Shown here one piece after another: positions 1 to 64,000 of a stretch of 64,000 nucleotides of DNA (within the stretch, counting starts at the first letter, position 1; the number at the start of each line of letters is the position of its first letter). Location: IMG/VR virus record IMGVR_UViG_2912889086_000006, positions 1 through 64,000 of that record. One strand, written 5' to 3'. Under the pieces are notes generated by a model. It was not told where the DNA came from and made no database searches. It saw nothing but the letters and a program-made list of their open reading frames with translations. The DNA is from an uncultured virus (IMG/VR IMGVR_UViG_2912889086_000006). Taxonomy: Duplodnaviria; Heunggongvirae; Uroviricota; Caudoviricetes. Both the position numbers and the translations under genes were made by a program.

Positions 1-618
1 TTATTCACTTTTCATTGTAATTATCTTCAAGCCAATCTGTATACGCCTCTTCGCGCATCGCTTCCACATCTGGATCATTAAAAGGATGATCATCAATAGA
101 AATTTCAAATCTTGCATGGCAACCATATCTTCAAAGTGTTCCTCATGAGTAGAGAAATACTCCACAGTAACTTCGTAACATTCACTAAGAGAAGACACTA
201 ATGTTAGTAATTCTCCTTCATGCAGGTTTAGTTCATAGTGCATAATTTCATTTCTTTTTTTGTTTAGATACATTAAACTTTTCTTCAATTTTTCAGGAAC
301 TTCAATATCGCATAAAAGTTCGAGCCTTTTTATTGCTTCGCTGAAGCCCACAGTTTGAAGGTTAGGAGCAACTTCAAAGATATTCTTCTTATCCCGTTTT
401 TTCATATCTTCTTTAGCTTTCATATACGAATTTAGATATTCTCTATCTTTTTTCAACAGATATTTAAAAAGCAGTTCATTTGCGTGATTTAAAGATAAAA
501 TTGCATCTTTAATATGATGATCTTGTCCATCAATTAATTCAGTAATCTTTCCAAGAGAAATGAATGTAGACCTTAACGAATCAACTGCATTGTCTAATAA
601 TGAAAACTTCAATAACAT
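1..618 (-). CDS. HEPN-like protein, probably frameshifted near the 3' end
   Basis: RNEIMH fits the HEPN RxxxxH motif; an alternative frame from ~115 gives a more plausible acidic tail (ARFEISIDDHPFNDPDVEAMREEAYTDWLEDNYNEK*). Confidence 0.55.
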   Translation of the reverse strand: MLLKFSLLDNAVDSLRSTFISLGKITELIDGQDHHIKDAILSLNHANELLFKYLLKKDREYLNSYMKAKEDMKKRDKKNIFEVAPNLQTVGFSEAIKRLELLCDIEVPEKLKKSLMYLNKKRNEIMHYELNLHEGELLTLVSSLSECYEVTVEYFSTHEEHFEDMVAMQDLKFLLMIILLMIQMWKRCAKRRIQIGLKIITMKSE

Positions 619-650
619 CCTTCCTGTAAAATTGTCATTTTATTTTAAAC

Positions 651-1988
651 TTAGATGATTGTTTTGGATTTTCTTTTTAAAAGCTCTTCTAGTCTTGCGA
701 AGTCTGTATCTTTATAAAGAATGTCAATATCGTCGATCAATTGAACACTTTCATCAATATAAATTGAATTACCCAAAGAAGTTGTTTCTGGTCGTTCTCT
801 ATAAAATGTCTGCCATGGAACAGGTTCAGATATTTCAAATACTTCTCGAAGAATTTGACAATGCCCCTTCTTTTTTCTTGTTTGAACAGGAAAAGCATAA
901 TTTTTATAAATAGTGTAGTCATTTGATGACTTGCTTTTATATTTTGTTGACAAGTAACAAATTCCTCGGAAGTCAGAGCTTTGCCTAATCCACTCAAGCA
1001 AAAACTGTGGGATAATATATTCTGGTTTAAATACATTCTTTGGATGCCTCACTTTAACAGAACAAGCAGCAATTAAAACCCAAGTCATAAAGAAATAGTT
1101 AAAGTTAAATTTAGTCTTGCCGCCATAGGTTAGTTCATAGAATTCTTTCACACGGTCTGCTACTTCTTTAGGAGATATGCTTAAATCCATTATTTTTATT
1201 TTTGAATCTTTTAAATTGAGAGCTGATGTTTGGACTGTGTTTAAATCAGGCCTTCCTAATTCTTCCCAGCAAACAAGAGACGAGCTCCCTAAATAAAGAC
1301 AGGGGAATCCTGGAATGCTATATCGATTTGTTTGTATAATTCCTCTTTTTTCAAATGGAATGTGGAACATCTCTTTTCTAGTAAAGAATTCGTTTTTGCC
1401 AATCCTCATCCTATAAAATGTTTCCGGGACACGAATTGCATCATTTTCATGCAAAAGTACTTTTTCTATGTCAACAGTTTCTGAAAGTATTTTCATCGCT
1501 TCTTTAAACTTGCCAAATGCATCACTGGGGGAGCCGTCTAAATACAACTCAATTGTATTAACAATACTTTGTCCGAATTTCTCCATTTGATTAATTATTG
1601 ATGAATCAAACGTACTTGTAACTGGCAGCTTGCGAAGTTCTGAGAAATAATCATTATAAACATTCCTTATAAAAGTATCAAAGTCATTATCACAAGTCTG
1701 TTCTAAAGGAAAAACACATTGCTCATTAATGATATTGAGGATCGGCGAAAAATCTAATGTCCATTCAATTAAAAAATCTACTCGCTCTCTATTTGAAAAG
1801 AAATTTAAATTAATTTCTTCATCTTCAGCTCGTTTAACCTTTTGATTATTTGGCTTACTATAATCAGGTTTTTGCTCTAATTCACAATAAATCTCATAGG
1901 CTAGCTTTTTAACTGAATCGTCAAACTTTTCATACTTTAACATTTGTCTTTTCAAATGATTAGCTTTTTCATACAACGCAATAGTCAT
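651..1988 (-). CDS. RES-domain protein (putative defence/toxin)
   Basis: FYRMR...NRYSIPGFPCLYLGSS..VCWEE...PEYIIPQ...GICYLS pattern typical of RES domains. Confidence 0.75.
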   Translation of the reverse strand: MTIALYEKANHLKRQMLKYEKFDDSVKKLAYEIYCELEQKPDYSKPNNQKVKRAEDEEINLNFFSNRERVDFLIEWTLDFSPILNIINEQCVFPLEQTCDNDFDTFIRNVYNDYFSELRKLPVTSTFDSSIINQMEKFGQSIVNTIELYLDGSPSDAFGKFKEAMKILSETVDIEKVLLHENDAIRVPETFYRMRIGKNEFFTRKEMFHIPFEKRGIIQTNRYSIPGFPCLYLGSSSLVCWEELGRPDLNTVQTSALNLKDSKIKIMDLSISPKEVADRVKEFYELTYGGKTKFNFNYFFMTWVLIAACSVKVRHPKNVFKPEYIIPQFLLEWIRQSSDFRGICYLSTKYKSKSSNDYTIYKNYAFPVQTRKKKGHCQILREVFEISEPVPWQTFYRERPETTSLGNSIYIDESVQLIDDIDILYKDTDFARLEELLKRKSKTII

Positions 1989-2030
1989 TCGATCTGCCCT
2001 TATCCTTTCACCTTATTTAAAAGACTGGTT

Positions 2031-2210
2031 TTATTCAATCTCTTCGCAATAATCTTTAGCGTATTCAGAATCAGTATCGCATACAGCTTTATCACCTTTC
2101 ATCAAGGTCAATTCTCCTTCCCAAGGCTTTACGGTTAATACATCCCCTGATGTGGCACCTGTTTCCCATCCTTCCGGAATATCCTTGATCACTCTATATT
2201 TCTGCTCCAT
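2031..2210 (-). CDS. small hypothetical phage protein (59 aa, MEQKYRVIKDIPEGWETG...), not in ORF track
   Basis: Open frame with GGGAG RBS; fills the gap between flanking genes. Confidence 0.7.
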   Translation of the reverse strand: MEQKYRVIKDIPEGWETGATSGDVLTVKPWEGELTLMKGDKAVCDTDSEYAKDYCEEIE

Positions 2211-2233
2211 AAATACTCCCCCGCTTCCTTCTT

Positions 2234-2524
2234 CTAAAAATATTTCTTACCTTTGTTGCTTTCCTTGATCTTATGTAGCAGCTCATTCATTTCTTTAGTA
2301 TCGGAATCAGGAATCAAATTAGCCTCCAAAAGAATTCGATTTGCTTCCTCTACAACATGTGCAGACATCTCTATACACTCTATATGAAGTTTGGCCAATT
2401 CGCGTAGTTCTTCATTTGTAATTGACTCATCAGGCAGTTTAGACAGCAGCTCTTTCAATCTCTGGACATGTGCGGAAAAAATTAACGTTCTAACTGATGG
2501 GCTGTTATCCATTTGATATATCAT
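2234..2524 (-). CDS. hypothetical phage protein
   Basis: ORF with AAAGGA RBS in co-directional cluster. Confidence 0.65.
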   Translation of the reverse strand: MIYQMDNSPSVRTLIFSAHVQRLKELLSKLPDESITNEELRELAKLHIECIEMSAHVVEEANRILLEANLIPDSDTKEMNELLHKIKESNKGKKYF

Positions 2525-2538
2525 CCTTTTTCAATGAC

Positions 2539-2913
2539 TTAAGAAACCCACAAAAATTTCTCATCGTTATTTCTGGAATCCCTTGAAATTGTAACAGCAT
2601 CACCAATATCATATAGACAATCCAGGTATTCGTTTAAAGCATCAACCCAGCTGTTAAAATCATATTCTGTAGGATCTTCACCATGTTCAATTGATTCTTT
2701 AATCCATTCGAAATTCTCAACAACCATTTTGAAGTCATCAAGAAACAAAACATCAAGAGCGCGGTTGTCCCCTTTGTCAGTTTGTCTTTCTTCTCTTCTA
2801 AGTACAAATTTTAATTTAGGAAGTGCGTTTGTAACAAATTGATGTACAGCCTGATCTGAATCTTCATGTGTCAAGTATTGCTTAATCTTAATCTCATGTC
2901 TCCATACTGGCAT
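2539..2913 (-). CDS. hypothetical phage protein
   Basis: ORF with GGAAGGA RBS. Confidence 0.7.
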   Translation of the reverse strand: MPVWRHEIKIKQYLTHEDSDQAVHQFVTNALPKLKFVLRREERQTDKGDNRALDVLFLDDFKMVVENFEWIKESIEHGEDPTEYDFNSWVDALNEYLDCLYDIGDAVTISRDSRNNDEKFLWVS

Positions 2914-2996
2914 CTTGTATCCTTCCTTTCAAAGACTATAAGTTGTTCAGTTTTGTTTTCTAATAAAAGTATGGTTTTATTCAGACACTTTAAAAT

Positions 2997-3212
2997 TCAC
3001 TCATCTTTTTCGAATTTTATTAAATCACCTGGTTCACAATTGAAATGTTTACAAAGCTTATCAAGTAATTCCCTTGGGTATCGTTCCATGTCATCGTTGT
3101 ACATTTTTCTAACGGTTTCTTTTCCATGATTTATTTCGGCACTTAACCGAGAAATTGAAATTCCTGCTTCGTCTGCAATCGCCTTTAAATTTGATCTAAT
3201 CATTTTTCTCAC
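2997..3212 (-). CDS. XRE/Cro-type HTH transcriptional regulator
   Basis: [21 protein letters not shown]...[16 protein letters not shown] typical of HTH_26 proteins; GAGGTG RBS. Confidence 0.85.
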
Positions 3213-3222
3213 CTCTTATACA

Positions 3223-3251
3223 ACTTTACTTTGACTATTTAAAAACGTCAA
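3223..3251 (-). promoter_or_regulatory. sigmaA-like promoter of HTH gene containing operator TGACTA-N7-(TA/AC)GTCA
   Basis: TTGACG-17-TAAAGT on minus strand; operator at 3232-3250. Confidence 0.6.
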
Positions 3252-3275
3252 TCAGAATTTTCCTATTTCAGAAAA

Positions 3276-3442
3276 TGCCCGCGACTTTTCGGGTTGGCTG
3301 TTATATCGTTTCTGCAAAAATTGCCCGCAACTTTTATACGCTGCTGTTATACTGTTTTAATTTTTTATTGAGCTAGGTGGTATCTTAAAAAATCCCTTTG
3401 CGTATCAAAATTTGCCCGCAATAAAAGACAGAAGCTGTTATA
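3276..3442. repeat. three bipartite direct repeats TGCCCGC-N14-GCTGTTATA
   Basis: Copies at 3276-3305, 3322-3351, 3413-3442. Confidence 0.85.
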
Positions 3443-3732
3443 CACTTTACAGTATTAACCCTTCTCTTCAGAAATAAATTTTTCATAAAATAATGTTTTT
3501 ATTCAAGATCAGAATCAATCTATAATGATGATTGTTATTTTAATTAGTTTTTAATGAAAGTAAGGCGACTTTACACGCCAAGAAATATATTCGTTAATGC
3601 TGCCGTGGTGTTCCTTTTCAAACTCAAAATATCCCTCTGCACTTGCTCCTGCGTCCCCCATTCTTTGACCATGTCACAGGATTCTGGTGTAAGTATGATT
3701 TGATTTGTTCTCTCGTTTCGTGGAATAGGTTG

Positions 3733-4206
3733 TTATGTAAGTTCATTTATGCCGCTCCTTTGAATTGGTTTTATAATACTCATCATCTGTTTATCCCTTC
3801 TGGTTATCTCTTTATTATGATAAAGATGTAAAACGCAATCTTTAAATGCTTCTGCGAAGTCTTCCATATAGTTGAATTCGGCTCGTTTGCTTTTGTTATT
3901 TGTGGAGAAGACAAATTTTTGGCCTTGTAATAATTGAAAATGAATAGCATGGCCAATTTCATGGATAATTGTTTGTATCATCTTATCATGATCTTGGGTA
4001 TCAATAATTTTTATTACTTTGTTGTCAGTGTTATAAGTCCCCACTATTAGGTTTACATCTTCTGGATCTACATTTCCGACTCCGTATAATGTAGCACTTT
4101 GAAATTTGTATTCAATCTGATTCAATATGTTAGGGAATACCGTTTCTATAAGCTCCCTTGCTTCATCATGTGAAATATGTACACCTGTTAAGCTTGTCAA
4201 ATTCAT
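3733..4206 (-). CDS. putative zinc metallopeptidase (HExxH)
   Basis: TIIHEIGHAIH plus downstream EDFAEAF. Confidence 0.7.
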   Translation of the reverse strand: MNLTSLTGVHISHDEARELIETVFPNILNQIEYKFQSATLYGVGNVDPEDVNLIVGTYNTDNKVIKIIDTQDHDKMIQTIIHEIGHAIHFQLLQGQKFVFSTNNKSKRAEFNYMEDFAEAFKDCVLHLYHNKEITRRDKQMMSIIKPIQRSGINELT

Positions 4207-4331
4207 GAAAACACCCCTTCTTTTTCAAAAATTATAACAAATTATTTGTTTAAAATTCATGTTTTATTTAGTTATTTTCCGGTGTGATTTTATACATGCC
4301 TGTAGCTCTCTGTTTTTTGCCTGAATTTATT

Positions 4332-4562
4332 TTAACTGTTTTCTAGTTGATAAGAACAGAAAACAGAATTTCGATCAATGTCTTTCGTATATGTATCCAC
4401 TGTTAAATAATTTGAATAGCCTGCAGTCTTTAGAATAGCTTTACTCATCCTTAATAAATCAAACTGTATGTCATAGTCTGACTGATGAAATTCTGATTCA
4501 CTGGAAAACTCCGCGTAAATCTCAAAGTAAGAAACATCAAATTTAAAGCTAATGATTTTCAT
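4332..4562 (-). CDS. hypothetical phage protein
   Basis: ORF with GGAGGG RBS. Confidence 0.6.
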   Translation of the reverse strand: MKIISFKFDVSYFEIYAEFSSESEFHQSDYDIQFDLLRMSKAILKTAGYSNYLTVDTYTKDIDRNSVFCSYQLENS

Positions 4563-4633
4563 AACCTGTCCCTCCGCTTAGTTTTCCTATATTATACAAT
4601 CAAACGTAATATGAATGAAACTGCTGTTTTATT

Positions 4634-4933
4634 TCAACCAAGTTTATTTATTTTCTTGAGCTCGGCCGCCAACTCTCTAAAGTTCCTAAACCACGCTCCG
4701 TATTTAGTATCACCGTTGCCACAATAAACGTTTACGCAAGATTCCTCTCCCTCTGAATAGTAACCTTCCCCATCAACAAATACAAAATATTTAATGTACA
4801 TTGATTTTAGAAAGATATATGTCAATTTCTGATTTCTATTTCTTCTACTTCTTACAGCTTCGATAATTATATTTTCTTGTTCTAACTCTTCTTTTAATTT
4901 AAGATAATCCAATGTACATTTATTTGTTTTCAT
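4634..4933 (-). CDS. hypothetical phage protein
   Basis: ORF with GGAG RBS. Confidence 0.65.
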   Translation of the reverse strand: MKTNKCTLDYLKLKEELEQENIIIEAVRSRRNRNQKLTYIFLKSMYIKYFVFVDGEGYYSEGEESCVNVYCGNGDTKYGAWFRNFRELAAELKKINKLG

Positions 4934-4965
4934 TTTGCTCTCTCCATTCAGTTTAAATTGTTGTT

Positions 4966-5220
4966 TTATGCAATCTGAATCACATGTGAAATGTAATCAA
5001 GTCCTTCAAACTCCATAGCGGTCATAACTGTTTCAGTGTAATAAATGCCCTTATCCAGTTCATGAATTTCAATACCCCTAGATGACAAATAATCTAAGAC
5101 ATTATCATTTATATTGTTCAATGAAAATACAATTCCGTTTGCACATTCGAACCGTTTTGGATTTGTTGAAACCTTACCTCTTAAAATTTCCTCAATGGTT
5201 TTTAAATCTAAATGTCTCAT
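4966..5220 (-). CDS. hypothetical phage protein (start MRHLDLK)
   Basis: ORF; GGAGTGG RBS before ATG 5220. Confidence 0.6.
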   Translation of the reverse strand: MRHLDLKTIEEILRGKVSTNPKRFECANGIVFSLNNINDNVLDYLSSRGIEIHELDKGIYYTETVMTAMEFEGLDYISHVIQIA

Positions 5221-5254
5221 GTTTAACCACTCCATTCTGTTTAAAATATGCATT

Positions 5255-5449
5255 TTATTTATTTAATAGTTGATACACGTTTTCCATACTATCCATCATG
5301 TCGTGATCCATCGTATGAAATACTTCTAAGTCATACTCTTCTAAAAGCACATTTTCTAATTCTTCGTACTTCTCATCAATTTTTAGTTCGTATTCTCTAG
5401 CTACCATTAGCATGGATTTAAACGCATGAATTAAATCCATTTCATTCAT
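5255..5449 (-). CDS. hypothetical acidic phage protein
   Basis: ORF with AAAGGGA RBS. Confidence 0.6.
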   Translation of the reverse strand: MNEMDLIHAFKSMLMVAREYELKIDEKYEELENVLLEEYDLEVFHTMDHDMMDSMENVYQLLNK

Positions 5450-5513
5450 ACTAACATCCCTTTTCTTTTTAATTTGTATTTTATTGCATGAATAATATAG
5501 AGTTATTCCTGTT

Positions 5514-5576
5514 GCAACCTCCCCAGTGAGGGGAACGCTGGCGGCTTAATGCCTATTTAACGTCGCCGCCACGACT
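5514..5576 (-). ncRNA. pistol self-cleaving ribozyme
   Basis: Minus strand: GUCG-UGGCGG-CGAC G UUAAAUAG GCA UUAAG CCGCCA GCG UUCCCC-UCACU-GGGGAG GU UGC. Contains P1, loop/CCGCCA pseudoknot, P2, P3, the conserved UUAAAUAG/UUAAG/GCG segments and the GU cleavage site. Confidence 0.9.
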
Positions 5577-5634
5577 GTAATGCGATGTCTGTTATATCTT
5601 TCTTATTATAAATATCCTTTTAATTCGCCTTAAT

Positions 5635-5837
5635 TTATTGTTTTAATAATCTTTTTTGTGTCATTACCCAGTCGCCTATCTTTTCAACAACTTCGTTAAA
5701 ATCATTGGGAAACGGGGGTAATCATCACAAAGTTTACTATCTGTTATGCTGTCGGCTTGCTCCCAAAACTCCCGGATTTCATATGCTGAATTTTTGAACT
5801 GCATTAATGCGTTTAATAATTTTTCGTTGTTTGTCAT
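5635..5837 (-). pseudogene. small phage gene (MTNNEKLLNAL...) with apparent frameshift in a C-run at ~5715
   Basis: RBS before ATG 5837; the other frame continues FPNDFNEVVEKIGDWVMTQKRLLKQ*. Confidence 0.5.
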
Positions 5838-5869
5838 TGTTAAATCCTTCCTATCTATGTAAAATATCT

Positions 5870-6463
5870 TTACTCGCAATATTCTTCTGTTACACTGATT
5901 TCAAAAGAACTGTTATCACTCTCTACACTGCTAGTATATAAGCCTTTCATAAACTCGTATACTTCATAAGAATTGTCGTTTTTAGAAGTGTACCATTCTT
6001 CTATATGTTCGTTCCTTATTGCGATAGCTTTTTTGTTTGCTTCGTGTCGATCGTAGAACACACCTTTAATGCCCCAAGTGTGCCCTTCTCTCCCTCTGTC
6101 CCGAATATGCAGAGTATAGATGACAAACACCCTGTTAGGTTCTTTGGCTTCTTCCCATTTCCTCCCGGTGAACTCCTCCCACTCTGCTATCTGTTGCGGA
6201 GTAGGATATGCAATTAATTTATATTCATACTCGTCTTGAACAAAATCTATTTTTTCATCTTCTGTGTACTGTTTAAATTTTGTTACGAGCTCCCCGGCTT
6301 CTTCATCAGTCCAATCATTAGAAAGATAATCTTGAACCAAGTCCTCAAAAATATCGTTTAGCGTAGTATGGTGTGAAAAGTCTCCTGTTTGAAGATCCTT
6401 AATGATATACTGTTTTGTCATTTTAACCGCTCCATTCTCAATTAACATATGTTTCAAATTCAT
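5870..6463 (-). CDS. hypothetical phage protein (likely start MTKQYII at 6421)
   Basis: Long ORF; GGAGCGG RBS before 6421. Confidence 0.7.
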   Translation of the reverse strand: MNLKHMLIENGAVKMTKQYIIKDLQTGDFSHHTTLNDIFEDLVQDYLSNDWTDEEAGELVTKFKQYTEDEKIDFVQDEYEYKLIAYPTPQQIAEWEEFTGRKWEEAKEPNRVFVIYTLHIRDRGREGHTWGIKGVFYDRHEANKKAIAIRNEHIEEWYTSKNDNSYEVYEFMKGLYTSSVESDNSSFEISVTEEYCE

Positions 6464-6800
6464 CTGCTAAGCTAGTATTAAAAAATCTGACTGCCTCAAT
6501 AAAATAGTGAACTCTATTTTCAAACTCTTTTACATCCCCTAAATCACTTCTTTCTTTAGATAAGTTTAGCCAATTTAATACCTCATTGAATTGCTTTCTG
6601 ATTTCATCATCGGATAAAATAACATCTCGTTCATAGTCTCTGACGGGCTGGTTAGTTTCATCGTTTTTAACTCCAAACGCTTGTCTAATTATTGCGATTT
6701 GTGTCATTACCCTCAAACTCTGCTCTCTTGTTCGTAGTACCTGAGTATCTAAATCAATTACTTTTTCCATTAACTTTTTATTTCTCATTTTTTTCTCCAT
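6438..6800 (-). CDS. hypothetical phage protein
   Basis: ORF directly downstream of an operator-bearing promoter. Confidence 0.7.
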   Translation of the reverse strand: MEKKMRNKKLMEKVIDLDTQVLRTREQSLRVMTQIAIIRQAFGVKNDETNQPVRDYERDVILSDDEIRKQFNEVLNWLNLSKERSDLGDVKEFENRVHYFIEAVRFFNTSLADEFETYVN

Positions 6801-6880
6801 TTTCCACTCGAGATATCCAGTATTATTTTACTTTTAATTTGTTTGTTGTGTTTTTCTATAACGCTTTCTCTTATGATTTT

Positions 6881-6909
6881 ATTATACTATGACTACGTTA
6901 AATAGTCAA
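6881..6909 (-). promoter_or_regulatory. sigmaA promoter with TGACTA-N7-TAGTCA operator
   Basis: TTGACT-17-TATAAT on minus strand; palindrome 6890-6908. Confidence 0.8.
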
Positions 6910-6919
6910 TATATTTCTT

Positions 6920-8872
6920 TTAATTTGTTAATGGTATTTTTGAGTTGTATTGACTTATTAAATATGTCGCGTATTTCTTAACGTCATTTAAGGTTTCTGT
7001 GGTCAACATTGTATGAACTTCCCTGTCTTTAAAAAAGATTCGAAACGCTCCCCATGTCTTGCAAATAAACCACTCACCATAAACATAAGCCCGCTTTTTC
7101 TCTCGATGATTCATGAAATTAAATTCTTTATCTTCTGCTTTAAACTCAATAATGTTATCAATCTTGGAAACCTGTTTTTTGATTTTTTCTTTCTCTGTAT
7201 GTCTAATTCTGTCCTTTGCTTCGGATAGCTTTTTTTTAAATTCCTCTGGAATTTCTGCAAGCTGAAGCATCACGGCATTTTCTCTATCCATTAATCTATT
7301 GTATCTGCTCATATTACGCCCAGAACGTCCAGTAACTACCCAAGAAGGGTTATTCCCTTTTAAGGTTAAATGCTTCACGCACAGATCATAATAACGCTTT
7401 TTGAACCGCTGCAAGTCCTTTTTTAGATGGTATGACACACTTTGATTATCAGTTGTTTTTATTAGCTTTTTAACCTCATCATTCCAAGAATTAAACAGGT
7501 TTTGGATTTCCTTTGTATGATCTCTTTTGGTTGTTCTAAAAATCCAATGTGCATCATGTTCGCGGTCTTGTAACTTTTGATCAATTACATATGTTTCGAT
7601 ATCATCAATATCTATTTCAGGATATTCAAAGGCGTTTTCTTGATTTTTAAGATCATTCGAGCTTAGTTCCTTAGCAAGTGAAATTGTACTATCTGATTGT
7701 TTGGCATACCAACACTTAGAATAACGTGACCACCGGAACCCGGCCGCTTTCATCTGCTCCCGTATCTCTTCAGATGGTTTAGAACTAAAACGGATTTCAA
7801 CACCGTTTTTTTCTTCGTTCAGTGTATATGTAACTGTTGTTTCTTTTTCTGCAGTTCCTTGAGCGTTTTCCTCTACTGTTTCGTTTGTTGTTTCGACTGA
7901 ATCACCTGTTAAAAGGTTTTCTTTTTGAGCTGTGTCTCTTTTTGCCTTTACATATACAGTCTTTTCTGTTACCTCTTCAACCTCTTTCAACTCTGCAAAG
8001 TGAAAGCATCCTTTTTCAAGTAGTCTTTTGAAATTAGTTTCGGAAAAGTAAGCAGTGTTCGCTGAATTGCTTGAGCCAGTAAGCTCTTTATTTAATTTTT
8101 TATTCATTCTTATGAAAGATACAGACAATTTCCCGTTAAACTCTTGTTTTCTGGTTAATTTATAAACGTATCCTTGTTGTACGCCATATGTCAAAGGCTT
8201 ATCAATTACAAGGTATGTTTGTCCCTCTTGAGCTTCTTCAATAGTCAGATCAATTGATACAGGTTTTACAACCTTTTTGACAACTTGTTTTTTAACTGGA
8301 ATTAGCTTTGATTGTTCATTGATTTTGTTTTCTAAACCGTCGATGAATTTCACAAGTTTAGCTTGCGATTCTTCTTTATTATTCCAATCAAAGAAAGAAA
8401 AAGCGCGATTACCTTTTGCAATGATTTCCCCGTCTTTTTCGATATGCCAATTTGTTCGACTTGGATTGGCATGTTTAAAAACTGGATACTGAGAGACAAC
8501 AACAGTTTCCATTTCTTCTTTTTGTCTCATTTTTTCAATGATTTTTCTAGACGTTTCTTTTTCGTTTTCACTTGCTGCACTATCGTTAATTGTTGCTTGA
8601 AGTTTTGCAATTTTAGCATGATCAATAGTGTAACCTTTTTTCGTTACCTTTTTGCCTGATTTACCTAGATCATATTTGCAAATATCAATAAGAATTATGT
8701 ATCCGTCTTTTTCTGCAATACCATCCCATGATGCGGGATCAAAATAGTCAGTCATTGGATCGCTTTTGTCTTGTTTATATCCATATACCTTCCAGCCTCT
8801 TTTTTTAAGCTCTCCCATAATTTCAACCTTTGCCGTTCTTTTATCATAAATAGATAATGCCATTTTAAACAA
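6920..8872 (-). CDS. large hypothetical early protein (contains GVEIRFSSKPSEEIREQMKAAGFRWS motif seen in DUF3560-like MGE proteins)
   Basis: 650-aa ORF, AAGGAG RBS. Confidence 0.75.
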   Translation of the reverse strand: MFKMALSIYDKRTAKVEIMGELKKRGWKVYGYKQDKSDPMTDYFDPASWDGIAEKDGYIILIDICKYDLGKSGKKVTKKGYTIDHAKIAKLQATINDSAASENEKETSRKIIEKMRQKEEMETVVVSQYPVFKHANPSRTNWHIEKDGEIIAKGNRAFSFFDWNNKEESQAKLVKFIDGLENKINEQSKLIPVKKQVVKKVVKPVSIDLTIEEAQEGQTYLVIDKPLTYGVQQGYVYKLTRKQEFNGKLSVSFIRMNKKLNKELTGSSNSANTAYFSETNFKRLLEKGCFHFAELKEVEEVTEKTVYVKAKRDTAQKENLLTGDSVETTNETVEENAQGTAEKETTVTYTLNEEKNGVEIRFSSKPSEEIREQMKAAGFRWSRYSKCWYAKQSDSTISLAKELSSNDLKNQENAFEYPEIDIDDIETYVIDQKLQDREHDAHWIFRTTKRDHTKEIQNLFNSWNDEVKKLIKTTDNQSVSYHLKKDLQRFKKRYYDLCVKHLTLKGNNPSWVVTGRSGRNMSRYNRLMDRENAVMLQLAEIPEEFKKKLSEAKDRIRHTEKEKIKKQVSKIDNIIEFKAEDKEFNFMNHREKKRAYVYGEWFICKTWGAFRIFFKDREVHTMLTTETLNDVKKYATYLISQYNSKIPLTN

Positions 8873-8903
8873 CTCCTTTTAATTTGTCATTTGATCTATT
8901 ATT

Positions 8904-8932
8904 ATATTATCATGACTATTTTAGATAGTCAA
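8904..8932 (-). promoter_or_regulatory. sigmaA-like promoter with TGACTA-N7-TAGTCA operator
   Basis: TTGACT-17-TAATAT on minus strand; palindrome 8913-8931. Confidence 0.7.
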
Positions 8933-9182
8933 TTATTTTTTATTAATATTTTTAATTTGTATGTAATTATATTTATAAGTCTGTGAAGGGTTTGGGATGG
9001 TGCAGACCAAAACATTTAAGGCAGCGAAGCTGTTTTAAATGTTTGTCAGCATCCCAAGGTTTTTCTTTCTATTCTTTTAATTTATATATTTAAATTATTT
9101 TCGTCTTTTCTAAAGAGTTAGGCTCAAAAACCATTGATATGACTGAACTTTTTCAAATGGTTAAGAGGTTTTTCCTCTTTAC

Positions 9183-10400
9183 CTATCCATTTAACCAGTT
9201 TATGAGCAACTTCCTCATTCTTAAAGATGGTATGAATAATGTAATTTCCTCACCTTCTCTAATTGCTGACCTCCATATCCATTGAAGTAATTCAGATAAT
9301 GCAAAAGCATCCTGATCAATTGATACGTCATACTTCTCTTTAAAATAGTTGTATAGAATAGTATTAACATATCTATTTATTGTATACGCTAAGTGTTTTT
9401 TATGTATAAATTCATTTGTAGCTCTTGCATTACATGAAACAAAACCTTTAGTATAACCGTTACCCTTGATCTTGCTTTTATGTTCTGCGTATGTTGTCCA
9501 CATTGCTTCGTTACTTGTTGACTTGACTATATTATTAAAATAATTAAATACGTTATTCTTCACTTTTTTGAGTGTATAAGATGATTTATTTTTATACCAA
9601 CTGGATGACAATGAAAAGTCTAATTGCCCAATCGCATTTAAGTTCCCTTCATAAATATTAATCTTATTCCTTATTTTTTCCTTGAGCTTTTTCTCATATT
9701 CATTATTATATTCAGTAAATGTATGCTGTCCGTTTTTAAATTCAGTGATGCATTTTTGATATTTGATGTTGTTTACATCGTAATAATACCTTTGAATTTG
9801 TGCATCAAACATATATGTAAGTATGTATACCTCATTAAATAAAGTGAATACATCTGAAGGGAAATTCCATATCAATATATTATCTTTAAAGTAAATTAGA
9901 TTATTATTTAAAGCCATGTCACGTATATCATCGTATCGTGTCTCATAGTCCTTTTTCTCTTCATTCCATTTGACAAATTCGTCCTCAACATAAATTAATT
10001 CAGAATCAAACAATGTGGTTAAATCATGTTTCTTTACTTGTAATTGCTCAACAACTTTCATGACCTCATCTAATATTAAAGTATAATTCCCTGAAAGAAT
10101 AAGCTCCTTTGTTTCATCATTTGCATTTTTGAAAAGGTTATGGGTGGCAACAATGTTTTTATTCTGTGATAAGAGTTCATGTAATGATTCAAATTTATAT
10201 TGTGTTTTGTCTCCTTTCTTCTTCACCTTTGGTTCATACATTTGTCTATTATTTACGCTTTTTTTGATACGTTCAACTTCATTCAAGTATGGTGTTATGA
10301 ATATAAAGTTTTCATCTTTACTAGCGTTATTCATTAGATTGATTGCGGCCGATGTTTTACCGCTCCCCATAATTGAATCCACAACTTTAATACTTGCCAT
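9183..10400 (-). CDS. yonV: YonV-like P-loop (SF2 helicase-like) protein
   Basis: Own RBS (AAAAGGGGG) and ATG at 10400; Walker A DSIMGSGKTS, Walker B LILDEV; 405 aa; position next to yonT. Confidence 0.65.
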   Translation of the reverse strand: MASIKVVDSIMGSGKTSAAINLMNNASKDENFIFITPYLNEVERIKKSVNNRQMYEPKVKKKGDKTQYKFESLHELLSQNKNIVATHNLFKNANDETKELILSGNYTLILDEVMKVVEQLQVKKHDLTTLFDSELIYVEDEFVKWNEEKKDYETRYDDIRDMALNNNLIYFKDNILIWNFPSDVFTLFNEVYILTYMFDAQIQRYYYDVNNIKYQKCITEFKNGQHTFTEYNNEYEKKLKEKIRNKINIYEGNLNAIGQLDFSLSSSWYKNKSSYTLKKVKNNVFNYFNNIVKSTSNEAMWTTYAEHKSKIKGNGYTKGFVSCNARATNEFIHKKHLAYTINRYVNTILYNYFKEKYDVSIDQDAFALSELLQWIWRSAIREGEEITLFIPSLRMRKLLINWLNG

Positions 10401-10413
10401 TCTATACCCCCTT

Positions 10414-11235
10414 TTAATTATTATTTTTAACCATTGTAACAATAATTTCTCCATTCTAAGTGAAGGAACAAATATGGTTATAGGGTTCTTAATATCCCCA
10501 CAATTTACAATCCAATTCAGCATTAATGATAAAGCATATGTATCCTCATCTAAGTTCGATAGTTCTTTATATTTCCTAGTTAAAAATGAGTTAGGAAAAC
10601 AGTTAGCTGCAAAACATAAATAATTTTTCCTTTCCTTTTCTGATAACTGTCCATTGAGTGGAACAAATCTTTTTTTATTCCCCTTGAATTCTAATTGTCT
10701 AGCAAACTGTGTGAATGTTGTCCAGCAACGTTCTATACTTTTTGAACTGGTCTGATTATAAAAATAATTATTCATATTCCATTTTAATTGCCGCACATCC
10801 TCAGCATTTTTGGTGAACCATGTTTTACTGTAATCATATTTACTGTTGCCGCTTTGAAGAAGCTTTCCTTTTTTCTCATGAATTTTTAGATTATTTCTTA
10901 AAAGTTGTTTAGTTTCATTGGGAATGTTATTGCAAAAGAACACATCTTCCATAATATTAGATGGTGCTGAAATGCTGTGAATCGTGGTTGAAGTTAAAAC
11001 ATTATAAAGGGTAGATACATCTTCCCCATCTATCCACATTTGTTCGATTTTTAATAAGTCTTTCTTGTCCTCAACATATTCCAACACTTCAAAAATGAAA
11101 TCATTCAAATTGTATTTTTTCCAATCTTTTTGTAACAGGTGTGAATGATGCAACCCATAGTGCAGATCAGTCACATGCTGTTCCCATCTTTTGAATACAT
11201 TTGAACTACTGCCTATATACTTCAATGCCTTTCAT
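10414..11235 (-). pseudogene. GIY-YIG endonuclease fused to a copy of the YonV C-terminal domain; GIY motif deleted/frameshifted and 3' end run into yonV
   Basis: ATG AAA GGC ATT (MKGI) at 11235 is out of frame with KYIGSS..KRWEQH...E(Q)..WID...YN; C-terminal half aligns with YonV C-terminus. Confidence 0.65.
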
Positions 11236-11285
11236 TCACTATATCCTTTTAATTATTATATGTATTGATGAGCGATTACCATCAC

Positions 11286-11474
11286 TCATCTTTTTTGATT
11301 ACGCTTGATTCCAAAGTAAACAAACCATGAAACCGCAATTAGAACAAGCGTAACAATAAACACCGTATAAATAATGATCTGTGTTGTGCTGCTGAAGTAT
11401 TGTTTGTTGAACAGGAATAGAACAAAGCATACAATAAACAATAAATGAGTAACCCATAATGGAATACGTTTCAT
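11286..11474 (-). CDS. small two-TM protein (YoyJ-like position downstream of yonT)
   Basis: Two hydrophobic segments with basic tail; synteny. Confidence 0.6.
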   Translation of the reverse strand: MKRIPLWVTHLLFIVCFVLFLFNKQYFSSTTQIIIYTVFIVTLVLIAVSWFVYFGIKRNQKR

Positions 11475-11495
11475 GTTTTAAATTGTGTTTGATTA

Positions 11496-11540
11496 TGTTA
11501 TACTGTAGGTGAAGCTAGAGGATTACTCCTCTAGCCTGCT
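11496..11540 (+). promoter_or_regulatory. putative antisense (SR6-like antitoxin) promoter and 5' hairpin opposite yonT
   Basis: TG-N-TATACT at 11496-11504; perfect hairpin GCTAGAGGA-TTAC-TCCTCTAGC at 11514-11535, reading into the yonT 3' end. Confidence 0.5.
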
Positions 11541-11543
11541 GTG

Positions 11544-11726
11544 TTATAGGCGTGTACGTCTGCGGTGCCTTGCCCGGTTTCGCTTTCGTATACGCTTTTT
11601 TCTTTGCTGTCTATGGCTTGTCTTGTTTCTTATTGCGGCTAACTTCTCAATAATGGTTAGTATATTGATTGTCAGCGTTGAAAGAGATAAGACAATAGCC
11701 AACACAACACCTACCCTATCAAACAC
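11544..11726 (-). CDS. yonT: YonT-like type I toxin
   Basis: N-terminal TM (GVVLAIVLSLSTLTINILTIIEK) plus very basic tail, matching SPbeta YonT pattern; AGGAGG RBS. Confidence 0.8.
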   Translation of the reverse strand: MFDRVGVVLAIVLSLSTLTINILTIIEKLAAIRNKTSHRQQRKKRIRKRNRARHRRRTRL

Positions 11727-11936
11727 AATGTTTTCCCCTCCTTTCTATACCTATAATTATATCATATTTAAACACCAATTAAAAGTATATTATGTGGTTT
11801 TATGGACGGTTTTATTTGTTGCTTATGGCTTGATCTGATAAGGATTAGCGGTAATGAATACAAATATACTAGGAATAGATTAAAGCTTGTCTGTGGGGCT
11901 GTGAGTGTGGTCAAAATGGAAATAAAAAAGACTCAG

Positions 11937-12257
11937 TTATAAAACTGAGTTATATACTTTTAATTTGTTTTTATAATATTGTTTATCTATATAACCTAAA
12001 ATAGGTTTGTTATTGTAAAGTAACGTTAATTCAACAAGCACCTGTCCTTTATTGAATACAGGATTTTCAGTTATTACCTTAACCCAAAAATTATAATTGT
12101 TTTCAAGTAGGTTGTCTATGTCTTCTTCTGTGATAGTCTCAACGTTTTTTAGTTGCTTGTACATTATGTAATGTTTCCGTATGTCGTTATTCCATTCTTT
12201 ATTGGATAGCTTTAATACATCGTAACTGTTGAAATAATATATCTGCTTTTGTGTCAT
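11937..12257 (-). CDS. hypothetical phage protein
   Basis: ORF with AAGGAG RBS. Confidence 0.7.
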   Translation of the reverse strand: MTQKQIYYFNSYDVLKLSNKEWNNDIRKHYIMYKQLKNVETITEEDIDNLLENNYNFWVKVITENPVFNKGQVLVELTLLYNNKPILGYIDKQYYKNKLKVYNSVL

Positions 12258-12530
12258 TGTGTGTTCTCCTTTCTTGATTCTCGATGTTTCTTTACTAGCT
12301 CTTTAAGTCTTCGTGTTGCTTCGATTTCCTGACACTCCCCTTTCGCAACTGAAAGGCGATACTTTGCCCATTGTTTCGTCGAATCATCTAAACCCCAACT
12401 GAAACGTAAAAGAGTCATAACGTTTAGATCATTATTATGTTCAGCATGTGCAAACTCTTTAAACCATTTGCCTGTTTGGATAAATCTTAATGAACGCTTT
12501 CTAGACTTCTCACATTGTTTTCTTGTTCAT
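12254..12530 (-). pseudogene. ~91-aa phage gene with +1 frameshift in an A-run at ~12518 (MNKK/QCEKSRKRSLRFIQTGKWF...)
   Basis: RBS and ATG at 12530; removing one A gives an open frame ending in an ATGA overlap with the next gene. Confidence 0.55.
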
Positions 12531-12577
12531 TGTCATTTCCTCTTTCAGTTATATATGTATCGCTTAACTATATTTAA

Positions 12578-12606
12578 ATTGTATCATGACTATTAAAGAT
12601 AGTCAA
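12578..12606 (-). promoter_or_regulatory. sigmaA promoter with TGACTA-N7-TAGTCA operator
   Basis: TTGACT-17-TACAAT on minus strand; palindrome 12587-12605. Confidence 0.75.
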
Positions 12607-13389
12607 TACACTTCTTTTAATTTGTTTGTTTTTTAGAGAATAATATAGGTAAGGGGAAAGGGTTATTATTTGGTATAAGTGTGTTAGATAAAAAATAAGT
12701 CTTCGACTCGCCGCCCGCTGTTATCCAAACGATGCTTTATTAAAAAAGAGTGTGCTCTCTCATTTGATTACAGTTTCAATTTTTTTAAAATTTTTTGTTG
12801 AAATGGTTGACTTTTTAACATTATATTGTTCTCACTTTTTTTCTGAATCAAGATTCAATAAATCAAGTTATAACTACCCTTATAACCGTAAATGAATACC
12901 ATATATTAGGCTATATAGGGGGGTATATAAACATCCAAAATAGCAAAAAAGGGAACAAATTTTCCCCTGGCACTTCCATTTCCACACCATGATTATTTTT
13001 TTGATTTCTCCTCCCAATCACCTAATTTCAATCGTAGTTGCTATCGTAAAATCCTTATAAGCTAACATTGTTCAATCTCTCCCCTCCCTCTAAATCATTC
13101 CTTATCCTACTCAAATAATAACTAATCCCTTCTCCCCCAATTATTTAACGATTAACAATGTTTCTTTTTCTCAATTTATTTAAAAAAATCCGCAACATTA
13201 ACTTTTTTTAAATTTTTGTGTGCTTATACGATAAATGAAAATAAAAAAAGACGATAAACAATTATCGTCTGTCATTCCTCTTCTAAAGCTAAAATCGGTT
13301 GGAAAAATAAAAAGTTTCATTACAAAAATAGAGACCGTCATTTCTGTCCATCTCTATTTATGATCCTGTCCCACATCATTTTCTTTCTA

Positions 13390-14376
13390 TTAAAACTTTC
13401 TGTTACGGCTTTTTCGAATAAAGAAGAAACAAGTTACTAAAGTTAAAAATCCAAAAACAATTCCTCCTGTTTTTAAATTTTTAAACCATCTTATTTTATT
13501 AGATTGATCTAAAGCGTTATTAATATCTAACACTCCATGGCCATATTCATATTTACTTCCAAGAGGTATAGCTGTTTGAGAGAGAATATTTTTAATCTCA
13601 TCATTTGATAAACTCTTATTCTGTTCTATCATAAGAGCAACAACACCTGTCGCATATGCTGCAGAGATTGAAGTTCCACTTCTTTTTATATATTTTCCAT
13701 TCAAAGAGTTACTTAATATCTCTTCTCCTGGCGCCAAAAAATCAATGCCATTTCCTCGACTAGTCCTAAACCATCTTTTCTTATTTTTTCCTAGAGCCCC
13801 AACACCTAAGACCTCATCATACTTAGCTGGGTATGTAACTGTATCATTTACAGAGTATCCATTATTCCCTACAGATGATATCACAACGATCCCTTTTTGG
13901 TGTGCTTCTTTTATAGCTTTATGTAAGCTTTCAGACTTTTTGTCACCTCCTAAACTCATAGAGATGATATCGACATTATTGGCAATTGCCCATTGAATAC
14001 CTTTAATTAAATCATCATAACTCCCTGAAAGTTTTTTGTCTAAAACCTTTACAGCATATATATCTGCCTTTGGAGCAATTGAATTAATAATCCCTGCTAT
14101 ATGTGTCCCATGCCCATTTAAATCAACGTAATTATCCGTTTCTTTAAATGATATTCCCCCTTTGATAGTTATTTGGTTCTTTTTTTTACTAATGCCTGAA
14201 TCAAGTAGAGCAATTGAGACTCCTTCTCCCTTTAGATTATATTTCTCTCTGATTGTTTTAACTTCTCTGTATTGATTTTTTAAATATTCTTCCTCGGATA
14301 ATCCATATGTCTCAAAAATTGGACAAAACAAAAAAATAACACAGCAAAATAATAATAGAATTAATACTTTTTTCAT
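13390..14376 (-). CDS. S8 (subtilisin-like) serine peptidase, signal peptide and C-terminal membrane anchor
   Basis: LLDSG, HGTHIAG, SGTS catalytic triad motifs. Confidence 0.92.
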   Translation of the reverse strand: MKKVLILLLFCCVIFLFCPIFETYGLSEEEYLKNQYREVKTIREKYNLKGEGVSIALLDSGISKKKNQITIKGGISFKETDNYVDLNGHGTHIAGIINSIAPKADIYAVKVLDKKLSGSYDDLIKGIQWAIANNVDIISMSLGGDKKSESLHKAIKEAHQKGIVVISSVGNNGYSVNDTVTYPAKYDEVLGVGALGKNKKRWFRTSRGNGIDFLAPGEEILSNSLNGKYIKRSGTSISAAYATGVVALMIEQNKSLSNDEIKNILSQTAIPLGSKYEYGHGVLDINNALDQSNKIRWFKNLKTGGIVFGFLTLVTCFFFIRKSRNRKF

Positions 14377-14486
14377 TTATTTCTCCTTTTTTTATGAAAT
14401 TAAGAATAAAAATCCCTGTTCACTATTGAATAATAACCCAACCATGGTATAATAATCTAGAATTTTTTAATATTAGGAGGAGAAAA

Positions 14487-15185
14487 ATGATTAAAAATTC
14501 AAAGAAGTTCATTTTCTTTTTAACCGCTCTGGTAATGTTCTTTAGTATTATTGGAACATCAGCGGCGCAAGCAATTGAGAGTAACACACCACCAGAAGAA
14601 ATAACTCAACCTAAAAACCTGACAAGTCTATCTGACAAAGAGTTGCTGAACCTTGATATTGATGACTTAATAAAAGATAAAAAATTAGTGTCTTACATAG
14701 AAAATGAAAACACTAACCCAACGACTGAAGAAGTGAAAAAAGCTGAAAAGCTGATAGAGGATTTGTCAGAATCAGATATACTAATTGATGATGAAACTTT
14801 AGCCTATATAGACACTATTAATCCAGATATAGACCAAGAGATTCTTGATCAGATGGATCAAGATATTGATGATGAACAATTAACTTATGAAGTTGAGGGA
14901 CAATTTGCAGGATTAGCAGCTAGGGTCATACTTTCTCAAGTTAAATCTTTGTTAAAAAAATTTGGAATTAAAGCACTTAAACCTTCATTTCATTTGGTAG
15001 TACGCATGGTTCAACGAAATATTTCTCCTGGTGATGTGCTCGATGCCATTAGAAAAGGGAAAAAATATTATGATCCAAAATATAAATCAACAGTTTATTA
15101 TTATAAAGGCGTAGCTGTAGCGAAAAAAGGGAACACTTTAACGACTACTTACCGTTCAAAAAAACCAAAAGCACGTTGGAAATAA
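14487..15185 (+). CDS. secreted pro-toxin with C-terminal DUF4258-like (putative RNase) domain
   Basis: Sec signal (…TSAAQA), acidic pro-region, basic C-terminus HLVVRMVQRNISPGDVLDAIRKG…TLTTTY; TG-N-TATAAT promoter at 14445-14453. Confidence 0.65.
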   Translation: MIKNSKKFIFFLTALVMFFSIIGTSAAQAIESNTPPEEITQPKNLTSLSDKELLNLDIDDLIKDKKLVSYIENENTNPTTEEVKKAEKLIEDLSESDILIDDETLAYIDTINPDIDQEILDQMDQDIDDEQLTYEVEGQFAGLAARVILSQVKSLLKKFGIKALKPSFHLVVRMVQRNISPGDVLDAIRKGKKYYDPKYKSTVYYYKGVAVAKKGNTLTTTYRSKKPKARWK

Positions 15186-15198
15186 TAAGGAGGTTCCA

Positions 15199-15609
15199 AT
15201 GAGATCTTTCATAACTTATGATAAAGAAGCTGAATTAGGATATATATATGTTTTACCCCCTTCCAGGAAAATTAAAATTGAGTCTACAGATGAATTAGAG
15301 GTCAATGAGGATATCATGCTTGATGTTGACGTGGAGGATAGAATTGTTGGAATAGAGTTATTTGGGGATTCTGCACATGCTTTGAAAGAATTGGCGGGCA
15401 CAAAAAAAATCTATTCCAAGTCTTTGAATGAAGATAATGAAAGTGTAGTTTATAGTCTCAGATTATCTGATAAAGAAGTGAATAAAACATTTAACGCTTT
15501 TGGCCTTTCTTTTTGTTTTAGTGATGATAAGTTTGAAGAGTTTGTCGGTTTTGATATTAATGATATATCAAAGTATGATGAAAAATTATTAGACAAAATG
15601 GTAAAGTAA
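15199..15609 (+). CDS. DUF2283-like acidic immunity/antitoxin protein
   Basis: ITYDKEAELGYIY…IMLDVDVEDRIVGIEL pattern; directly after toxin. Confidence 0.75.
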   Translation: MRSFITYDKEAELGYIYVLPPSRKIKIESTDELEVNEDIMLDVDVEDRIVGIELFGDSAHALKELAGTKKIYSKSLNEDNESVVYSLRLSDKEVNKTFNAFGLSFCFSDDKFEEFVGFDINDISKYDEKLLDKMVK

Positions 15610-15623
15610 TAGATTGTTATTTG

Positions 15624-15665
15624 TAAGGGACTGATGTAGTAACTATTCTCAGTCCCTTATTTTTG
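15624..15665 (+). terminator. rho-independent terminator
   Basis: AAGGGACTGA…TCAGTCCCTT followed by T-run. Confidence 0.7.
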
Positions 15666-16145
15666 TTGCAATATCTTTGAGCATAAACATTTTGAAGTCT
15701 CCCCTTTTCTAACTTTCTAACACTGTCTTATCATTTAGATTTAAAAAAGACGCTCTGTTCTGACCATCCCCTTTCAATTACTGTATGCATCTTTCCTGTT
15801 TCCTAATAATATCAGCACTTTAAGGCTACATCTGTTTGTTGTTTAATTAACCACCTTCAAGCATTATTATAACTAAATTCTAAACTCTCTGCTTTACCTA
15901 AGGAAAAGCACATAATAGCCAATTCTCTTCCCCTTGCGAGTTAACAGATCTATTTGAAGTAATTGAGTTGGATGAATAATTCAACTCAAAATATATAGAC
16001 AAAAACTAATTAAAAGTATATAATAAACAAAAATGAACGGAGGGTGATGAAATGTAAGGGGATTTTAAGAAAGCTAAGTCTAAAGAGATTACATAAACAG
16101 GAGTGATGTTAATGAAAAATAAACAGACAAACCAGGAGGAGCTTC

Positions 16146-16580
16146 ATGTTACTAAATAATACTGAAGGTTACACCTTGACAGAAGACGTAAAAGTAAATA
16201 ATAACGGTGATACATACACTATTCGAGTAGAAATTAACCGAGAATTGTCTATAGGGGAAACAGCTTTTGTAGGGAATACAAGAAACAAGATTAAAAGATT
16301 GAGTGAAAAAGAATTCATGTTTATTAGAAAAGAAGCAGCCCTTAATGATCGGATTTCGAACAAGCAATTAAACGAATTAAAAAGAGTCTTTGAAAATGAA
16401 TTTGGTAATGGTGTTTGCTTATCTCCTTCAGAAAAGGTAAAACACATTAAAGCAGTTTTAGAAAGGAATCCTTGGATTGAAGACATAACCTTTTCGTCTT
16501 GTTCCTGTAATGCAACTGACGAGGATATTCATGCTTTACTGGATGAGCTTTCATCATACATAACTGATATTAAAATATAA
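16146..16580 (+). CDS. hypothetical protein upstream of RNAP
   Basis: ORF with AGGAGG RBS; TAGACA-17-TATAAT promoter at 15996-16024. Confidence 0.6.
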   Translation: MLLNNTEGYTLTEDVKVNNNGDTYTIRVEINRELSIGETAFVGNTRNKIKRLSEKEFMFIRKEAALNDRISNKQLNELKRVFENEFGNGVCLSPSEKVKHIKAVLERNPWIEDITFSSCSCNATDEDIHALLDELSSYITDIKI

Positions 16581-16615
16581 TACGAATTAAAAGAACAAAG
16601 AGGAGAAATGCTTTA

Positions 16616-19390
16616 TTGGAGAATAAACAGTTTTATACATACAAGTTCAACTCTTCTAGACTTAAAGAATTTGGCTATAACATATCATTATCATTCGAAG
16701 AAGCTCAAGAGTACAACGAAGTTATTGCTTTATTTGATAATCAAATTTTAAGATCTATTAGGGACATAAAAAACAGGGAAGTTGACTACACATACCTTGA
16801 ATTACTTAACAAAGAGAAGGAAACTTTACAAAGACTAAATCATTCACAGGATATTTCAAAGAAGTTGAAGGGTATCCAAAATGAAATTAATGAAATTCTG
16901 TTTATTCCAGAATACATAACAATTAAAATGGATCATCCCAGTCATTATAAAGATTTACATAAAAATGGACTCACTTTAAATAATAAAAAGTTTATTCGAT
17001 TCTCGTCTTCCGCGGGACAAGCAAGGGTTTCAACTGTTGTATTTATCGAAGAAGAGACTGCCAAAAGACTTAATCAAATTCTGGATAACGGAAGAGATTT
17101 AAACAAAGCCCTAGTCCCTTCTAAATTTAATGCTTATAAGGGGTTATCTGGCAGTGCTACCCAAGTGGTTAGTACTCCGCGATTTTGCTTAGTTCCTGAT
17201 TACTATAGCGATACAAAAGTTAAAGTGAACTTTGTAACTGAAACAGACTATGAAGATGATGACATTATTGAAATTAAGGATATTGTTGAATCATTTAACC
17301 GTTTTGATGGACAAGGTTTAATTAGCTACGAAATGGCTAAAAAGTGGGCAGAGGAATTAGGTTTAGACTATGTCCCAGCGCAATGGTGTATCAGACAGAA
17401 CTTTATTAAAGGAATGCTAAATACCTTCCCTATTCATGAGTTTTGCGAAAAAGTAAACAATGGGAATTATAGAATCAGAACATCTTATAAAGACTCTGAC
17501 GGGAACCCAAAAATTGTGGATTTAAGGGATATTGATGTTATCCTCACTGAAAGCCAATTTAAACTCTGGGACAGCTTCCCTTCCATTGAGGTTTATGAAA
17601 ATAACTGTAAAAAGAATAACTTAAAATGGGGAGTTTCACTGCACAGCCCCAAAAAAGATAAAGACATTTTGAAAATGAACTATCAATTTTTACAGACTCT
17701 GAATCTAAACCATGAAGACATTGAAAAGATCTGTGAGAAATTTGTTAACTGGATAACCGGGGTCAATTCAGGCAACATCTATTACACCATCTTGTTTCTG
17801 CTGGGTACTGATGTCACAGACGAAAAAATTACGAATTACATGGAGAAATCTGATAATCATTGGGTTAAGTCTTTAATAGTTAACCCTGACTTAATCAACG
17901 ACAAATACATAAAAAAGAAAATTTATGACTTAATGAAAAAGAAAATCCAACGCGGATGCCTTGGGGACATAATCTTAGATGGCAACTTCCAGACTCTTGT
18001 TAGCGATCCCTATGCGATGATGCAGCACGTTTGTGGGCTAGAGGTAACAGGGCTTTTAGGTAAGCGTGAATACTACTCAAATTATTGGAATCAAAAAGGG
18101 GCCAAATATGTTGACAGTATGCGCGCTCCCCTCACCTATCGCAGTGAACATTTGATTTTGAATCTAAAACGAAATGAGCAGTTGGATTATTGGTACAGAC
18201 ATAATTACACAGGCATCATTGTGAATGTGCATGGATCGGAAACAATGAATTGGGCTGGTAGTGATTTTGACTATGACATTATTGCAACAACTTCGGATAA
18301 AACAGTATTAAAAGGGGTTTATAAAGATGAGTTGCCAGTGGCCTACACCCCTCCCACTTCAACCAAAAAGGTTTTGACTGAGGAAGATTTATTCAATGCA
18401 GACCTTTTTTCATTTGGCTCGATTATTGGTTCAATCACCAATAAAAGCACGAGTGGCTATGCTCTTCTTTCTCAGCTTGATACTGATTCTGAAGAGTATC
18501 TCGCCACATTAAATCGAGTAAAAATGTGTACCAAATTGCAAAGTGCTCAAATTGATAAGGCCAAAATTGGACGAGAAGTTAAAGGTATTCCTTCGCGCTG
18601 GATTAATTATCAAAAGATCAAAAAAGATGACTCGGAGAATGTTAAGACAACTAAGGAATTTTACAATAAAATCTTATTGGATAAACACCCTTATTTTTTT
18701 ATTTATTTATACAAAGGAACTAAAAACAAATACAAAAAACATGTCAAAACCTATGATATCACTTGCAAGCAGAAATTTGGGATTAGTCTTCAGGAGCTCA
18801 AGAAAGTAAAACGAAAAACAAAGGAGCAACATGAATTCCTTAGGTTATTTGAAAGGTTTAATCCTGTGATTGAGAGTGACTGTGTAATGAACAGACTCTG
18901 TAAGTACATTGAATCCGTTGACTTTGGTATTAGAAACATTGTTAACAAGGATGTCGATGATGAAGTTTACCAGTTTTATATGAATGATACCGTTGAATTT
19001 GATGAATCACGTTACAGGAATGTAGCAAAAGTATATCAAAAACATAAAAAAAGCATTAATCAATCTTTTTCATTGGGAACAAATAGTAGCGGAGATAAAA
19101 ATTTATATGATTCAGATCTCTGCAGCAATTTCTCTAATTCCCTAGAGTTATTCAAACAAAGAATCAATGATATTTGCTCCAATATTTACGAGGCAGTTAA
19201 TTACCTTGTTCGCTTATTTTATGTTGATGAAAAGAGCTCAAATAAAGAGATTCTATGGCATCTCTATGGCAAATACATATTTGAAAACGTAAAAGCAAAA
19301 CGTAAAAGCTTCAACATCCCTGTACTTGATCAAGAAGGTGATATTAACTACCTTAATAAACATTACTCATTAAGAAAGGTGTGTCTATGA
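16616..19390 (+). CDS. yonO: YonO-like single-subunit DNA-dependent RNA polymerase
   Basis: 924 aa, DGQG, R.P and DFDYD (DxDxD) motifs of double-psi-barrel/RdRP-like enzymes; position upstream of HU. Confidence 0.8.
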   Translation: MENKQFYTYKFNSSRLKEFGYNISLSFEEAQEYNEVIALFDNQILRSIRDIKNREVDYTYLELLNKEKETLQRLNHSQDISKKLKGIQNEINEILFIPEYITIKMDHPSHYKDLHKNGLTLNNKKFIRFSSSAGQARVSTVVFIEEETAKRLNQILDNGRDLNKALVPSKFNAYKGLSGSATQVVSTPRFCLVPDYYSDTKVKVNFVTETDYEDDDIIEIKDIVESFNRFDGQGLISYEMAKKWAEELGLDYVPAQWCIRQNFIKGMLNTFPIHEFCEKVNNGNYRIRTSYKDSDGNPKIVDLRDIDVILTESQFKLWDSFPSIEVYENNCKKNNLKWGVSLHSPKKDKDILKMNYQFLQTLNLNHEDIEKICEKFVNWITGVNSGNIYYTILFLLGTDVTDEKITNYMEKSDNHWVKSLIVNPDLINDKYIKKKIYDLMKKKIQRGCLGDIILDGNFQTLVSDPYAMMQHVCGLEVTGLLGKREYYSNYWNQKGAKYVDSMRAPLTYRSEHLILNLKRNEQLDYWYRHNYTGIIVNVHGSETMNWAGSDFDYDIIATTSDKTVLKGVYKDELPVAYTPPTSTKKVLTEEDLFNADLFSFGSIIGSITNKSTSGYALLSQLDTDSEEYLATLNRVKMCTKLQSAQIDKAKIGREVKGIPSRWINYQKIKKDDSENVKTTKEFYNKILLDKHPYFFIYLYKGTKNKYKKHVKTYDITCKQKFGISLQELKKVKRKTKEQHEFLRLFERFNPVIESDCVMNRLCKYIESVDFGIRNIVNKDVDDEVYQFYMNDTVEFDESRYRNVAKVYQKHKKSINQSFSLGTNSSGDKNLYDSDLCSNFSNSLELFKQRINDICSNIYEAVNYLVRLFYVDEKSSNKEILWHLYGKYIFENVKAKRKSFNIPVLDQEGDINYLNKHYSLRKVCL

Positions 19391-20187
19391 TAGACAAATT
19401 TAAGTTTAAAGAGAAAGAATATGCAGAAGCAATTATTGAAAATGGATTCATTTCAAAGAACCTCAATTATGAACTGAAGTTATTGGCAATGTACTATAAA
19501 GAATTAGGGTATAAGCCTAAAAAACGTGAAGAGCTCCTTTATGATTTCTGCAAAAAGAACATTGAAAACTTTAGTCGGGTTCTTTATTACAAAAAAATTA
19601 ATTCGGTACTTAATTATGCAAGAAAAAAAGAAAATATTTTAATCAATGCAAATGAAATTGATATAACGGAGAATGAACTTCGATTTATTGATTCTTTAGA
19701 TATCAACCATCAACAAAAAAAGCTCTGCTTTACCCTTCTTGTCTTAGCAAAATTATATTCGACAGTTCATCACATCAAATACGGGAAGCATACAACAGAA
19801 CACTATTTTGGCGGAAACAACAAAAGATACAAAGAACTTATAGATGCTTCTCATACTTCGCTAACTGCCAACAAGCTGCATCAAAACATTGGCGAATTGG
19901 CCAAGAAGGATATTGTTGAAATTCGGAATAAAGGATTTATTAAATTAAGTTTTATCTATGGTATTGAACCCGGCGGAGAAACGGCTATTAAAATAAAATC
20001 GTTTGACAGTATCGGTCTCTATTATGATCTGCACACTGGTCAAAAGAAAGTTAAATCATGCGTCAATTGCCAAACTCCATTTAGATTTAAAAGTAACAAA
20101 TCTAAATACTGCCCACCTTGTGCATCCGTAATAGCAAAAGAAAAAACAAGGACAAGAGTAAGAAAACATCGAAATGTAACGCTTTAG
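19381..20187 (+). CDS. hypothetical protein with C-terminal CxxC…CxxC zinc finger
   Basis: CVNC…CPPC; overlaps RNAP stop. Confidence 0.75.
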   Translation: MSMIDKFKFKEKEYAEAIIENGFISKNLNYELKLLAMYYKELGYKPKKREELLYDFCKKNIENFSRVLYYKKINSVLNYARKKENILINANEIDITENELRFIDSLDINHQQKKLCFTLLVLAKLYSTVHHIKYGKHTTEHYFGGNNKRYKELIDASHTSLTANKLHQNIGELAKKDIVEIRNKGFIKLSFIYGIEPGGETAIKIKSFDSIGLYYDLHTGQKKVKSCVNCQTPFRFKSNKSKYCPPCASVIAKEKTRTRVRKHRNVTL

Positions 20188-20292
20188 AAAAATGCTAAAT
20201 CCCTTGATATATAAGCATTTTTGAACCATACATAAATTTTTATATTATGGATAGATACATAAAATTAAACTTACATTTAGGAGGAAATAAGA

Positions 20293-20568
20293 ATGAATAA
20301 AAAAGAACTAATTGGTGCAGTTGCAGAGGCTACAGAACTAACAAAGAAAGATGTCGAATTGGTTGTTGACTCAACATTTGATGTAATCACATCTGCTCTA
20401 AAAGATGGTGAAAAAGTTAAAGTGCACGGTTTTGGCAGTTTCGAAGTGCGAGAGCGTGCTGCACGCAAGGGGCGTAACCCTCAATCAGGGGAAGAAATTG
20501 AAATCCCAGCAACAAAAGCACCAGCATTTAAAGCTGCTAAAGCTCTTAAAGATGCTATCAAACAATAA
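20293..20568 (+). CDS. yonN: HU family DNA-binding protein
   Basis: MNKKELI…[28 protein letters not shown]. Confidence 0.95.
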
Positions 20569-20588
20569 TTAAAAGGAGAATTATTCTG

Positions 20589-20738
20589 TTGGTTGAGTTT
20601 AACTATGATGATTTAGAAAAAGTAATATTAAAAAATGCAAAGAAGCACAATATTACGATTACCAAAGAACAGATCGAGCTTTTCTTCGCCTCAGAGGAAG
20701 AGTATATGAGGAGTATTGGTTTAATCTCTTCAGAATAA
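20589..20738 (+). CDS. small hypothetical protein (49 aa, MVEFNYDDLEKVILK…), not in ORF track
   Basis: AAGGAG RBS, TTG start, open to TAA 20738. Confidence 0.55.
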   Translation: MVEFNYDDLEKVILKNAKKHNITITKEQIELFFASEEEYMRSIGLISSE

Positions 20739-20749
20739 TTACTCCTCTT

Positions 20750-21233
20750 CCCTCCACTTCAATTTGAAGTGGGTCGGATAATAGTCATTTGCGAGGGATC
20801 GAGGTTAGCTAGCTCGCCTGTATCTCTAGGAGACAGGCAAGTGGCTATTATCGGACGAAAACTGTCAATAAGACCTTTGCTACTAACTACTTTGTAGGGT
20901 GAACCCATCACAGTCTTATTATGGGTGACAGTTTTGTCTTAAATTAATTGCGGTGTACAGCTTCGGCTTGCACTTAGATGAGGCGGATGCGTCTTCCTCA
21001 TCTGAATACTGCCCTTCGACTATTCGAATTAGGCATAAAATTTTTCCGGGTTAGCGATTTTTCTATAATCGTAAAATAAGTGAATTGGCATTTGAGCGTT
21101 TGATCACCGCTCCCCTTTCACTGAAAAGGATTATTTTCGGTCTTGTCTTTTCAAAACTATTCTATTTGTGCTTGCGTTGCCTACGGGTCTTTCCGGAATG
21201 TGCTTCCGAGCCTTCCGGTGCGCAGGCGATCCT
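20750..21233 (+). ncRNA. candidate structured non-coding RNA region upstream of tRNA
   Basis: No credible ORF; nested helices e.g. GATAATAGTCATTTGC/GCAAGTGGCTATTATC, GACGAAAACTGTCA/TGACAGTTTTGTC, AGATGAGG/CCTCATCT, with G-U pairs favouring + strand. Confidence 0.5.
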
Positions 21234-21305
21234 AGGGGCGCATGTTCCTCGGTGGCGATGCGGTCTCCAAAACCGCGTGGGCAGGTTCGATCCCTGTCGC
21301 CCCTG
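21234..21305 (+). tRNA. tRNA-Trp(CCA), atypical D-arm, CCA end not encoded
   Basis: Acceptor AGGGGCG/CGCCCCT + G73; anticodon arm GCGGT-CTCCAAA-ACCGC; T-arm GCAGG-TTCGATC-CCTGT. Confidence 0.85.
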
Positions 21306-21363
21306 TACAAAAGGGTCTTGCAAGATGCAAGTCGCCTTATTAACGAAAAAGGAGAAGATGTGA

Positions 21364-21879
21364 ATGTCAAAAATCGCACTATTTGAAGCTCTCCCTTTAA
21401 GAAATACTATTTCCAAACGTATTCAAGAACTCTTGCAAGAAAGAGATAGCGTTGCCTATGTTGAACACGACAAAGATGAACCATACACTAAACCAACAAA
21501 AACTATTGATAAAATCACAACAGAGTTGGAAGTTGCAAGGAAAGATTATCGTGACCTTGTAGTGTTGATGGCCGAAGCAAACCTATATGCTAAAGTTGTA
21601 TGGGATGAAAAAGAGTTGTCTATAACGGAAGCTCTTGAGTTAGCTCAACAACTAAGAGGTGAAGCTAATAAACTTAAAAACTATGGACGTTCGAAACAAA
21701 CTGAACGACTAGCATCATATTCTGATGTTGTGAGTTATCGTGAAGCCATGTTTGAACCTGAGAAAATGAAATCTAAAGGATTAAAACTTGAAAGAATGGC
21801 GAATCGCTTATCAAATGCAAATGAAAAAGCAAATCATAACTATGAAATTGAGTTTGAGGCTGCTAATAAGTATCTATAA
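21364..21879 (+). CDS. DIP1984/DUF6847-like helical protein
   Basis: LFEALPLRNTISKRIQEL…EANL…SITEALELAQQLR…AN pattern. Confidence 0.6.
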   Translation: MSKIALFEALPLRNTISKRIQELLQERDSVAYVEHDKDEPYTKPTKTIDKITTELEVARKDYRDLVVLMAEANLYAKVVWDEKELSITEALELAQQLRGEANKLKNYGRSKQTERLASYSDVVSYREAMFEPEKMKSKGLKLERMANRLSNANEKANHNYEIEFEAANKYL

Positions 21880-21952
21880 ATGCTGAGCTTTTGCCTTAGC
21901 TATGAGGGTGAAAATTATTTCACCTTCATAGCTGGTGTAAAAATCATCAGCT

Positions 21953-22157
21953 TGGAGCGTCAGAGAAGTAGAGAGCCGCCTTGGTTTGGAGCGTATCCAA
22001 ACTGCAATACCGATAAAATTACAATTTTTTTGTAGGATGGGAAACGGATAACGTTTAACAGCTTACGTTTCACGCTCTTTACAGTTTTACGGACGTTAGA
22101 TATTTTTATTTGGTCATATTTAGACGAAAAAATTTCACTCTGTTCTCTGCTGCTCCA
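21953..22157 (+). ncRNA. candidate stem-closed RNA with 7-nt periodic AC repeats
   Basis: TGGAGCGTCAGAGAAGTAGAG pairs with CTCTGTTCTCTGCTGCTCCA; AC dinucleotides at 22044, 22051, 22058, 22065, 22072. Confidence 0.55.
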
Positions 22158-22214
22158 TTTTTAGCTCATCTACCATGTGTAGAAAGAGTTTCTGAAGACG
22201 TCTAAAAAGACGTC

Positions 22215-23645
22215 TCAGACCGTTGACAAAACAGGTCGGATTTTAAAAATCCGACCTGTTTTTGTCCATTTTATTCTATTATTTCGATCAGAAGGCTGGC
22301 GGTTAGGACCTTTCCAGGTCCAATTCGCCAGCTTTTTCAGATTCATGGCAGCGAAAACAAGCATCGCCTGCATGGACAATTTTTTCTTTCCCCGTAAGGT
22401 TGTCCAGCGCAAGCCATGCTTATGTTTTAAATCGGCAAAAACTCGTTCGATCGTCTCTTTACGTTTGGCATAGATTTGTTTATTCTCTTCCGTATGCCGA
22501 AGATGATCAGCTTCGTCTAAATGATCCTGCCAGATATGTCTGTGAATCATCTTTCGATGATCTCTACTTTCTGTACACGTATGTAGTAATGGACATTGTT
22601 TACATCGATTTGGATCTGAAGCATACTCTCGATAACCTTGCCGATTGGTTGTGCGATAGGAGAGAATATGGTCTTGCGGGCAGATATAGACATCATAAAA
22701 TTCATCGTAAACATACTCGTGTTTTCTCATGAATCCTTTTTTGGTTTGCGGACGCGTGTAAGGCATAACAGGGCGAACGTTTTCTTCATGAAGAAATTTT
22801 GCGATAACCGGTGTTTTGTATCCGGCATCAACTGCGACCGTATGAGGCTTGGCGACGCGCTCTTTCACTTGTTGAAACAGGGTCGTGAACACTTGGCTGT
22901 CATGAATATTGGCAGGCTCAACAACCGTCCCCAGCACAAATCCGTTCCGGTCACAAGCTGTATGAAAACCATAAGCAAAAAGGCGTTCCCGTTCACCCTT
23001 TACAAAATAGCCGCTCTCAGGATCTGTTGTACTTTCTTTTATTTCTCGTTCTTCTGAGCATTGCCTGGGCTTTAAGGGCTTTTTGCCGTTGGCTTCGCGA
23101 TCGGCATTAATTTCTTGATCTAACTGTTCCTGATAAGCTCTTGTTTCTTTTCTTACGATCTTTTTCACAAACTTTTTCTTATTGGCATTCGCTTTGACAT
23201 GTGTGCTGTCGATGAAGGCAACCGAAGGATCGACGAGGCCGAGATCCATGGCCTGACGTAAAATCCTATAGAAGATTGTTTCAAATAGGTCTGTGTCATG
23301 AAAGCGACGTTCATAGTTTTTACTGAAGGTTGAAAAGTGAGGGATTTTTTCAGAGAATCCATATCCAATAAACCAGCGATAGGCTACATCAGTTTCGATT
23401 CGCTTAATGGTTTCGCGCATGGAGCGATGACCAAACACGTATTGAATGAGCACCATTTTAATCAGTACAACAGGATCAATACTTGGACGCCCTTTTGAAG
23501 AATAAAGAGGGGCAACTTTTTGATAAATAAATGAAAAATCAATGGCTTCTTCCATCTTCCTGACCAAATGGTCTTCAGGTACAAGCTCACTTAAGGCAAC
23601 GACTTCAAGCTGTTCACGCTGATCTTTAGAGTGTTTGGTCAACAT
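22215..23645 (-). CDS. IS1182-family DDE transposase
   Basis: GRPSIDP, IDSTHVKANA, DAGY, RKETIERVFADLK; GGAGG RBS before ATG 23645. Confidence 0.92.
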   Translation of the reverse strand: MLTKHSKDQREQLEVVALSELVPEDHLVRKMEEAIDFSFIYQKVAPLYSSKGRPSIDPVVLIKMVLIQYVFGHRSMRETIKRIETDVAYRWFIGYGFSEKIPHFSTFSKNYERRFHDTDLFETIFYRILRQAMDLGLVDPSVAFIDSTHVKANANKKKFVKKIVRKETRAYQEQLDQEINADREANGKKPLKPRQCSEEREIKESTTDPESGYFVKGERERLFAYGFHTACDRNGFVLGTVVEPANIHDSQVFTTLFQQVKERVAKPHTVAVDAGYKTPVIAKFLHEENVRPVMPYTRPQTKKGFMRKHEYVYDEFYDVYICPQDHILSYRTTNRQGYREYASDPNRCKQCPLLHTCTESRDHRKMIHRHIWQDHLDEADHLRHTEENKQIYAKRKETIERVFADLKHKHGLRWTTLRGKKKLSMQAMLVFAAMNLKKLANWTWKGPNRQPSDRNNRIKWTKTGRIFKIRPVLSTV

Positions 23646-23736
23646 GGTAAAACCTCCAAAAATTAGATTCCACACACATTTTAACAAAAAAAGCTTGTCG
23701 ATCAAGCCACTTTTTTGTGACTTTGTCGACAAGCTG
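22216..23736 (-). mobile_element. IS1182-family insertion sequence
   Basis: Imperfect IRs CAGACCGTTGACAAA / CAGCTTGTCGACAAA; 20-bp direct repeat AGACGTCTAAAAAGACGTCT at 22196-22215 and 23737-23756. Confidence 0.9.
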
Positions 23737-23938
23737 AGACGTCTAAAAAGACGTCTTTTGTTATTTGTAAATTCCTTCGGGTGTTTTCCCTCAACACCTA
23801 TCCGATTTATTCATTTCTTATTTTTCCCCTCTATCTCCTCTTTTCGGATTGGCCGATGCTATCGGATCATCGGACTTCCGAAGGAATTTATTTTAGTTTT
23901 ATATATTAATTAAAAGGATTATAAGGAGGAATACTTGT

Positions 23939-24130
23939 ATGGCAAGCAAAAAAGTTCATCAAGTTAATTTGAAAGGTTTTTTTGATATGGATGTAATGGA
24001 AATTACCGAACAAACCAAAGAAACTGAGTATACTTATGATTTTAAAGAAATTCTTTCTGAGTTTAGTGGAAAAAACGTGTCAATCACAATCAAAGAAGAA
24101 AATGAACTTCCTGTTAAAGAAGATGAGTAG
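23939..24130 (+). CDS. yonK: YonK family protein
   Basis: MASKKVHQVNLKGFFDMDVMEITEQTKE. Confidence 0.85.
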   Translation: MASKKVHQVNLKGFFDMDVMEITEQTKETEYTYDFKEILSEFSGKNVSITIKEENELPVKEDE

Positions 24131-24142
24131 GATGGTGATTGA

Positions 24143-25336
24143 ATGACAGCAGTTTTGAACCCCGCTCTTCAACGTGATAAAGATGAATCATTTACTGATT
24201 ACCACATTAGATTATTTAAAAATAAAGATACATACAATATTGATACAAAAACTATTGCAGAGCTGCTGAACAAGGAACATGGCTCTCATTATGATGAGAG
24301 TAAGTGGCGTAAAGATTATAAGCAATACGAGCGCTGGTATGCTTACATAATGTCTAAAAACATTGACAAAGATATTCAAGATAAATACCAAGAACTTTTT
24401 ATTGAATCTGAAAAAGCTAAAGTTAGAAAACGGGATCAAAATAGAGAATTTGCTAAAAAGATCCGTAATCAGGCTCGTTTTGAAAAGATTAAAGATGATG
24501 TAGTTGAAGCTATTTTAAACTTAGAATCAAAGCGGCCGCTCAATTTCACTTCCCCATCCTCTGTCGCAACTGAAAAGCATGGGCTTGCTCTTTTTAGTGA
24601 CTGGCATTTTGGAATGGAGATTGATAACCGAATTAACAAATTTAACAAAGAAATTTTCAATGAACGAGTGGAACATTTAACAAGTAAAGTCATTGAATAT
24701 GGAAAGTTGAATCACATTTCTACGCTGCATATTGCAAACCTCGGCGATTTAATCGGCGGGCTCATTCATGTTTCAACGAGAGTGCAAGCAAACGAAGATG
24801 CTGTTGAACAAATAAAATACGTATCAGAAACTCTTGCTGAAGTGTTGGCTAAGTTTGCTTCCGAGTTCCAAGAGATTAGATTCTATAATGTTGCAGGAAA
24901 TCATGGTCGCCTCTCCCCTTCTAAAAACGATGTTGGGATCAAGGAAAATTTTGAATACCTTATCAATTGGTATTTAGAAGCTAGGTTAAGAGACATTGAA
25001 AACATCTCTATTGAACCTGAGCAAGATGGTTTTATTCCAGCAAAAATCAATAATAGTGAAGTCGTTTTTGTTCACGGACACTATGATCGAGTTGATCAGT
25101 GTGTAACACGCTTGCCTCAATTATTAGGCTATATCCCTTCATACATATTCGGTGGCCACATTCATCACAATTATGAAAAAGAATACGGCAGCACGACCGT
25201 TGTAGTGAACGGCGCTTTAGTTGGCGCTGACGATTATGCAATGCAAGGACGTTTTGGCACAAGACCATCACAGAAATTTTTGGTTTTTGATGATGAGGGT
25301 ATTGAGGCTACATACATAATTCGTTTTAAATCCTAG
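24143..25336 (+). CDS. yonJ: calcineurin-like metallophosphoesterase
   Basis: SDWH, GDL, GNHG, HGH, GHIH motifs; synteny. Confidence 0.85.
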   Translation: MTAVLNPALQRDKDESFTDYHIRLFKNKDTYNIDTKTIAELLNKEHGSHYDESKWRKDYKQYERWYAYIMSKNIDKDIQDKYQELFIESEKAKVRKRDQNREFAKKIRNQARFEKIKDDVVEAILNLESKRPLNFTSPSSVATEKHGLALFSDWHFGMEIDNRINKFNKEIFNERVEHLTSKVIEYGKLNHISTLHIANLGDLIGGLIHVSTRVQANEDAVEQIKYVSETLAEVLAKFASEFQEIRFYNVAGNHGRLSPSKNDVGIKENFEYLINWYLEARLRDIENISIEPEQDGFIPAKINNSEVVFVHGHYDRVDQCVTRLPQLLGYIPSYIFGGHIHHNYEKEYGSTTVVVNGALVGADDYAMQGRFGTRPSQKFLVFDDEGIEATYIIRFKS

Positions 25337-25503
25337 ATCTAAATAAATCTTTAATTTTATCAAAAATCGATGAGGATGATGAAGATGGATAAAACAGAAG
25401 AAATTGAATTGATGAACAGACGTTTGGAACAACTTATTAAATTGAAACAGTCCAGCAGCATTTAAAAAAAAGGAACCCACCGTTAAGTGGATTCCAATTA
25501 GGG

Positions 25504-25686
25504 CTATTTCTTTTTAAAGATGATGTCCAGAGCTAACAGGATAATACAACCTACAAGAATGATGATTGAGATAATATTTGACCCGAAGCCAGTGTTCCAG
25601 TTTTTCCAAATTGAGTAGACTTGGAAAAGGAGCAAAAGGATAACTGCTAACCTAAATGGCAATGTAAATGATTTAATGGTTATCAC
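25504..25686 (-). CDS. small two-TM protein, putative bacteriocin immunity
   Basis: Two hydrophobic helices, KKK tail; directly after secreted peptide gene. Confidence 0.6.
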   Translation of the reverse strand: MITIKSFTLPFRLAVILLLLFQVYSIWKNWNTGFGSNIISIIILVGCIILLALDIIFKKK

Positions 25687-25693
25687 CTATTCT

Positions 25694-26323
25694 CTATACG
25701 CATTGTCGTATTACGTTTGATATGTTGAAGAAATCAAGAAAAGCCTCTCCTACATCCTTTGGCAGGTTATTGGTTGTTCTTTTTACAGCTTCTTTCCAAG
25801 CGTCTACTGTTCTCCATCTTTGCTTTTTCAAGCTTTTGTACTTAGAGTAAATTCTGTCAACGGTTTTCTTTACGCCGCCGAGTAAGTTGATGGCTTTTTT
25901 CAATTTGACAATCTTAGAGAGTGGGAAGCCGACAGTCCCAATCATAAGACCAACAGCGATTACGCAGTCCCACGCTCCAGCGGGTTGAATTGCAGAACTG
26001 TCAGCAGATGTTTTAGATTCTTTTACATCTACATCAGATAAAGACGGAACAACTAAATTATCACCGTTTGTAGTGACTTCAACCCCTGTTTTTTCTGTTA
26101 ACCAACTAGCCACTTTTTCGGGACCTTGTTTTTCAACACTAGCTGGCAACTGCTCAATGCCTTCTAAGAATTTAACAAAATCACTGTCTGGTGAAAGAAG
26201 TTCACTCTCTAAACTTCCTGCTGGTGCATCAATTCCCCCCTCTTCCTTTGCTGATGCGAAGGACGGTGTGATGGTCGCAAAAGCTAGTAGAAAGGCTAAA
26301 AAGAATGGAAAATATTTTTTCAT
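25694..26323 (-). CDS. secreted closticin 574-like bacteriocin precursor
   Basis: Signal peptide, acidic pro-region, cationic C-domain WDCVIAVGLMIG…KIVKLKKAINLLGGVKK…NVIRQCV with two Cys. Confidence 0.6.
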   Translation of the reverse strand: MKKYFPFFLAFLLAFATITPSFASAKEEGGIDAPAGSLESELLSPDSDFVKFLEGIEQLPASVEKQGPEKVASWLTEKTGVEVTTNGDNLVVPSLSDVDVKESKTSADSSAIQPAGAWDCVIAVGLMIGTVGFPLSKIVKLKKAINLLGGVKKTVDRIYSKYKSLKKQRWRTVDAWKEAVKRTTNNLPKDVGEAFLDFFNISNVIRQCV

Positions 26324-26605
26324 ATCGTCCCCCCCCCCTTTGTTTTAAATATTTTTAAGCCCTTTCACCGCAACTATATCATATTACCAAATACAAATAA
26401 ACAATTTATACCATAATTAGTACTTAATTACCACTCTCTCTGTATTTAACTAATCTTTATTAAATATAAATATTTAAATACAGAGAGGATAAAATAAAAA
26501 CACCTTTTTAGAACGCCCAGTGATGATTGAGGCCTCTTCTCCTCTACCTCTTATTGCTGGGCGTTTTATAAAATGTGTTTTACTAACAATATTGGAGGTG
26601 AATCA

Positions 26606-27538
26606 ATGGCTACACAAAAACTTATGTGCTCCTGCTGTGGGAAAGCTCAAGCTATTTCTCAGTTTTATAAATCTGAATCCTTGTTTAACGCAGCTACAGG
26701 AAAACTAACAGTCTGTAAGATGTGTCTTCAAACTGAATACAAGAAAGACCCTGAAAATTTAACACATGTACAAAACATTTTACGTATGATTGACCGCCCT
26801 TTTATTTATGATATTTGGATAGCTTCAATAGATGAAGCAAAAACAAAAGCTAAGAATGGCGATGCTAATGTTTTTGGTGTCTACATGAAAAATATCGGAA
26901 TGAAAGATTTCATCTCCAAAAATTGGTCAGATAGCGAATATGATTTTGAAGAAGAACAAGAACATACAAAGAAAATGTTGCTTGCTAAAAGCGATGAAAA
27001 TGTGACACAGGAAGACATTGATGAATTCATTCAGTTTTGGGGACGCGGTCTATCTATTGAGGATTATTTATGGCTTCAGAATGAGTACATAGACTTTACA
27101 AATAGATATGAATGCGACTCTAAAGGAATGGAACTGCTTATAAATCAAATTTGTCTAACAATGCTGGATATTCGTAAGCGTCGTGAAAATGGAGAGAAAG
27201 TCGACCAGCAGCAAAAAACACTCCAGGATTTATTGGGATCGAGTAATCTAAAACCAGTTCAAGAATCAGGCGCTAGCGGTGTTGAACAAGAGACCTTCGG
27301 TACATTGATAAAAAAATATGAAAACGAAAGGCCAATTCCAGAACCTGAACCTCGCTGGAAAGATCCTGATAAGATTGGTAAGTACATAAAAGTATTTTTC
27401 TTAGGCCACTTATCAAGGATGCTTGGTATTAAGAATGACTATTCAAATGAATATTGGGACGAAATGAAAAAGCACACTGTTGAAGAGCCTGTAGATGAAG
27501 AAGATGACGAGGTAAACGAAAATGGCCTCATACAGTAA
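26606..27538 (+). CDS. yonG: YonG-like protein (putative terminase small subunit), N-terminal Zn finger
   Basis: GGAGGTG RBS before [11 protein letters not shown]; overlaps terminase large gene. Confidence 0.7.
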
Positions 27539-29291
27539 CTTTACAACAGATCGAAAAAAACATAGTAGAGGGATTAATCTCTTCAATAAAGGCAAGAACT
27601 TCAACAAAAAATCTAAATCAGAAAGACTGATGGATGGCATTGGTGCTTGGGCTTCTTTTTATCGAGCTAACCCCCATCGATTTGTAAAAGAATACTTAGG
27701 AATAACCCTTAAATTATTTCAATGCATTTTGATTTATATGATGGTTCACAACCATTATTTCATGTATTTAGCTAGTCGCGGACAGGGTAAAACTTGGTTA
27801 ACGTCGGTGTACTGCTGTGTTCAAGCCATACTATTTCCTGGTACAAAGATAGTCATTGCTTCAGGAACTAAAGGACAAGCAAGAGAAGTTATTGAAAAAA
27901 TTGATGATTTGCGAAAAGAGTCCCCGAATTTAAAACGAGAAATTGAGGACTTAAAAACTTCAACTAATGACGCAAGGGTTGAATTCCATAATGGTAGTTG
28001 GATTAAAATTGTTGCATCAAACGACGGAGCTCGCTCAAAACGTGCAAACCTTTTAATTGTGGACGAGTTCAGAATGGTCGATTTTGAGATCATTAGCAAA
28101 GTACTGAGAAAGTTTCTTACCGCTCCAAGGTCTCCAAAATATCTTGAAAAAGAAGAATATGCTCATTTAAAAGAACGAAACAAAGAAATTTACTTATCCT
28201 CCTGCTGGTATAAAGTTCACTGGTCATACGGCAGATTTGTAACCTATTTTAACGCAATGATGAAAGGATCAAAGTATTTTGTATGCGGTCTTCCTTATCA
28301 AATTGCTATTAGAGAAGGACTCCTCGATAAAGACCAAGTAAAGGACGAAATGTCTGAAGAAGACTTTGACCCCATTGGCTGGTCAATGGAAATGGAAGCA
28401 TTGTGGTTCGGAGAATCTGAAAAAGCTTATTTTAAATTTGAAGACCTTGAAAAAAATCGAAAGCTCGCCTCTCCCCTATTCCCGCCTGATTACTATGACC
28501 TCATTAAAGATTCTAATTTTAAATTTGAAAACAAAAAACCTGGAGAATTAAGGTTAATTAGCAACGACATCGCTGGCATGGCAGGCAAAGACAATGACGC
28601 TAGTGTGTATACCGTTTTCAGATTAATTCCAAATTCTAATGGTTATGATAGACACATTGTTTATATGGAGAGCATAGTTGGTGGACACACAGGTTCACAA
28701 GCAACTAGGATAAGACAATTATTCGAAGATTATGCATGTGATTACATTGTGCTAGATACTCAAAGCATTGGTCTAGGTGTATATGATGCGCTTTGTCAGC
28801 CTCTATATGATAAAGAAAGAGCTAAAGAATATGAACCGCTCTCTTGTATCAATGACGAAAAAATGGCTGAACGTTGCACATATCAAAATGCTAAAAAACT
28901 CATTTACAGTATTAAAGGTAACGCTCAATTAAATAGTGAGATTGCAGTTCTTCTTAAAGATGGATTTAAACGAGGAAAAATTAAAATCCCTATTAATGAA
29001 AATGAAGGGCGAGAATATTTGAAGCGATTCAAAGGATACGAAGCCTTACCGGAAGAAACCAAGGCCAAATTTATCTCATCTTATGTCCAAATCACCTTGT
29101 TAATCAATGAAATGATAAACCTTGAAGCTGAGTACAACGATAATGGTCAAGTTAAGCTAAAAGAACCTAAGAGTAAACGGAAAGACAGATATAGTTCCGT
29201 GGCATACGGAAATTATGTAGCCACTCTTTTAGAACGGAAACTCAACAAACAAACAGAATATGACACTGATGATGATCTTGTCTACTTTTAA
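27522..29291 (+). CDS. yonF: terminase large subunit
   Basis: ASRGQGKT Walker A, LIVDEF Walker B, C-terminal nuclease with KDRYS. Confidence 0.9.
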
Positions 29292-29308
29292 AAGAAATGA
29301 GGTGAAGT

Positions 29309-30829
29309 ATGACTGGTATTAAAAAAATCGATATTGAATCGGAGGAGTACAAAAAGCTGCTGAACGATTACAGCACCTATGTGTCTACTTTTGCATCTGG
29401 CTTTGTTTCTAACTTATTTTCTCAAGGTATTATAAGCGAAGTAGATGCTAAGCAGTTAAAAGAATACTTTTCTGATCCTGATGAATTTCAGGAAGAGATA
29501 GAAGATCTTGCTCAATATTTCTATATTTCAACCGCTGAGATTCATCAACTATTTGAGTTAATTGAAGCCCTCCCCACTTTGAATTATAAAATTGATTCCT
29601 TTACAAAAAGCAAGTCCTCTGATAAGCACATATCCCTTTTAAATAAAGCCCTCCATAAAGTAAAGCATAAAAGATTAACACGCGACTTGCTAAAACAAAC
29701 TGCAGCAGCAGGAACACTCGTTGGAATTTGGCTAGGAGACGATAAATCCCCCTACCCTTTTGTGTTCGACAGCGTTAAATATGTTTTTCCAGCTTTCAGA
29801 AGAAATGGTGATTGGGTTTGTTTAATCGATTTGGAGTATTTCAGCAACATTAAAGAGGACTATAGAAAAGAGCTGCTAAACAGCTTTTCCCCTTTCATTA
29901 AGAATTCCGATTATGAAAACTTTCTTCAAGATCGTGAGAAATACAGATACAAGGAACTTCCTCAAGAACGGACATTTCCACTTCGAACTGGAACATTAAA
30001 AAGAAATCAGGGATTAGGTACATCATGGGTTACACCAGGATTGTATGATGTTCTACATAAAAAGAAACTCAAAGATGTTGAAAGGGCAATTGCTAATAAA
30101 ATCATTAATGCAGTTGCGGTTTTAACTATCGGGACTGATAAGGGAAAAGGTGAATACACAAACCTTAAACTTCCAAAGGCAGTAAAACAAAAAGTACACT
30201 CTGGAGTTAAAACTGCTTTAGAAAAAAACAATAAAGATGGGGTTACAGTTGTTTCGATCCCTGACTTTGCAAGTTTAGCATTCCCAGATGTGAAAGCTGA
30301 TGGATTAGATGGAGCCAAGTTTGATCATATCAACAGTGACATACAATCCGCTTATGGTTTATCAGGTTCTCTGTTAAATGGTGAGGGTGGCAACTATGCA
30401 ACGTCCTCATTAAACTTAGATACCTTTTACAAAAGAATTGGCGTCTTAATGGAGGAAGTTGAACAAGAAGTATATCAAAAACTCTTTAACCTTATCCTGC
30501 CTGCAGGTCAAAAAGATAATTATTACATGAACTATGACAAAGAAAAGCCTTTAACTCTTAAAGAAAAGATGGACATTCTCATTAAGCTTAATGATAAAGG
30601 ATGGTCAATTAAACATGTTATCGACAACATTGCAGGCGTGTCATGGGAAAGTTATTTGGAACAAACTTTATATGAAACAGATGAGCTAAATCTTCAAGAT
30701 AAGATAAGGCCTTATCAAACATCCTATACATATACAGGCAATGAAGTTGGACACCCTGCTGTAGATGAGAGCGCTAATGAAAACACTATTAAATCTGCAA
30801 CATCAAATGGAAACAGTCTACCAGAATAA
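29309..30829 (+). CDS. yonE: portal protein
   Basis: 506 aa, follows terminase; SPbeta synteny. Confidence 0.8.
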   Translation: MTGIKKIDIESEEYKKLLNDYSTYVSTFASGFVSNLFSQGIISEVDAKQLKEYFSDPDEFQEEIEDLAQYFYISTAEIHQLFELIEALPTLNYKIDSFTKSKSSDKHISLLNKALHKVKHKRLTRDLLKQTAAAGTLVGIWLGDDKSPYPFVFDSVKYVFPAFRRNGDWVCLIDLEYFSNIKEDYRKELLNSFSPFIKNSDYENFLQDREKYRYKELPQERTFPLRTGTLKRNQGLGTSWVTPGLYDVLHKKKLKDVERAIANKIINAVAVLTIGTDKGKGEYTNLKLPKAVKQKVHSGVKTALEKNNKDGVTVVSIPDFASLAFPDVKADGLDGAKFDHINSDIQSAYGLSGSLLNGEGGNYATSSLNLDTFYKRIGVLMEEVEQEVYQKLFNLILPAGQKDNYYMNYDKEKPLTLKEKMDILIKLNDKGWSIKHVIDNIAGVSWESYLEQTLYETDELNLQDKIRPYQTSYTYTGNEVGHPAVDESANENTIKSATSNGNSLPE

Positions 30830-30851
30830 TTTGAGTGTGTTTTGAAAGGAG

Positions 30852-32303
30852 GTGAAGAAACGTTTGACCAAAGAGCAAAAGAAAAAAATTTTTCAATTGC
30901 AGCTTAATGAGATAAAGAAAACAGATGATCCCACAAAACTCCCCTGCACTTTTATCATTTTTGACTTTGAGACATCTCATAACAATACAGTGATTTCTAA
31001 GGAAGTTGCCTTGGACGCCTCCCCTACTATTATCAATAAGCCTATTGTTGCAAAATACCATGAGGTTGAAGGAATCAATACAGCTACTGACGCTCTTGGA
31101 TCACATGAAGCATATTTAGGCACTGATAAACACGGTGAACTTGAAGTTAAGACAGATACTACCCCAATCGGAGTGTTTACTTCTGAAGGATACATTATGG
31201 AGATCGATACCACAGAAGGGAAAAAAGAAGTTTTGGCCGCAGATGCAGTTTTATGGAGTTCGCGATTCAGTGATGCATGTGAGCTTTTGTTGGAATGGTA
31301 TTCGCGGGGCATCAATATAAACACAAGCTGTGAAATTCTATACTCAAATTACTCTGTTAAAGATGGAATAGAGTACATTGAAGCACCTATTTATTTAGAA
31401 GGTCATGCGATCTTGAATTCGGAGAAGCGAGGAGAACACGATATCGTCCTCCCTGCATATGATTCATCTCGCCTAGTGAGTTTTAATGAGATGCAAAAAT
31501 TCGAGAAATTGGTTGCACAAGCTGCGAACCAAGAAAAACAAAAGGAAGGTGAAAAAGTGGATAAATTTAAAAAAGTCTTTGAGCTATCACATTCAGACAT
31601 AAGGGCACTTATCTATAATCAGCTTGATCCAACTCTTGAATCAAACGAAGAATCATATATTGCTGATGTGTATGATACATACTTTATTGTAAACATTTAT
31701 AGCTGGTCTGAAGATAATTCTTACGACAAATATTACAAAGTTAACTACACCAAAAATGGGGATACTTTGACAATTGATCTAGACTCTAAAACTGAAGTCT
31801 TCTTAAAAAGAAATTGGGAAGAAGTTGTCTCCGAAGAGATCCAAAGTCAACTGAATGAGAAAAACAAAAAAATTTCAGAGCTCTCCGAGCAATTTAATGA
31901 AATCAAGGAGAGTAAAGCTAAGCTTGAAGAGCAGTTTAATGCAGCAAGCGAAAAACTCGTTCAATTAAATTCTGCTGTAGAAGAGCTAAAGCCGTTCAAA
32001 GAAAAACATGAAAAAGCAGAATTCGAAAAAAGAGTCCAAGAAAAGAAAGAATTCTACAAGTCTAAGTTTGAAGCTCTTAATGCTGAAGAGAAATTCGAAA
32101 CTGAAGAAGTTCAAAATCTTATTTTTGCATCTGCAAAAGACAGCGAAGAAACTGACAAGGCAATTCTTCAATTGAATTCAATGTTGGTCGAACTTGTAGA
32201 CCATGCAGCTGATCAAGATGGAGTTTTTATTAAAGAGCTGTCCAGCAAACGTGAAAAATTACTTAAAGATGACGACTCATTTGAATCACGCTATTCATCT
32301 TAA
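30852..32303 (+). CDS. yonD: prohead protease/scaffold-like protein
   Basis: N-terminal protease-like region with C-terminal coiled coil; synteny. Confidence 0.7.
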   Translation: MKKRLTKEQKKKIFQLQLNEIKKTDDPTKLPCTFIIFDFETSHNNTVISKEVALDASPTIINKPIVAKYHEVEGINTATDALGSHEAYLGTDKHGELEVKTDTTPIGVFTSEGYIMEIDTTEGKKEVLAADAVLWSSRFSDACELLLEWYSRGININTSCEILYSNYSVKDGIEYIEAPIYLEGHAILNSEKRGEHDIVLPAYDSSRLVSFNEMQKFEKLVAQAANQEKQKEGEKVDKFKKVFELSHSDIRALIYNQLDPTLESNEESYIADVYDTYFIVNIYSWSEDNSYDKYYKVNYTKNGDTLTIDLDSKTEVFLKRNWEEVVSEEIQSQLNEKNKKISELSEQFNEIKESKAKLEEQFNAASEKLVQLNSAVEELKPFKEKHEKAEFEKRVQEKKEFYKSKFEALNAEEKFETEEVQNLIFASAKDSEETDKAILQLNSMLVELVDHAADQDGVFIKELSSKREKLLKDDDSFESRYSS

Positions 32304-32326
32304 AAAATAAAATGGAGGATTTATAA

Positions 32327-32929
32327 ATGGCTACTAGACTACAAACTGCCCTCACAGAAGTAGGGAAACATACTACTGGTAACTTAAATTCATTAAAAAT
32401 TAAAACACTTGCTCACGGTGCCAAGGTTTCAGGATCGGATATCGACAACTTTATGCTCGTGGAACTCGGTTTTGATGAAGAAGGAAACCGTATCGCAAAA
32501 AAACTTTCCAATAAAAAGCACAGAGCTTACTTAATTGCAGCTCCCGAAGTTCGTTATTTGGGCGAGTCTTTGACTGATTTCTATAACGCTAAAGGTGAAC
32601 ATGCTCGTATCGTTATTTTGGAACCAGGATACACACGTTTTGATGTTTCTGCTTTCTCTTTGAATGAAGGCGTCAAAGAAGTTAAACGAGGACAAGTGGC
32701 GCATTTTGATATTAAAACTGAAAAATATGTTTTAAGCGACCCTTCTTCACCTCATGCTGACTTTGCAGATTCTTCTGCTAAATTCCTTGTTGTAAACAGC
32801 GAAGATGATCTCCAGTACACAATGGGACAAAAGCTCGTACGTCTCGAAGTAATTACAGGATCAGAAACAGGTTTAGTACCTGGAACAAGTTCAGAAACTC
32901 AAGCAAAAGCCGTAGACATTGGTGATTAA
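32327..32929 (+). CDS. yonC: head decoration/structural protein
   Basis: Between scaffold and capsid genes. Confidence 0.7.
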   Translation: MATRLQTALTEVGKHTTGNLNSLKIKTLAHGAKVSGSDIDNFMLVELGFDEEGNRIAKKLSNKKHRAYLIAAPEVRYLGESLTDFYNAKGEHARIVILEPGYTRFDVSAFSLNEGVKEVKRGQVAHFDIKTEKYVLSDPSSPHADFADSSAKFLVVNSEDDLQYTMGQKLVRLEVITGSETGLVPGTSSETQAKAVDIGD

Positions 32930-32969
32930 TAGAATCTTAATAAACACTTATTGAAAAGGAGTACATTAT

Positions 32970-33986
32970 ATGAAACTTGACACTGTAAAAATTAAGGGCT
33001 TATTTAGCCGTGTGGTCAACAATAAGATGGAAGCCACTGATAAATCAGATATCGAAACTTATATTAAGAAAGTATTTGGTGATGGAACTGTCACCCCTGA
33101 CCCTTCTATGTTGCATCAGTTTAATACACTTGTTGTACAACAAGCAGATGAAATTGCAAAACCAATGGTTACAAACCTAATCACTTTATTTGCAAATCAC
33201 GAACAAGAGAAACCAGGAAATCTAAAACTAATCAAAATTCCTAAGAAAAATAAAGCAAAAGTGATTTGGTCTGCTAATGGATCAGGCGTAGATCTAGTCC
33301 GTGTTGAAGGTCAAGAAAATGTACCTGCTGTTCCACGTACGCTATCCACTGGTTTTTACTATGAGCCACTTGACCTTGTGACTGATTCTCTCGAGTACTT
33401 CAACAAATTAGTCAACGACATTGCCAATGCAAAAGTCCGTTTGTATTTGGATAATATCCATCAATTGACGGCTGCTGCTATTGCTAAAGGAAAAATCCCA
33501 CCAAAAAACGTGGCTGTTGGTTCAAACCTTACATTACAAAAATATAATGAAGTTGCTTCAGTTCTTCAACGTTATGGGGGGAGGCCGGTATTTGTTGGGG
33601 ACTCACTACTTATTGATTACTTTGCTTTCCAGCAAGCTACAGATTCTACATACAAAAACCTTCTAACAGATGGCATTAAAAATGAGCTTCTGACTGCTTT
33701 AAACCCTACTACAATCGGAAGAACTACTGCAGTAAATCTCACAAACCCATTCACTGATGAAACTAACTCAAAAGTTGAGTTGCCTGTAAACAAAGGTTAT
33801 ATGTTTGCTGGTGGAGTGTCACAAAAACCATTCTCTATTGTTGAGTACGGTGGGCTTAAACAGTTAACAGAACAAGACATCGAAGATGAAAGAATTAAAA
33901 TGAAAATCACTCAATCTGCTTCTGTCAACCTTCTGTTTGGTGAAGCGATTGGAATTATCGAGGAACAAGCAGCAGTATCTATCTAA
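32970..33986 (+). CDS. yonB: major capsid protein
   Basis: 338 aa, strong RBS, synteny. Confidence 0.75.
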   Translation: MKLDTVKIKGLFSRVVNNKMEATDKSDIETYIKKVFGDGTVTPDPSMLHQFNTLVVQQADEIAKPMVTNLITLFANHEQEKPGNLKLIKIPKKNKAKVIWSANGSGVDLVRVEGQENVPAVPRTLSTGFYYEPLDLVTDSLEYFNKLVNDIANAKVRLYLDNIHQLTAAAIAKGKIPPKNVAVGSNLTLQKYNEVASVLQRYGGRPVFVGDSLLIDYFAFQQATDSTYKNLLTDGIKNELLTALNPTTIGRTTAVNLTNPFTDETNSKVELPVNKGYMFAGGVSQKPFSIVEYGGLKQLTEQDIEDERIKMKITQSASVNLLFGEAIGIIEEQAAVSI

Positions 33987-34020
33987 GTATTTATTTTAAA
34001 GGATAAACTAGGAGGAAATT

Positions 34021-34491
34021 ATGTCTGATAAAGTTAAATTGGCTCGTTATAGAAACACTTCTTATTTTGTTGGGTACACCGGAGATGGTGGACTTAAACA
34101 ATTCACTTGGTCAGGTAGTAAAAATGGTAAGGCTGAGATCAAGGAAGTACCTAGAGATGTTGTTGACTGGTTGACAATGAATAGTGTCTGCTTTGATAAA
34201 GGTGAATTAGTTATTGTTGATGAAGATGACTCAACAAAACAAATCAAAGAATCAATTGTTGATGCGGAAGCATACACGAACAACACTCACACAAAAGAAG
34301 AAATTTCAAAGATGATTAAAACAGGTAACATTGCACAAATGAAAAATAAACTTGAAAAGATTACAGTTGACTCAGAAAAACAGTTTGTTATTGATGTTGC
34401 TTCTGAATTCAGTGATGATATCCCTGCTGGAAAACTTAAAGCCTTAGCTGAATGGATGGGTGTCGAAGATCCTTCCCTGCTCTTTGACTAG
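34021..34491 (+). CDS. yonA: phage protein
   Basis: Synteny and size. Confidence 0.65.
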
Positions 34492-34502
34492 GAGGTTCAA
34501 TA

Positions 34503-34901
34503 ATGACTTCTTATGATGAAATTTGGGAGTTTTTCTTGCTAAACTGTAAAACGTCTGATATCAATTTACCTATGGAAGAATCTTTAATTTATAAATCTAT
34601 AAGGAACGCAGTCCTGCGATTCAATAATAGACTTCGCGACAAAAAATTGAAGTGTAACGATGAAACTGAAACAGTAGACAGAGTAATGAACGAGGATGAA
34701 TTGTTAATTCTCGTTCATTATTTACGTCTAATTTTTTTAATTAATGAACAGACTTTTTTTCAGACTACATGGCAGCCATTTGCAAAAGACGTTGGTGTTA
34801 CCAACTATGGTACACAAATCAATTCATTAACAAAGTCAATTGAGAAACAAACAGCAGATATTGACCGCCTCATTATGAATGCAGAGGTGGATTACTTATG
34901 A
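34503..34901 (+). CDS. yomZ: putative head-tail adaptor
   Basis: Synteny and size. Confidence 0.6.
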   Translation: MTSYDEIWEFFLLNCKTSDINLPMEESLIYKSIRNAVLRFNNRLRDKKLKCNDETETVDRVMNEDELLILVHYLRLIFLINEQTFFQTTWQPFAKDVGVTNYGTQINSLTKSIEKQTADIDRLIMNAEVDYL

Positions 34902-35128
34902 GAGAAAAATACATTAATGAAGGACAAGTCCCCTCCTCTTTACAAGAACACTGCATAAGACTAAGTAAGAAAAACAACTCTGTTCTTTATAAAGTAGAGC
35001 AATATTTAAATAAAAAAATGCTGTCTGATATAGAACTAGTTGAAATTCGTGAAATCATTTTGGACGTGAGTGCTGAAATCGTAAGATTAGGTCAATCCCT
35101 ATCTGGTGATTTAGATGAAAGACTTTAA
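34898..35128 (+). CDS. yomY: phage protein
   Basis: Synteny; ATGA overlap. Confidence 0.55.
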   Translation: MREKYINEGQVPSSLQEHCIRLSKKNNSVLYKVEQYLNKKMLSDIELVEIREIILDVSAEIVRLGQSLSGDLDERL

Positions 35129-35774
35129 AAATTACCATCAGATCGACGTTAATAAAAAGATTGAACATGATGGGAAATTAATTTTTCAGGCTGGTTTGAA
35201 GGGTTTTCAGTCAGAGACTGTATCAATTGATGAAAAAGAATCAGTAACATGTTTGATTACTTCGAAGTTTTCAAATGGTGATGGAATGACTAAATACATT
35301 CTTGGACTGCCCGAAGATATTTATATTGGAGGAGTCGTCAACTGGGACAGTCAAAAGTGGCTAATCACTACTTTCCCAAGCTTTAATAAAATTTATAAAA
35401 AGGCTGAAATTAGGCTGTGTAACTCCTCAATAAAGATAACTACAAATGACAGATGGATTGATTCAGACAAAATAAGCGAAGTTACTGGTAAACCAATCAA
35501 AACTAAAGTCCCTGGAGAAGTTATTGAAATCCCATGTGTTTTTGAGCGTTCAACATCTATAAATGGGACTGATCTAGCCGTCAACCTTCCTGATGGACAA
35601 GCAAACATTACAATTCCAAACGTAAAAAATGACAAAATTAAAATTGGACTCGCTCTCTCATTTTTCGGTGAGGATTATCTTGTTAATGATATTGATTATT
35701 CTAAAGTTTATGAAGATCATGGCACAATAAAATTAATTGCCAAAAAGAAAGTCCGAGGTGAAGACAGTGCATGA
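35115..35774 (+). CDS. yomX: putative head closure protein
   Basis: Synteny. Confidence 0.6.
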   Translation: MKDFKNYHQIDVNKKIEHDGKLIFQAGLKGFQSETVSIDEKESVTCLITSKFSNGDGMTKYILGLPEDIYIGGVVNWDSQKWLITTFPSFNKIYKKAEIRLCNSSIKITTNDRWIDSDKISEVTGKPIKTKVPGEVIEIPCVFERSTSINGTDLAVNLPDGQANITIPNVKNDKIKIGLALSFFGEDYLVNDIDYSKVYEDHGTIKLIAKKKVRGEDSA

Positions 35775-36301
35775 GTAACATGGTCGAACACATGACCAAG
35801 ATTTTCAGAACATTGATTGACGATTCAGATCTCAACAGGCTTCTATATTATAAGGACACTCCCCTCTCCCCTGAACTCCCAGATGTTCAGGATTTAGAAG
35901 GATATTATGTTGAAACTACTGTTGAAGAGAATGGTAACTCCCGCATTGTCCCCCCTATTTTTAATACGATCTTCAAAAGAGCTCCGAAAACTGACGATAT
36001 CACTGACACACCAATCTGCAGAGTCTGCATGTATCTGGGAAGTGGTTTATCAAAGCCCTCTAATCAAAGCTATTTGCTTATGGATCAAGACCTTCACATT
36101 GATGTCTACACTCATATCGAGACATATGAAGAAAATGAATTCAGGTCATTGAAAATTTTGGACAGATTATCTGCGCTTCTCTTCAATAAAAATATCGCTG
36201 GCTTCGGAAAGGCTTTAGCTCCGAAAAGAATGCTGATTGCAAACCCTCCTGCTGGTTATTTGGGTTATAAAATGATTTTCACATTTGGAGCAATGAAATG
36301 A
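35771..36301 (+). CDS. yomW: putative tail terminator
   Basis: Synteny; ATGA overlaps. Confidence 0.6.
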   Translation: MSNMVEHMTKIFRTLIDDSDLNRLLYYKDTPLSPELPDVQDLEGYYVETTVEENGNSRIVPPIFNTIFKRAPKTDDITDTPICRVCMYLGSGLSKPSNQSYLLMDQDLHIDVYTHIETYEENEFRSLKILDRLSALLFNKNIAGFGKALAPKRMLIANPPAGYLGYKMIFTFGAMK

Positions 36302-37008
36302 ATGATTTACGAGACTTTTACATATTAGGCTTACCAATTGAAACTTCGATTGGAGATTGTCATTTCATTAAAATAAAGGATTATTACAAGTTCGCTCAAT
36401 ATCTTAACCTTGTCAGAATGAGTAGGGATGAAATCGCATATAGCCTGTTTTCCGCAAATCAAACTGAGTCTTCCAAGGAAGTAAAGAAACTTACATTATT
36501 TGAAGTTGTTACGCAGCTCCCCTTATTTACAGAAGCCTATCATAAAGTATTAAGTAAAATGTTTAATGACGAAGGAATTCTTGAAAAAGTTACTCAGGAC
36601 AATTTTACTGAAATACGAAAATTGATTTTAGATATGAATTTATTGAAAGAAGAAAAAATCAACCCAAACCCCATTATCCAAAAGGCAATAGAACGAAGCA
36701 AGCGACTTAAAAGCCTAGAGTCCTCAGAGCTTAATTTGACAAACATGATCTCAAGCATCGTCGCTTTTGGTTCTAGTGATTATGAAAAGATTGTTAATTG
36801 GACTATTTATCAAGTTTACATGACTTTCTTAAGAATAGCTTTATTAAAGAAATATGACACCTCCACCCTTTTTGCAACTGTAGATCCCGATCACGCTAAA
36901 AACATAGAGGATTGGAGCAAAGACATAGAGATATTTGAAGATGATAACCACACTCTTTCTAAAAAAGAAGCAGAAAATATTTCTAAAATGATCTCAAGCA
37001 GCCACTAG
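36298..37008 (+). CDS. yomV: phage protein
   Basis: Synteny and size. Confidence 0.6.
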   Translation: MNDLRDFYILGLPIETSIGDCHFIKIKDYYKFAQYLNLVRMSRDEIAYSLFSANQTESSKEVKKLTLFEVVTQLPLFTEAYHKVLSKMFNDEGILEKVTQDNFTEIRKLILDMNLLKEEKINPNPIIQKAIERSKRLKSLESSELNLTNMISSIVAFGSSDYEKIVNWTIYQVYMTFLRIALLKKYDTSTLFATVDPDHAKNIEDWSKDIEIFEDDNHTLSKKEAENISKMISSSH

Positions 37009-37039
37009 GCTGCTTTTTTTATTAGGAGGAATTTAATTA

Positions 37040-37873
37040 ATGAAAACAGTTATTAACGATACGGCTGACGTTATTCTAAAAAGAAAACGTGATGGCCATT
37101 TGGTTGCTACTGCGGAAGCCCAAATTGCTGGATTTTCGCAAGCAGTTACCCAAGATAAGCTAAAGGGTGGTATTGGAAACAGAACAATTGCCATCCTTCG
37201 ATCTGATAAAGAAATTACTCTGAATCTAAAAAATGCGCTGTTTGACCTTGAATGGTTGGCTATGTCTCAAGGTGTTGAAATTGAAAAAGGAACATTTAAC
37301 GTCTACAAAACTGATTATGATCTTATTGTTTCAGATATTGGTGAGGTTGCCGTGACAAGGGAGCCGATTGGATTAGTTACCCTTCAAGACGCTAAAGGAA
37401 ATTCAATTACACTTGAAGCAGAGGACAAAACGGTTACAGTTCCAGAAGAGTTCGCGAAACCTGGTGATGAACTGCTTGCAATTTACAAAGAAGAAGTGAA
37501 AGGTCGCTCTATGGAAATTGCCTCTGATAAGTTCTCTGAGAAGTATGAAATTGAATACCGAACAATTGAATACGATCCAGATACTAATCAAGTAATTAAC
37601 TATTTATACTTTCAATTCGATAATGTTACTCCTTCAGGTGAGTTTGATATGTCACTTGAAAACGGAACTGCTCTCACTCCTGAATTGAAGTTTGAAGCAA
37701 CAGCGAAAAGAGGTTCGGGGAAAATGGGACGAGTCCTCCAAATTCCAGTCGATGAAGATGGAAATCCTATTGATGATACCCAACCTTCTCCCGAGCCTGA
37801 GCAACCAGAACCTACTCCAGATCCAGGATCAGACACAGGAACTCAAACAAAGTCTGTAGACATTGGTGACTAA
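37040..37873 (+). CDS. yomU: putative major tail protein
   Basis: Strong RBS, synteny, Pro/Glu-rich C-terminal linker. Confidence 0.65.
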   Translation: MKTVINDTADVILKRKRDGHLVATAEAQIAGFSQAVTQDKLKGGIGNRTIAILRSDKEITLNLKNALFDLEWLAMSQGVEIEKGTFNVYKTDYDLIVSDIGEVAVTREPIGLVTLQDAKGNSITLEAEDKTVTVPEEFAKPGDELLAIYKEEVKGRSMEIASDKFSEKYEIEYRTIEYDPDTNQVINYLYFQFDNVTPSGEFDMSLENGTALTPELKFEATAKRGSGKMGRVLQIPVDEDGNPIDDTQPSPEPEQPEPTPDPGSDTGTQTKSVDIGD

Positions 37874-37912
37874 TAATCAAAATCTAAAACAAAAATAAGG
37901 AGAGATTCTATT

Positions 37913-38305
37913 ATGGCTGAACAATTTCTAAATGAAAGTAATGGAGTATTTACATCTGCAGAAAATGATGGCACAGGAAAACCAGTAACGGCTGTTTATT
38001 TAAAAAACAACAGTGAAGAGAACCCTTTATACATTAAAGGAATGCAAGGCGAGCCGGGGCCAAAAGGCGATAAAGGTGACAAGGGTGAACCGGGACCAAA
38101 AGGTGATAAAGGTGACAAAGGCGATCCTGCTGTCATTGAAGAAAAAAGCATTACTCATGAAATGCTTGGTGACAATATTGTCAGAAGTAACAACATTGGA
38201 ACCGGCAGCGTCTTGCTCGTTAACTTAAACAGCGAAGTTAAGGCTAAGTTCGATGATTTACAAAAACAAATTGATGAATTAAAAGGCAGCCAAGCATCCA
38301 GCTAA
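37913..38305 (+). CDS. short collagen-like virion protein
   Basis: (GEPGPKGDKGDK)x2 Gly-X-Y run plus C-terminal coiled coil. Confidence 0.8.
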   Translation: MAEQFLNESNGVFTSAENDGTGKPVTAVYLKNNSEENPLYIKGMQGEPGPKGDKGDKGEPGPKGDKGDKGDPAVIEEKSITHEMLGDNIVRSNNIGTGSVLLVNLNSEVKAKFDDLQKQIDELKGSQASS

Positions 38306-38413
38306 CCAAAAATAATATCTAATTAATAAAGATTATGAGGGGGATTCCCCTCTTCTTTTTTATACAAATAAAATGCGTGTTTTATTAAGAAAATTTATGT
38401 AAGGAGGTTTCTG

Positions 38414-38779
38414 GTGTCAGTTTGCGATTATAAAACACTACCGCGAAAAGTCGAACCTCAAATCACCCCTTTCGTCTTCCATGATTCTGTAACTGAACCT
38501 AGTGAAGGTGAAAAACTTATTGTGGGTGCTCATCGCACACTTGCTGTTGAAATTACAGGCGACTGTACTTCAAGAGAAGTTAAATTTTATAGTGTTACAC
38601 AAGATGGAAAGAAAATTATTCTAGAAGGGATAAACACCTCTAATCACATGTTTGGCGCAAGCACTCTGGGAATTGATGAAATATGGGAGTTTGATGTCGC
38701 CGGGAAAACCGCAATTCTATTTGAAATAACCAAAATCAATGGCGGTTCGCTTACCATTAAGGGAAATGCGGTGACATAG
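38414..38779 (+). CDS. yomS: YomS-like tail-associated protein
   Basis: Synteny; AAGGAGG RBS, GTG start. Confidence 0.55.
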   Translation: MSVCDYKTLPRKVEPQITPFVFHDSVTEPSEGEKLIVGAHRTLAVEITGDCTSREVKFYSVTQDGKKIILEGINTSNHMFGASTLGIDEIWEFDVAGKTAILFEITKINGGSLTIKGNAVT

Positions 38780-40410
38780 TGATGGATAATCTCTCTAGAG
38801 CACAGAATAAAGAAAATGAAATAAAGATTGAGAATTTAAAAAGGAATCTTTTCGAACTGGAAAAACACACTTTGGACACTGAGAAAGAGATCAAAGGTGA
38901 AGTTGAAAAGTTTTCTGATTTGGTAAATTACCATATCAACAATAAAGCTAATCCACATGAGGTAACTACTGAACAGGTTACAATTATTAATGACCCTATA
39001 CCATATCAAGACGCTTCATACCCTGGAGATAGCTACCCTTTAGGAATTTCAACTTTCCATCTCGCAGGTAGTGCGGTTGGATACCCTAGCAAGTACGGTG
39101 AGTGTTTGAATGTTAAGACTACCAAATATAGATTTGCGCAATTTTTCTTTAATGCTGGAAATCGAAATGACCCAAGAATTTATCTCCGTCATTGGTACCC
39201 TTCCACTGGCTGGACAGAATTCATTACAGTCCCCTCCTCTTCTGATGTAGATGATGCGCTGAAATCAGCGAAAGCTTATACAGATGCTCATGCAAATGAT
39301 AAAGCTAACCCACATTCCGTTACAAAAGACCAAGTCGGGTTAGGGAAAGTGATAAATGAGGAGCAAGCAACTAAAAAAGCGTTTGATTTACATGCTGCTG
39401 ATTTAATTAAACATATAACTGCTGATGAACGTGAAAAATGGAGCGCGGGACAGCTCTTTAAAATCACAGGAGATGACGGCCAACCACTGATTTATGTTAA
39501 TGCCACTGATGATTTTCATGAATTGCTACCTAGATACAAGGGATTTGTACACTTCTCATCTCATCCTAATGCGATAAATAGCCCCGGTGGAGCTCTTAGA
39601 GGCTTTTGGAATTGCAATTCAACTGGAACGTACGGCCAAATCATTGCGTTTGATAACTCGAATAGAACCTACAGAAAATCGATCACTAATGGAAATTGGT
39701 CTGATTGGGAAGTGCTTGAAACGTCAGTGGAAGCACAGGCTAAAGTTGATGCTCATGCAAACAATAAAACAGTTCATTTGACCGCTTCCGAACGTACAAG
39801 ATGGAACAATGCACAAGTATATAAATTTATTAGCGATGATGGAAAACGCGTTAAATTGGCAGATGGGACAGACCTATTAACGTTACCTTCTGGTTTTTAT
39901 TTTGCTCCTGGACATGTAGTCCAAAACAATCCAACAGCTAACGATAGCTCGTGGTTTAACTACGATGTAGTTGAGACTGATCAAGGAAGAAAAACAATAT
40001 ATGCTTGGAGAAGTTACGACAATACGATTTGGCATAGCACTGTTCACACAGACGGAGTTTTCAAAGGCTGGAAGCGTGTTGTAACATCAAGTGAAATTGA
40101 ACCAACTTGGACTGATGTTCCATTAAAAAATGGAGCAAAACACGGAGACAGAAGAGTAAGATGTTCAACAATTGGCGGCCTTTTATTATTGGAAGGAGAA
40201 ATTATCGCTACAAGAGGAACAGTGTTTGGCACACTCCCTGCATCGTACAGGCCATCCAAACTCCGATGCAAAATAGTCCCTATTTACGGAACTACTGGTA
40301 TGACAAAGCTATATATCGAAACAAATGGCGATATGAGGCTAGAAGGTCAAATTTCAGATAAACTTGAGAACATTACATCTTACGGTTTAGATGAAGTAAT
40401 TCCTCTTTAG
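38779..40410 (+). CDS. yomR: tail fibre/receptor-binding protein
   Basis: Repeated HxNxKANPH(x)VT and HITADER motifs, knob-like domains; followed by chaperone-type genes. Confidence 0.7.
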   Translation: MMDNLSRAQNKENEIKIENLKRNLFELEKHTLDTEKEIKGEVEKFSDLVNYHINNKANPHEVTTEQVTIINDPIPYQDASYPGDSYPLGISTFHLAGSAVGYPSKYGECLNVKTTKYRFAQFFFNAGNRNDPRIYLRHWYPSTGWTEFITVPSSSDVDDALKSAKAYTDAHANDKANPHSVTKDQVGLGKVINEEQATKKAFDLHAADLIKHITADEREKWSAGQLFKITGDDGQPLIYVNATDDFHELLPRYKGFVHFSSHPNAINSPGGALRGFWNCNSTGTYGQIIAFDNSNRTYRKSITNGNWSDWEVLETSVEAQAKVDAHANNKTVHLTASERTRWNNAQVYKFISDDGKRVKLADGTDLLTLPSGFYFAPGHVVQNNPTANDSSWFNYDVVETDQGRKTIYAWRSYDNTIWHSTVHTDGVFKGWKRVVTSSEIEPTWTDVPLKNGAKHGDRRVRCSTIGGLLLLEGEIIATRGTVFGTLPASYRPSKLRCKIVPIYGTTGMTKLYIETNGDMRLEGQISDKLENITSYGLDEVIPL

Positions 40411-40422
40411 GAGAAGATTAAA

Positions 40423-40749
40423 ATGCTGAAAAACATATTTAAATATGATCCGAAAACTTATTTGTTGATCGAAAATGATGTTCTTGCGCCCGATCAGAGT
40501 GGAAATTATACAGTTCCAGATGGATGGACTGATGTTGAACCCCCTCCTGGCCTCTATATAGCGAAATTTTATCCCGCTGAACAAACATGGAAAGAAAGCG
40601 CTGATCAGGATTACATTAATGCATTACATCCACCGACAGAATCAGAGCCAGACCCCATTGACCTCTTAAAGAAACAGAATGCAATACTTACTTATGAAAT
40701 AGCAAAACTACAGAAGGCAGTTGCTGAACTAAGTGGTGGATCGTCATGA
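40423..40749 (+). CDS. yomQ: tail fibre assembly-like protein
   Basis: PPGLYIAKFYP..WKE plus C-terminal coiled coil. Confidence 0.6.
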   Translation: MLKNIFKYDPKTYLLIENDVLAPDQSGNYTVPDGWTDVEPPPGLYIAKFYPAEQTWKESADQDYINALHPPTESEPDPIDLLKKQNAILTYEIAKLQKAVAELSGGSS

Positions 40750-40937
40750 ATTATCCTGATTACACCACAATCAAACAGTTCTATGATTGGGGCTGCTATG
40801 AAGACGACTCTATTATGAGAGACTATGTTGACTGGGGGCACATTACCCCTGAAGAGTATGAAGAAATAACAGGCAGGAGTTATGATAAGCCATCCATTAA
40901 TGTCAGTGTGGATTTAGGAATGTGTGTGACACCTTAA
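40746..40937 (+). CDS. yomP: XkdX family protein
   Basis: IKQFYDWGCY…ITPEEYEEITG. Confidence 0.85.
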   Translation: MNYPDYTTIKQFYDWGCYEDDSIMRDYVDWGHITPEEYEEITGRSYDKPSINVSVDLGMCVTP

Positions 40938-40972
40938 GAGGTGTTTTTATTTTGGATTTAAAAGGAGGAAAC

Positions 40973-41461
40973 ATGATGACAACGCAAAAATTAACTCTCA
41001 GTCATATTAAAGAGGATAATAAGAAATACAATGAGAAGCAAAGAATTGAATTGAATGATCAATTTCACACTTATATTTATCCGAATTTCGATCCAGCAAG
41101 AGTGAAGAAAATGATTATTTCTCTAATTGAAGACTTTACGGAAATTGCAAATAAAAAAGGAGTTAAGACTGATCTAAGTCCAGGTGATCTGCTTTATGTA
41201 TACACTATTATCGAATTTAGTGATATTGCAGAATTCCCCAAAAAACTTTCAGATAAATTGAAAATGTTCGAGGAAGTCGTGAAATCCGAATTTGCTGAAA
41301 CTATCTATGAAGCATTCCCTAAAGAAAGCTTGCAAAAAATTGAGAATAGGGCTTTAAATTTTGCAAAGATTGCTCAACAAAGTAAGGAAGTTTTAGGTTC
41401 ACTAGAAGCGAATGAAGACATCCTAAAAAAAGTTGAAGAGCTTACTCAAGAGGACAGCTAA
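40973..41461 (+). CDS. yomO: phage protein (putative tail assembly chaperone)
   Basis: AAGGAGG RBS before ATG 40973; synteny. Confidence 0.6.
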   Translation: MMTTQKLTLSHIKEDNKKYNEKQRIELNDQFHTYIYPNFDPARVKKMIISLIEDFTEIANKKGVKTDLSPGDLLYVYTIIEFSDIAEFPKKLSDKLKMFEEVVKSEFAETIYEAFPKESLQKIENRALNFAKIAQQSKEVLGSLEANEDILKKVEELTQEDS

Positions 41462-41880
41462 TGGCGACTTACAAAGATCTCGCCATTTTAGTTCAAAAAG
41501 AAGCTTTAAAGGCCATCCAACAGTCAAATAGCAGCACAAAGCAAACGTTAATCAAAACAGGACAAGACCATGTTGAAACAGATGTTTACGACGTATACGA
41601 TCCCCTCGTTTATAAAAGAACTCATGAGTTAAAAAGCTCCTTTGTAACTGAAGATGAAGTAAACGGGATCTCATTGGATAACATTCGCGAAGATGATGGC
41701 CGTGACGTTGCAACGATTGTTGAAACAGGTCAAGGTTATACATACCCCGATGAGCACGGATATGGATATGGAAAACCAAGACCTTTCATGGCTAATACTG
41801 CTGAATCTTTAAAGGATGGCCGATTAATTGAAGCTGTGTCCAAGGATGTGAACAGGCTCGGATATAAGACAATAAAATAG
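41461..41880 (+). CDS. yomN: phage protein (HK97 gp10-like tail component)
   Basis: Y.RT..LK…KPRPFM motif; synteny. Confidence 0.6.
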   Translation: MATYKDLAILVQKEALKAIQQSNSSTKQTLIKTGQDHVETDVYDVYDPLVYKRTHELKSSFVTEDEVNGISLDNIREDDGRDVATIVETGQGYTYPDEHGYGYGKPRPFMANTAESLKDGRLIEAVSKDVNRLGYKTIK

Positions 41881-41894
41881 TCGGTGGTGGATTA

Positions 41895-42896
41895 ATGGCG
41901 AAAGAAATCAAAAAAAATATGATACGCCCTCGTGCAAAGAAACTGCCTGAAGTTACTGATGAAATGTGGTCTCAGGTTGATGAAGAGCACAGAAATTTAA
42001 CACAAGAATTTTTAGACGCTCACTCATTCCGTGATAAAACAAGAAAACAGTACACCTCCTCCCTTCGGCAATTCTTCTGGTGGGTGCATAATTCTCTTAA
42101 TGGGAAGAAATTATACAAAATCACTAAACGTGACTTCATTAGGTATCAAAGTTTCCTAAAAAATAGGGGCATGTCTTCTAGTGGTATTGCGCTTAAAAAA
42201 GCTGGTGTTTCTTCTTTAAACAACTATATTGAAAACGTCGTGGCTGAAGATGATGACAATTATAAAACATTCAGGAACTTTACTCGTGGCCTCCCTGCTA
42301 TTCCTAAGACAGTCACTTACGATAAAGTAAAGATTACATATGAAGACTATCAAACAATGATGCAAACACTTGAAGAAGATGAGAACTATTTAGGAATGGC
42401 CTGGCTTGCAACGGCTTTTAATGTAGGAGCAAGAAGAGCAGAAATCATTCAATTTAAAACAGAAATTTTAGACTACCCTATCCCTGAAGGGCAATCATAT
42501 GTAATGTCCCATCAAGTCTTCGGAAAAGGTGGCGGTGAAGGAAAAGCTCTAAAATATATGATCAATACAGAAGCTCTACAATATTTGAAGTTATGGCATG
42601 AAAAACGTGGATATGACCACGAATACCTCTTTACCACTACATATGGTGGACAACCAAAACAAATGTCAGAAACATGGGCTGATTATTTTTGCTCCGATGT
42701 TTTATCAGACATTCTTGGCCGTAGAATCAACCCTCACCTTTTTAAAGCTTCCTGTATCACCTACTTACTCGAAGTCAAGAAAATCAAACTTGAACTTGTC
42801 AGTAAACACATTGCTCAACACGAAGATGTCTCAACCACAGTCAAACATTATGATCTTCGTGATTTTAAAGAAGAAAAGAATCAAATATTTATGTAA
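41895..42896 (+). CDS. yomM: tyrosine recombinase
   Basis: GARRAE, HLFK, QHEDVSTTVKHY catalytic boxes. Confidence 0.85.
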   Translation: MAKEIKKNMIRPRAKKLPEVTDEMWSQVDEEHRNLTQEFLDAHSFRDKTRKQYTSSLRQFFWWVHNSLNGKKLYKITKRDFIRYQSFLKNRGMSSSGIALKKAGVSSLNNYIENVVAEDDDNYKTFRNFTRGLPAIPKTVTYDKVKITYEDYQTMMQTLEEDENYLGMAWLATAFNVGARRAEIIQFKTEILDYPIPEGQSYVMSHQVFGKGGGEGKALKYMINTEALQYLKLWHEKRGYDHEYLFTTTYGGQPKQMSETWADYFCSDVLSDILGRRINPHLFKASCITYLLEVKKIKLELVSKHIAQHEDVSTTVKHYDLRDFKEEKNQIFM

Positions 42897-43003
42897 AATC
42901 ACTCTTTTATTCAAAATCAAGATCTCTTTCTTGAGGGTTTTGCTTTTGAGTGAAATAAAAATTTTGTAAAAAAAGAAGGTCTTTCCTCCTATTCTGTCGA
43001 AAT

Positions 43004-43825
43004 ATGATCCTGATAGGAGGAGTTTGTTTGAAAAAAGTAGCTATTTACACTGACTATGAGAATTTGTATAAAAGATTAAGGGAGTATAGGACCCACCCCA
43101 TTTATGATTTGAATTTCTTCAAAGTCATAAACAATTTTTTTATCCAACACGAAATGGATATTATTAAATTTGTAGCATTTTCAAATTTCGAAGACAGCGA
43201 TTTCTCTGTGGCAGATCAAACTGAAATTCACACTTTTGGTGTCGATGTAAGACATTGCTCAATCGATGGAAAGAGTTCAACCGATGTTGAATTGGTGATT
43301 GAATGTATGCATGACTTATACACAATTGATCAAATAGACATTTTTGTGATTATTTCTAATGATAGAGATTATGTTCCTCTGCTTCAGAAAATCAAACAAA
43401 AATGCAAAACAGTTTATACTCTATCGACTAAAAATGGAATAAATAATGTTGTTAATGTTTTCTCAGACTTTCACTTGTATATTGAAGATCTATTTAACAT
43501 AACTGACAATGATACTGACAACAAGGAACAAGACGACTCTTTAGATCAGAAAGCGCGAGAAGTTGCGCAGTTGCTTTATACGTCTGATTTATGGAAAGAT
43601 TTTATGGAACACGGGCGCCTTGTGGGGCTTAAAGGATACAGTGTCTCTCTAAATAGACATGTATGGAAAAGAGAACCTGTCGAAAAAATTGAACGTTATT
43701 TTCAAAGAGCTGCCGAACTGTCCTATGTAAAATTAGTAAATAAGAGTGGGAAGACTTACTTTGAAAAAGGAGAAAAATATGACCTGATAATCAATGGCAA
43801 GTCAGGGGTTGAAACAATAAAATAG
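43004..43825 (+). CDS. NYN-domain (PIN-like) ribonuclease (likely TTG start 43028)
   Basis: IYTDYENL…KSSTDVEL…IISNDRDYVPL motifs. Confidence 0.85.
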   Translation: MILIGGVCLKKVAIYTDYENLYKRLREYRTHPIYDLNFFKVINNFFIQHEMDIIKFVAFSNFEDSDFSVADQTEIHTFGVDVRHCSIDGKSSTDVELVIECMHDLYTIDQIDIFVIISNDRDYVPLLQKIKQKCKTVYTLSTKNGINNVVNVFSDFHLYIEDLFNITDNDTDNKEQDDSLDQKAREVAQLLYTSDLWKDFMEHGRLVGLKGYSVSLNRHVWKREPVEKIERYFQRAAELSYVKLVNKSGKTYFEKGEKYDLIINGKSGVETIK

Positions 43826-43917
43826 CTGTGGTATGATTAACTCAACCGAACTAAAGAACTACTTGAACTACACTACATAGAAAGCCCCTCTAATTGATGC
43901 GGGGCTTTCCTTCATTT
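43809..43917 (+). ncRNA. candidate ~70-nt sRNA with own promoter and terminator directly after NYN gene
   Basis: TTGAAA-17-TATGAT with extended TG (43809-43837); GAACTA repeats; GAAAGCCCC/GGGGCTTTC hairpin. Confidence 0.6.
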
Positions 43918-44208
43918 ATAATTACAGCAGATTAAAATAGTAACAAAAATGTTAATCGCTTTTTTAAGAGTGCATCCTTACAGAGTTGCACCGATTAATA
44001 ACCAATCCCACTTAACGATAAGTGGGATTTTTACTTATTTCCCCTTAAAAAAGAGATTCTATGAATTGCGGAAATGAGAGTCAAACCTATTATAGCAGGA
44101 AAAGATGCTGAGCGATTTCTCAAAAAAGTACGACGCAATAACAGAAAAATTGAAGACCGGGGATCACAAAGAAAAAAGGGGTATTCGGATTATTTGGTGG
44201 AAAAGGGC

Positions 44209-45531
44209 TTATAATTCACCCTTTTCCAATTTCTTAATAAGTGTGGAAAAATCAACACCATAGTTGCCTGTTATGACGTGGTCTGTTACTTCATGCCAAT
44301 TGAAAGTGTCGTATAATATAGCCTTGCTGAAAGCACTTGAATTAAATCGTGGCTTACGTTTCTTATGGAGGTTCTCATTAAACAGTATTTTGGCTCGTAA
44401 CGCTTCAAATGAGTAACCTCTACCCATTCGTTCAACTTGCCTAATAATACTGTTTATAGATTCTGTATAAGCGTTTGTAAGTTTTTTATCGAAGTAGTTG
44501 AATATTTCGTCTTGCCAGTTGTCTACAGCTCTCACAAGATCTTTATAAGCGTCTTTGGAGTTACTGGACATACAATGTATTCTCCACAGTCTGTAACGGT
44601 CTCTGCCTTCTTCAGGATCATCGGTATCCCATATCCAGTAAAATTCTTCTTTGAGTTCATGGGCTTCTTTTAGATCAGGCAGACTACCTAACCAAGTATC
44701 TAAGAGAAATGCTTCACGCTCATTTAAATCGTGTTTACGCTTTAGAAGGATAAACCTCTCACGCATAAGGGTACGCCTTTCCAAAGCTGTCATTTTAGCT
44801 TTGATAGCCTTTCTAACACCGTCTAAGGCTTGGTTAGCCATTCGGACAACGTGGAACTTATCTACAACCACTTTCGCGTGTGGTAAGACGGTATTAACAG
44901 CATCTTTGTAAGGCTTCCACATATCCATTGTGACGTATTCAATATAGGTCCTGTCACTGATTTCTGAAAGGCGTTGAATGACTGTTTCCTTGTTACGGTT
45001 GGTCTTGATGTCATAGATAGTCCTACGTTCAACGTTAGTCAATACAAGGCGAGGTTTACGGATAATGTGTATTTCATCTATCCCAAGCCATCTAGGAGTC
45101 TCAAACTGGTATTCTCGCTCTTTGAATGATACGTAGTCCTTAAAAACGTTCCTGACGGTCTTCTCGTCAACACCAACGTTTTCTGCAACTTCTACAAAGG
45201 TTTTTGACATGGATTGTTCTTCGATAGCTTTTACAAGCCTTTTGGTCATACTACGCTTTTCGTCAATGGATATAAGGCGTTCCCAGAAGGTAGAATCACA
45301 TTCACAACACTTATAACGTCTACGGTTCAATTGTAAGCCCACTCGCTTTAAACGAATGGGCAAATCCATAATCAATTGCTTTCGTGAACTGTGCTTATAT
45401 AACTTGTCAAAACCACATTCAGGACAACGTTCTGGTGGGTTGATTGCTTCCACTTTAAACAACATATCGCTTTCATTTTCTTGTGGTGGTTCAATAACTA
45501 TGAGGTCTTGAAGAGATAATAGGTTAGTCAT
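44209..45531 (-). CDS. ISL3-family transposase
   Basis: CPECG zinc finger, LGIDE, VTMDMWKPY, VDKFHV, TNAYTESIN. Confidence 0.95.
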   Translation of the reverse strand: MTNLLSLQDLIVIEPPQENESDMLFKVEAINPPERCPECGFDKLYKHSSRKQLIMDLPIRLKRVGLQLNRRRYKCCECDSTFWERLISIDEKRSMTKRLVKAIEEQSMSKTFVEVAENVGVDEKTVRNVFKDYVSFKEREYQFETPRWLGIDEIHIIRKPRLVLTNVERRTIYDIKTNRNKETVIQRLSEISDRTYIEYVTMDMWKPYKDAVNTVLPHAKVVVDKFHVVRMANQALDGVRKAIKAKMTALERRTLMRERFILLKRKHDLNEREAFLLDTWLGSLPDLKEAHELKEEFYWIWDTDDPEEGRDRYRLWRIHCMSSNSKDAYKDLVRAVDNWQDEIFNYFDKKLTNAYTESINSIIRQVERMGRGYSFEALRAKILFNENLHKKRKPRFNSSAFSKAILYDTFNWHEVTDHVITGNYGVDFSTLIKKLEKGEL

Positions 45532-45736
45532 CTTTACCTTTTATTTTGAGAGAACCTACACCAATAATTGCTCCCAGTATAACTAACACCATACTGGCTA
45601 TAATTTCATACCCTTGCAAAGCCTCGATGTAATTTACGAGAAACCAACTTGGTCCCCCACCTGCTAATCGGTTTATGATACCTCCAACTCCTTGGATTAA
45701 TAGAAGTAGACTTACACCGCTTGCAATCTCTTTCAT
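45524..45736 (-). CDS. small two-TM passenger protein
   Basis: MKEIASG… hydrophobic; AAGGGG RBS. Confidence 0.65.
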   Translation of the reverse strand: MKEIASGVSLLLLIQGVGGIINRLAGGGPSWFLVNYIEALQGYEIIASMVLVILGAIIGVGSLKIKGKDD

Positions 45737-45767
45737 AACACTACATCCCCTTTCCAAATAACTAATA

Positions 45768-46478
45768 TCACGATAGAATTCCCCTAATGCCGATATTGAA
45801 TAAAACAGCTCCAATAACTGCCACTCCCACTAATAAAGAAGACAATGGAGCTTTTAATAATTTTGTTTTTAGTTTTTCAAGCTTATTCTGTATCCAACCT
45901 CTAAATAGAATATAAATGAACAATAATATGATTGAAGGAAGTACCATAAGCACGTTATAGCCAAGTAAAATACTTATGGACAAGCCGGTATTGAACGCTA
46001 AACCATCCATTAATAATATCGAGTAAAAATACGGTAAGGCTGTGGTAAACTCGATCGCAAATACAATAATACCGAGTATAATCATCGCACTTATTGATAA
46101 TTCTTTAGGTAACCACTCTAAAAACCGGGATTCCATTCCTTTTTTAGGCTTATAAAAACTAATGAGTACAAGGACAACTCCAAGTATCGTATAAAACCAA
46201 CTTGAAATTTGATTGTTAGTCACGCTTTCTATAAAACCAATTATCTGCCCAACTCCCAGGTAAACCAAGATACCCATCATAAAATAGCAAATTTGTGTGG
46301 ATATTAAAAAAACCATCAAACGCGATGCCAATTTTTCTCTTTGTATTAGAAGGATATAAGCTGTGATGGCCAATACCCCGGGGCTTAAAATGTCAATGAA
46401 AGCACAGAGCACAATAATGAGGAGTGCTGTTGTGAAATCTATGTTGGTAGGAATTAATGATTCAATGATTTCAAGCAC
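45768..46478 (-). CDS. GAP/Sap-like (LysE superfamily) membrane transporter
   Basis: 6 TM; AFIDILSP and EFTTALPY motifs. Confidence 0.75.
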   Translation of the reverse strand: MLEIIESLIPTNIDFTTALLIIVLCAFIDILSPGVLAITAYILLIQREKLASRLMVFLISTQICYFMMGILVYLGVGQIIGFIESVTNNQISSWFYTILGVVLVLISFYKPKKGMESRFLEWLPKELSISAMIILGIIVFAIEFTTALPYFYSILLMDGLAFNTGLSISILLGYNVLMVLPSIILLFIYILFRGWIQNKLEKLKTKLLKAPLSSLLVGVAVIGAVLFNIGIRGILS

Positions 46479-46566
46479 CTAAATATCCTCCTTATTTATT
46501 TATTTCACACACTGTGATAAAATGATAATAACACAGTGTGCGAAATAAAAGCAAGAGGTGATTTAA

Positions 46567-47160
46567 GTGCCAAAAATCGTTGATCATGATCATAAAAGGA
46601 AGATCATCGCTGAAACGGCTTGGAAAATTATCAAAACGGAAGGCATTGAAAGAGCATCTATCCGCAGAATCGCATCTGAGGCTGGAATGTCTACCGGAGC
46701 ACTAAGACATTATTTCTCAAACCAAGATGAATTACTATTATTTATCATGGAATATTTTCTTGCTCGCGGGAGAGAAAGGTCGGAGAATATATCCTGGTCA
46801 ACAAACCCTCTTAATGCGGTACGTGAAACGTTGTTAGAATTAGTTCCGGTGAGTCAGGATAAACAAACTGAAACGGGTGTTTGGCTAGTTTTTGCCATCC
46901 GCTCACTTACTAGTGCAGCTTTGAACGCAAAAAAAGATGAACTAACTGAAGGAGAATATATTTTAATGGAAGCACTGCTTGAAATATTAATAAAAGCAGG
47001 TTGTATAAATAAAACCATAAATATTGAAATCGAAAAATTAAGACTTGCTGTCATCATTGAAGGCATATCCATTCATGCTCTTTTAAGACCGGATATATTC
47101 ACAATTGAAAAAGCAGAACAAATTATTACACACCACTTAAATGAACTTTGCAATCAATAA
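46567..47160 (+). CDS. TetR family regulator (BetI-type C-terminus)
   Basis: MPKIVDHD…ASIRRIASEAGMSTGALRHYF; palindrome CACACTGTG…CACAGTGTG in divergent intergenic region. Confidence 0.92.
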   Translation: MPKIVDHDHKRKIIAETAWKIIKTEGIERASIRRIASEAGMSTGALRHYFSNQDELLLFIMEYFLARGRERSENISWSTNPLNAVRETLLELVPVSQDKQTETGVWLVFAIRSLTSAALNAKKDELTEGEYILMEALLEILIKAGCINKTINIEIEKLRLAVIIEGISIHALLRPDIFTIEKAEQIITHHLNELCNQ

Positions 47161-47720
47161 TATAATAAGTTAAACACTTGTTTTCTAAATAACCCCTGTG
47201 GAATGACTCGACAGTGAAAAGAAGTAGAATCCCACCATAAAATCCGAAGAGCCGAAAAAAGTTAATCAGAAAGGCATCCGCGGCAATTAACAATAAATAT
47301 GGAATCGCAATGAAGATGTTGAGTCAAAATGATGAATAAGGACGTGTGGAAGCATGAACAACACTCGCCCCTTCCCCTTCAGTTTGTTTTATAAACGATG
47401 CTTAACAGTTTAAAATTTCTTTAAAATCTTATTCAATCTCTATCATTGTAAAAAACTTTCATATATACTTTTTTTGAGATTAAAAGTGCGGAGTTGATGT
47501 AATATGAAATCACTAACAAAACTGATCATTGGGACATTGTTTGTCATAGGTTCTATAGTTGCTACATTATATGTCTTGCCTTCACCTAAATGGAATAACA
47601 CCAAGAAATCGAGCTGATGAAGGTAAACCTGTGCTTAACTGCAATTGGCGATTATAGTGAGTTAGCTCCCCTTCAAAAACAATAGGAATATATACATGTG
47701 AGTCAAAATCATTGAGGTGA

Positions 47721-47906
47721 GTGACAAAATTGACTTTTTTAACAGTAATTAAGGTTATTTTGGCGTTAACTGTGCTAGGTTTATTTGTTTGGACATTCAA
47801 GAGCCAAAAAAGCGTTGACGATGATGACGTGTTCAAATATGCAAGGTATATGATTTATCTGCTTGTAGCTGAAGTTGCACTGTATGTCATATTCAGTTTT
47901 GTTTGA
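47721..47906 (+). CDS. small two-TM protein
   Basis: GAGGTG RBS, hydrophobic. Confidence 0.55.
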   Translation: MTKLTFLTVIKVILALTVLGLFVWTFKSQKSVDDDDVFKYARYMIYLLVAEVALYVIFSFV

Positions 47907-48006
47907 GGTATAAACCTACATACATGTTTCCTTATTCTAATTCAATCCCCTCTTCCCTTCAACCGAACTACAGGACTACTTAACTCCCCCTTTTTAGTGG
48001 GAGTTT

Positions 48007-48312
48007 TTATATTTGATCTAGGATAGCTAAAAGTTCCGGGTCGTTAATTTTGGAAACTATAAATTGAATATAATCAATTTTGTTTGTGTCAGGGAAATGC
48101 AAAGTGGTTATAGTAAAGTTCGTAGCGTGTTTTCCAAAAAGTCCAGCAATACGCAAAGCGACGTCTACATTCTCAAAATCAATATCGAAAGATACAAACT
48201 CTTGATACTCTTGATTCACATAATAGTTCTTTATTTTTGTGTCCTTTGGATTTGAAGGATTTGACGCAGAATTAAGAAGTTTCTTGAATTTCTCAGGATC
48301 GAAGTTCATCAA
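48007..48312 (-). CDS. hypothetical protein
   Basis: GGAGG RBS; terminator hairpin at 47982-48008. Confidence 0.65.
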   Translation of the reverse strand: MMNFDPEKFKKLLNSASNPSNPKDTKIKNYYVNQEYQEFVSFDIDFENVDVALRIAGLFGKHATNFTITTLHFPDTNKIDYIQFIVSKINDPELLAILDQI

Positions 48313-48385
48313 TGTTCAACCTCCAATATTTTGGTAATTAAAGTATAGCACATTGTCATATCCCCCTCTTTAAAATTTTCCACAT

Positions 48386-49369
48386 TTGCCCGATAATAGG
48401 ATCGAGGTGATATTGGTGGAATTTAGTGAAATCGTAAAACATCAGCTTACAACGACGGGATTAAGAAAATTAACCAAGTTCATTCGAAAGGAGTTTCCTG
48501 CAAAAGGACAACCCCATTCTCAACAAATGAAAAAGTATGAAGCTCTTAAAAAGTTAAGTGATAATGATCTCTCCTCTGGAATAGCTCGGATGGTACGAAT
48601 TGAATCAAGTTTTGATCACTCCAAATTTGCTGCCATTTTTGTTTTAATAATAGGCTCATTGCTTGGTGCGGTTAAATTTATGTTAATTGATAATCCGCAA
48701 CCTCTTGGAGGGGAAGTTTATTTCACATTCACGATGTTTGCAGCTTCATTGCTTTTGATTGCTGTTGTATTGGATAAAAGGGATATGACAACTGCAAGTT
48801 ACTTTAAAGAATTGCTTGAGCAGGCAAAGGCTGATAAAGGGAATGAAAAAGAACTTCCCTCTTCAATGACACAGTCTAGTAATCGAATTGAAGCAAAGAT
48901 TCAAACAGGGTGGCTATTTGGGAAAAAGGATAATTTTAAGCAAGCGAAGGATTTAGACAAGGTTTTTCTTAATTGGTCTGACGTCGAAATAATCAGCTAT
49001 ATTACTAGTTATTTTGGGTATTGGACAGAGAAAAACAAAAAAGCTGAACTACAACGGATTAGAGGCTTAAATTTGGATACAATCATATTGGGCATAGCAA
49101 GGATGAAAGAAATTGAAGAATCAAATGATAATTCAAAAATAATCCCCGGGTTTAGTGCTGGTCTTGTACTAATAGCTACCCAGGCTTCGATTTCATATCG
49201 ATATATGAAAAGCCCCTTGTGGGGATCTATTGGTGGAGTTTTACTAGCTTTTATTTTCTATATTTTTGTATTAAAAGGAATTCAGCATGGCCGAAATCTC
49301 CGTTCGAGGGCAGTGAAATACAGAAGCTTATTGGAACAAGTGAAGTCTGAGATGGAAAAGGCATCCTAA
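48386..49369 (+). CDS. membrane protein with two tandem copies of a 2-TM domain
   Basis: Internal repeat GIARM….D.SK…TM-TM…LLEQ.K. Confidence 0.7.
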   Translation: MPDNRIEVILVEFSEIVKHQLTTTGLRKLTKFIRKEFPAKGQPHSQQMKKYEALKKLSDNDLSSGIARMVRIESSFDHSKFAAIFVLIIGSLLGAVKFMLIDNPQPLGGEVYFTFTMFAASLLLIAVVLDKRDMTTASYFKELLEQAKADKGNEKELPSSMTQSSNRIEAKIQTGWLFGKKDNFKQAKDLDKVFLNWSDVEIISYITSYFGYWTEKNKKAELQRIRGLNLDTIILGIARMKEIEESNDNSKIIPGFSAGLVLIATQASISYRYMKSPLWGSIGGVLLAFIFYIFVLKGIQHGRNLRSRAVKYRSLLEQVKSEMEKAS

Positions 49370-49445
49370 TGGATGTCTTTTTATTTGACGTATGTGGTGA
49401 ATTATCCAACATTTTTCTGTAAAATTAATTTAAAGGAGTGTCAAG

Positions 49446-50162
49446 ATGGAAAACTTCGTAGCAATTTTAATTTTTACTTTACCAGGATTATTGAGTTACT
49501 TTTGGATACAGTTATTTGGATTACATCCAGCAAGCAAACATATTAACTTTGAAATAGCAGCAATAAGCGCGATTCTCTGGTTCCCTGTTGGAATGATTGT
49601 GCTTGGCATTTATCAGCTTGCAGCGAAGATTGTGAATGCAAATTCGGCAAATAATCCTTGGTTATCAGTTCACACTCTAAGTGACGTTCTTGAATTATCG
49701 AATAAACTTGGTTTCCTTGTTTACTTTGTGTCGTTCAGTGTTATTTTTAGTTTTCTTTTCTCCTGGTTTGTGTCAAGGTTCGGTTATAAGTGGATGATTG
49801 ATTTAGTGAATGTGGTGAGAAAAGGCAGTAAAACTGCTAAACTTTCTGGCACATCGACTGTTTGGAATGAAACTTTTCTAAAAGATAATACTCAGTATGT
49901 TTCATTCAGAAAAATTGATAATCCTAATGAAGTGATTTATGGAGAGATAAAAAAAGTGTCCAGACCCGTTGAATTAGAAAGAAACCTGCTACTCTCCAAT
50001 TCAGAGCACTGGACAAATATTTTAAAAGATAATAAGGATGTCGAAGTAGACGAGATATTCGTTGACACTAAAACAGGTTTTATTATATCTATTTATAATA
50101 CAAATGATGCTCTAAAAGCTCAAGATAAATATAACGCTACCTTTGAAAGTGATGCAGATTAG
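49446..50162 (+). CDS. DUF6338-like membrane protein
   Basis: N-terminal LPG, three TMs, TVWNETF then soluble beta domain. Confidence 0.6.
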   Translation: MENFVAILIFTLPGLLSYFWIQLFGLHPASKHINFEIAAISAILWFPVGMIVLGIYQLAAKIVNANSANNPWLSVHTLSDVLELSNKLGFLVYFVSFSVIFSFLFSWFVSRFGYKWMIDLVNVVRKGSKTAKLSGTSTVWNETFLKDNTQYVSFRKIDNPNEVIYGEIKKVSRPVELERNLLLSNSEHWTNILKDNKDVEVDEIFVDTKTGFIISIYNTNDALKAQDKYNATFESDAD

Positions 50163-50287
50163 TTCTTTTTTGGTGGTTTTATTGTGAGTGACGGCTTGTC
50201 TGCTGAATTTTGCTCATGTTTTGGTATGTTCATTGCATTTTCAGACGGTCTGTTATCTGGTCTAACTTCTGTTGGTCTTTTTTCCAT
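50159..50287 (-). CDS. 42-aa Pro-rich peptide (MEKRPTEVRPDNRP…IKPPKKN), not in ORF track
   Basis: GAGGAG RBS; stop overlaps the convergent gene's stop. Confidence 0.55.
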   Translation of the reverse strand: MEKRPTEVRPDNRPSENAMNIPKHEQNSADKPSLTIKPPKKN

Positions 50288-50398
50288 AAAAAATCTCTCC
50301 TCGTTTGATAATCATTCTAATGATACCACAATTTAGGGAGGCTTTCGCTCCCTCTCTTTAAAATTTTCCATTTAAGTACGATAATCACTATGAGGTGA

Positions 50399-50866
50399 AT
50401 GTGTAATATGTGGCCGTTTAGACAGAAGAAAAAAGAGTTCAAGAAAGTGGAAAATTGGACTAAGGAAGACACAAAGTACTTCTTCTTAACTGCATCTGAA
50501 AAGGAATTTCATGAATTTATTGAATCTAATTTTTCAAAGCGTACAGAAGGTAATTTAATTTATTTGTTAAACCTTTTAAGAGGTCTTGACAATGATGGTT
50601 TATTTTACGGGATCGCAAAGGTAACAAAAGTTGAATCCCAATTTGATCATTCTAAGTACTTTGCGGCAATAGTTGCTTTGATAGGATTATCATTAAAACT
50701 TTATATGGAGATTAGTATTTGGTGGGCTTTGTTTGTGACTTCGGTTATAACAGGAATATTGTTAAAAATGATTGCCAGAGAAACTAGAAGACGTGTAAGT
50801 GCTGTTTATTTAAGAAGCTTACTGGAGCAAGTTAAAACTGAAAAAGAGAAAGAAAAGGCATCTTAA
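50399..50866 (+). CDS. 2-TM protein, paralog of the repeated domain of 48386-49369
   Basis: GIAKVTKVESQFDHSK…RSLLEQVK…EKAS. Confidence 0.7.
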   Translation: MCNMWPFRQKKKEFKKVENWTKEDTKYFFLTASEKEFHEFIESNFSKRTEGNLIYLLNLLRGLDNDGLFYGIAKVTKVESQFDHSKYFAAIVALIGLSLKLYMEISIWWALFVTSVITGILLKMIARETRRRVSAVYLRSLLEQVKTEKEKEKAS

Positions 50867-51148
50867 TGGTGTCTTTTTATTTTTGAAGTTGCAGGTGAAA
50901 AGCCCATGAACAAAAGTGAAGTTTTAGAAATATTCGAGGAGGTTCTTGAGAAATGGTATTCCTCTGAAGTAGCTCTCATAAGCCAATGTGGTGATAATTG
51001 AAATGATCTTGAAAGGAGAGAAAGATTGTTTAGGCAGCGTTTTTATTGAGGCGTTGAGTGGAAGTTGATGAACCTCCCCTCTTCTAAAGAAGAATTAAAG
51101 AGAGTGAAAGCCCACTCCCTTTAAATGGCGTTGTTTAAGCAAAACTGT

Positions 51149-52084
51149 TTAAAACGGCAACTCAAAATAATGTGAATTTACAACCTCATATATTTCTTGT
51201 TTGACAACGGGGGCTAAATTGCGAAGCTCATCAAATATTGGCATAGGCATTTTATACAACTTCACATTACCATATTCCGTATAATCTTTCGGCTCAATTA
51301 AACCTCTATCCAGAAAATTTTCTAAAACAGATTCATAATTATCTATTAAATTACTCTTACCTAAAGATCTTTGATTCTCCCATTTTAAAATCATGTTCTT
51401 CGAATCATCCGCCATCCACCTAACTCCAAAAGAGCGATTCCCGGTCTCCAATATGTAACCAAGCAACAAAAATTCATTAACAGTTAGACTGCCGGAATAA
51501 ATTAGATTTTTAAGGTTGACTTCTTCGATCTTTTTCTTCGTTAATTCCCTTTGAATAAATGCACTTTCTGGGTTGTTTCTTTTATATTCAACTACTTTAT
51601 CGTATAGATGATCAATAACTTTATACTTGTCATAAGAACTGTATAGTCCAGTGTATTTCTTTTTAAATTCATCTACTCGCTTTAGCTCATCATAGTTAAT
51701 TCCTTCTCGAGGAATGTCCTTGTCGACAAAGTAAATTAACACTTCTTTTTGTTGCTGTATAAAACTTTCGATTTCTTCAAGTGTTCCTGATGGGGCACTA
51801 GTAGTACGAGTCCCAAGTTTTGTCCAAAAAACACCTATTAAAATATCGCATTTCTTCACAAGTGTTTCATTTATAATTCGCTGTGGCTCAATAGGATGGT
51901 ATGTTGGTGCAACATCTTTTTCCCAGCGATTAGGCAGAAGTACAATGTTCAATTCTTCTGCAAAACGTCTGTTCCAATCAAAAATCGCATTTTCAATTTC
52001 GTCTCGTTGGCTTGATACATCGGAAGGTGATGCAATAAAAACCTGCAGTACATCAGCTTTAAAACTCACAGTAATCAACTCCAC
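51149..52084 (-). CDS. DUF4062/TIR-like domain protein (putative defence)
   Basis: VFIASPSDV…CDILIGVFWTKLGT…SGTLEEI. Confidence 0.75.
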   Translation of the reverse strand: MELITVSFKADVLQVFIASPSDVSSQRDEIENAIFDWNRRFAEELNIVLLPNRWEKDVAPTYHPIEPQRIINETLVKKCDILIGVFWTKLGTRTTSAPSGTLEEIESFIQQQKEVLIYFVDKDIPREGINYDELKRVDEFKKKYTGLYSSYDKYKVIDHLYDKVVEYKRNNPESAFIQRELTKKKIEEVNLKNLIYSGSLTVNEFLLLGYILETGNRSFGVRWMADDSKNMILKWENQRSLGKSNLIDNYESVLENFLDRGLIEPKDYTEYGNVKLYKMPMPIFDELRNLAPVVKQEIYEVVNSHYFELPF

Positions 52085-52322
52085 TCTCTAAATCGTTTGC
52101 TCTCTATATAATGAACATCTCTAAGTGTTTACTTCACTGTTAAATTATATCAGAAGAGGTGAATGTTAAACAGATTATTAAGGATTGGAAGTAATCCATC
52201 TTGTATTTAACGCAAAGTGAATATTGTTGGATTTAAACTATCCCCTTCCCTTATGCTCAAGATAAACATTCCTGTAGATGAAAATTGTGGTATACTGTAG
52301 GCATATTGTTTGATGAGGTGGT

Positions 52323-53021
52323 TTGGTGAATAATAAGGTTTTATTTTATATTTTATATGGAGTATTGACAGCCTTCTTCTATTTTATGGACGGATGGAGA
52401 GCTTTTGCTGTGATACTCACCATACTGGGAGGATTACTTTTGGCAACCGAGCCGTATAGAATACGAAATAAACAATTATCCAATAAATTTAGAAACAGTG
52501 TTGAAACGCTAAAAGAATACGATAAAGACTTCAAAGCCGATGGTTCTTTTACTAATTACAACAAAAAAATATCGTTCAACGAATCCAAAGGTATTTTAAA
52601 GTTTTATGAACGGAATGGACAGAATGAAATTATTGAGTTCTCCTACCCTTTTTCACAAATAATCGAGTCATCAATATCATTAGACAATGAAACAGTGTCC
52701 AAAGCTTCTAGAGGTGAACAGATTTCTGGCGCAGCAATCGGTGGGGTTTTGGCAGGAGGTGTAGGAGCAATAATTGGCGGACTTTCTTCTGGCTCAAAGC
52801 AGGTTACGATGGTTAAGTCAATTACCATGAAAATAACGGTGGATGATTTTAAAAACCCTGTTCACTACATTGATTTCCTCCCTGGACATGATTCTCCTGG
52901 TTATAATCCTGTTGGCTATAAGAAAGACAGTGACATAATCAAAACTGCTCTTAAGAAAGCTGAGTACTGGCAAGGAGTTATGGACTTAGCCATAAGAAAA
53001 GCAAATCAAGTCGCTCATTAA
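52323..53021 (+). CDS. yomJ: YomJ-like membrane protein
   Basis: N-terminal TMs, GAAIGGVLAGGVGAIIGGLS motif; upstream of tape measure. Confidence 0.65.
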   Translation: MVNNKVLFYILYGVLTAFFYFMDGWRAFAVILTILGGLLLATEPYRIRNKQLSNKFRNSVETLKEYDKDFKADGSFTNYNKKISFNESKGILKFYERNGQNEIIEFSYPFSQIIESSISLDNETVSKASRGEQISGAAIGGVLAGGVGAIIGGLSSGSKQVTMVKSITMKITVDDFKNPVHYIDFLPGHDSPGYNPVGYKKDSDIIKTALKKAEYWQGVMDLAIRKANQVAH

Positions 53022-53030
53022 TTGGGCGAC

Positions 53031-53264
53031 TTATTTATTTGCATCTACAGTTTCATCTTCAACAAACTCTACTACTTCTTCAATATTGCACTCTAAGTAT
53101 TCGCAGATTTTCAGAATGACTGCCAATGAAACCACTTCACCTTTAGACATTTTCGCTAAGGTTGATGGCGATACTCCTAAATCCTTCTTCAGATCAGTTC
53201 TATTTTTATCTCTCCGTATCAAAGTTATTTCCATAGGCTTAAAGCTGATTCTTAATTTCTTCAC
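53031..53264 (-). CDS. XRE/HTH_26 regulator
   Basis: ISFKPM…LGVSPSTLAKMSKGEVVSLAVILKICEYLECNIEEVVE; AAGGAG RBS before GTG. Confidence 0.85.
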   Translation of the reverse strand: MKKLRISFKPMEITLIRRDKNRTDLKKDLGVSPSTLAKMSKGEVVSLAVILKICEYLECNIEEVVEFVEDETVDANK

Positions 53265-53425
53265 CACAAATCTCCTTTTTGAAAATCTGTAGTTATCATA
53301 CCACAAACCATACCAAATAATCGATATGTCAAACAAAAAATATATGTTTTGTTGACACTTCATTCACCTAGGTGTATATTAAGTACGTGAAATCGAACTA
53401 AATATACATCGAGGAGCTGTTAACA

Positions 53426-53674
53426 ATGCTTAGTAAGACAGTTTGCGGCATGATGAATTTAGAAATATCGCGAATCTCTAATGCTACAACTCAAGATCTA
53501 GCCATACTGGATTCATACTATGCCATATCAGATGATCGAGTTGATTTGACTGAGTTAACTCTACTACACAAAAATGGAAAAGTTTTAGGGACAGTCACAG
53601 TACATAATGTGAAAATTTCTTGGAATGGATTTAAAAAGGGAGAGAACATCATTGACTCAAATATACACTCATGA
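53426..53674 (+). CDS. hypothetical protein
   Basis: GAGGAG RBS; TTGACA-17-TATATT promoter at 53352-53380. Confidence 0.6.
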   Translation: MLSKTVCGMMNLEISRISNATTQDLAILDSYYAISDDRVDLTELTLLHKNGKVLGTVTVHNVKISWNGFKKGENIIDSNIHS

Positions 53675-55949
53675 ATGTGTGCGAGATTATTTCAAGAAAC
53701 ATGGATGTGAACTTATTTCAGAATTTAAAAACGTTAAGCAGATACTTTCTTACAGATGTGTTTGCGGAGAAATAGGAACTACAAATTTTTATTCATATAG
53801 AAACAGTCTCCATAAAAAATGCATTAAATGTGTAAGAAAAAAAGCAAATAAGCCAAATAAATTAAACTTTGAATATGTAAAAAATTTTTTCAAAGAGAAT
53901 AATTGCGAGCTCCTTGAAACCACGTATATTAATAGCTCTACTAAGATGGCTTACATCTGTTCGTGCGGGAAAAAAGATTATAAGACATGGAATAAATTTA
54001 GGACTGGACAAAGATGTAAGGATTGTGCAATAAATCAGAATGCTGAAAAACAGAGAACAGATACTTCATATGTTGAAAACTTTCTAAAAAAACATGGATT
54101 TTCAATAGCCAATGGGAAATATGTAAATGCAAATTTTAAAATGTTGCTTATTTGCCCATGCGGAAAACAAACTGAACGAACATGGAGTTCAGTTAAACAG
54201 AGCCCAAGATGCAACTGTTCAATTCATTACACAAAGCCCTTAAAAAGAAAATTTTCAAAAGAGGAACTGATTAATTTTTACTGGAAATTAAAGAACGATC
54301 TTGGAAGATACCCTAGTTTAGAGGATCTAAAGAAAAATCCGTCTTCCCCTTCCCCATCTGTTTACGAACGAAAGTTTGGGGGATGGGTAAGGTTTTTAGA
54401 GAGTATTGGTGTAATGACTAGCGACAGATGGTATGTTGATGACATTGAAACCTTAAAACGTATGTATGCTGACTACTCTTATGAGGACATAAACGATGCT
54501 CTCATTAAGAAAAGGAGTAAAAGCACAATACAGCATAAAGCAAATAGCCTCGGATTAAAAAAATCTTATAAAGCTAAATTTGGAAAAGAAAAATTCTCAA
54601 ATGATTATTTAATAACCTTTCTAAGGAATTTCTACGACAAATACAATCGAACTCCTGTTGCAAAAGATTTTGCAGAAAATGATTTAAACTATGATACTTT
54701 CACTAAACGTTTTGGATCATGGAATAATGCGCTAAAAAAAGCTGGTCTACCAATTAATAGAGAACGATCAAAAAATCTCTCTAATAATGATTTACTTAAA
54801 ATGAAGGAAATGTATGAAGCAGGAGTTAATATGCAAGATATAGCAAAACACTTTAATTATACACATACTGCGCCTATTTATTATCATTTGAATAAGATGA
54901 ATGTTAATCTAACACGTAATAATCGCTGGTCTAAAAAACAAATCCACTATTTGAAAGCTCACTATCCTAACGCAGAGTGGAAGGAATTACTTAAAAACCT
55001 TGCACCTTTTTCAAAAGAGGGTATTACTACAAAGGCTTATAAACTCGGCATAAAAAGAAACTCAAATTTTTACACCGAAAAAGAAGAAAAGATTCTTCGA
55101 AAATTTTATGGAAAAGTATCTTTTCATGAACTCCTTAAGATGTTGCCTAATAGAACGGAATCTTCTGTTGTTTCTAAAGTTAATCATATGGGTTTAAAAA
55201 TTAGAGAATTTTGGAGCGAAGAAGATATTAACATGCTGAAAAAACATTATCAGACCTCAACTGATGAAGAATTATTAAAAATGTTCAAAGATAGATCATG
55301 GTCTTCGATTCAAAGTATGGCAACAAAAAATTTGAATCTAAAGAGAACGAAGGAATATTACAAAAATAAAAAAGAAAAAATTAGAGATCATCTAATCAAA
55401 GAACTTATAGAGTACGCTAATGCTTTAGGAAGAACACCTACATCAGTAGAAGTTCAAAAGAACCGAAACCTGCAAGGAATTTCAACATATATTAGGTATT
55501 TTGATGGTTACAGAAATGCTTGTCTAAAAGCAGGTCTTGATCCTAATCAATCTATTTTTGGCAGCTCAATTCACTGTATATCATTAAATGGGGATATATG
55601 CCTTTCAAAAAAAGAGAAAGAAATAACCGACTTATTTATAAAAAATAACATAACGTATGAAAAAGAGGTTCTTTATAAAGATATACTAGGCAAAAATAAC
55701 ATTCCAAATATAAGAGTTGATTGGTTTGTTAACAACAGAGTCATTGTTGAGTATTTCGGAATGACAGATAAAGATTATTATAAAAAAAGAGCTAATTATA
55801 AAATAGAGTTTTGTAAGAAGTATGACATCCCATTGATTCCCCTGTACCCTGATGATTTAACGAATAACTACAAAGGCTTAAAAGAAAAATTTAAAACTCA
55901 TGGAATTAACTTTTGGAATGGAGATGGGCAAAATGAACAAATACGTTAA
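53625..55949 (+). CDS. free-standing homing-endonuclease-like protein (Zn-ribbon repeats, HE-associated helical repeats, C-terminal PD-(D/E)xK/Vsr-like nuclease)
   Basis: Three CxCG…CxxC-type units; three (L)GR(T/Y)P…Y..(R/K)FG.W/Y..AL..AGL repeats; WS.E(D/E)..L repeats; SKKEKEI…YEKEV…RVDWFV…IVEYFG. Confidence 0.75.
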   Translation: MDLKRERTSLTQIYTHECVRDYFKKHGCELISEFKNVKQILSYRCVCGEIGTTNFYSYRNSLHKKCIKCVRKKANKPNKLNFEYVKNFFKENNCELLETTYINSSTKMAYICSCGKKDYKTWNKFRTGQRCKDCAINQNAEKQRTDTSYVENFLKKHGFSIANGKYVNANFKMLLICPCGKQTERTWSSVKQSPRCNCSIHYTKPLKRKFSKEELINFYWKLKNDLGRYPSLEDLKKNPSSPSPSVYERKFGGWVRFLESIGVMTSDRWYVDDIETLKRMYADYSYEDINDALIKKRSKSTIQHKANSLGLKKSYKAKFGKEKFSNDYLITFLRNFYDKYNRTPVAKDFAENDLNYDTFTKRFGSWNNALKKAGLPINRERSKNLSNNDLLKMKEMYEAGVNMQDIAKHFNYTHTAPIYYHLNKMNVNLTRNNRWSKKQIHYLKAHYPNAEWKELLKNLAPFSKEGITTKAYKLGIKRNSNFYTEKEEKILRKFYGKVSFHELLKMLPNRTESSVVSKVNHMGLKIREFWSEEDINMLKKHYQTSTDEELLKMFKDRSWSSIQSMATKNLNLKRTKEYYKNKKEKIRDHLIKELIEYANALGRTPTSVEVQKNRNLQGISTYIRYFDGYRNACLKAGLDPNQSIFGSSIHCISLNGDICLSKKEKEITDLFIKNNITYEKEVLYKDILGKNNIPNIRVDWFVNNRVIVEYFGMTDKDYYKKRANYKIEFCKKYDIPLIPLYPDDLTNNYKGLKEKFKTHGINFWNGDGQNEQIR

Positions 55950-56184
55950 TCACTTGACATTGACTATAGCCGCTTACCAAACAACTCTTGGTAACTCAGA
56001 AGATGAAGCTAAACAATTTACCGAATATGACCTCTTGGATTTTGGTGGATTTGAAGAATTGAAAGAAATAACATTAATAAATTTTGACGGTGCTAAGATA
56101 ACCCTTCAAGCCTCTAATATGGGGCTTGAAATTGAGGATACTGAAGAAATTGATAAAGAAGATGAACTGCTATACATAAAATAA
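55932..56184 (+). CDS. acidic hypothetical protein (MNKYVNHL…)
   Basis: GGAG RBS; followed by terminator-like GACTCTGC/GCAGAGTT-T run. Confidence 0.55.
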
Positions 56185-56272
56185 ATGATTTTCTTGACTC
56201 TGCTTGAATGCAGAGTTTTTTATTTCTGTCTATCTCTCCCCACTCTCTGCTTTGAAAGGATCTGATTATTAA

Positions 56273-59200
56273 TTGAGTCAACAGTTGAAAATTGTAGTAA
56301 CTCCCGTTGCTGATACTTCCACTCAATCGGTTGAACAAATTAACAAGCAGCTTAAAACACTACAATCCAAGTTAAACTACCTTCAACTCAAAACGAATAT
56401 TGATGCTTCCGCTCTAAAAACCCTCAAAGAATTCTCTTCTGCAGTTGAAACATATCAAAAAAATCTTAAGAATTACAATCAGACAGTTAAAGAAACACAA
56501 ACGGTCATTAAGAATGCTGACGGTACAACTGAAAAAATCATTCAGCAACACAAAAAGAATGGTGAAATACTTCAGCGAGAAATTAAGACGATTGATAATC
56601 GAAATCAAAAGATTCGTCAAGAAGCTCAGGAAACAGCAAAATTAACATCTGAAATTCAGAAACTTGGACAAGCTCAGAAGATTATTGAACGGCAAAATGC
56701 TCAGGGTGTAAAAACAGGATCAACTCAGAAAAACCGTGACGGTTTTAGGGATATTACGTACAATCTCGATCAAAACGGTAATATTAAAAACTCAACCACT
56801 GTAACAAATCTTGATCAACAAAGAAAGGCAATTGAACAGCTTAGAGCAAGCTTGCAAAAATTAAAAGAGCAAGGGCAACTGTCTGAAGTCACCCTCTCTT
56901 CTCTTGGACGAAAAATTAATTTAGCTCAGTCTACAGAACAGATTGAAGCACTCAGAGCCAAGCTTAAGACTCTTGATGACAAGTCAGCAGCAGTTGCAAA
57001 AACTAAAGAGATTGAAAGGCAGTTAGAACTATATAGAAGACAAGCCCAGGTAAATACTCAGAACCTGCAAAACAGATACGGCAGCTCATTGAGCAATGCA
57101 AGTAATCAACAACTTCATCAGTATTTGAATTCTGTTAATCAATTGACTGCAAGGACACCTAATCTAACAAATCAGATGGCTAGTCTTAATATGCAGTTTA
57201 GGGAAATGTCATCAAACATTGCTGCTACTACAAGGCAGACAATGGGTTTTGGTGAGCAGCTTCAAGTAGCAATGTCCCGCGTGCCTGTGTGGATGGCATC
57301 TATGACACTTTTTTACATGCCAATAAGATTGCTATCAGATCTCACCAGTCAAGTTATATCGCTTGACACTCAAATGACTGGCTTACGACGGGTTATGGAC
57401 TTACCTGATTATAAGTTTAACGAGCTTCTTCAAAGATCTATTGACTTGAGCGATGAGTTAGCAAACAAGACTTCAGATGTTCTTACCATAATGAACGAAT
57501 TTGGGCGTATGGGTTACAAAGATGATGAGTTATTGGATCTAACCAAGACAGCTCAAATGATGGAGAACATTAGTGAACTACAACCTGAAGATACCGTTAA
57601 AGCTCTCACAGCAGCGATGGTCAACTTCGGAATTCAATCTAAAGACAGCTTAAAAATCGCCGATGCATTGAACGAAGTTGACAATAATTTCCAAACAAGC
57701 ACATTGGATTTAGCTCAATCAATGAGAAAGTCAGCTGCCGCTGCAAAAGTATATGGCGTGAGTATGGAAGAGTTATTGGGATTAAGCTTAGTCCTCCTTT
57801 ATAGCAATATAAAGGTAATAAACCTCTCTAATTGCTGGGAACTCCTTATGGGACAATCAGCAGCGAAGCCTCATCTGAGGAACGTTCAACGACTATCGTA
57901 TAGGCGGTGAAATTCCGCAAAACGAGTAGGGCGCAAGCTATTGGCGTGGGTGAGAACCCCTTAAATCGAAACGGGAGGCATCCCAATGGGATGAAGATAT
58001 AGTCTAGACTTATAGGTAACTATAAGCAGTAAACAGCGCATACAATGTAGCGAGTTGTATGGAATGATTCGATACTACAGCCATTCAATCATCCACTAAA
58101 GAAAGTGGTAACATTGTCGGTAAAATGATTGCTGACATTAAATCTCTTCTGATTGACTTGGAACTCCTAACGTTTAGTCGAGGACGACAAGGGGCAAGCG
58201 TAATGGTAGCCTGAACGACTGAGTGAAGAGACACAGAAATGTGAAGCGACAGTCTGAACTCTATGGAAACATAGAGAGTGAGGTTGAAGCGCCTCACCGC
58301 CATTTATAATGGTCAGTAGCCTTTTGGTGAAAGTAACAGAATTGAACGCCTTAAAAACAATATTTGCCAGAATCCAAACAAATGGAGCAGCAATTAAAAG
58401 TCTTGAGAGTGTAGGAATTGCAGTTAAAGATGTTGGTGGAGAAGCAAGACCTGTCTCTGATATACTCGAGGAACTCGCTTCTAAGTGGGATAGTCTCTCT
58501 GAAGCACAGAAGCAGCAAATCGGGGTTTCATCAGCAGGTATGTTTCAAAATACTCGATTAATTATAGTCGCCTTATACAGTAATGTATAAGTGAAAACCC
58601 AGTGAACCCTATTGCTCAGGGGTGTGTCCTTATCAAAGGATGCTAACGGTGGAACTCTAAGGGAGAAATCCTATGACAATACCGTGCCAAGCCTTGGTTA
58701 CTAGGAAGGTGTAACGACTAGCCTAACGGCGTAGAACAGACATTGAGCTACTGTTCAAAGTGCTGGGCATCCTTTTAGGATGAAGATATAGTCTAGTCCC
58801 CTACTTAAATATCGGGAAACCGAGGGTATAAACGTTTTAGCGCTCATGGAGCAATGGAGTACGGCTGCCAAGGCCACAACTACTGCAATTAACAGCCAGG
58901 GATCTGCGATGCGCGAGCAAGAACGCTACTCTGAAAGTTTGGAAGGACGCCTAAACAGATTATCTGCTGCTTGGACAGGTCTTGCAGCAAATGCAGGTGA
59001 TGCTTTCCTTTCTGATGGGATAATAGCTTTTGCCGAAGCATTAAGAGACATCGTTCAAGTCGGCGGGGAAGTTATAAAAACGATTGGATTCTTACCGAGT
59101 ATTTTTGCTTTAGCAAGTACTGCCACTCTTCTTCTTAGTAAAAATGTAAGAATACTTGCAACCACACTTGTGCTCGGTACTTCTGCAATGAGACAAGAAA

Positions 59201-62200
59201 CACTTGCAAGCATAGGTCTAAGTACAGGTATGACTCGTGCAGCAGTGGCATCGAATCTATTGAAAACTGCACTTAGGGGATTAATGGTTGCGACGGTTGT
59301 CGGTGCTGGTTTCATGGCTTTAGGCTTCGTAATCGAAAAACTTGTCTCTGCTTATTCTGATGCTAAACAAGAACAAGAAAAGCTTGCAGAGTCACAAAAG
59401 AAAAGCGTTGAAGCAATAACCACAAATAAAGAACAGACCGATCAGTTAATACAAAAATATAAAGAGCTGCAAAAAGCTAAAGATAAAGGCACCCTTTCCG
59501 CTGATCAAGAACAAGAATACCTTCAAGTAACGCAACAATTAGCTCAGACGTTCCCTAATTTGATTTCTGGCTATGACTCCCAAGGTAATGCCATCATTAA
59601 AAATAATGAAGCGTTAGAAGATGCCATAAAATACACCAAAGAATTAGCCGAATTAAACAAAAAAGACATACAAACTGGCGCAAATAGCAACTTTAAAGAA
59701 ACCCTGAGTGATATCAGTAAGCTGACTGATGAGATGAAAGAGTACCAAAAAGTTGCAGACCATTATAAAAACAATGATCGGCCATTCTGGGACATCTTCG
59801 ACAGCGACAGTGATTATAAAAACTTTGGAATTAAAGCTGAACAGCAAGCTCTTCAAGTCAATCAGAAGTTATCTAGTTCTCAAGCTAAACTTAGAGAACA
59901 GGTGCTACAAACTGTTGACGCTTATAACTCCATTAAAATCAACCCTCAGTTAACCAAAGATATTAACGAAGCCTTCAATAAAATTGACTTCAGTAAGATG
60001 AATTCTGATGAATTAGAGTCGTTTTCCATTAATGTTTCAAAATACATGGATGACATTCAGAAAGCATTAGAATCAGGAAATAAAGTTGATTTCTCAAGAG
60101 CATCTCAAGCACTTCAGAATTTAATTAACCAACAAATCAAAGGTTCTGATGAAGCTGATAAGCTTTCCCTATCATATGATGATCTTAAAGATGCACTTGA
60201 CTCTACAAAAAATGCTGCTGATTCTGCAAAGATCACTTGGGATGAGAATGGTGAAGGCGTAAACGAATTAACCGGAGAAGTTGAAGATTTAAGTCAAAAG
60301 CTCAAGGATGCCAAAGGTGATCTAGAGGCAATAAAAGCTGTAATGGACGATTTGGTGGCTTCTCAACAAACAGAGCTAGCTATTTCTGCCCTTCAAAATG
60401 AAGCATATGATTCTTTTGCCGACTCCATCTCCCCTCTCAATGAACTGCTTGAGAAAATGGCAGAAGGAAAAAGTATCTCAGCTGCTGAAGCAATGAAACT
60501 GGTTCAAAAAGAAAAAGACTTGGCTGGAGCTATTAGTGTTGAAAACGGCGTAGTTAAATTGAACCGAGATGCTATCATAAAACTACGTGATGCAAAACTT
60601 AAAGCATACAACGATATGCAAAAGTCAGTTAAACAGGATCTAATAAACCAGGCAAACGCAACAGTTAAGAAAATAAAGAACTATGGTTTAGAAGTCAAAT
60701 CAATCCAGACTGTTGCCGATGCCCAAGCCAACCTTTCCAAAATGAGAAAAGAAGTAGACACATTAATGGAAAGTGGCAATATCCAGATGGCAATGCCAGT
60801 CATTAAAGAAATAAATGAATTGAGCGACGTCACTGGACAGTTAGAAGATCTGGATAAAATGGCTGAATTGGCCAACTCATCTTTAAATGAAGTTGGTACA
60901 TCCCTCGAGAAATATTCTGACGAACAAGAAAAAGCCAGCAAAGAAACTGAGAAATCCAAATACGTCATTGATAAATATAAAGAAGCTCTTGAAAAAGTAA
61001 ATGCGGAAATTGAGAAATACAACAAGCAAACCAATGATTATCCTAAATGGTCACAAAAATACAGAGATGCAATCAATAAGGAAATCAAGGCATTAGAGCG
61101 TAAGAAAAAGCTAATGCAAGATCAGATTAAACTGCTGAAACAGCAAATCAAATCTGGTTATATTCCTCAAACTGGACTTGTTACCTCCTCTTCCTCTTCT
61201 GGTTCTTCATCAGGCTCATATTCTCCTGGAGGATCATATTCCGGAAAATACTCTTCTTATATTAATGCTGCAGCAAGCAAATATGGTGTTGACCCTGCAC
61301 TAATCGCTGCGATTATTAAACAAGAATCAAACTTCAATGCCAAAGCTCGTTCTGGCGCTGGAGCAATGGGTTTGATGCAACTCATGCCTGGTACTGCAAA
61401 AAGTCTAGGTGTAAAAAATGCATATGATCCATACCAAAACATTATGGGCGGTACCAAATATATTGCTCAAATGTTAAACAAGTTTGGAGGGAACATCGAG
61501 AAAGCTTTAGCTGCTTACAACGCGGGGCCAGGAAACGTAATTAAATATGGTGGCACCCCTCCTTTTAAAGAAACGCAAAATTACGTTAAGAAAGTACTCT
61601 CTAACTACAATAAGAGCTTATCAACAGCGACTTCAAAGATCGCAAATTATTACACGAGCAGCAATGGATTTAGAGTAAGTTCAAAGTTTGGAGCGAAAGA
61701 GAGTGGTCTCCGCTCCTCCCCTCACAAAGGAACCGACTTTGCAGCTAAAGCGGGCACCCCTGTAAAAGCATTAAAAGCTGGTAAAGTCATAACCGCTACC
61801 TATTCAAAAACAGCAGGTAACTGGGTTGTTGTTCAACAAGACGATGGAACAGTTGCAAAATATATGCACATGCAAAACGGCCTTAAAGTTAAGAAAGGTG
61901 ATGTTGTATCTGCTGGCCAAGCAATAGGTAAAGTAGGAAGTACTGGACACTCAACAGGAAACCACCTCCACCTACAAATTGAACAAAATGGCAAACCAAT
62001 TGACCCAGAAAAGTATATGCAGGGTTTAACCTCAGATCTTTCTCAGTCTGAAGCTGAAAGACAACAAGCCCTTTCACAGGCAAAATCGGATTTAATCGGT
62101 TTGCAAGGTGATTTAGACGCAGTTAATGATCAAATTCAAGATCTGCAATACGAATTGGTTCAATCCAAGCTTGATGAATTTGATAAACGGAAATCTGATC

Positions 62201-63717
62201 TAGAAGTCAAAATTGCTCAAAATGAGTCTTTGGCCAAACGCTATCTTTCTGACAGCAAAGAATTTCGCAAATATACAAATGAGCAGAAGAAAGCTGTTGA
62301 TGAGCAACGCAAAATTCAACAGCAAAAAATTAACTGGATCAACAAAGAGTTAAAAACAAATAAAAAACTTAACTATGCTCAACGCGATCAACTAAGAGAA
62401 GAACTGAAACAGGCTAAATTAGATCTCATCTCCTTACAAGATCAAGTCAGAGAGCTGCAAGGGGAACTAATTCAGTCACAGGTTGACCAGACACTCAATA
62501 ATATTGAGAAATCTGTTAAGAAAACTGAATCCAAGCTTAAAGATGTTGATATCAAGATTCAAATGACTGAGGATGACAATCAAAAAGTCAAGTACTACAG
62601 TCAGCAAATAAAATTGATTCAACAGCAACAAGCTGAAGCAAAAAAGTACATTAAGCAACTTGAAGCACAGAAAAAGGCAGCTAAAGGTTTCCCTGACATC
62701 CAGAAACAAATCACAGAGGAAATTGAAAACTGGAAGGATAAACAGAAGGAATACAACCTGGAGCTTTATAACACCAAGAAGTCCATTAAAGATATCTATA
62801 AATCACTCGCAGATGAAGTCGTTTCAATTTATAAAGAAATGTACGAAAAGATGCGTGATATTGAGCTGGAAGCACATCGAAAAGCAACTCAAGATATAAT
62901 CGATGAAATTGATAAAGAAGACGACGAAGCCAAGTTCCAGAAATCCCTTAAAGAAAAACAGGATGCCATTCAAGAAACAAAAGACAAGATAAGCAAACTG
63001 TCTCTCGATGATTCAGATGAGGCAAAAGCAAAACTAAAAGATTTAGATAAGCAACTCCAAGAACAACAACAAGATCTTGATGAATTTTTAAAGGATCGTG
63101 AGAATTCTAAACGTAAAGAAGCATTACAGGATCAACTTGAAAAAGATGAGAAATCAATAAACACCAAGTATGATGATCTTGTCAACGACGAAAGAGCATT
63201 TAAAAAGCTTGAGGATAAGTTGATGAATGGAAAGATTACCGATATCGCCAAGCAGCTTAATGAGTTTTCAAAGTTCATTAACAGCAACATGGAATCTATT
63301 GGTAAGAGCATCTCCAACAATCTAATTGATAAGCTTAAAGAAGCCTCCAAAGCTTTAAATGTTGTAGTCGCTGGAAACACCACAGGTAAAAAAGTTGCCT
63401 CTTTTGATGTTGGTGGCTATACAGGAACATGGGGCAGTTCGGGAAGACTTGCAATGCTCCATGAGCAAGAACTTGTTTTAAATAAAGCTGATACAAGCAA
63501 TGTTTTGAAAATTGTTGAGCTCACCCGAAACATTTTTGGAGATATCCAAACAAAAGCTGCAATCCCTTCCCCTAATGCTACATCTAATCAAACGACAAGT
63601 AACCAAACATTTAATTTTAACTTTAATGTAGATAAGATGACTGGCTCTAAAGATGATGCAAATAAATTCTTAGGAGAAGCATTTAACATTGTATCAGCTA
63701 GAGGGGTTAAAATTTAG
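56273..63717 (+). CDS. yomI: tape measure protein/cell-wall hydrolase CwlP, four exons: 56273-57782, 58072-58121, 58345-58558, 58835-63717 (2218 aa spliced)
   Basis: Exon lengths 1510+50+214+4883=6657 nt, one open frame reading …[31 protein letters not shown]…QNTR-F-LALMEQW…; SLT (QESNF…GLMQLMP) and M23 (HKGTD…HLH) domains. Confidence 0.92.
57783..58071 (+). ncRNA. group I intron 1 (IA-like, ORF-less, 289 nt)
   Basis: P1 GGGAU/GUCCU with U.G at 57782/57791; P AAUUGCUGGGAA, Q AAUCAGCAGC, R GUUCAACGACUA, S AAGAUAUAGUCU; terminal G 58071. Confidence 0.93.
58122..58344 (+). ncRNA. group I intron 2 (lacks P7 insertion, ORF-less, 223 nt)
   Basis: 7-bp P1 UGUCGGU/GCUGACA; P3 UCUCUUC/GAAGAGA; R CUGAACGACUG, S AAGCGACAGUCU (P7 GACUG/CAGUC); terminal G 58344. 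Confidence 0.9.
58559..58834 (+). ncRNA. group I intron 3 (IA-like, ORF-less, 276 nt)
   Basis: P1 CGAU/GUCG with U.G; P CUAACGGUGGAA, Q AAUACCGUGC, R GUGUAACGACUA, S AAGAUAUAGUCU; terminal G 58834. Confidence 0.92.
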
Positions 63718-63774
63718 AGTCGGCAAAATGTCGACTCTTTCTGTTTTTTTTGAAAGGATGGTGATATATCGTCA

Positions 63775-64000
63775 ATGATAAGAGAGAGCCTGTACTTTAT
63801 TTTCGGGAACGAAAAATCCACAGATATGGGTGTTGAAAACGTCAATACTGATGGAGGGTTAGTTGAAGAAACATTTCTAGCTACCTCATCAATTAATGAA
63901 ACCTCCATCAAGGGTAATGATACACCCTTCTATGAAGGGAAAAAACGTGAACCAAAGCAATTCAATCTTAATTTTTATATAAAGGATCACTGGAATCAAA
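63775..64000 (+). CDS. yomH: distal tail protein (5' part, truncated by window end)
   Basis: MIRESLYFIFGNEKSTDMGVENV… open to window end, directly after TMP. Confidence 0.75.
   Translation, partial: MIRESLYFIFGNEKSTDMGVENVNTDGGLVEETFLATSSINETSIKGNDTPFYEGKKREPKQFNLNFYIKDHWNQ

What the first reader, a model, noticed from the sequence alone, without database searches (positions are those of the whole stretch)
57783..58834. Three tandem self-splicing group I introns in the tape-measure/CwlP gene
Seen: the gene appears broken into 545-, 93- and 1623-aa ORFs. However, three 223-289 nt inserts each have a P1 helix with U.G at the 5' splice site, P/Q/R/S core elements and a terminal G. Removing them joins exons, including 50-nt and 214-nt mini-exons, into one 2218-aa frame: …[30 protein letters not shown]…TR-F-LALM…, which matches the conserved YomI core. 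Introns 1 and 3 are related (shared GCATCC…GGATGAAGATATAGTCTAG, both inserted at GAT|TAA); intron 2 is a different subtype. Known: a three-intron gene was reported in Staphylococcus phage Twort, but the SPbeta introns I know of are in ribonucleotide reductase genes. Inference: tail assembly depends on three splicing events, and automated annotation would wrongly call this prophage defective.
Basis: partly seen in the sequence, partly recalled or inferred. Interest (0 to 1): 0.92.

Follow-up and report, generated by a model that had tools for sequence, protein, structure and literature searches.

The report
Three introns split phage tape-measure gene
The tail-length (tape-measure) gene of this SPbeta-like Bacillus prophage is cut into four pieces by three small self-splicing-type group I introns, which is real but is a further example of something already described in other Bacillus prophages.

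Summary
Three inserts split a yomI-type tape-measure/CwlP gene: 57783-58071 (289 nt), 58122-58344 (223 nt) and 58559-58834 (276 nt). Removing them gives one 2218-aa frame. That frame is collinear, with no gap at the junctions, with the intron-less YomI of phage Goe11.

Each insert is exactly absent in at least one close relative. Each follows a U that pairs with G in P1 and ends in G. Each matches the Rfam group I model, but only intron 1 passes its threshold: 102.6, 27.9 and 45.8 bits against a cut-off of 50. The intron 2 and intron 3 families show compensatory base changes. Exon 4 is under purifying selection like exon 1, which argues that splicing works.

Relatives use at least six insertion sites within about 130 codons, and two relatives also carry three introns.

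The kind is known: group I introns in tape-measure genes of B. cereus-group prophages (PMC2504315) and three introns in Twort orf142. This scan has also noted tape-measure introns on other DNA. I found no report for SPbeta-like phages. Splicing itself is inferred, not shown. Verdict: a new member of a known kind, of moderate interest.

The parts
56273..57782 (+). Exon 1 of the tape-measure gene (503 codons plus 1 nt; TTG start)
   Evidence: tblastn of Goe11 YomI aa 1-502 on 56273-57772. PF10145 PhageMin_Tail matches aa 390-502 and phrog_4211 (tape measure) scores E 1e-138.
57783..58071 (+). Intron 1, 289 nt, ORF-less group I intron of the IA type (an extension lies between P7 and P3')
   Evidence: RF00028 at 102.6 bits against a cut-off of 50. 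P1 with U.G appears in the MFE fold. It is exactly absent in L017. Its core is 92-95% identical to the SPbeta bnrdF intron on either side of yosQ.
58072..58121 (+). Exon 2, 50 nt
   Evidence: YomI aa 507-522 match 58074-58121 at 81% identity. In L017 it is contiguous with exon 1, and in L007 and L020 with exon 3.
58122..58344 (+). Intron 2, 223 nt, compact ORF-less group I intron without P2 and without a P7.1/7.2 extension
   Evidence: RF00028 at 27.9 bits, E 1e-4 in a local scan. P1 with U.G appears in the MFE fold. It is exactly absent in L007 and L020. On the family alignment 22 of 63 pairs show compensatory changes, against 6.8 in shuffles.
58345..58558 (+). Exon 3, 214 nt
   Evidence: YomI aa 523-594 match. 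PF10145 profile positions 136-197 match.
58559..58834 (+). Intron 3, 276 nt, ORF-less group I intron of the IA type
   Evidence: RF00028 at 45.8 bits, E 4.5e-10 in a local scan. It is exactly absent in L006, L007 and L008. On a 10-sequence family alignment 29 of 69 pairs show compensatory changes and the U.G at the 5' splice site is kept in 10 of 10.
58835..63717 (+). Exon 4 (2 nt plus 1626 codons plus stop), carrying the SLT and Peptidase_M23 domains
   Evidence: YomI aa 596-2193 match 58840-63555 at 62%. PF01464 and PF01551 match. dN/dS is 0.10-0.16 against L006, L007 and L017.

Best explanation
The yomI-type tape-measure/CwlP gene of an SPbeta-like provirus is interrupted by three ORF-less group I introns. 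The host is probably of the Bacillus licheniformis group, because the closest named relatives are in B. paralicheniformis and B. glycinifermentans. All three introns lie in or just after the conserved PhageMin_Tail core. After late transcription each intron would fold into its ribozyme. Its guide sequence pairs with the last 4-7 exon bases (P1, U.G at the cut), an external guanosine attacks the 5' splice site, and the freed exon end then attacks behind the terminal G. Three such events join four exons into an mRNA for a 2218-aa protein. The introns are selfish, mobile or formerly mobile elements that persist because splicing hides them. They are polymorphic among close relatives. They arrived by DNA recombination with short flanking exon tracts, and members of one intron family sit at different sites that share only the short P1 target. 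Shown here: the boundaries, ribozyme-type structure, presence/absence polymorphism, the restored frame and purifying selection on the downstream exon. Inferred: actual splicing, its efficiency, and the route of mobility.
For: Collinearity with intron-less YomI, with no indel at any junction. Exact absence of each intron in at least one close relative. Rfam group I matches for all three, with I1 far above the cut-off. MFE folds recover P1 with U.G, with z-scores of -2.4 to -3.0. I3 family: 29 of 69 pairs are compensatory, and P1 covaries with the exon at a different site. I2 family: 94% of cells are paired and 22 of 63 pairs are compensatory, against 6.8 +/- 1.9 in shuffles (0 of 500 reach it) and 3-7 in slid controls; this includes one compensatory pair in the P7 pseudoknot. 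The core of I1 is 92-95% identical to the bnrdF intron, which the SPbeta record annotates as an intron. Distant relatives of I2 lie between the halves of a split coat gene and a split RNR gene. dN/dS of exon 4 (0.10-0.16 against L006, L007 and L017; 0.245 against L008) is of the same order as exon 1 (0.04-0.09), and the frame is open to the end of each locus in the 4 relatives checked. Exon identity to the window dips locally around the missing intron: L006, which lacks I3, drops to 77/40/70/77% in four 30-nt bins; L017, which lacks I1, drops to 87/70%. Elsewhere identity is mostly 90-100%. This is what co-conversion would leave.
Against: No direct evidence of splicing. The only RNA data were contigs from mixed food (meta)transcriptomes, and their exon-exon joints carry the letters of other alleles, so they may be intron-less DNA or RNA alleles. 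I2 and I3 fall below Rfam's curated cut-off. The covariation structures were derived from the same alignments on which they were counted, and 5 of the 7 I2-family rows are close relatives. No homing endonuclease gene lies inside any intron; the longest stop-free stretch is 37-60 aa. Mobility therefore needs a helper that I did not identify. The record is a provirus fragment that CheckV estimates as 57% complete, so whether the phage is active is unknown.
Confidence: 0.85

Rival explanations
1. One or more of the introns, most plausibly the low-scoring I2 or I3, has lost ribozyme activity. The tape-measure protein is then truncated and the prophage is tail-defective.
For: I2 (27.9 bits) and I3 (45.8 bits) are below the Rfam cut-off. 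There are no splicing data. The provirus record is incomplete.
Against: Both families keep their helices through compensatory changes. I2 is 94-100% identical across 6 relatives and I3 is 97-98% identical in L017. Exon 4 downstream of all three introns shows dN/dS of 0.10-0.16 and stays open. The low Rfam scores affect the whole of both families: at the gathering threshold only the I1 copies were found in 11 loci.
Confidence: 0.08
2. The tandem introns allow alternative splicing. Skipping both mini-exons (50 + 214 = 264 nt) stays in frame and would yield a protein 88 residues shorter. Skipping either one alone truncates the protein. Splicing choice would thus modulate or throttle tape-measure output.
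For: Frame arithmetic: skipping E2 gives a stop at aa 504, skipping E3 a stop at aa 522, and skipping both an open 2130-aa frame. Exon skipping between neighbouring group I introns is documented for Twort orf142 (23-nt exon) and for the SIOphi polymerase gene, where 47% of transcripts skipped an exon (passages in PMC10136302 and PMC11878797). I1 and I3 share the GAU| exon end and the UAGUC guide motif.
Against: Nothing here shows skipped products. The 88 residues removed are the second half of the conserved PhageMin_Tail domain, so the short form would probably not work. Relatives with one or two introns have no such option, yet keep the same gene.
Confidence: 0.1
3. The breaks are decay of a dead gene (a pseudogene with insertions) and not introns.
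For: Three stop-terminated ORF fragments are what a gene caller sees.
Against: The inserts have ribozyme structure, exact boundaries and polymorphic precise absence. The exons are collinear with an intact homologue, without any frameshift or internal stop. Purifying selection acts on every exon tested.
Confidence: 0.02

Closest known systems
Group I introns TMP-IVS1, IVS2, IVS3a/b in tape-measure genes of Bacillus cereus-group prophages (Tourasse & Kolsto 2008, PMC2504315; section 8 and passages read)
   Same: Same host gene family (tape measure) and same bacterial genus in the broad sense. The introns are small and mostly lack an endonuclease gene. Several sites occur per gene. Similar introns sit at different sites with an adapted P1, and different introns share one site with the same P1. 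Here these two patterns are I3-like introns at sites A and E, and a 333-nt versus a 276-nt intron at site E with the same P1. As in that study, the cores resemble SPbeta ribonucleotide reductase introns.
   Different: A different phage lineage (SPbeta-like, with a fused SLT/M23 CwlP part). This allele has three introns, against the two per gene that I could read from the text of that paper. At least six sites lie within about 130 codons. One intron (I2) is of a compact type, not IA1/IA2. I did not test whether any site is homologous to IVS1-3.
Staphylococcus phage Twort orf142 (Landthaler & Shub 1999; seen only as cited in PMC10136302 and PMC11878797)
   Same: Three group I introns in a single tail-structure gene, very short internal exons (23 nt there, 50 nt here), and two of the three introns of the same IA class.
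   Different: A tail tube gene and not a tape measure. Splicing and exon skipping were shown experimentally there and are not shown here. The two similar Twort introns are described as highly similar, whereas I1 and I3 here are only 61.9% identical.
SPbeta bnrdF intron carrying the yosQ HNH endonuclease gene (record NC_001884.1)
   Same: The core of I1 (nt 39-87 and 98-223) is 92-95% identical to the two parts of that intron that flank yosQ.
   Different: I1 has no endonuclease gene; a short hairpin replaces it. It sits in a different gene and has a different P1/P2 and 3' tail.
Geobacillus virus E3 tape-measure gene, annotated as two genes GP42 and GP43
   Same: A 304-nt relative of I3 (72% identical) splits the same conserved core, and the flanking exons join to the same motif as in the window.
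   Different: It sits at another site, five codons after site A, and is a single intron as far as I looked. The record annotates two separate proteins and not an intron.

Membership tests
Group I intron (Rfam RF00028) | Score at or above the curated gathering threshold (50 bits) | tested here: inconclusive
   I1 scores 102.6 bits and meets it. I3 scores 45.8 bits and I2 27.9 bits (19 bits in the whole-record scan), so they do not, but their E-values are 4.5e-10 and 1e-4 in the local scan.
Group I intron (Rfam RF00028) | P1 helix between the 5' exon end and an internal guide sequence, with U.G at the splice site | tested here: met
   MFE folds of all three recover it. U.G is kept in 10 of 10 rows of the I3 family, and P1 covaries with the exon at site B. 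U.G is present in the 5 close I2 rows.
Group I intron (Rfam RF00028) | Terminal G before the 3' splice site | tested here: met
   All three introns, and all 9 relatives extracted, end in G.
Group I intron (Rfam RF00028) | Conserved core P3-P8 with a P3/P7 pseudoknot, kept by compensatory changes | tested here: met
   I3 family: 29 of 69 pairs are compensatory. I2 family: 22 of 63, with 4 of 7 in P3 and 1 of 5 in P7, against 6.8 in shuffles. I1 aligns to the full model, positions 1-253. Caveat: the structures were derived from the same alignments.
Group I intron (Rfam RF00028) | Removal restores an uninterrupted host gene; intron-less alleles exist | tested here: met
Group I intron (Rfam RF00028) | Guanosine-dependent self-splicing | not testable with these tools
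   The RNA contigs could not separate spliced RNA from intron-less alleles.
TMP-IVS introns of B. cereus-group prophages | Group I intron inside a prophage tape-measure gene | tested here: met
   (tape-measure assignment) and the rows above.
TMP-IVS introns of B. cereus-group prophages | Same insertion sites or sequence kinship with IVS1, IVS2 or IVS3 | not tested
   The figures with the site sequences are not held, and I fetched no B. cereus-group tape-measure locus.
Homing (endonuclease-carrying) group I intron | Endonuclease ORF inside the intron | tested here: not met
   The introns are 223-289 nt, and the longest stop-free stretch in any frame is 37-60 aa.

The most novel reading that the evidence does not exclude
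The conserved core of SPbeta-type tape-measure genes is a shared landing pad. ORF-less group I introns hop between at least six sites in it, recognising only a 4-5-base exon end (CGAU, GGAU, CGGU). That fits reverse splicing better than endonuclease homing. In three-intron alleles the tandem ribozymes also yield an in-frame exon-skipped product lacking 88 residues, so splicing choice would tune tape-measure output or length.
Probability: 0.1. Interest if true: 0.6.

Novelty: new member of a known kind. Interest (0 to 1): 0.38.

Why it matters
For annotation, gene callers report three fragments here. In Geobacillus virus E3 the same situation was deposited as two tape-measure 'proteins'. The Rfam threshold catches only one of the three introns. 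Such prophages risk being scored as defective or having their largest structural gene mis-described.

For biology, the locus and its relatives form a compact natural series. One gene core carries six sites, one to three introns per allele, the same intron family at different sites, and different introns at one site. That series could be used to study how endonuclease-less group I introns spread and adapt their guide sequences, and whether closely spaced ribozymes interfere with each other. It does not reveal a new kind of element.

Tried and rejected
1. RNA evidence. One run search and one read laying gave only assembled contigs from mixed food (meta)transcriptomes. A contig in X4 joins 57782 to exon 2 and runs on into intron 2, but its exon 2 letters are those of the L017-type allele, which lacks I1 in its DNA. 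A contig in X1 joins exon 3 to exon 4 with letters of yet another allele. Neither shows splicing. Intron bins were about 10-30 times deeper than exon bins in X1, but depths are summed over all organisms that hold related introns, so I draw nothing from this. Other joints (57687>58593, 58828>58106 and others) fit the arrangements of relatives and were not pursued.

2. Open frame as evidence. Very many alternative boundary pairs also give an open 2218-aa frame. An open frame does not fix the junctions; intron-less homologues do.

3. Rfam at the gathering threshold on 11 related loci found only the I1 copies in 3 loci. I therefore used alignments and covariation instead.

4. Nuclease domain in the upstream 774-aa protein. 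Pfam and NCBIfam at loose thresholds and a PDB sequence search gave nothing convincing for the C-terminal 140 aa. Its presence does not track intron content among relatives.

5. Literature. Searches found no report of tape-measure introns in SPbeta-like or B. licheniformis-group phages. Subscription-only papers are not covered.

6. The P10 pairing was inspected by eye only and looked weak for I1 and I3. I make no claim about it.

Full report
**What is there.** The window is the first 64 kb of a 73,156-base IMG/VR provirus record. Between 56273 and 63717 on the + strand, a gene caller would see three ORFs of 545, 93 and 1623 aa. Pfam and PHROGs assign the first to the tape-measure family: PF10145 PhageMin_Tail matches aa 390-502 and phrog_4211 scores E 1e-138. 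The 93-aa ORF region matches the end of the same Pfam domain. The last ORF carries SLT and Peptidase_M23 domains. This is the yomI/CwlP architecture of SPbeta.

**Boundaries.** I ran tblastn of the intron-less 2295-aa YomI of phage vB_BsuS-Goe11 (L001) against the window. The matches were:
- aa 1-502 on 56273-57772
- aa 507-522 on 58074-58121
- aa 523-594 on 58345-58560
- aa 596-2193 on 58840-63555

The residues not covered are exactly the split codons and a few flanking residues. Joining 56273-57782, 58072-58121, 58345-58558 and 58835-63717 gives 6657 nt, 2218 aa and one terminal stop. That product is 60.9% identical to YomI over 2213 aligned residues, with no gap near the junctions. The intron phases are 1, 0 and 1. 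An open frame alone would not fix the boundaries, because many other boundary pairs also stay open. The homologue, and above all the intron-less alleles, do fix them.

**Natural presence/absence.** Fourteen IMG/VR loci and two genome loci encode close relatives. The genome loci are B. paralicheniformis KJ-16 and B. glycinifermentans GO-13. L012 and L021 are the same contig. BLAST of the seven parts of the window against these loci, followed by base-level inspection, showed:
- I1 is present in L006-L009 and L020, and exactly absent in L017.
- I2 is present in L006, L008, L009 and L016-L018, and exactly absent in L007 and L020.
- I3 is present in L017, and exactly absent in L006-L009 and L020.

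In each intron-less allele the flanking exons abut at the predicted bases. Every intron follows a T and ends in G.

**Ribozyme character.** Rfam RF00028 matches I1 at 102.6 bits against a cut-off of 50, over the full model. A local scan adds I3 at 45.8 bits (E 4.5e-10) and I2 at 27.9 bits (E 1e-4). The I2 alignment is right for P3-P9 but misplaces P1. MFE folds of all three recover P1, formed by the exon end and an internal guide with U.G at the cut. They also recover P3, P4-P6, P8 and P9, with z-scores of -2.4 to -3.0.

I1 has about 75 nt between the 5' strand of P7 and the 3' strand of P3, and I3 about 38 nt. That is where IA introns carry P7.1/P7.2; I recall this criterion and did not test it. 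I2 has no such extension and no P2.

The core of I1 is 92-95% identical to the SPbeta bnrdF intron on both sides of the yosQ endonuclease gene, and a short hairpin replaces that gene in I1.

For the I3 family I aligned 10 sequences from five different insertion sites. RNAalifold finds 69 pairs, 29 of them with compensatory changes. U.G at the splice site is kept in 10 of 10. P1 changes together with the exon at another site.

For I2 I aligned 7 sequences. They include a relative that splits a P22-type coat gene in MW202674.1 and one in a Desulfovibrio phage. Another relative lies between two ribonucleotide reductase ORFs of a roseophage. On a structure that includes the P7 pseudoknot, 94% of cells pair. 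Of 63 pairs, 22 show compensatory changes, against 6.8 +/- 1.9 in shuffles (0 of 500 reach it) and 3-7 when the partner is slid. Two caveats apply: the structures came from the same alignments, and five of the seven I2 rows are close kin.

**Is the gene alive?** dN/dS between the window and relatives with other intron sets is 0.04-0.09 for exon 1. For exon 4, downstream of all three introns, it is 0.10-0.16 against L006, L007 and L017, and 0.245 against L008. The frame stays open to the end of every locus checked. Selection on the downstream exon is hard to explain unless the introns are removed from the mRNA. This is the main indirect argument for splicing. Direct evidence is lacking (see 'tried and rejected').

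**A crowded landing site.** Mapping YomI on all 16 loci showed that every one has at least one insert in this core. With Geobacillus virus E3 there are six sites within about 130 codons:

| Site | Position | Where found |
|---|---|---|
| A | after IAD | ten more distant loci; I3-like intron, 88-92% identical to I3 |
| A' | after NEVD | Geobacillus virus E3; 304 nt, 72% identical to I3 |
| B | within the valine codon of NNYAV | L018; 337 nt |
| C | I1 site | window and relatives |
| D | I2 site | window and relatives |
| E | I3 site | window and relatives |

In E3 the record lists two tape-measure proteins, GP42 and GP43, on either side of the intron. At site E the more distant loci carry a different 333-nt intron that is 61% identical to I3, with the same exon end and the same guide sequence. 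L016 (sites A, D, E) and L018 (sites A, B, D) also have three introns, so the window is not unique. Sites A and E share only the exon end CGAT. The window itself has GCCGAT at site A but no intron there.

**Traces of movement.** Compared with the window, L006 lacks I3 and is otherwise 90-100% identical. Its exon identity falls to 77, 40, 70 and 77% in the four 30-nt bins around the I3 site. L017 lacks I1 and falls to 87 and 70% at the I1 site. Such local patches are what co-conversion during DNA-level intron gain or loss would leave. The intron-plus alleles use CGA for the arginine codon that pairs with the guide, where the intron-minus alleles use AGA.

None of the introns holds an endonuclease gene. 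Directly upstream lies a 774-aa ORF (53625-55949). It has three HNH_repeat domains and an N-terminal part like annotated phage HNH or homing endonucleases. It is variable among relatives and does not track intron content. I found no nuclease domain. It is a candidate helper and nothing more.

**Comparison with what is known.** Tourasse and Kolsto (PMC2504315; section 8 and passages read) described group I introns at three sites in tape-measure genes of B. cereus-group prophages. Those introns are mostly endonuclease-less and of classes IA1/IA2, with cores resembling SPbeta reductase introns. The authors reported the same two patterns seen here: similar introns at different sites, and different introns at one site with the same P1. 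Their table also lists a tape-measure intron in Lactobacillus phage JCL1032.

Three introns in a single gene, with a 23-nt exon and exon skipping, are known from Twort orf142. Up to three introns per gene, with 47% exon skipping in one case, are reported for Bastillevirinae (passages in PMC10136302 and PMC11878797).

Six literature searches found nothing on SPbeta-like or licheniformis-group tape-measure introns. Earlier notes of this scan report tape-measure introns in at least 33 other genomes, some in SPbeta-like phages and some with four or five introns. Those are unchecked AI notes, and I did not use them as evidence.

**Verdict.** It is a clean, well-bounded three-intron allele of a known phenomenon in a phage lineage where I found no published report. 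It sits inside an unusually dense intron hot spot. Splicing, its efficiency, any exon skipping (only the double skip of 264 nt stays in frame) and the means of spread remain to be shown.

Noticed in passing
window 5513-5576 (-): Pistol self-cleaving ribozyme, RF02679. It scores 59.9 bits against a cut-off of 34.5 and matches the full model, in an intergenic stretch of the provirus.
   Followed up: no
window 53625-55949 (+): A 774-aa ORF lies just upstream of the intron-rich gene. It has three HNH_repeat (PF18780) domains, PHROG matches to HNH endonuclease families, and an N-terminal part like annotated phage homing endonucleases. No nuclease domain was found. It is full-length in L014 and L019 and its C-terminal part reaches the cut end of L013; it is partial in L006 and L009, and absent from 10 other loci, with a weak C-terminal match in L015. 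It is a possible free-standing homing endonucle­ase acting in trans.
   Followed up: partly
L002 (Geobacillus virus E3, NC_029073.1) 4979-5282: The two annotated tape-measure 'proteins' GP42 and GP43 are exons of one gene, split by a 304-nt group I intron that is 72% identical to I3. GP35, about 3 kb upstream, resembles aa 268-758 of the window's 774-aa ORF at 25% identity.
   Followed up: partly
L022 (MW202674.1) about 1483-1714; L024 (Roseobacter phage CRP-118) about 1483-1881: Distant relatives of intron 2 lie between two ORFs both annotated P22 coat protein, and between two ORFs both annotated ribonucleotide reductase. These are probably unannotated compact group I introns.
   Followed up: partly
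window 55900-56184 (+): A 94-aa ORF with no family match overlaps the end of the 774-aa ORF by 50 nt. It is conserved (78-92% identity) directly upstream of the tape-measure gene in 15 of 16 related loci.
   Followed up: no
L016 and L018: Two relatives also carry three introns in the same core, in other combinations: sites A, D, E in L016 and sites A, B, D in L018. By BLAST the site-B intron of L018 looks like a mosaic of I1-like and I3-like parts.
   Followed up: partly
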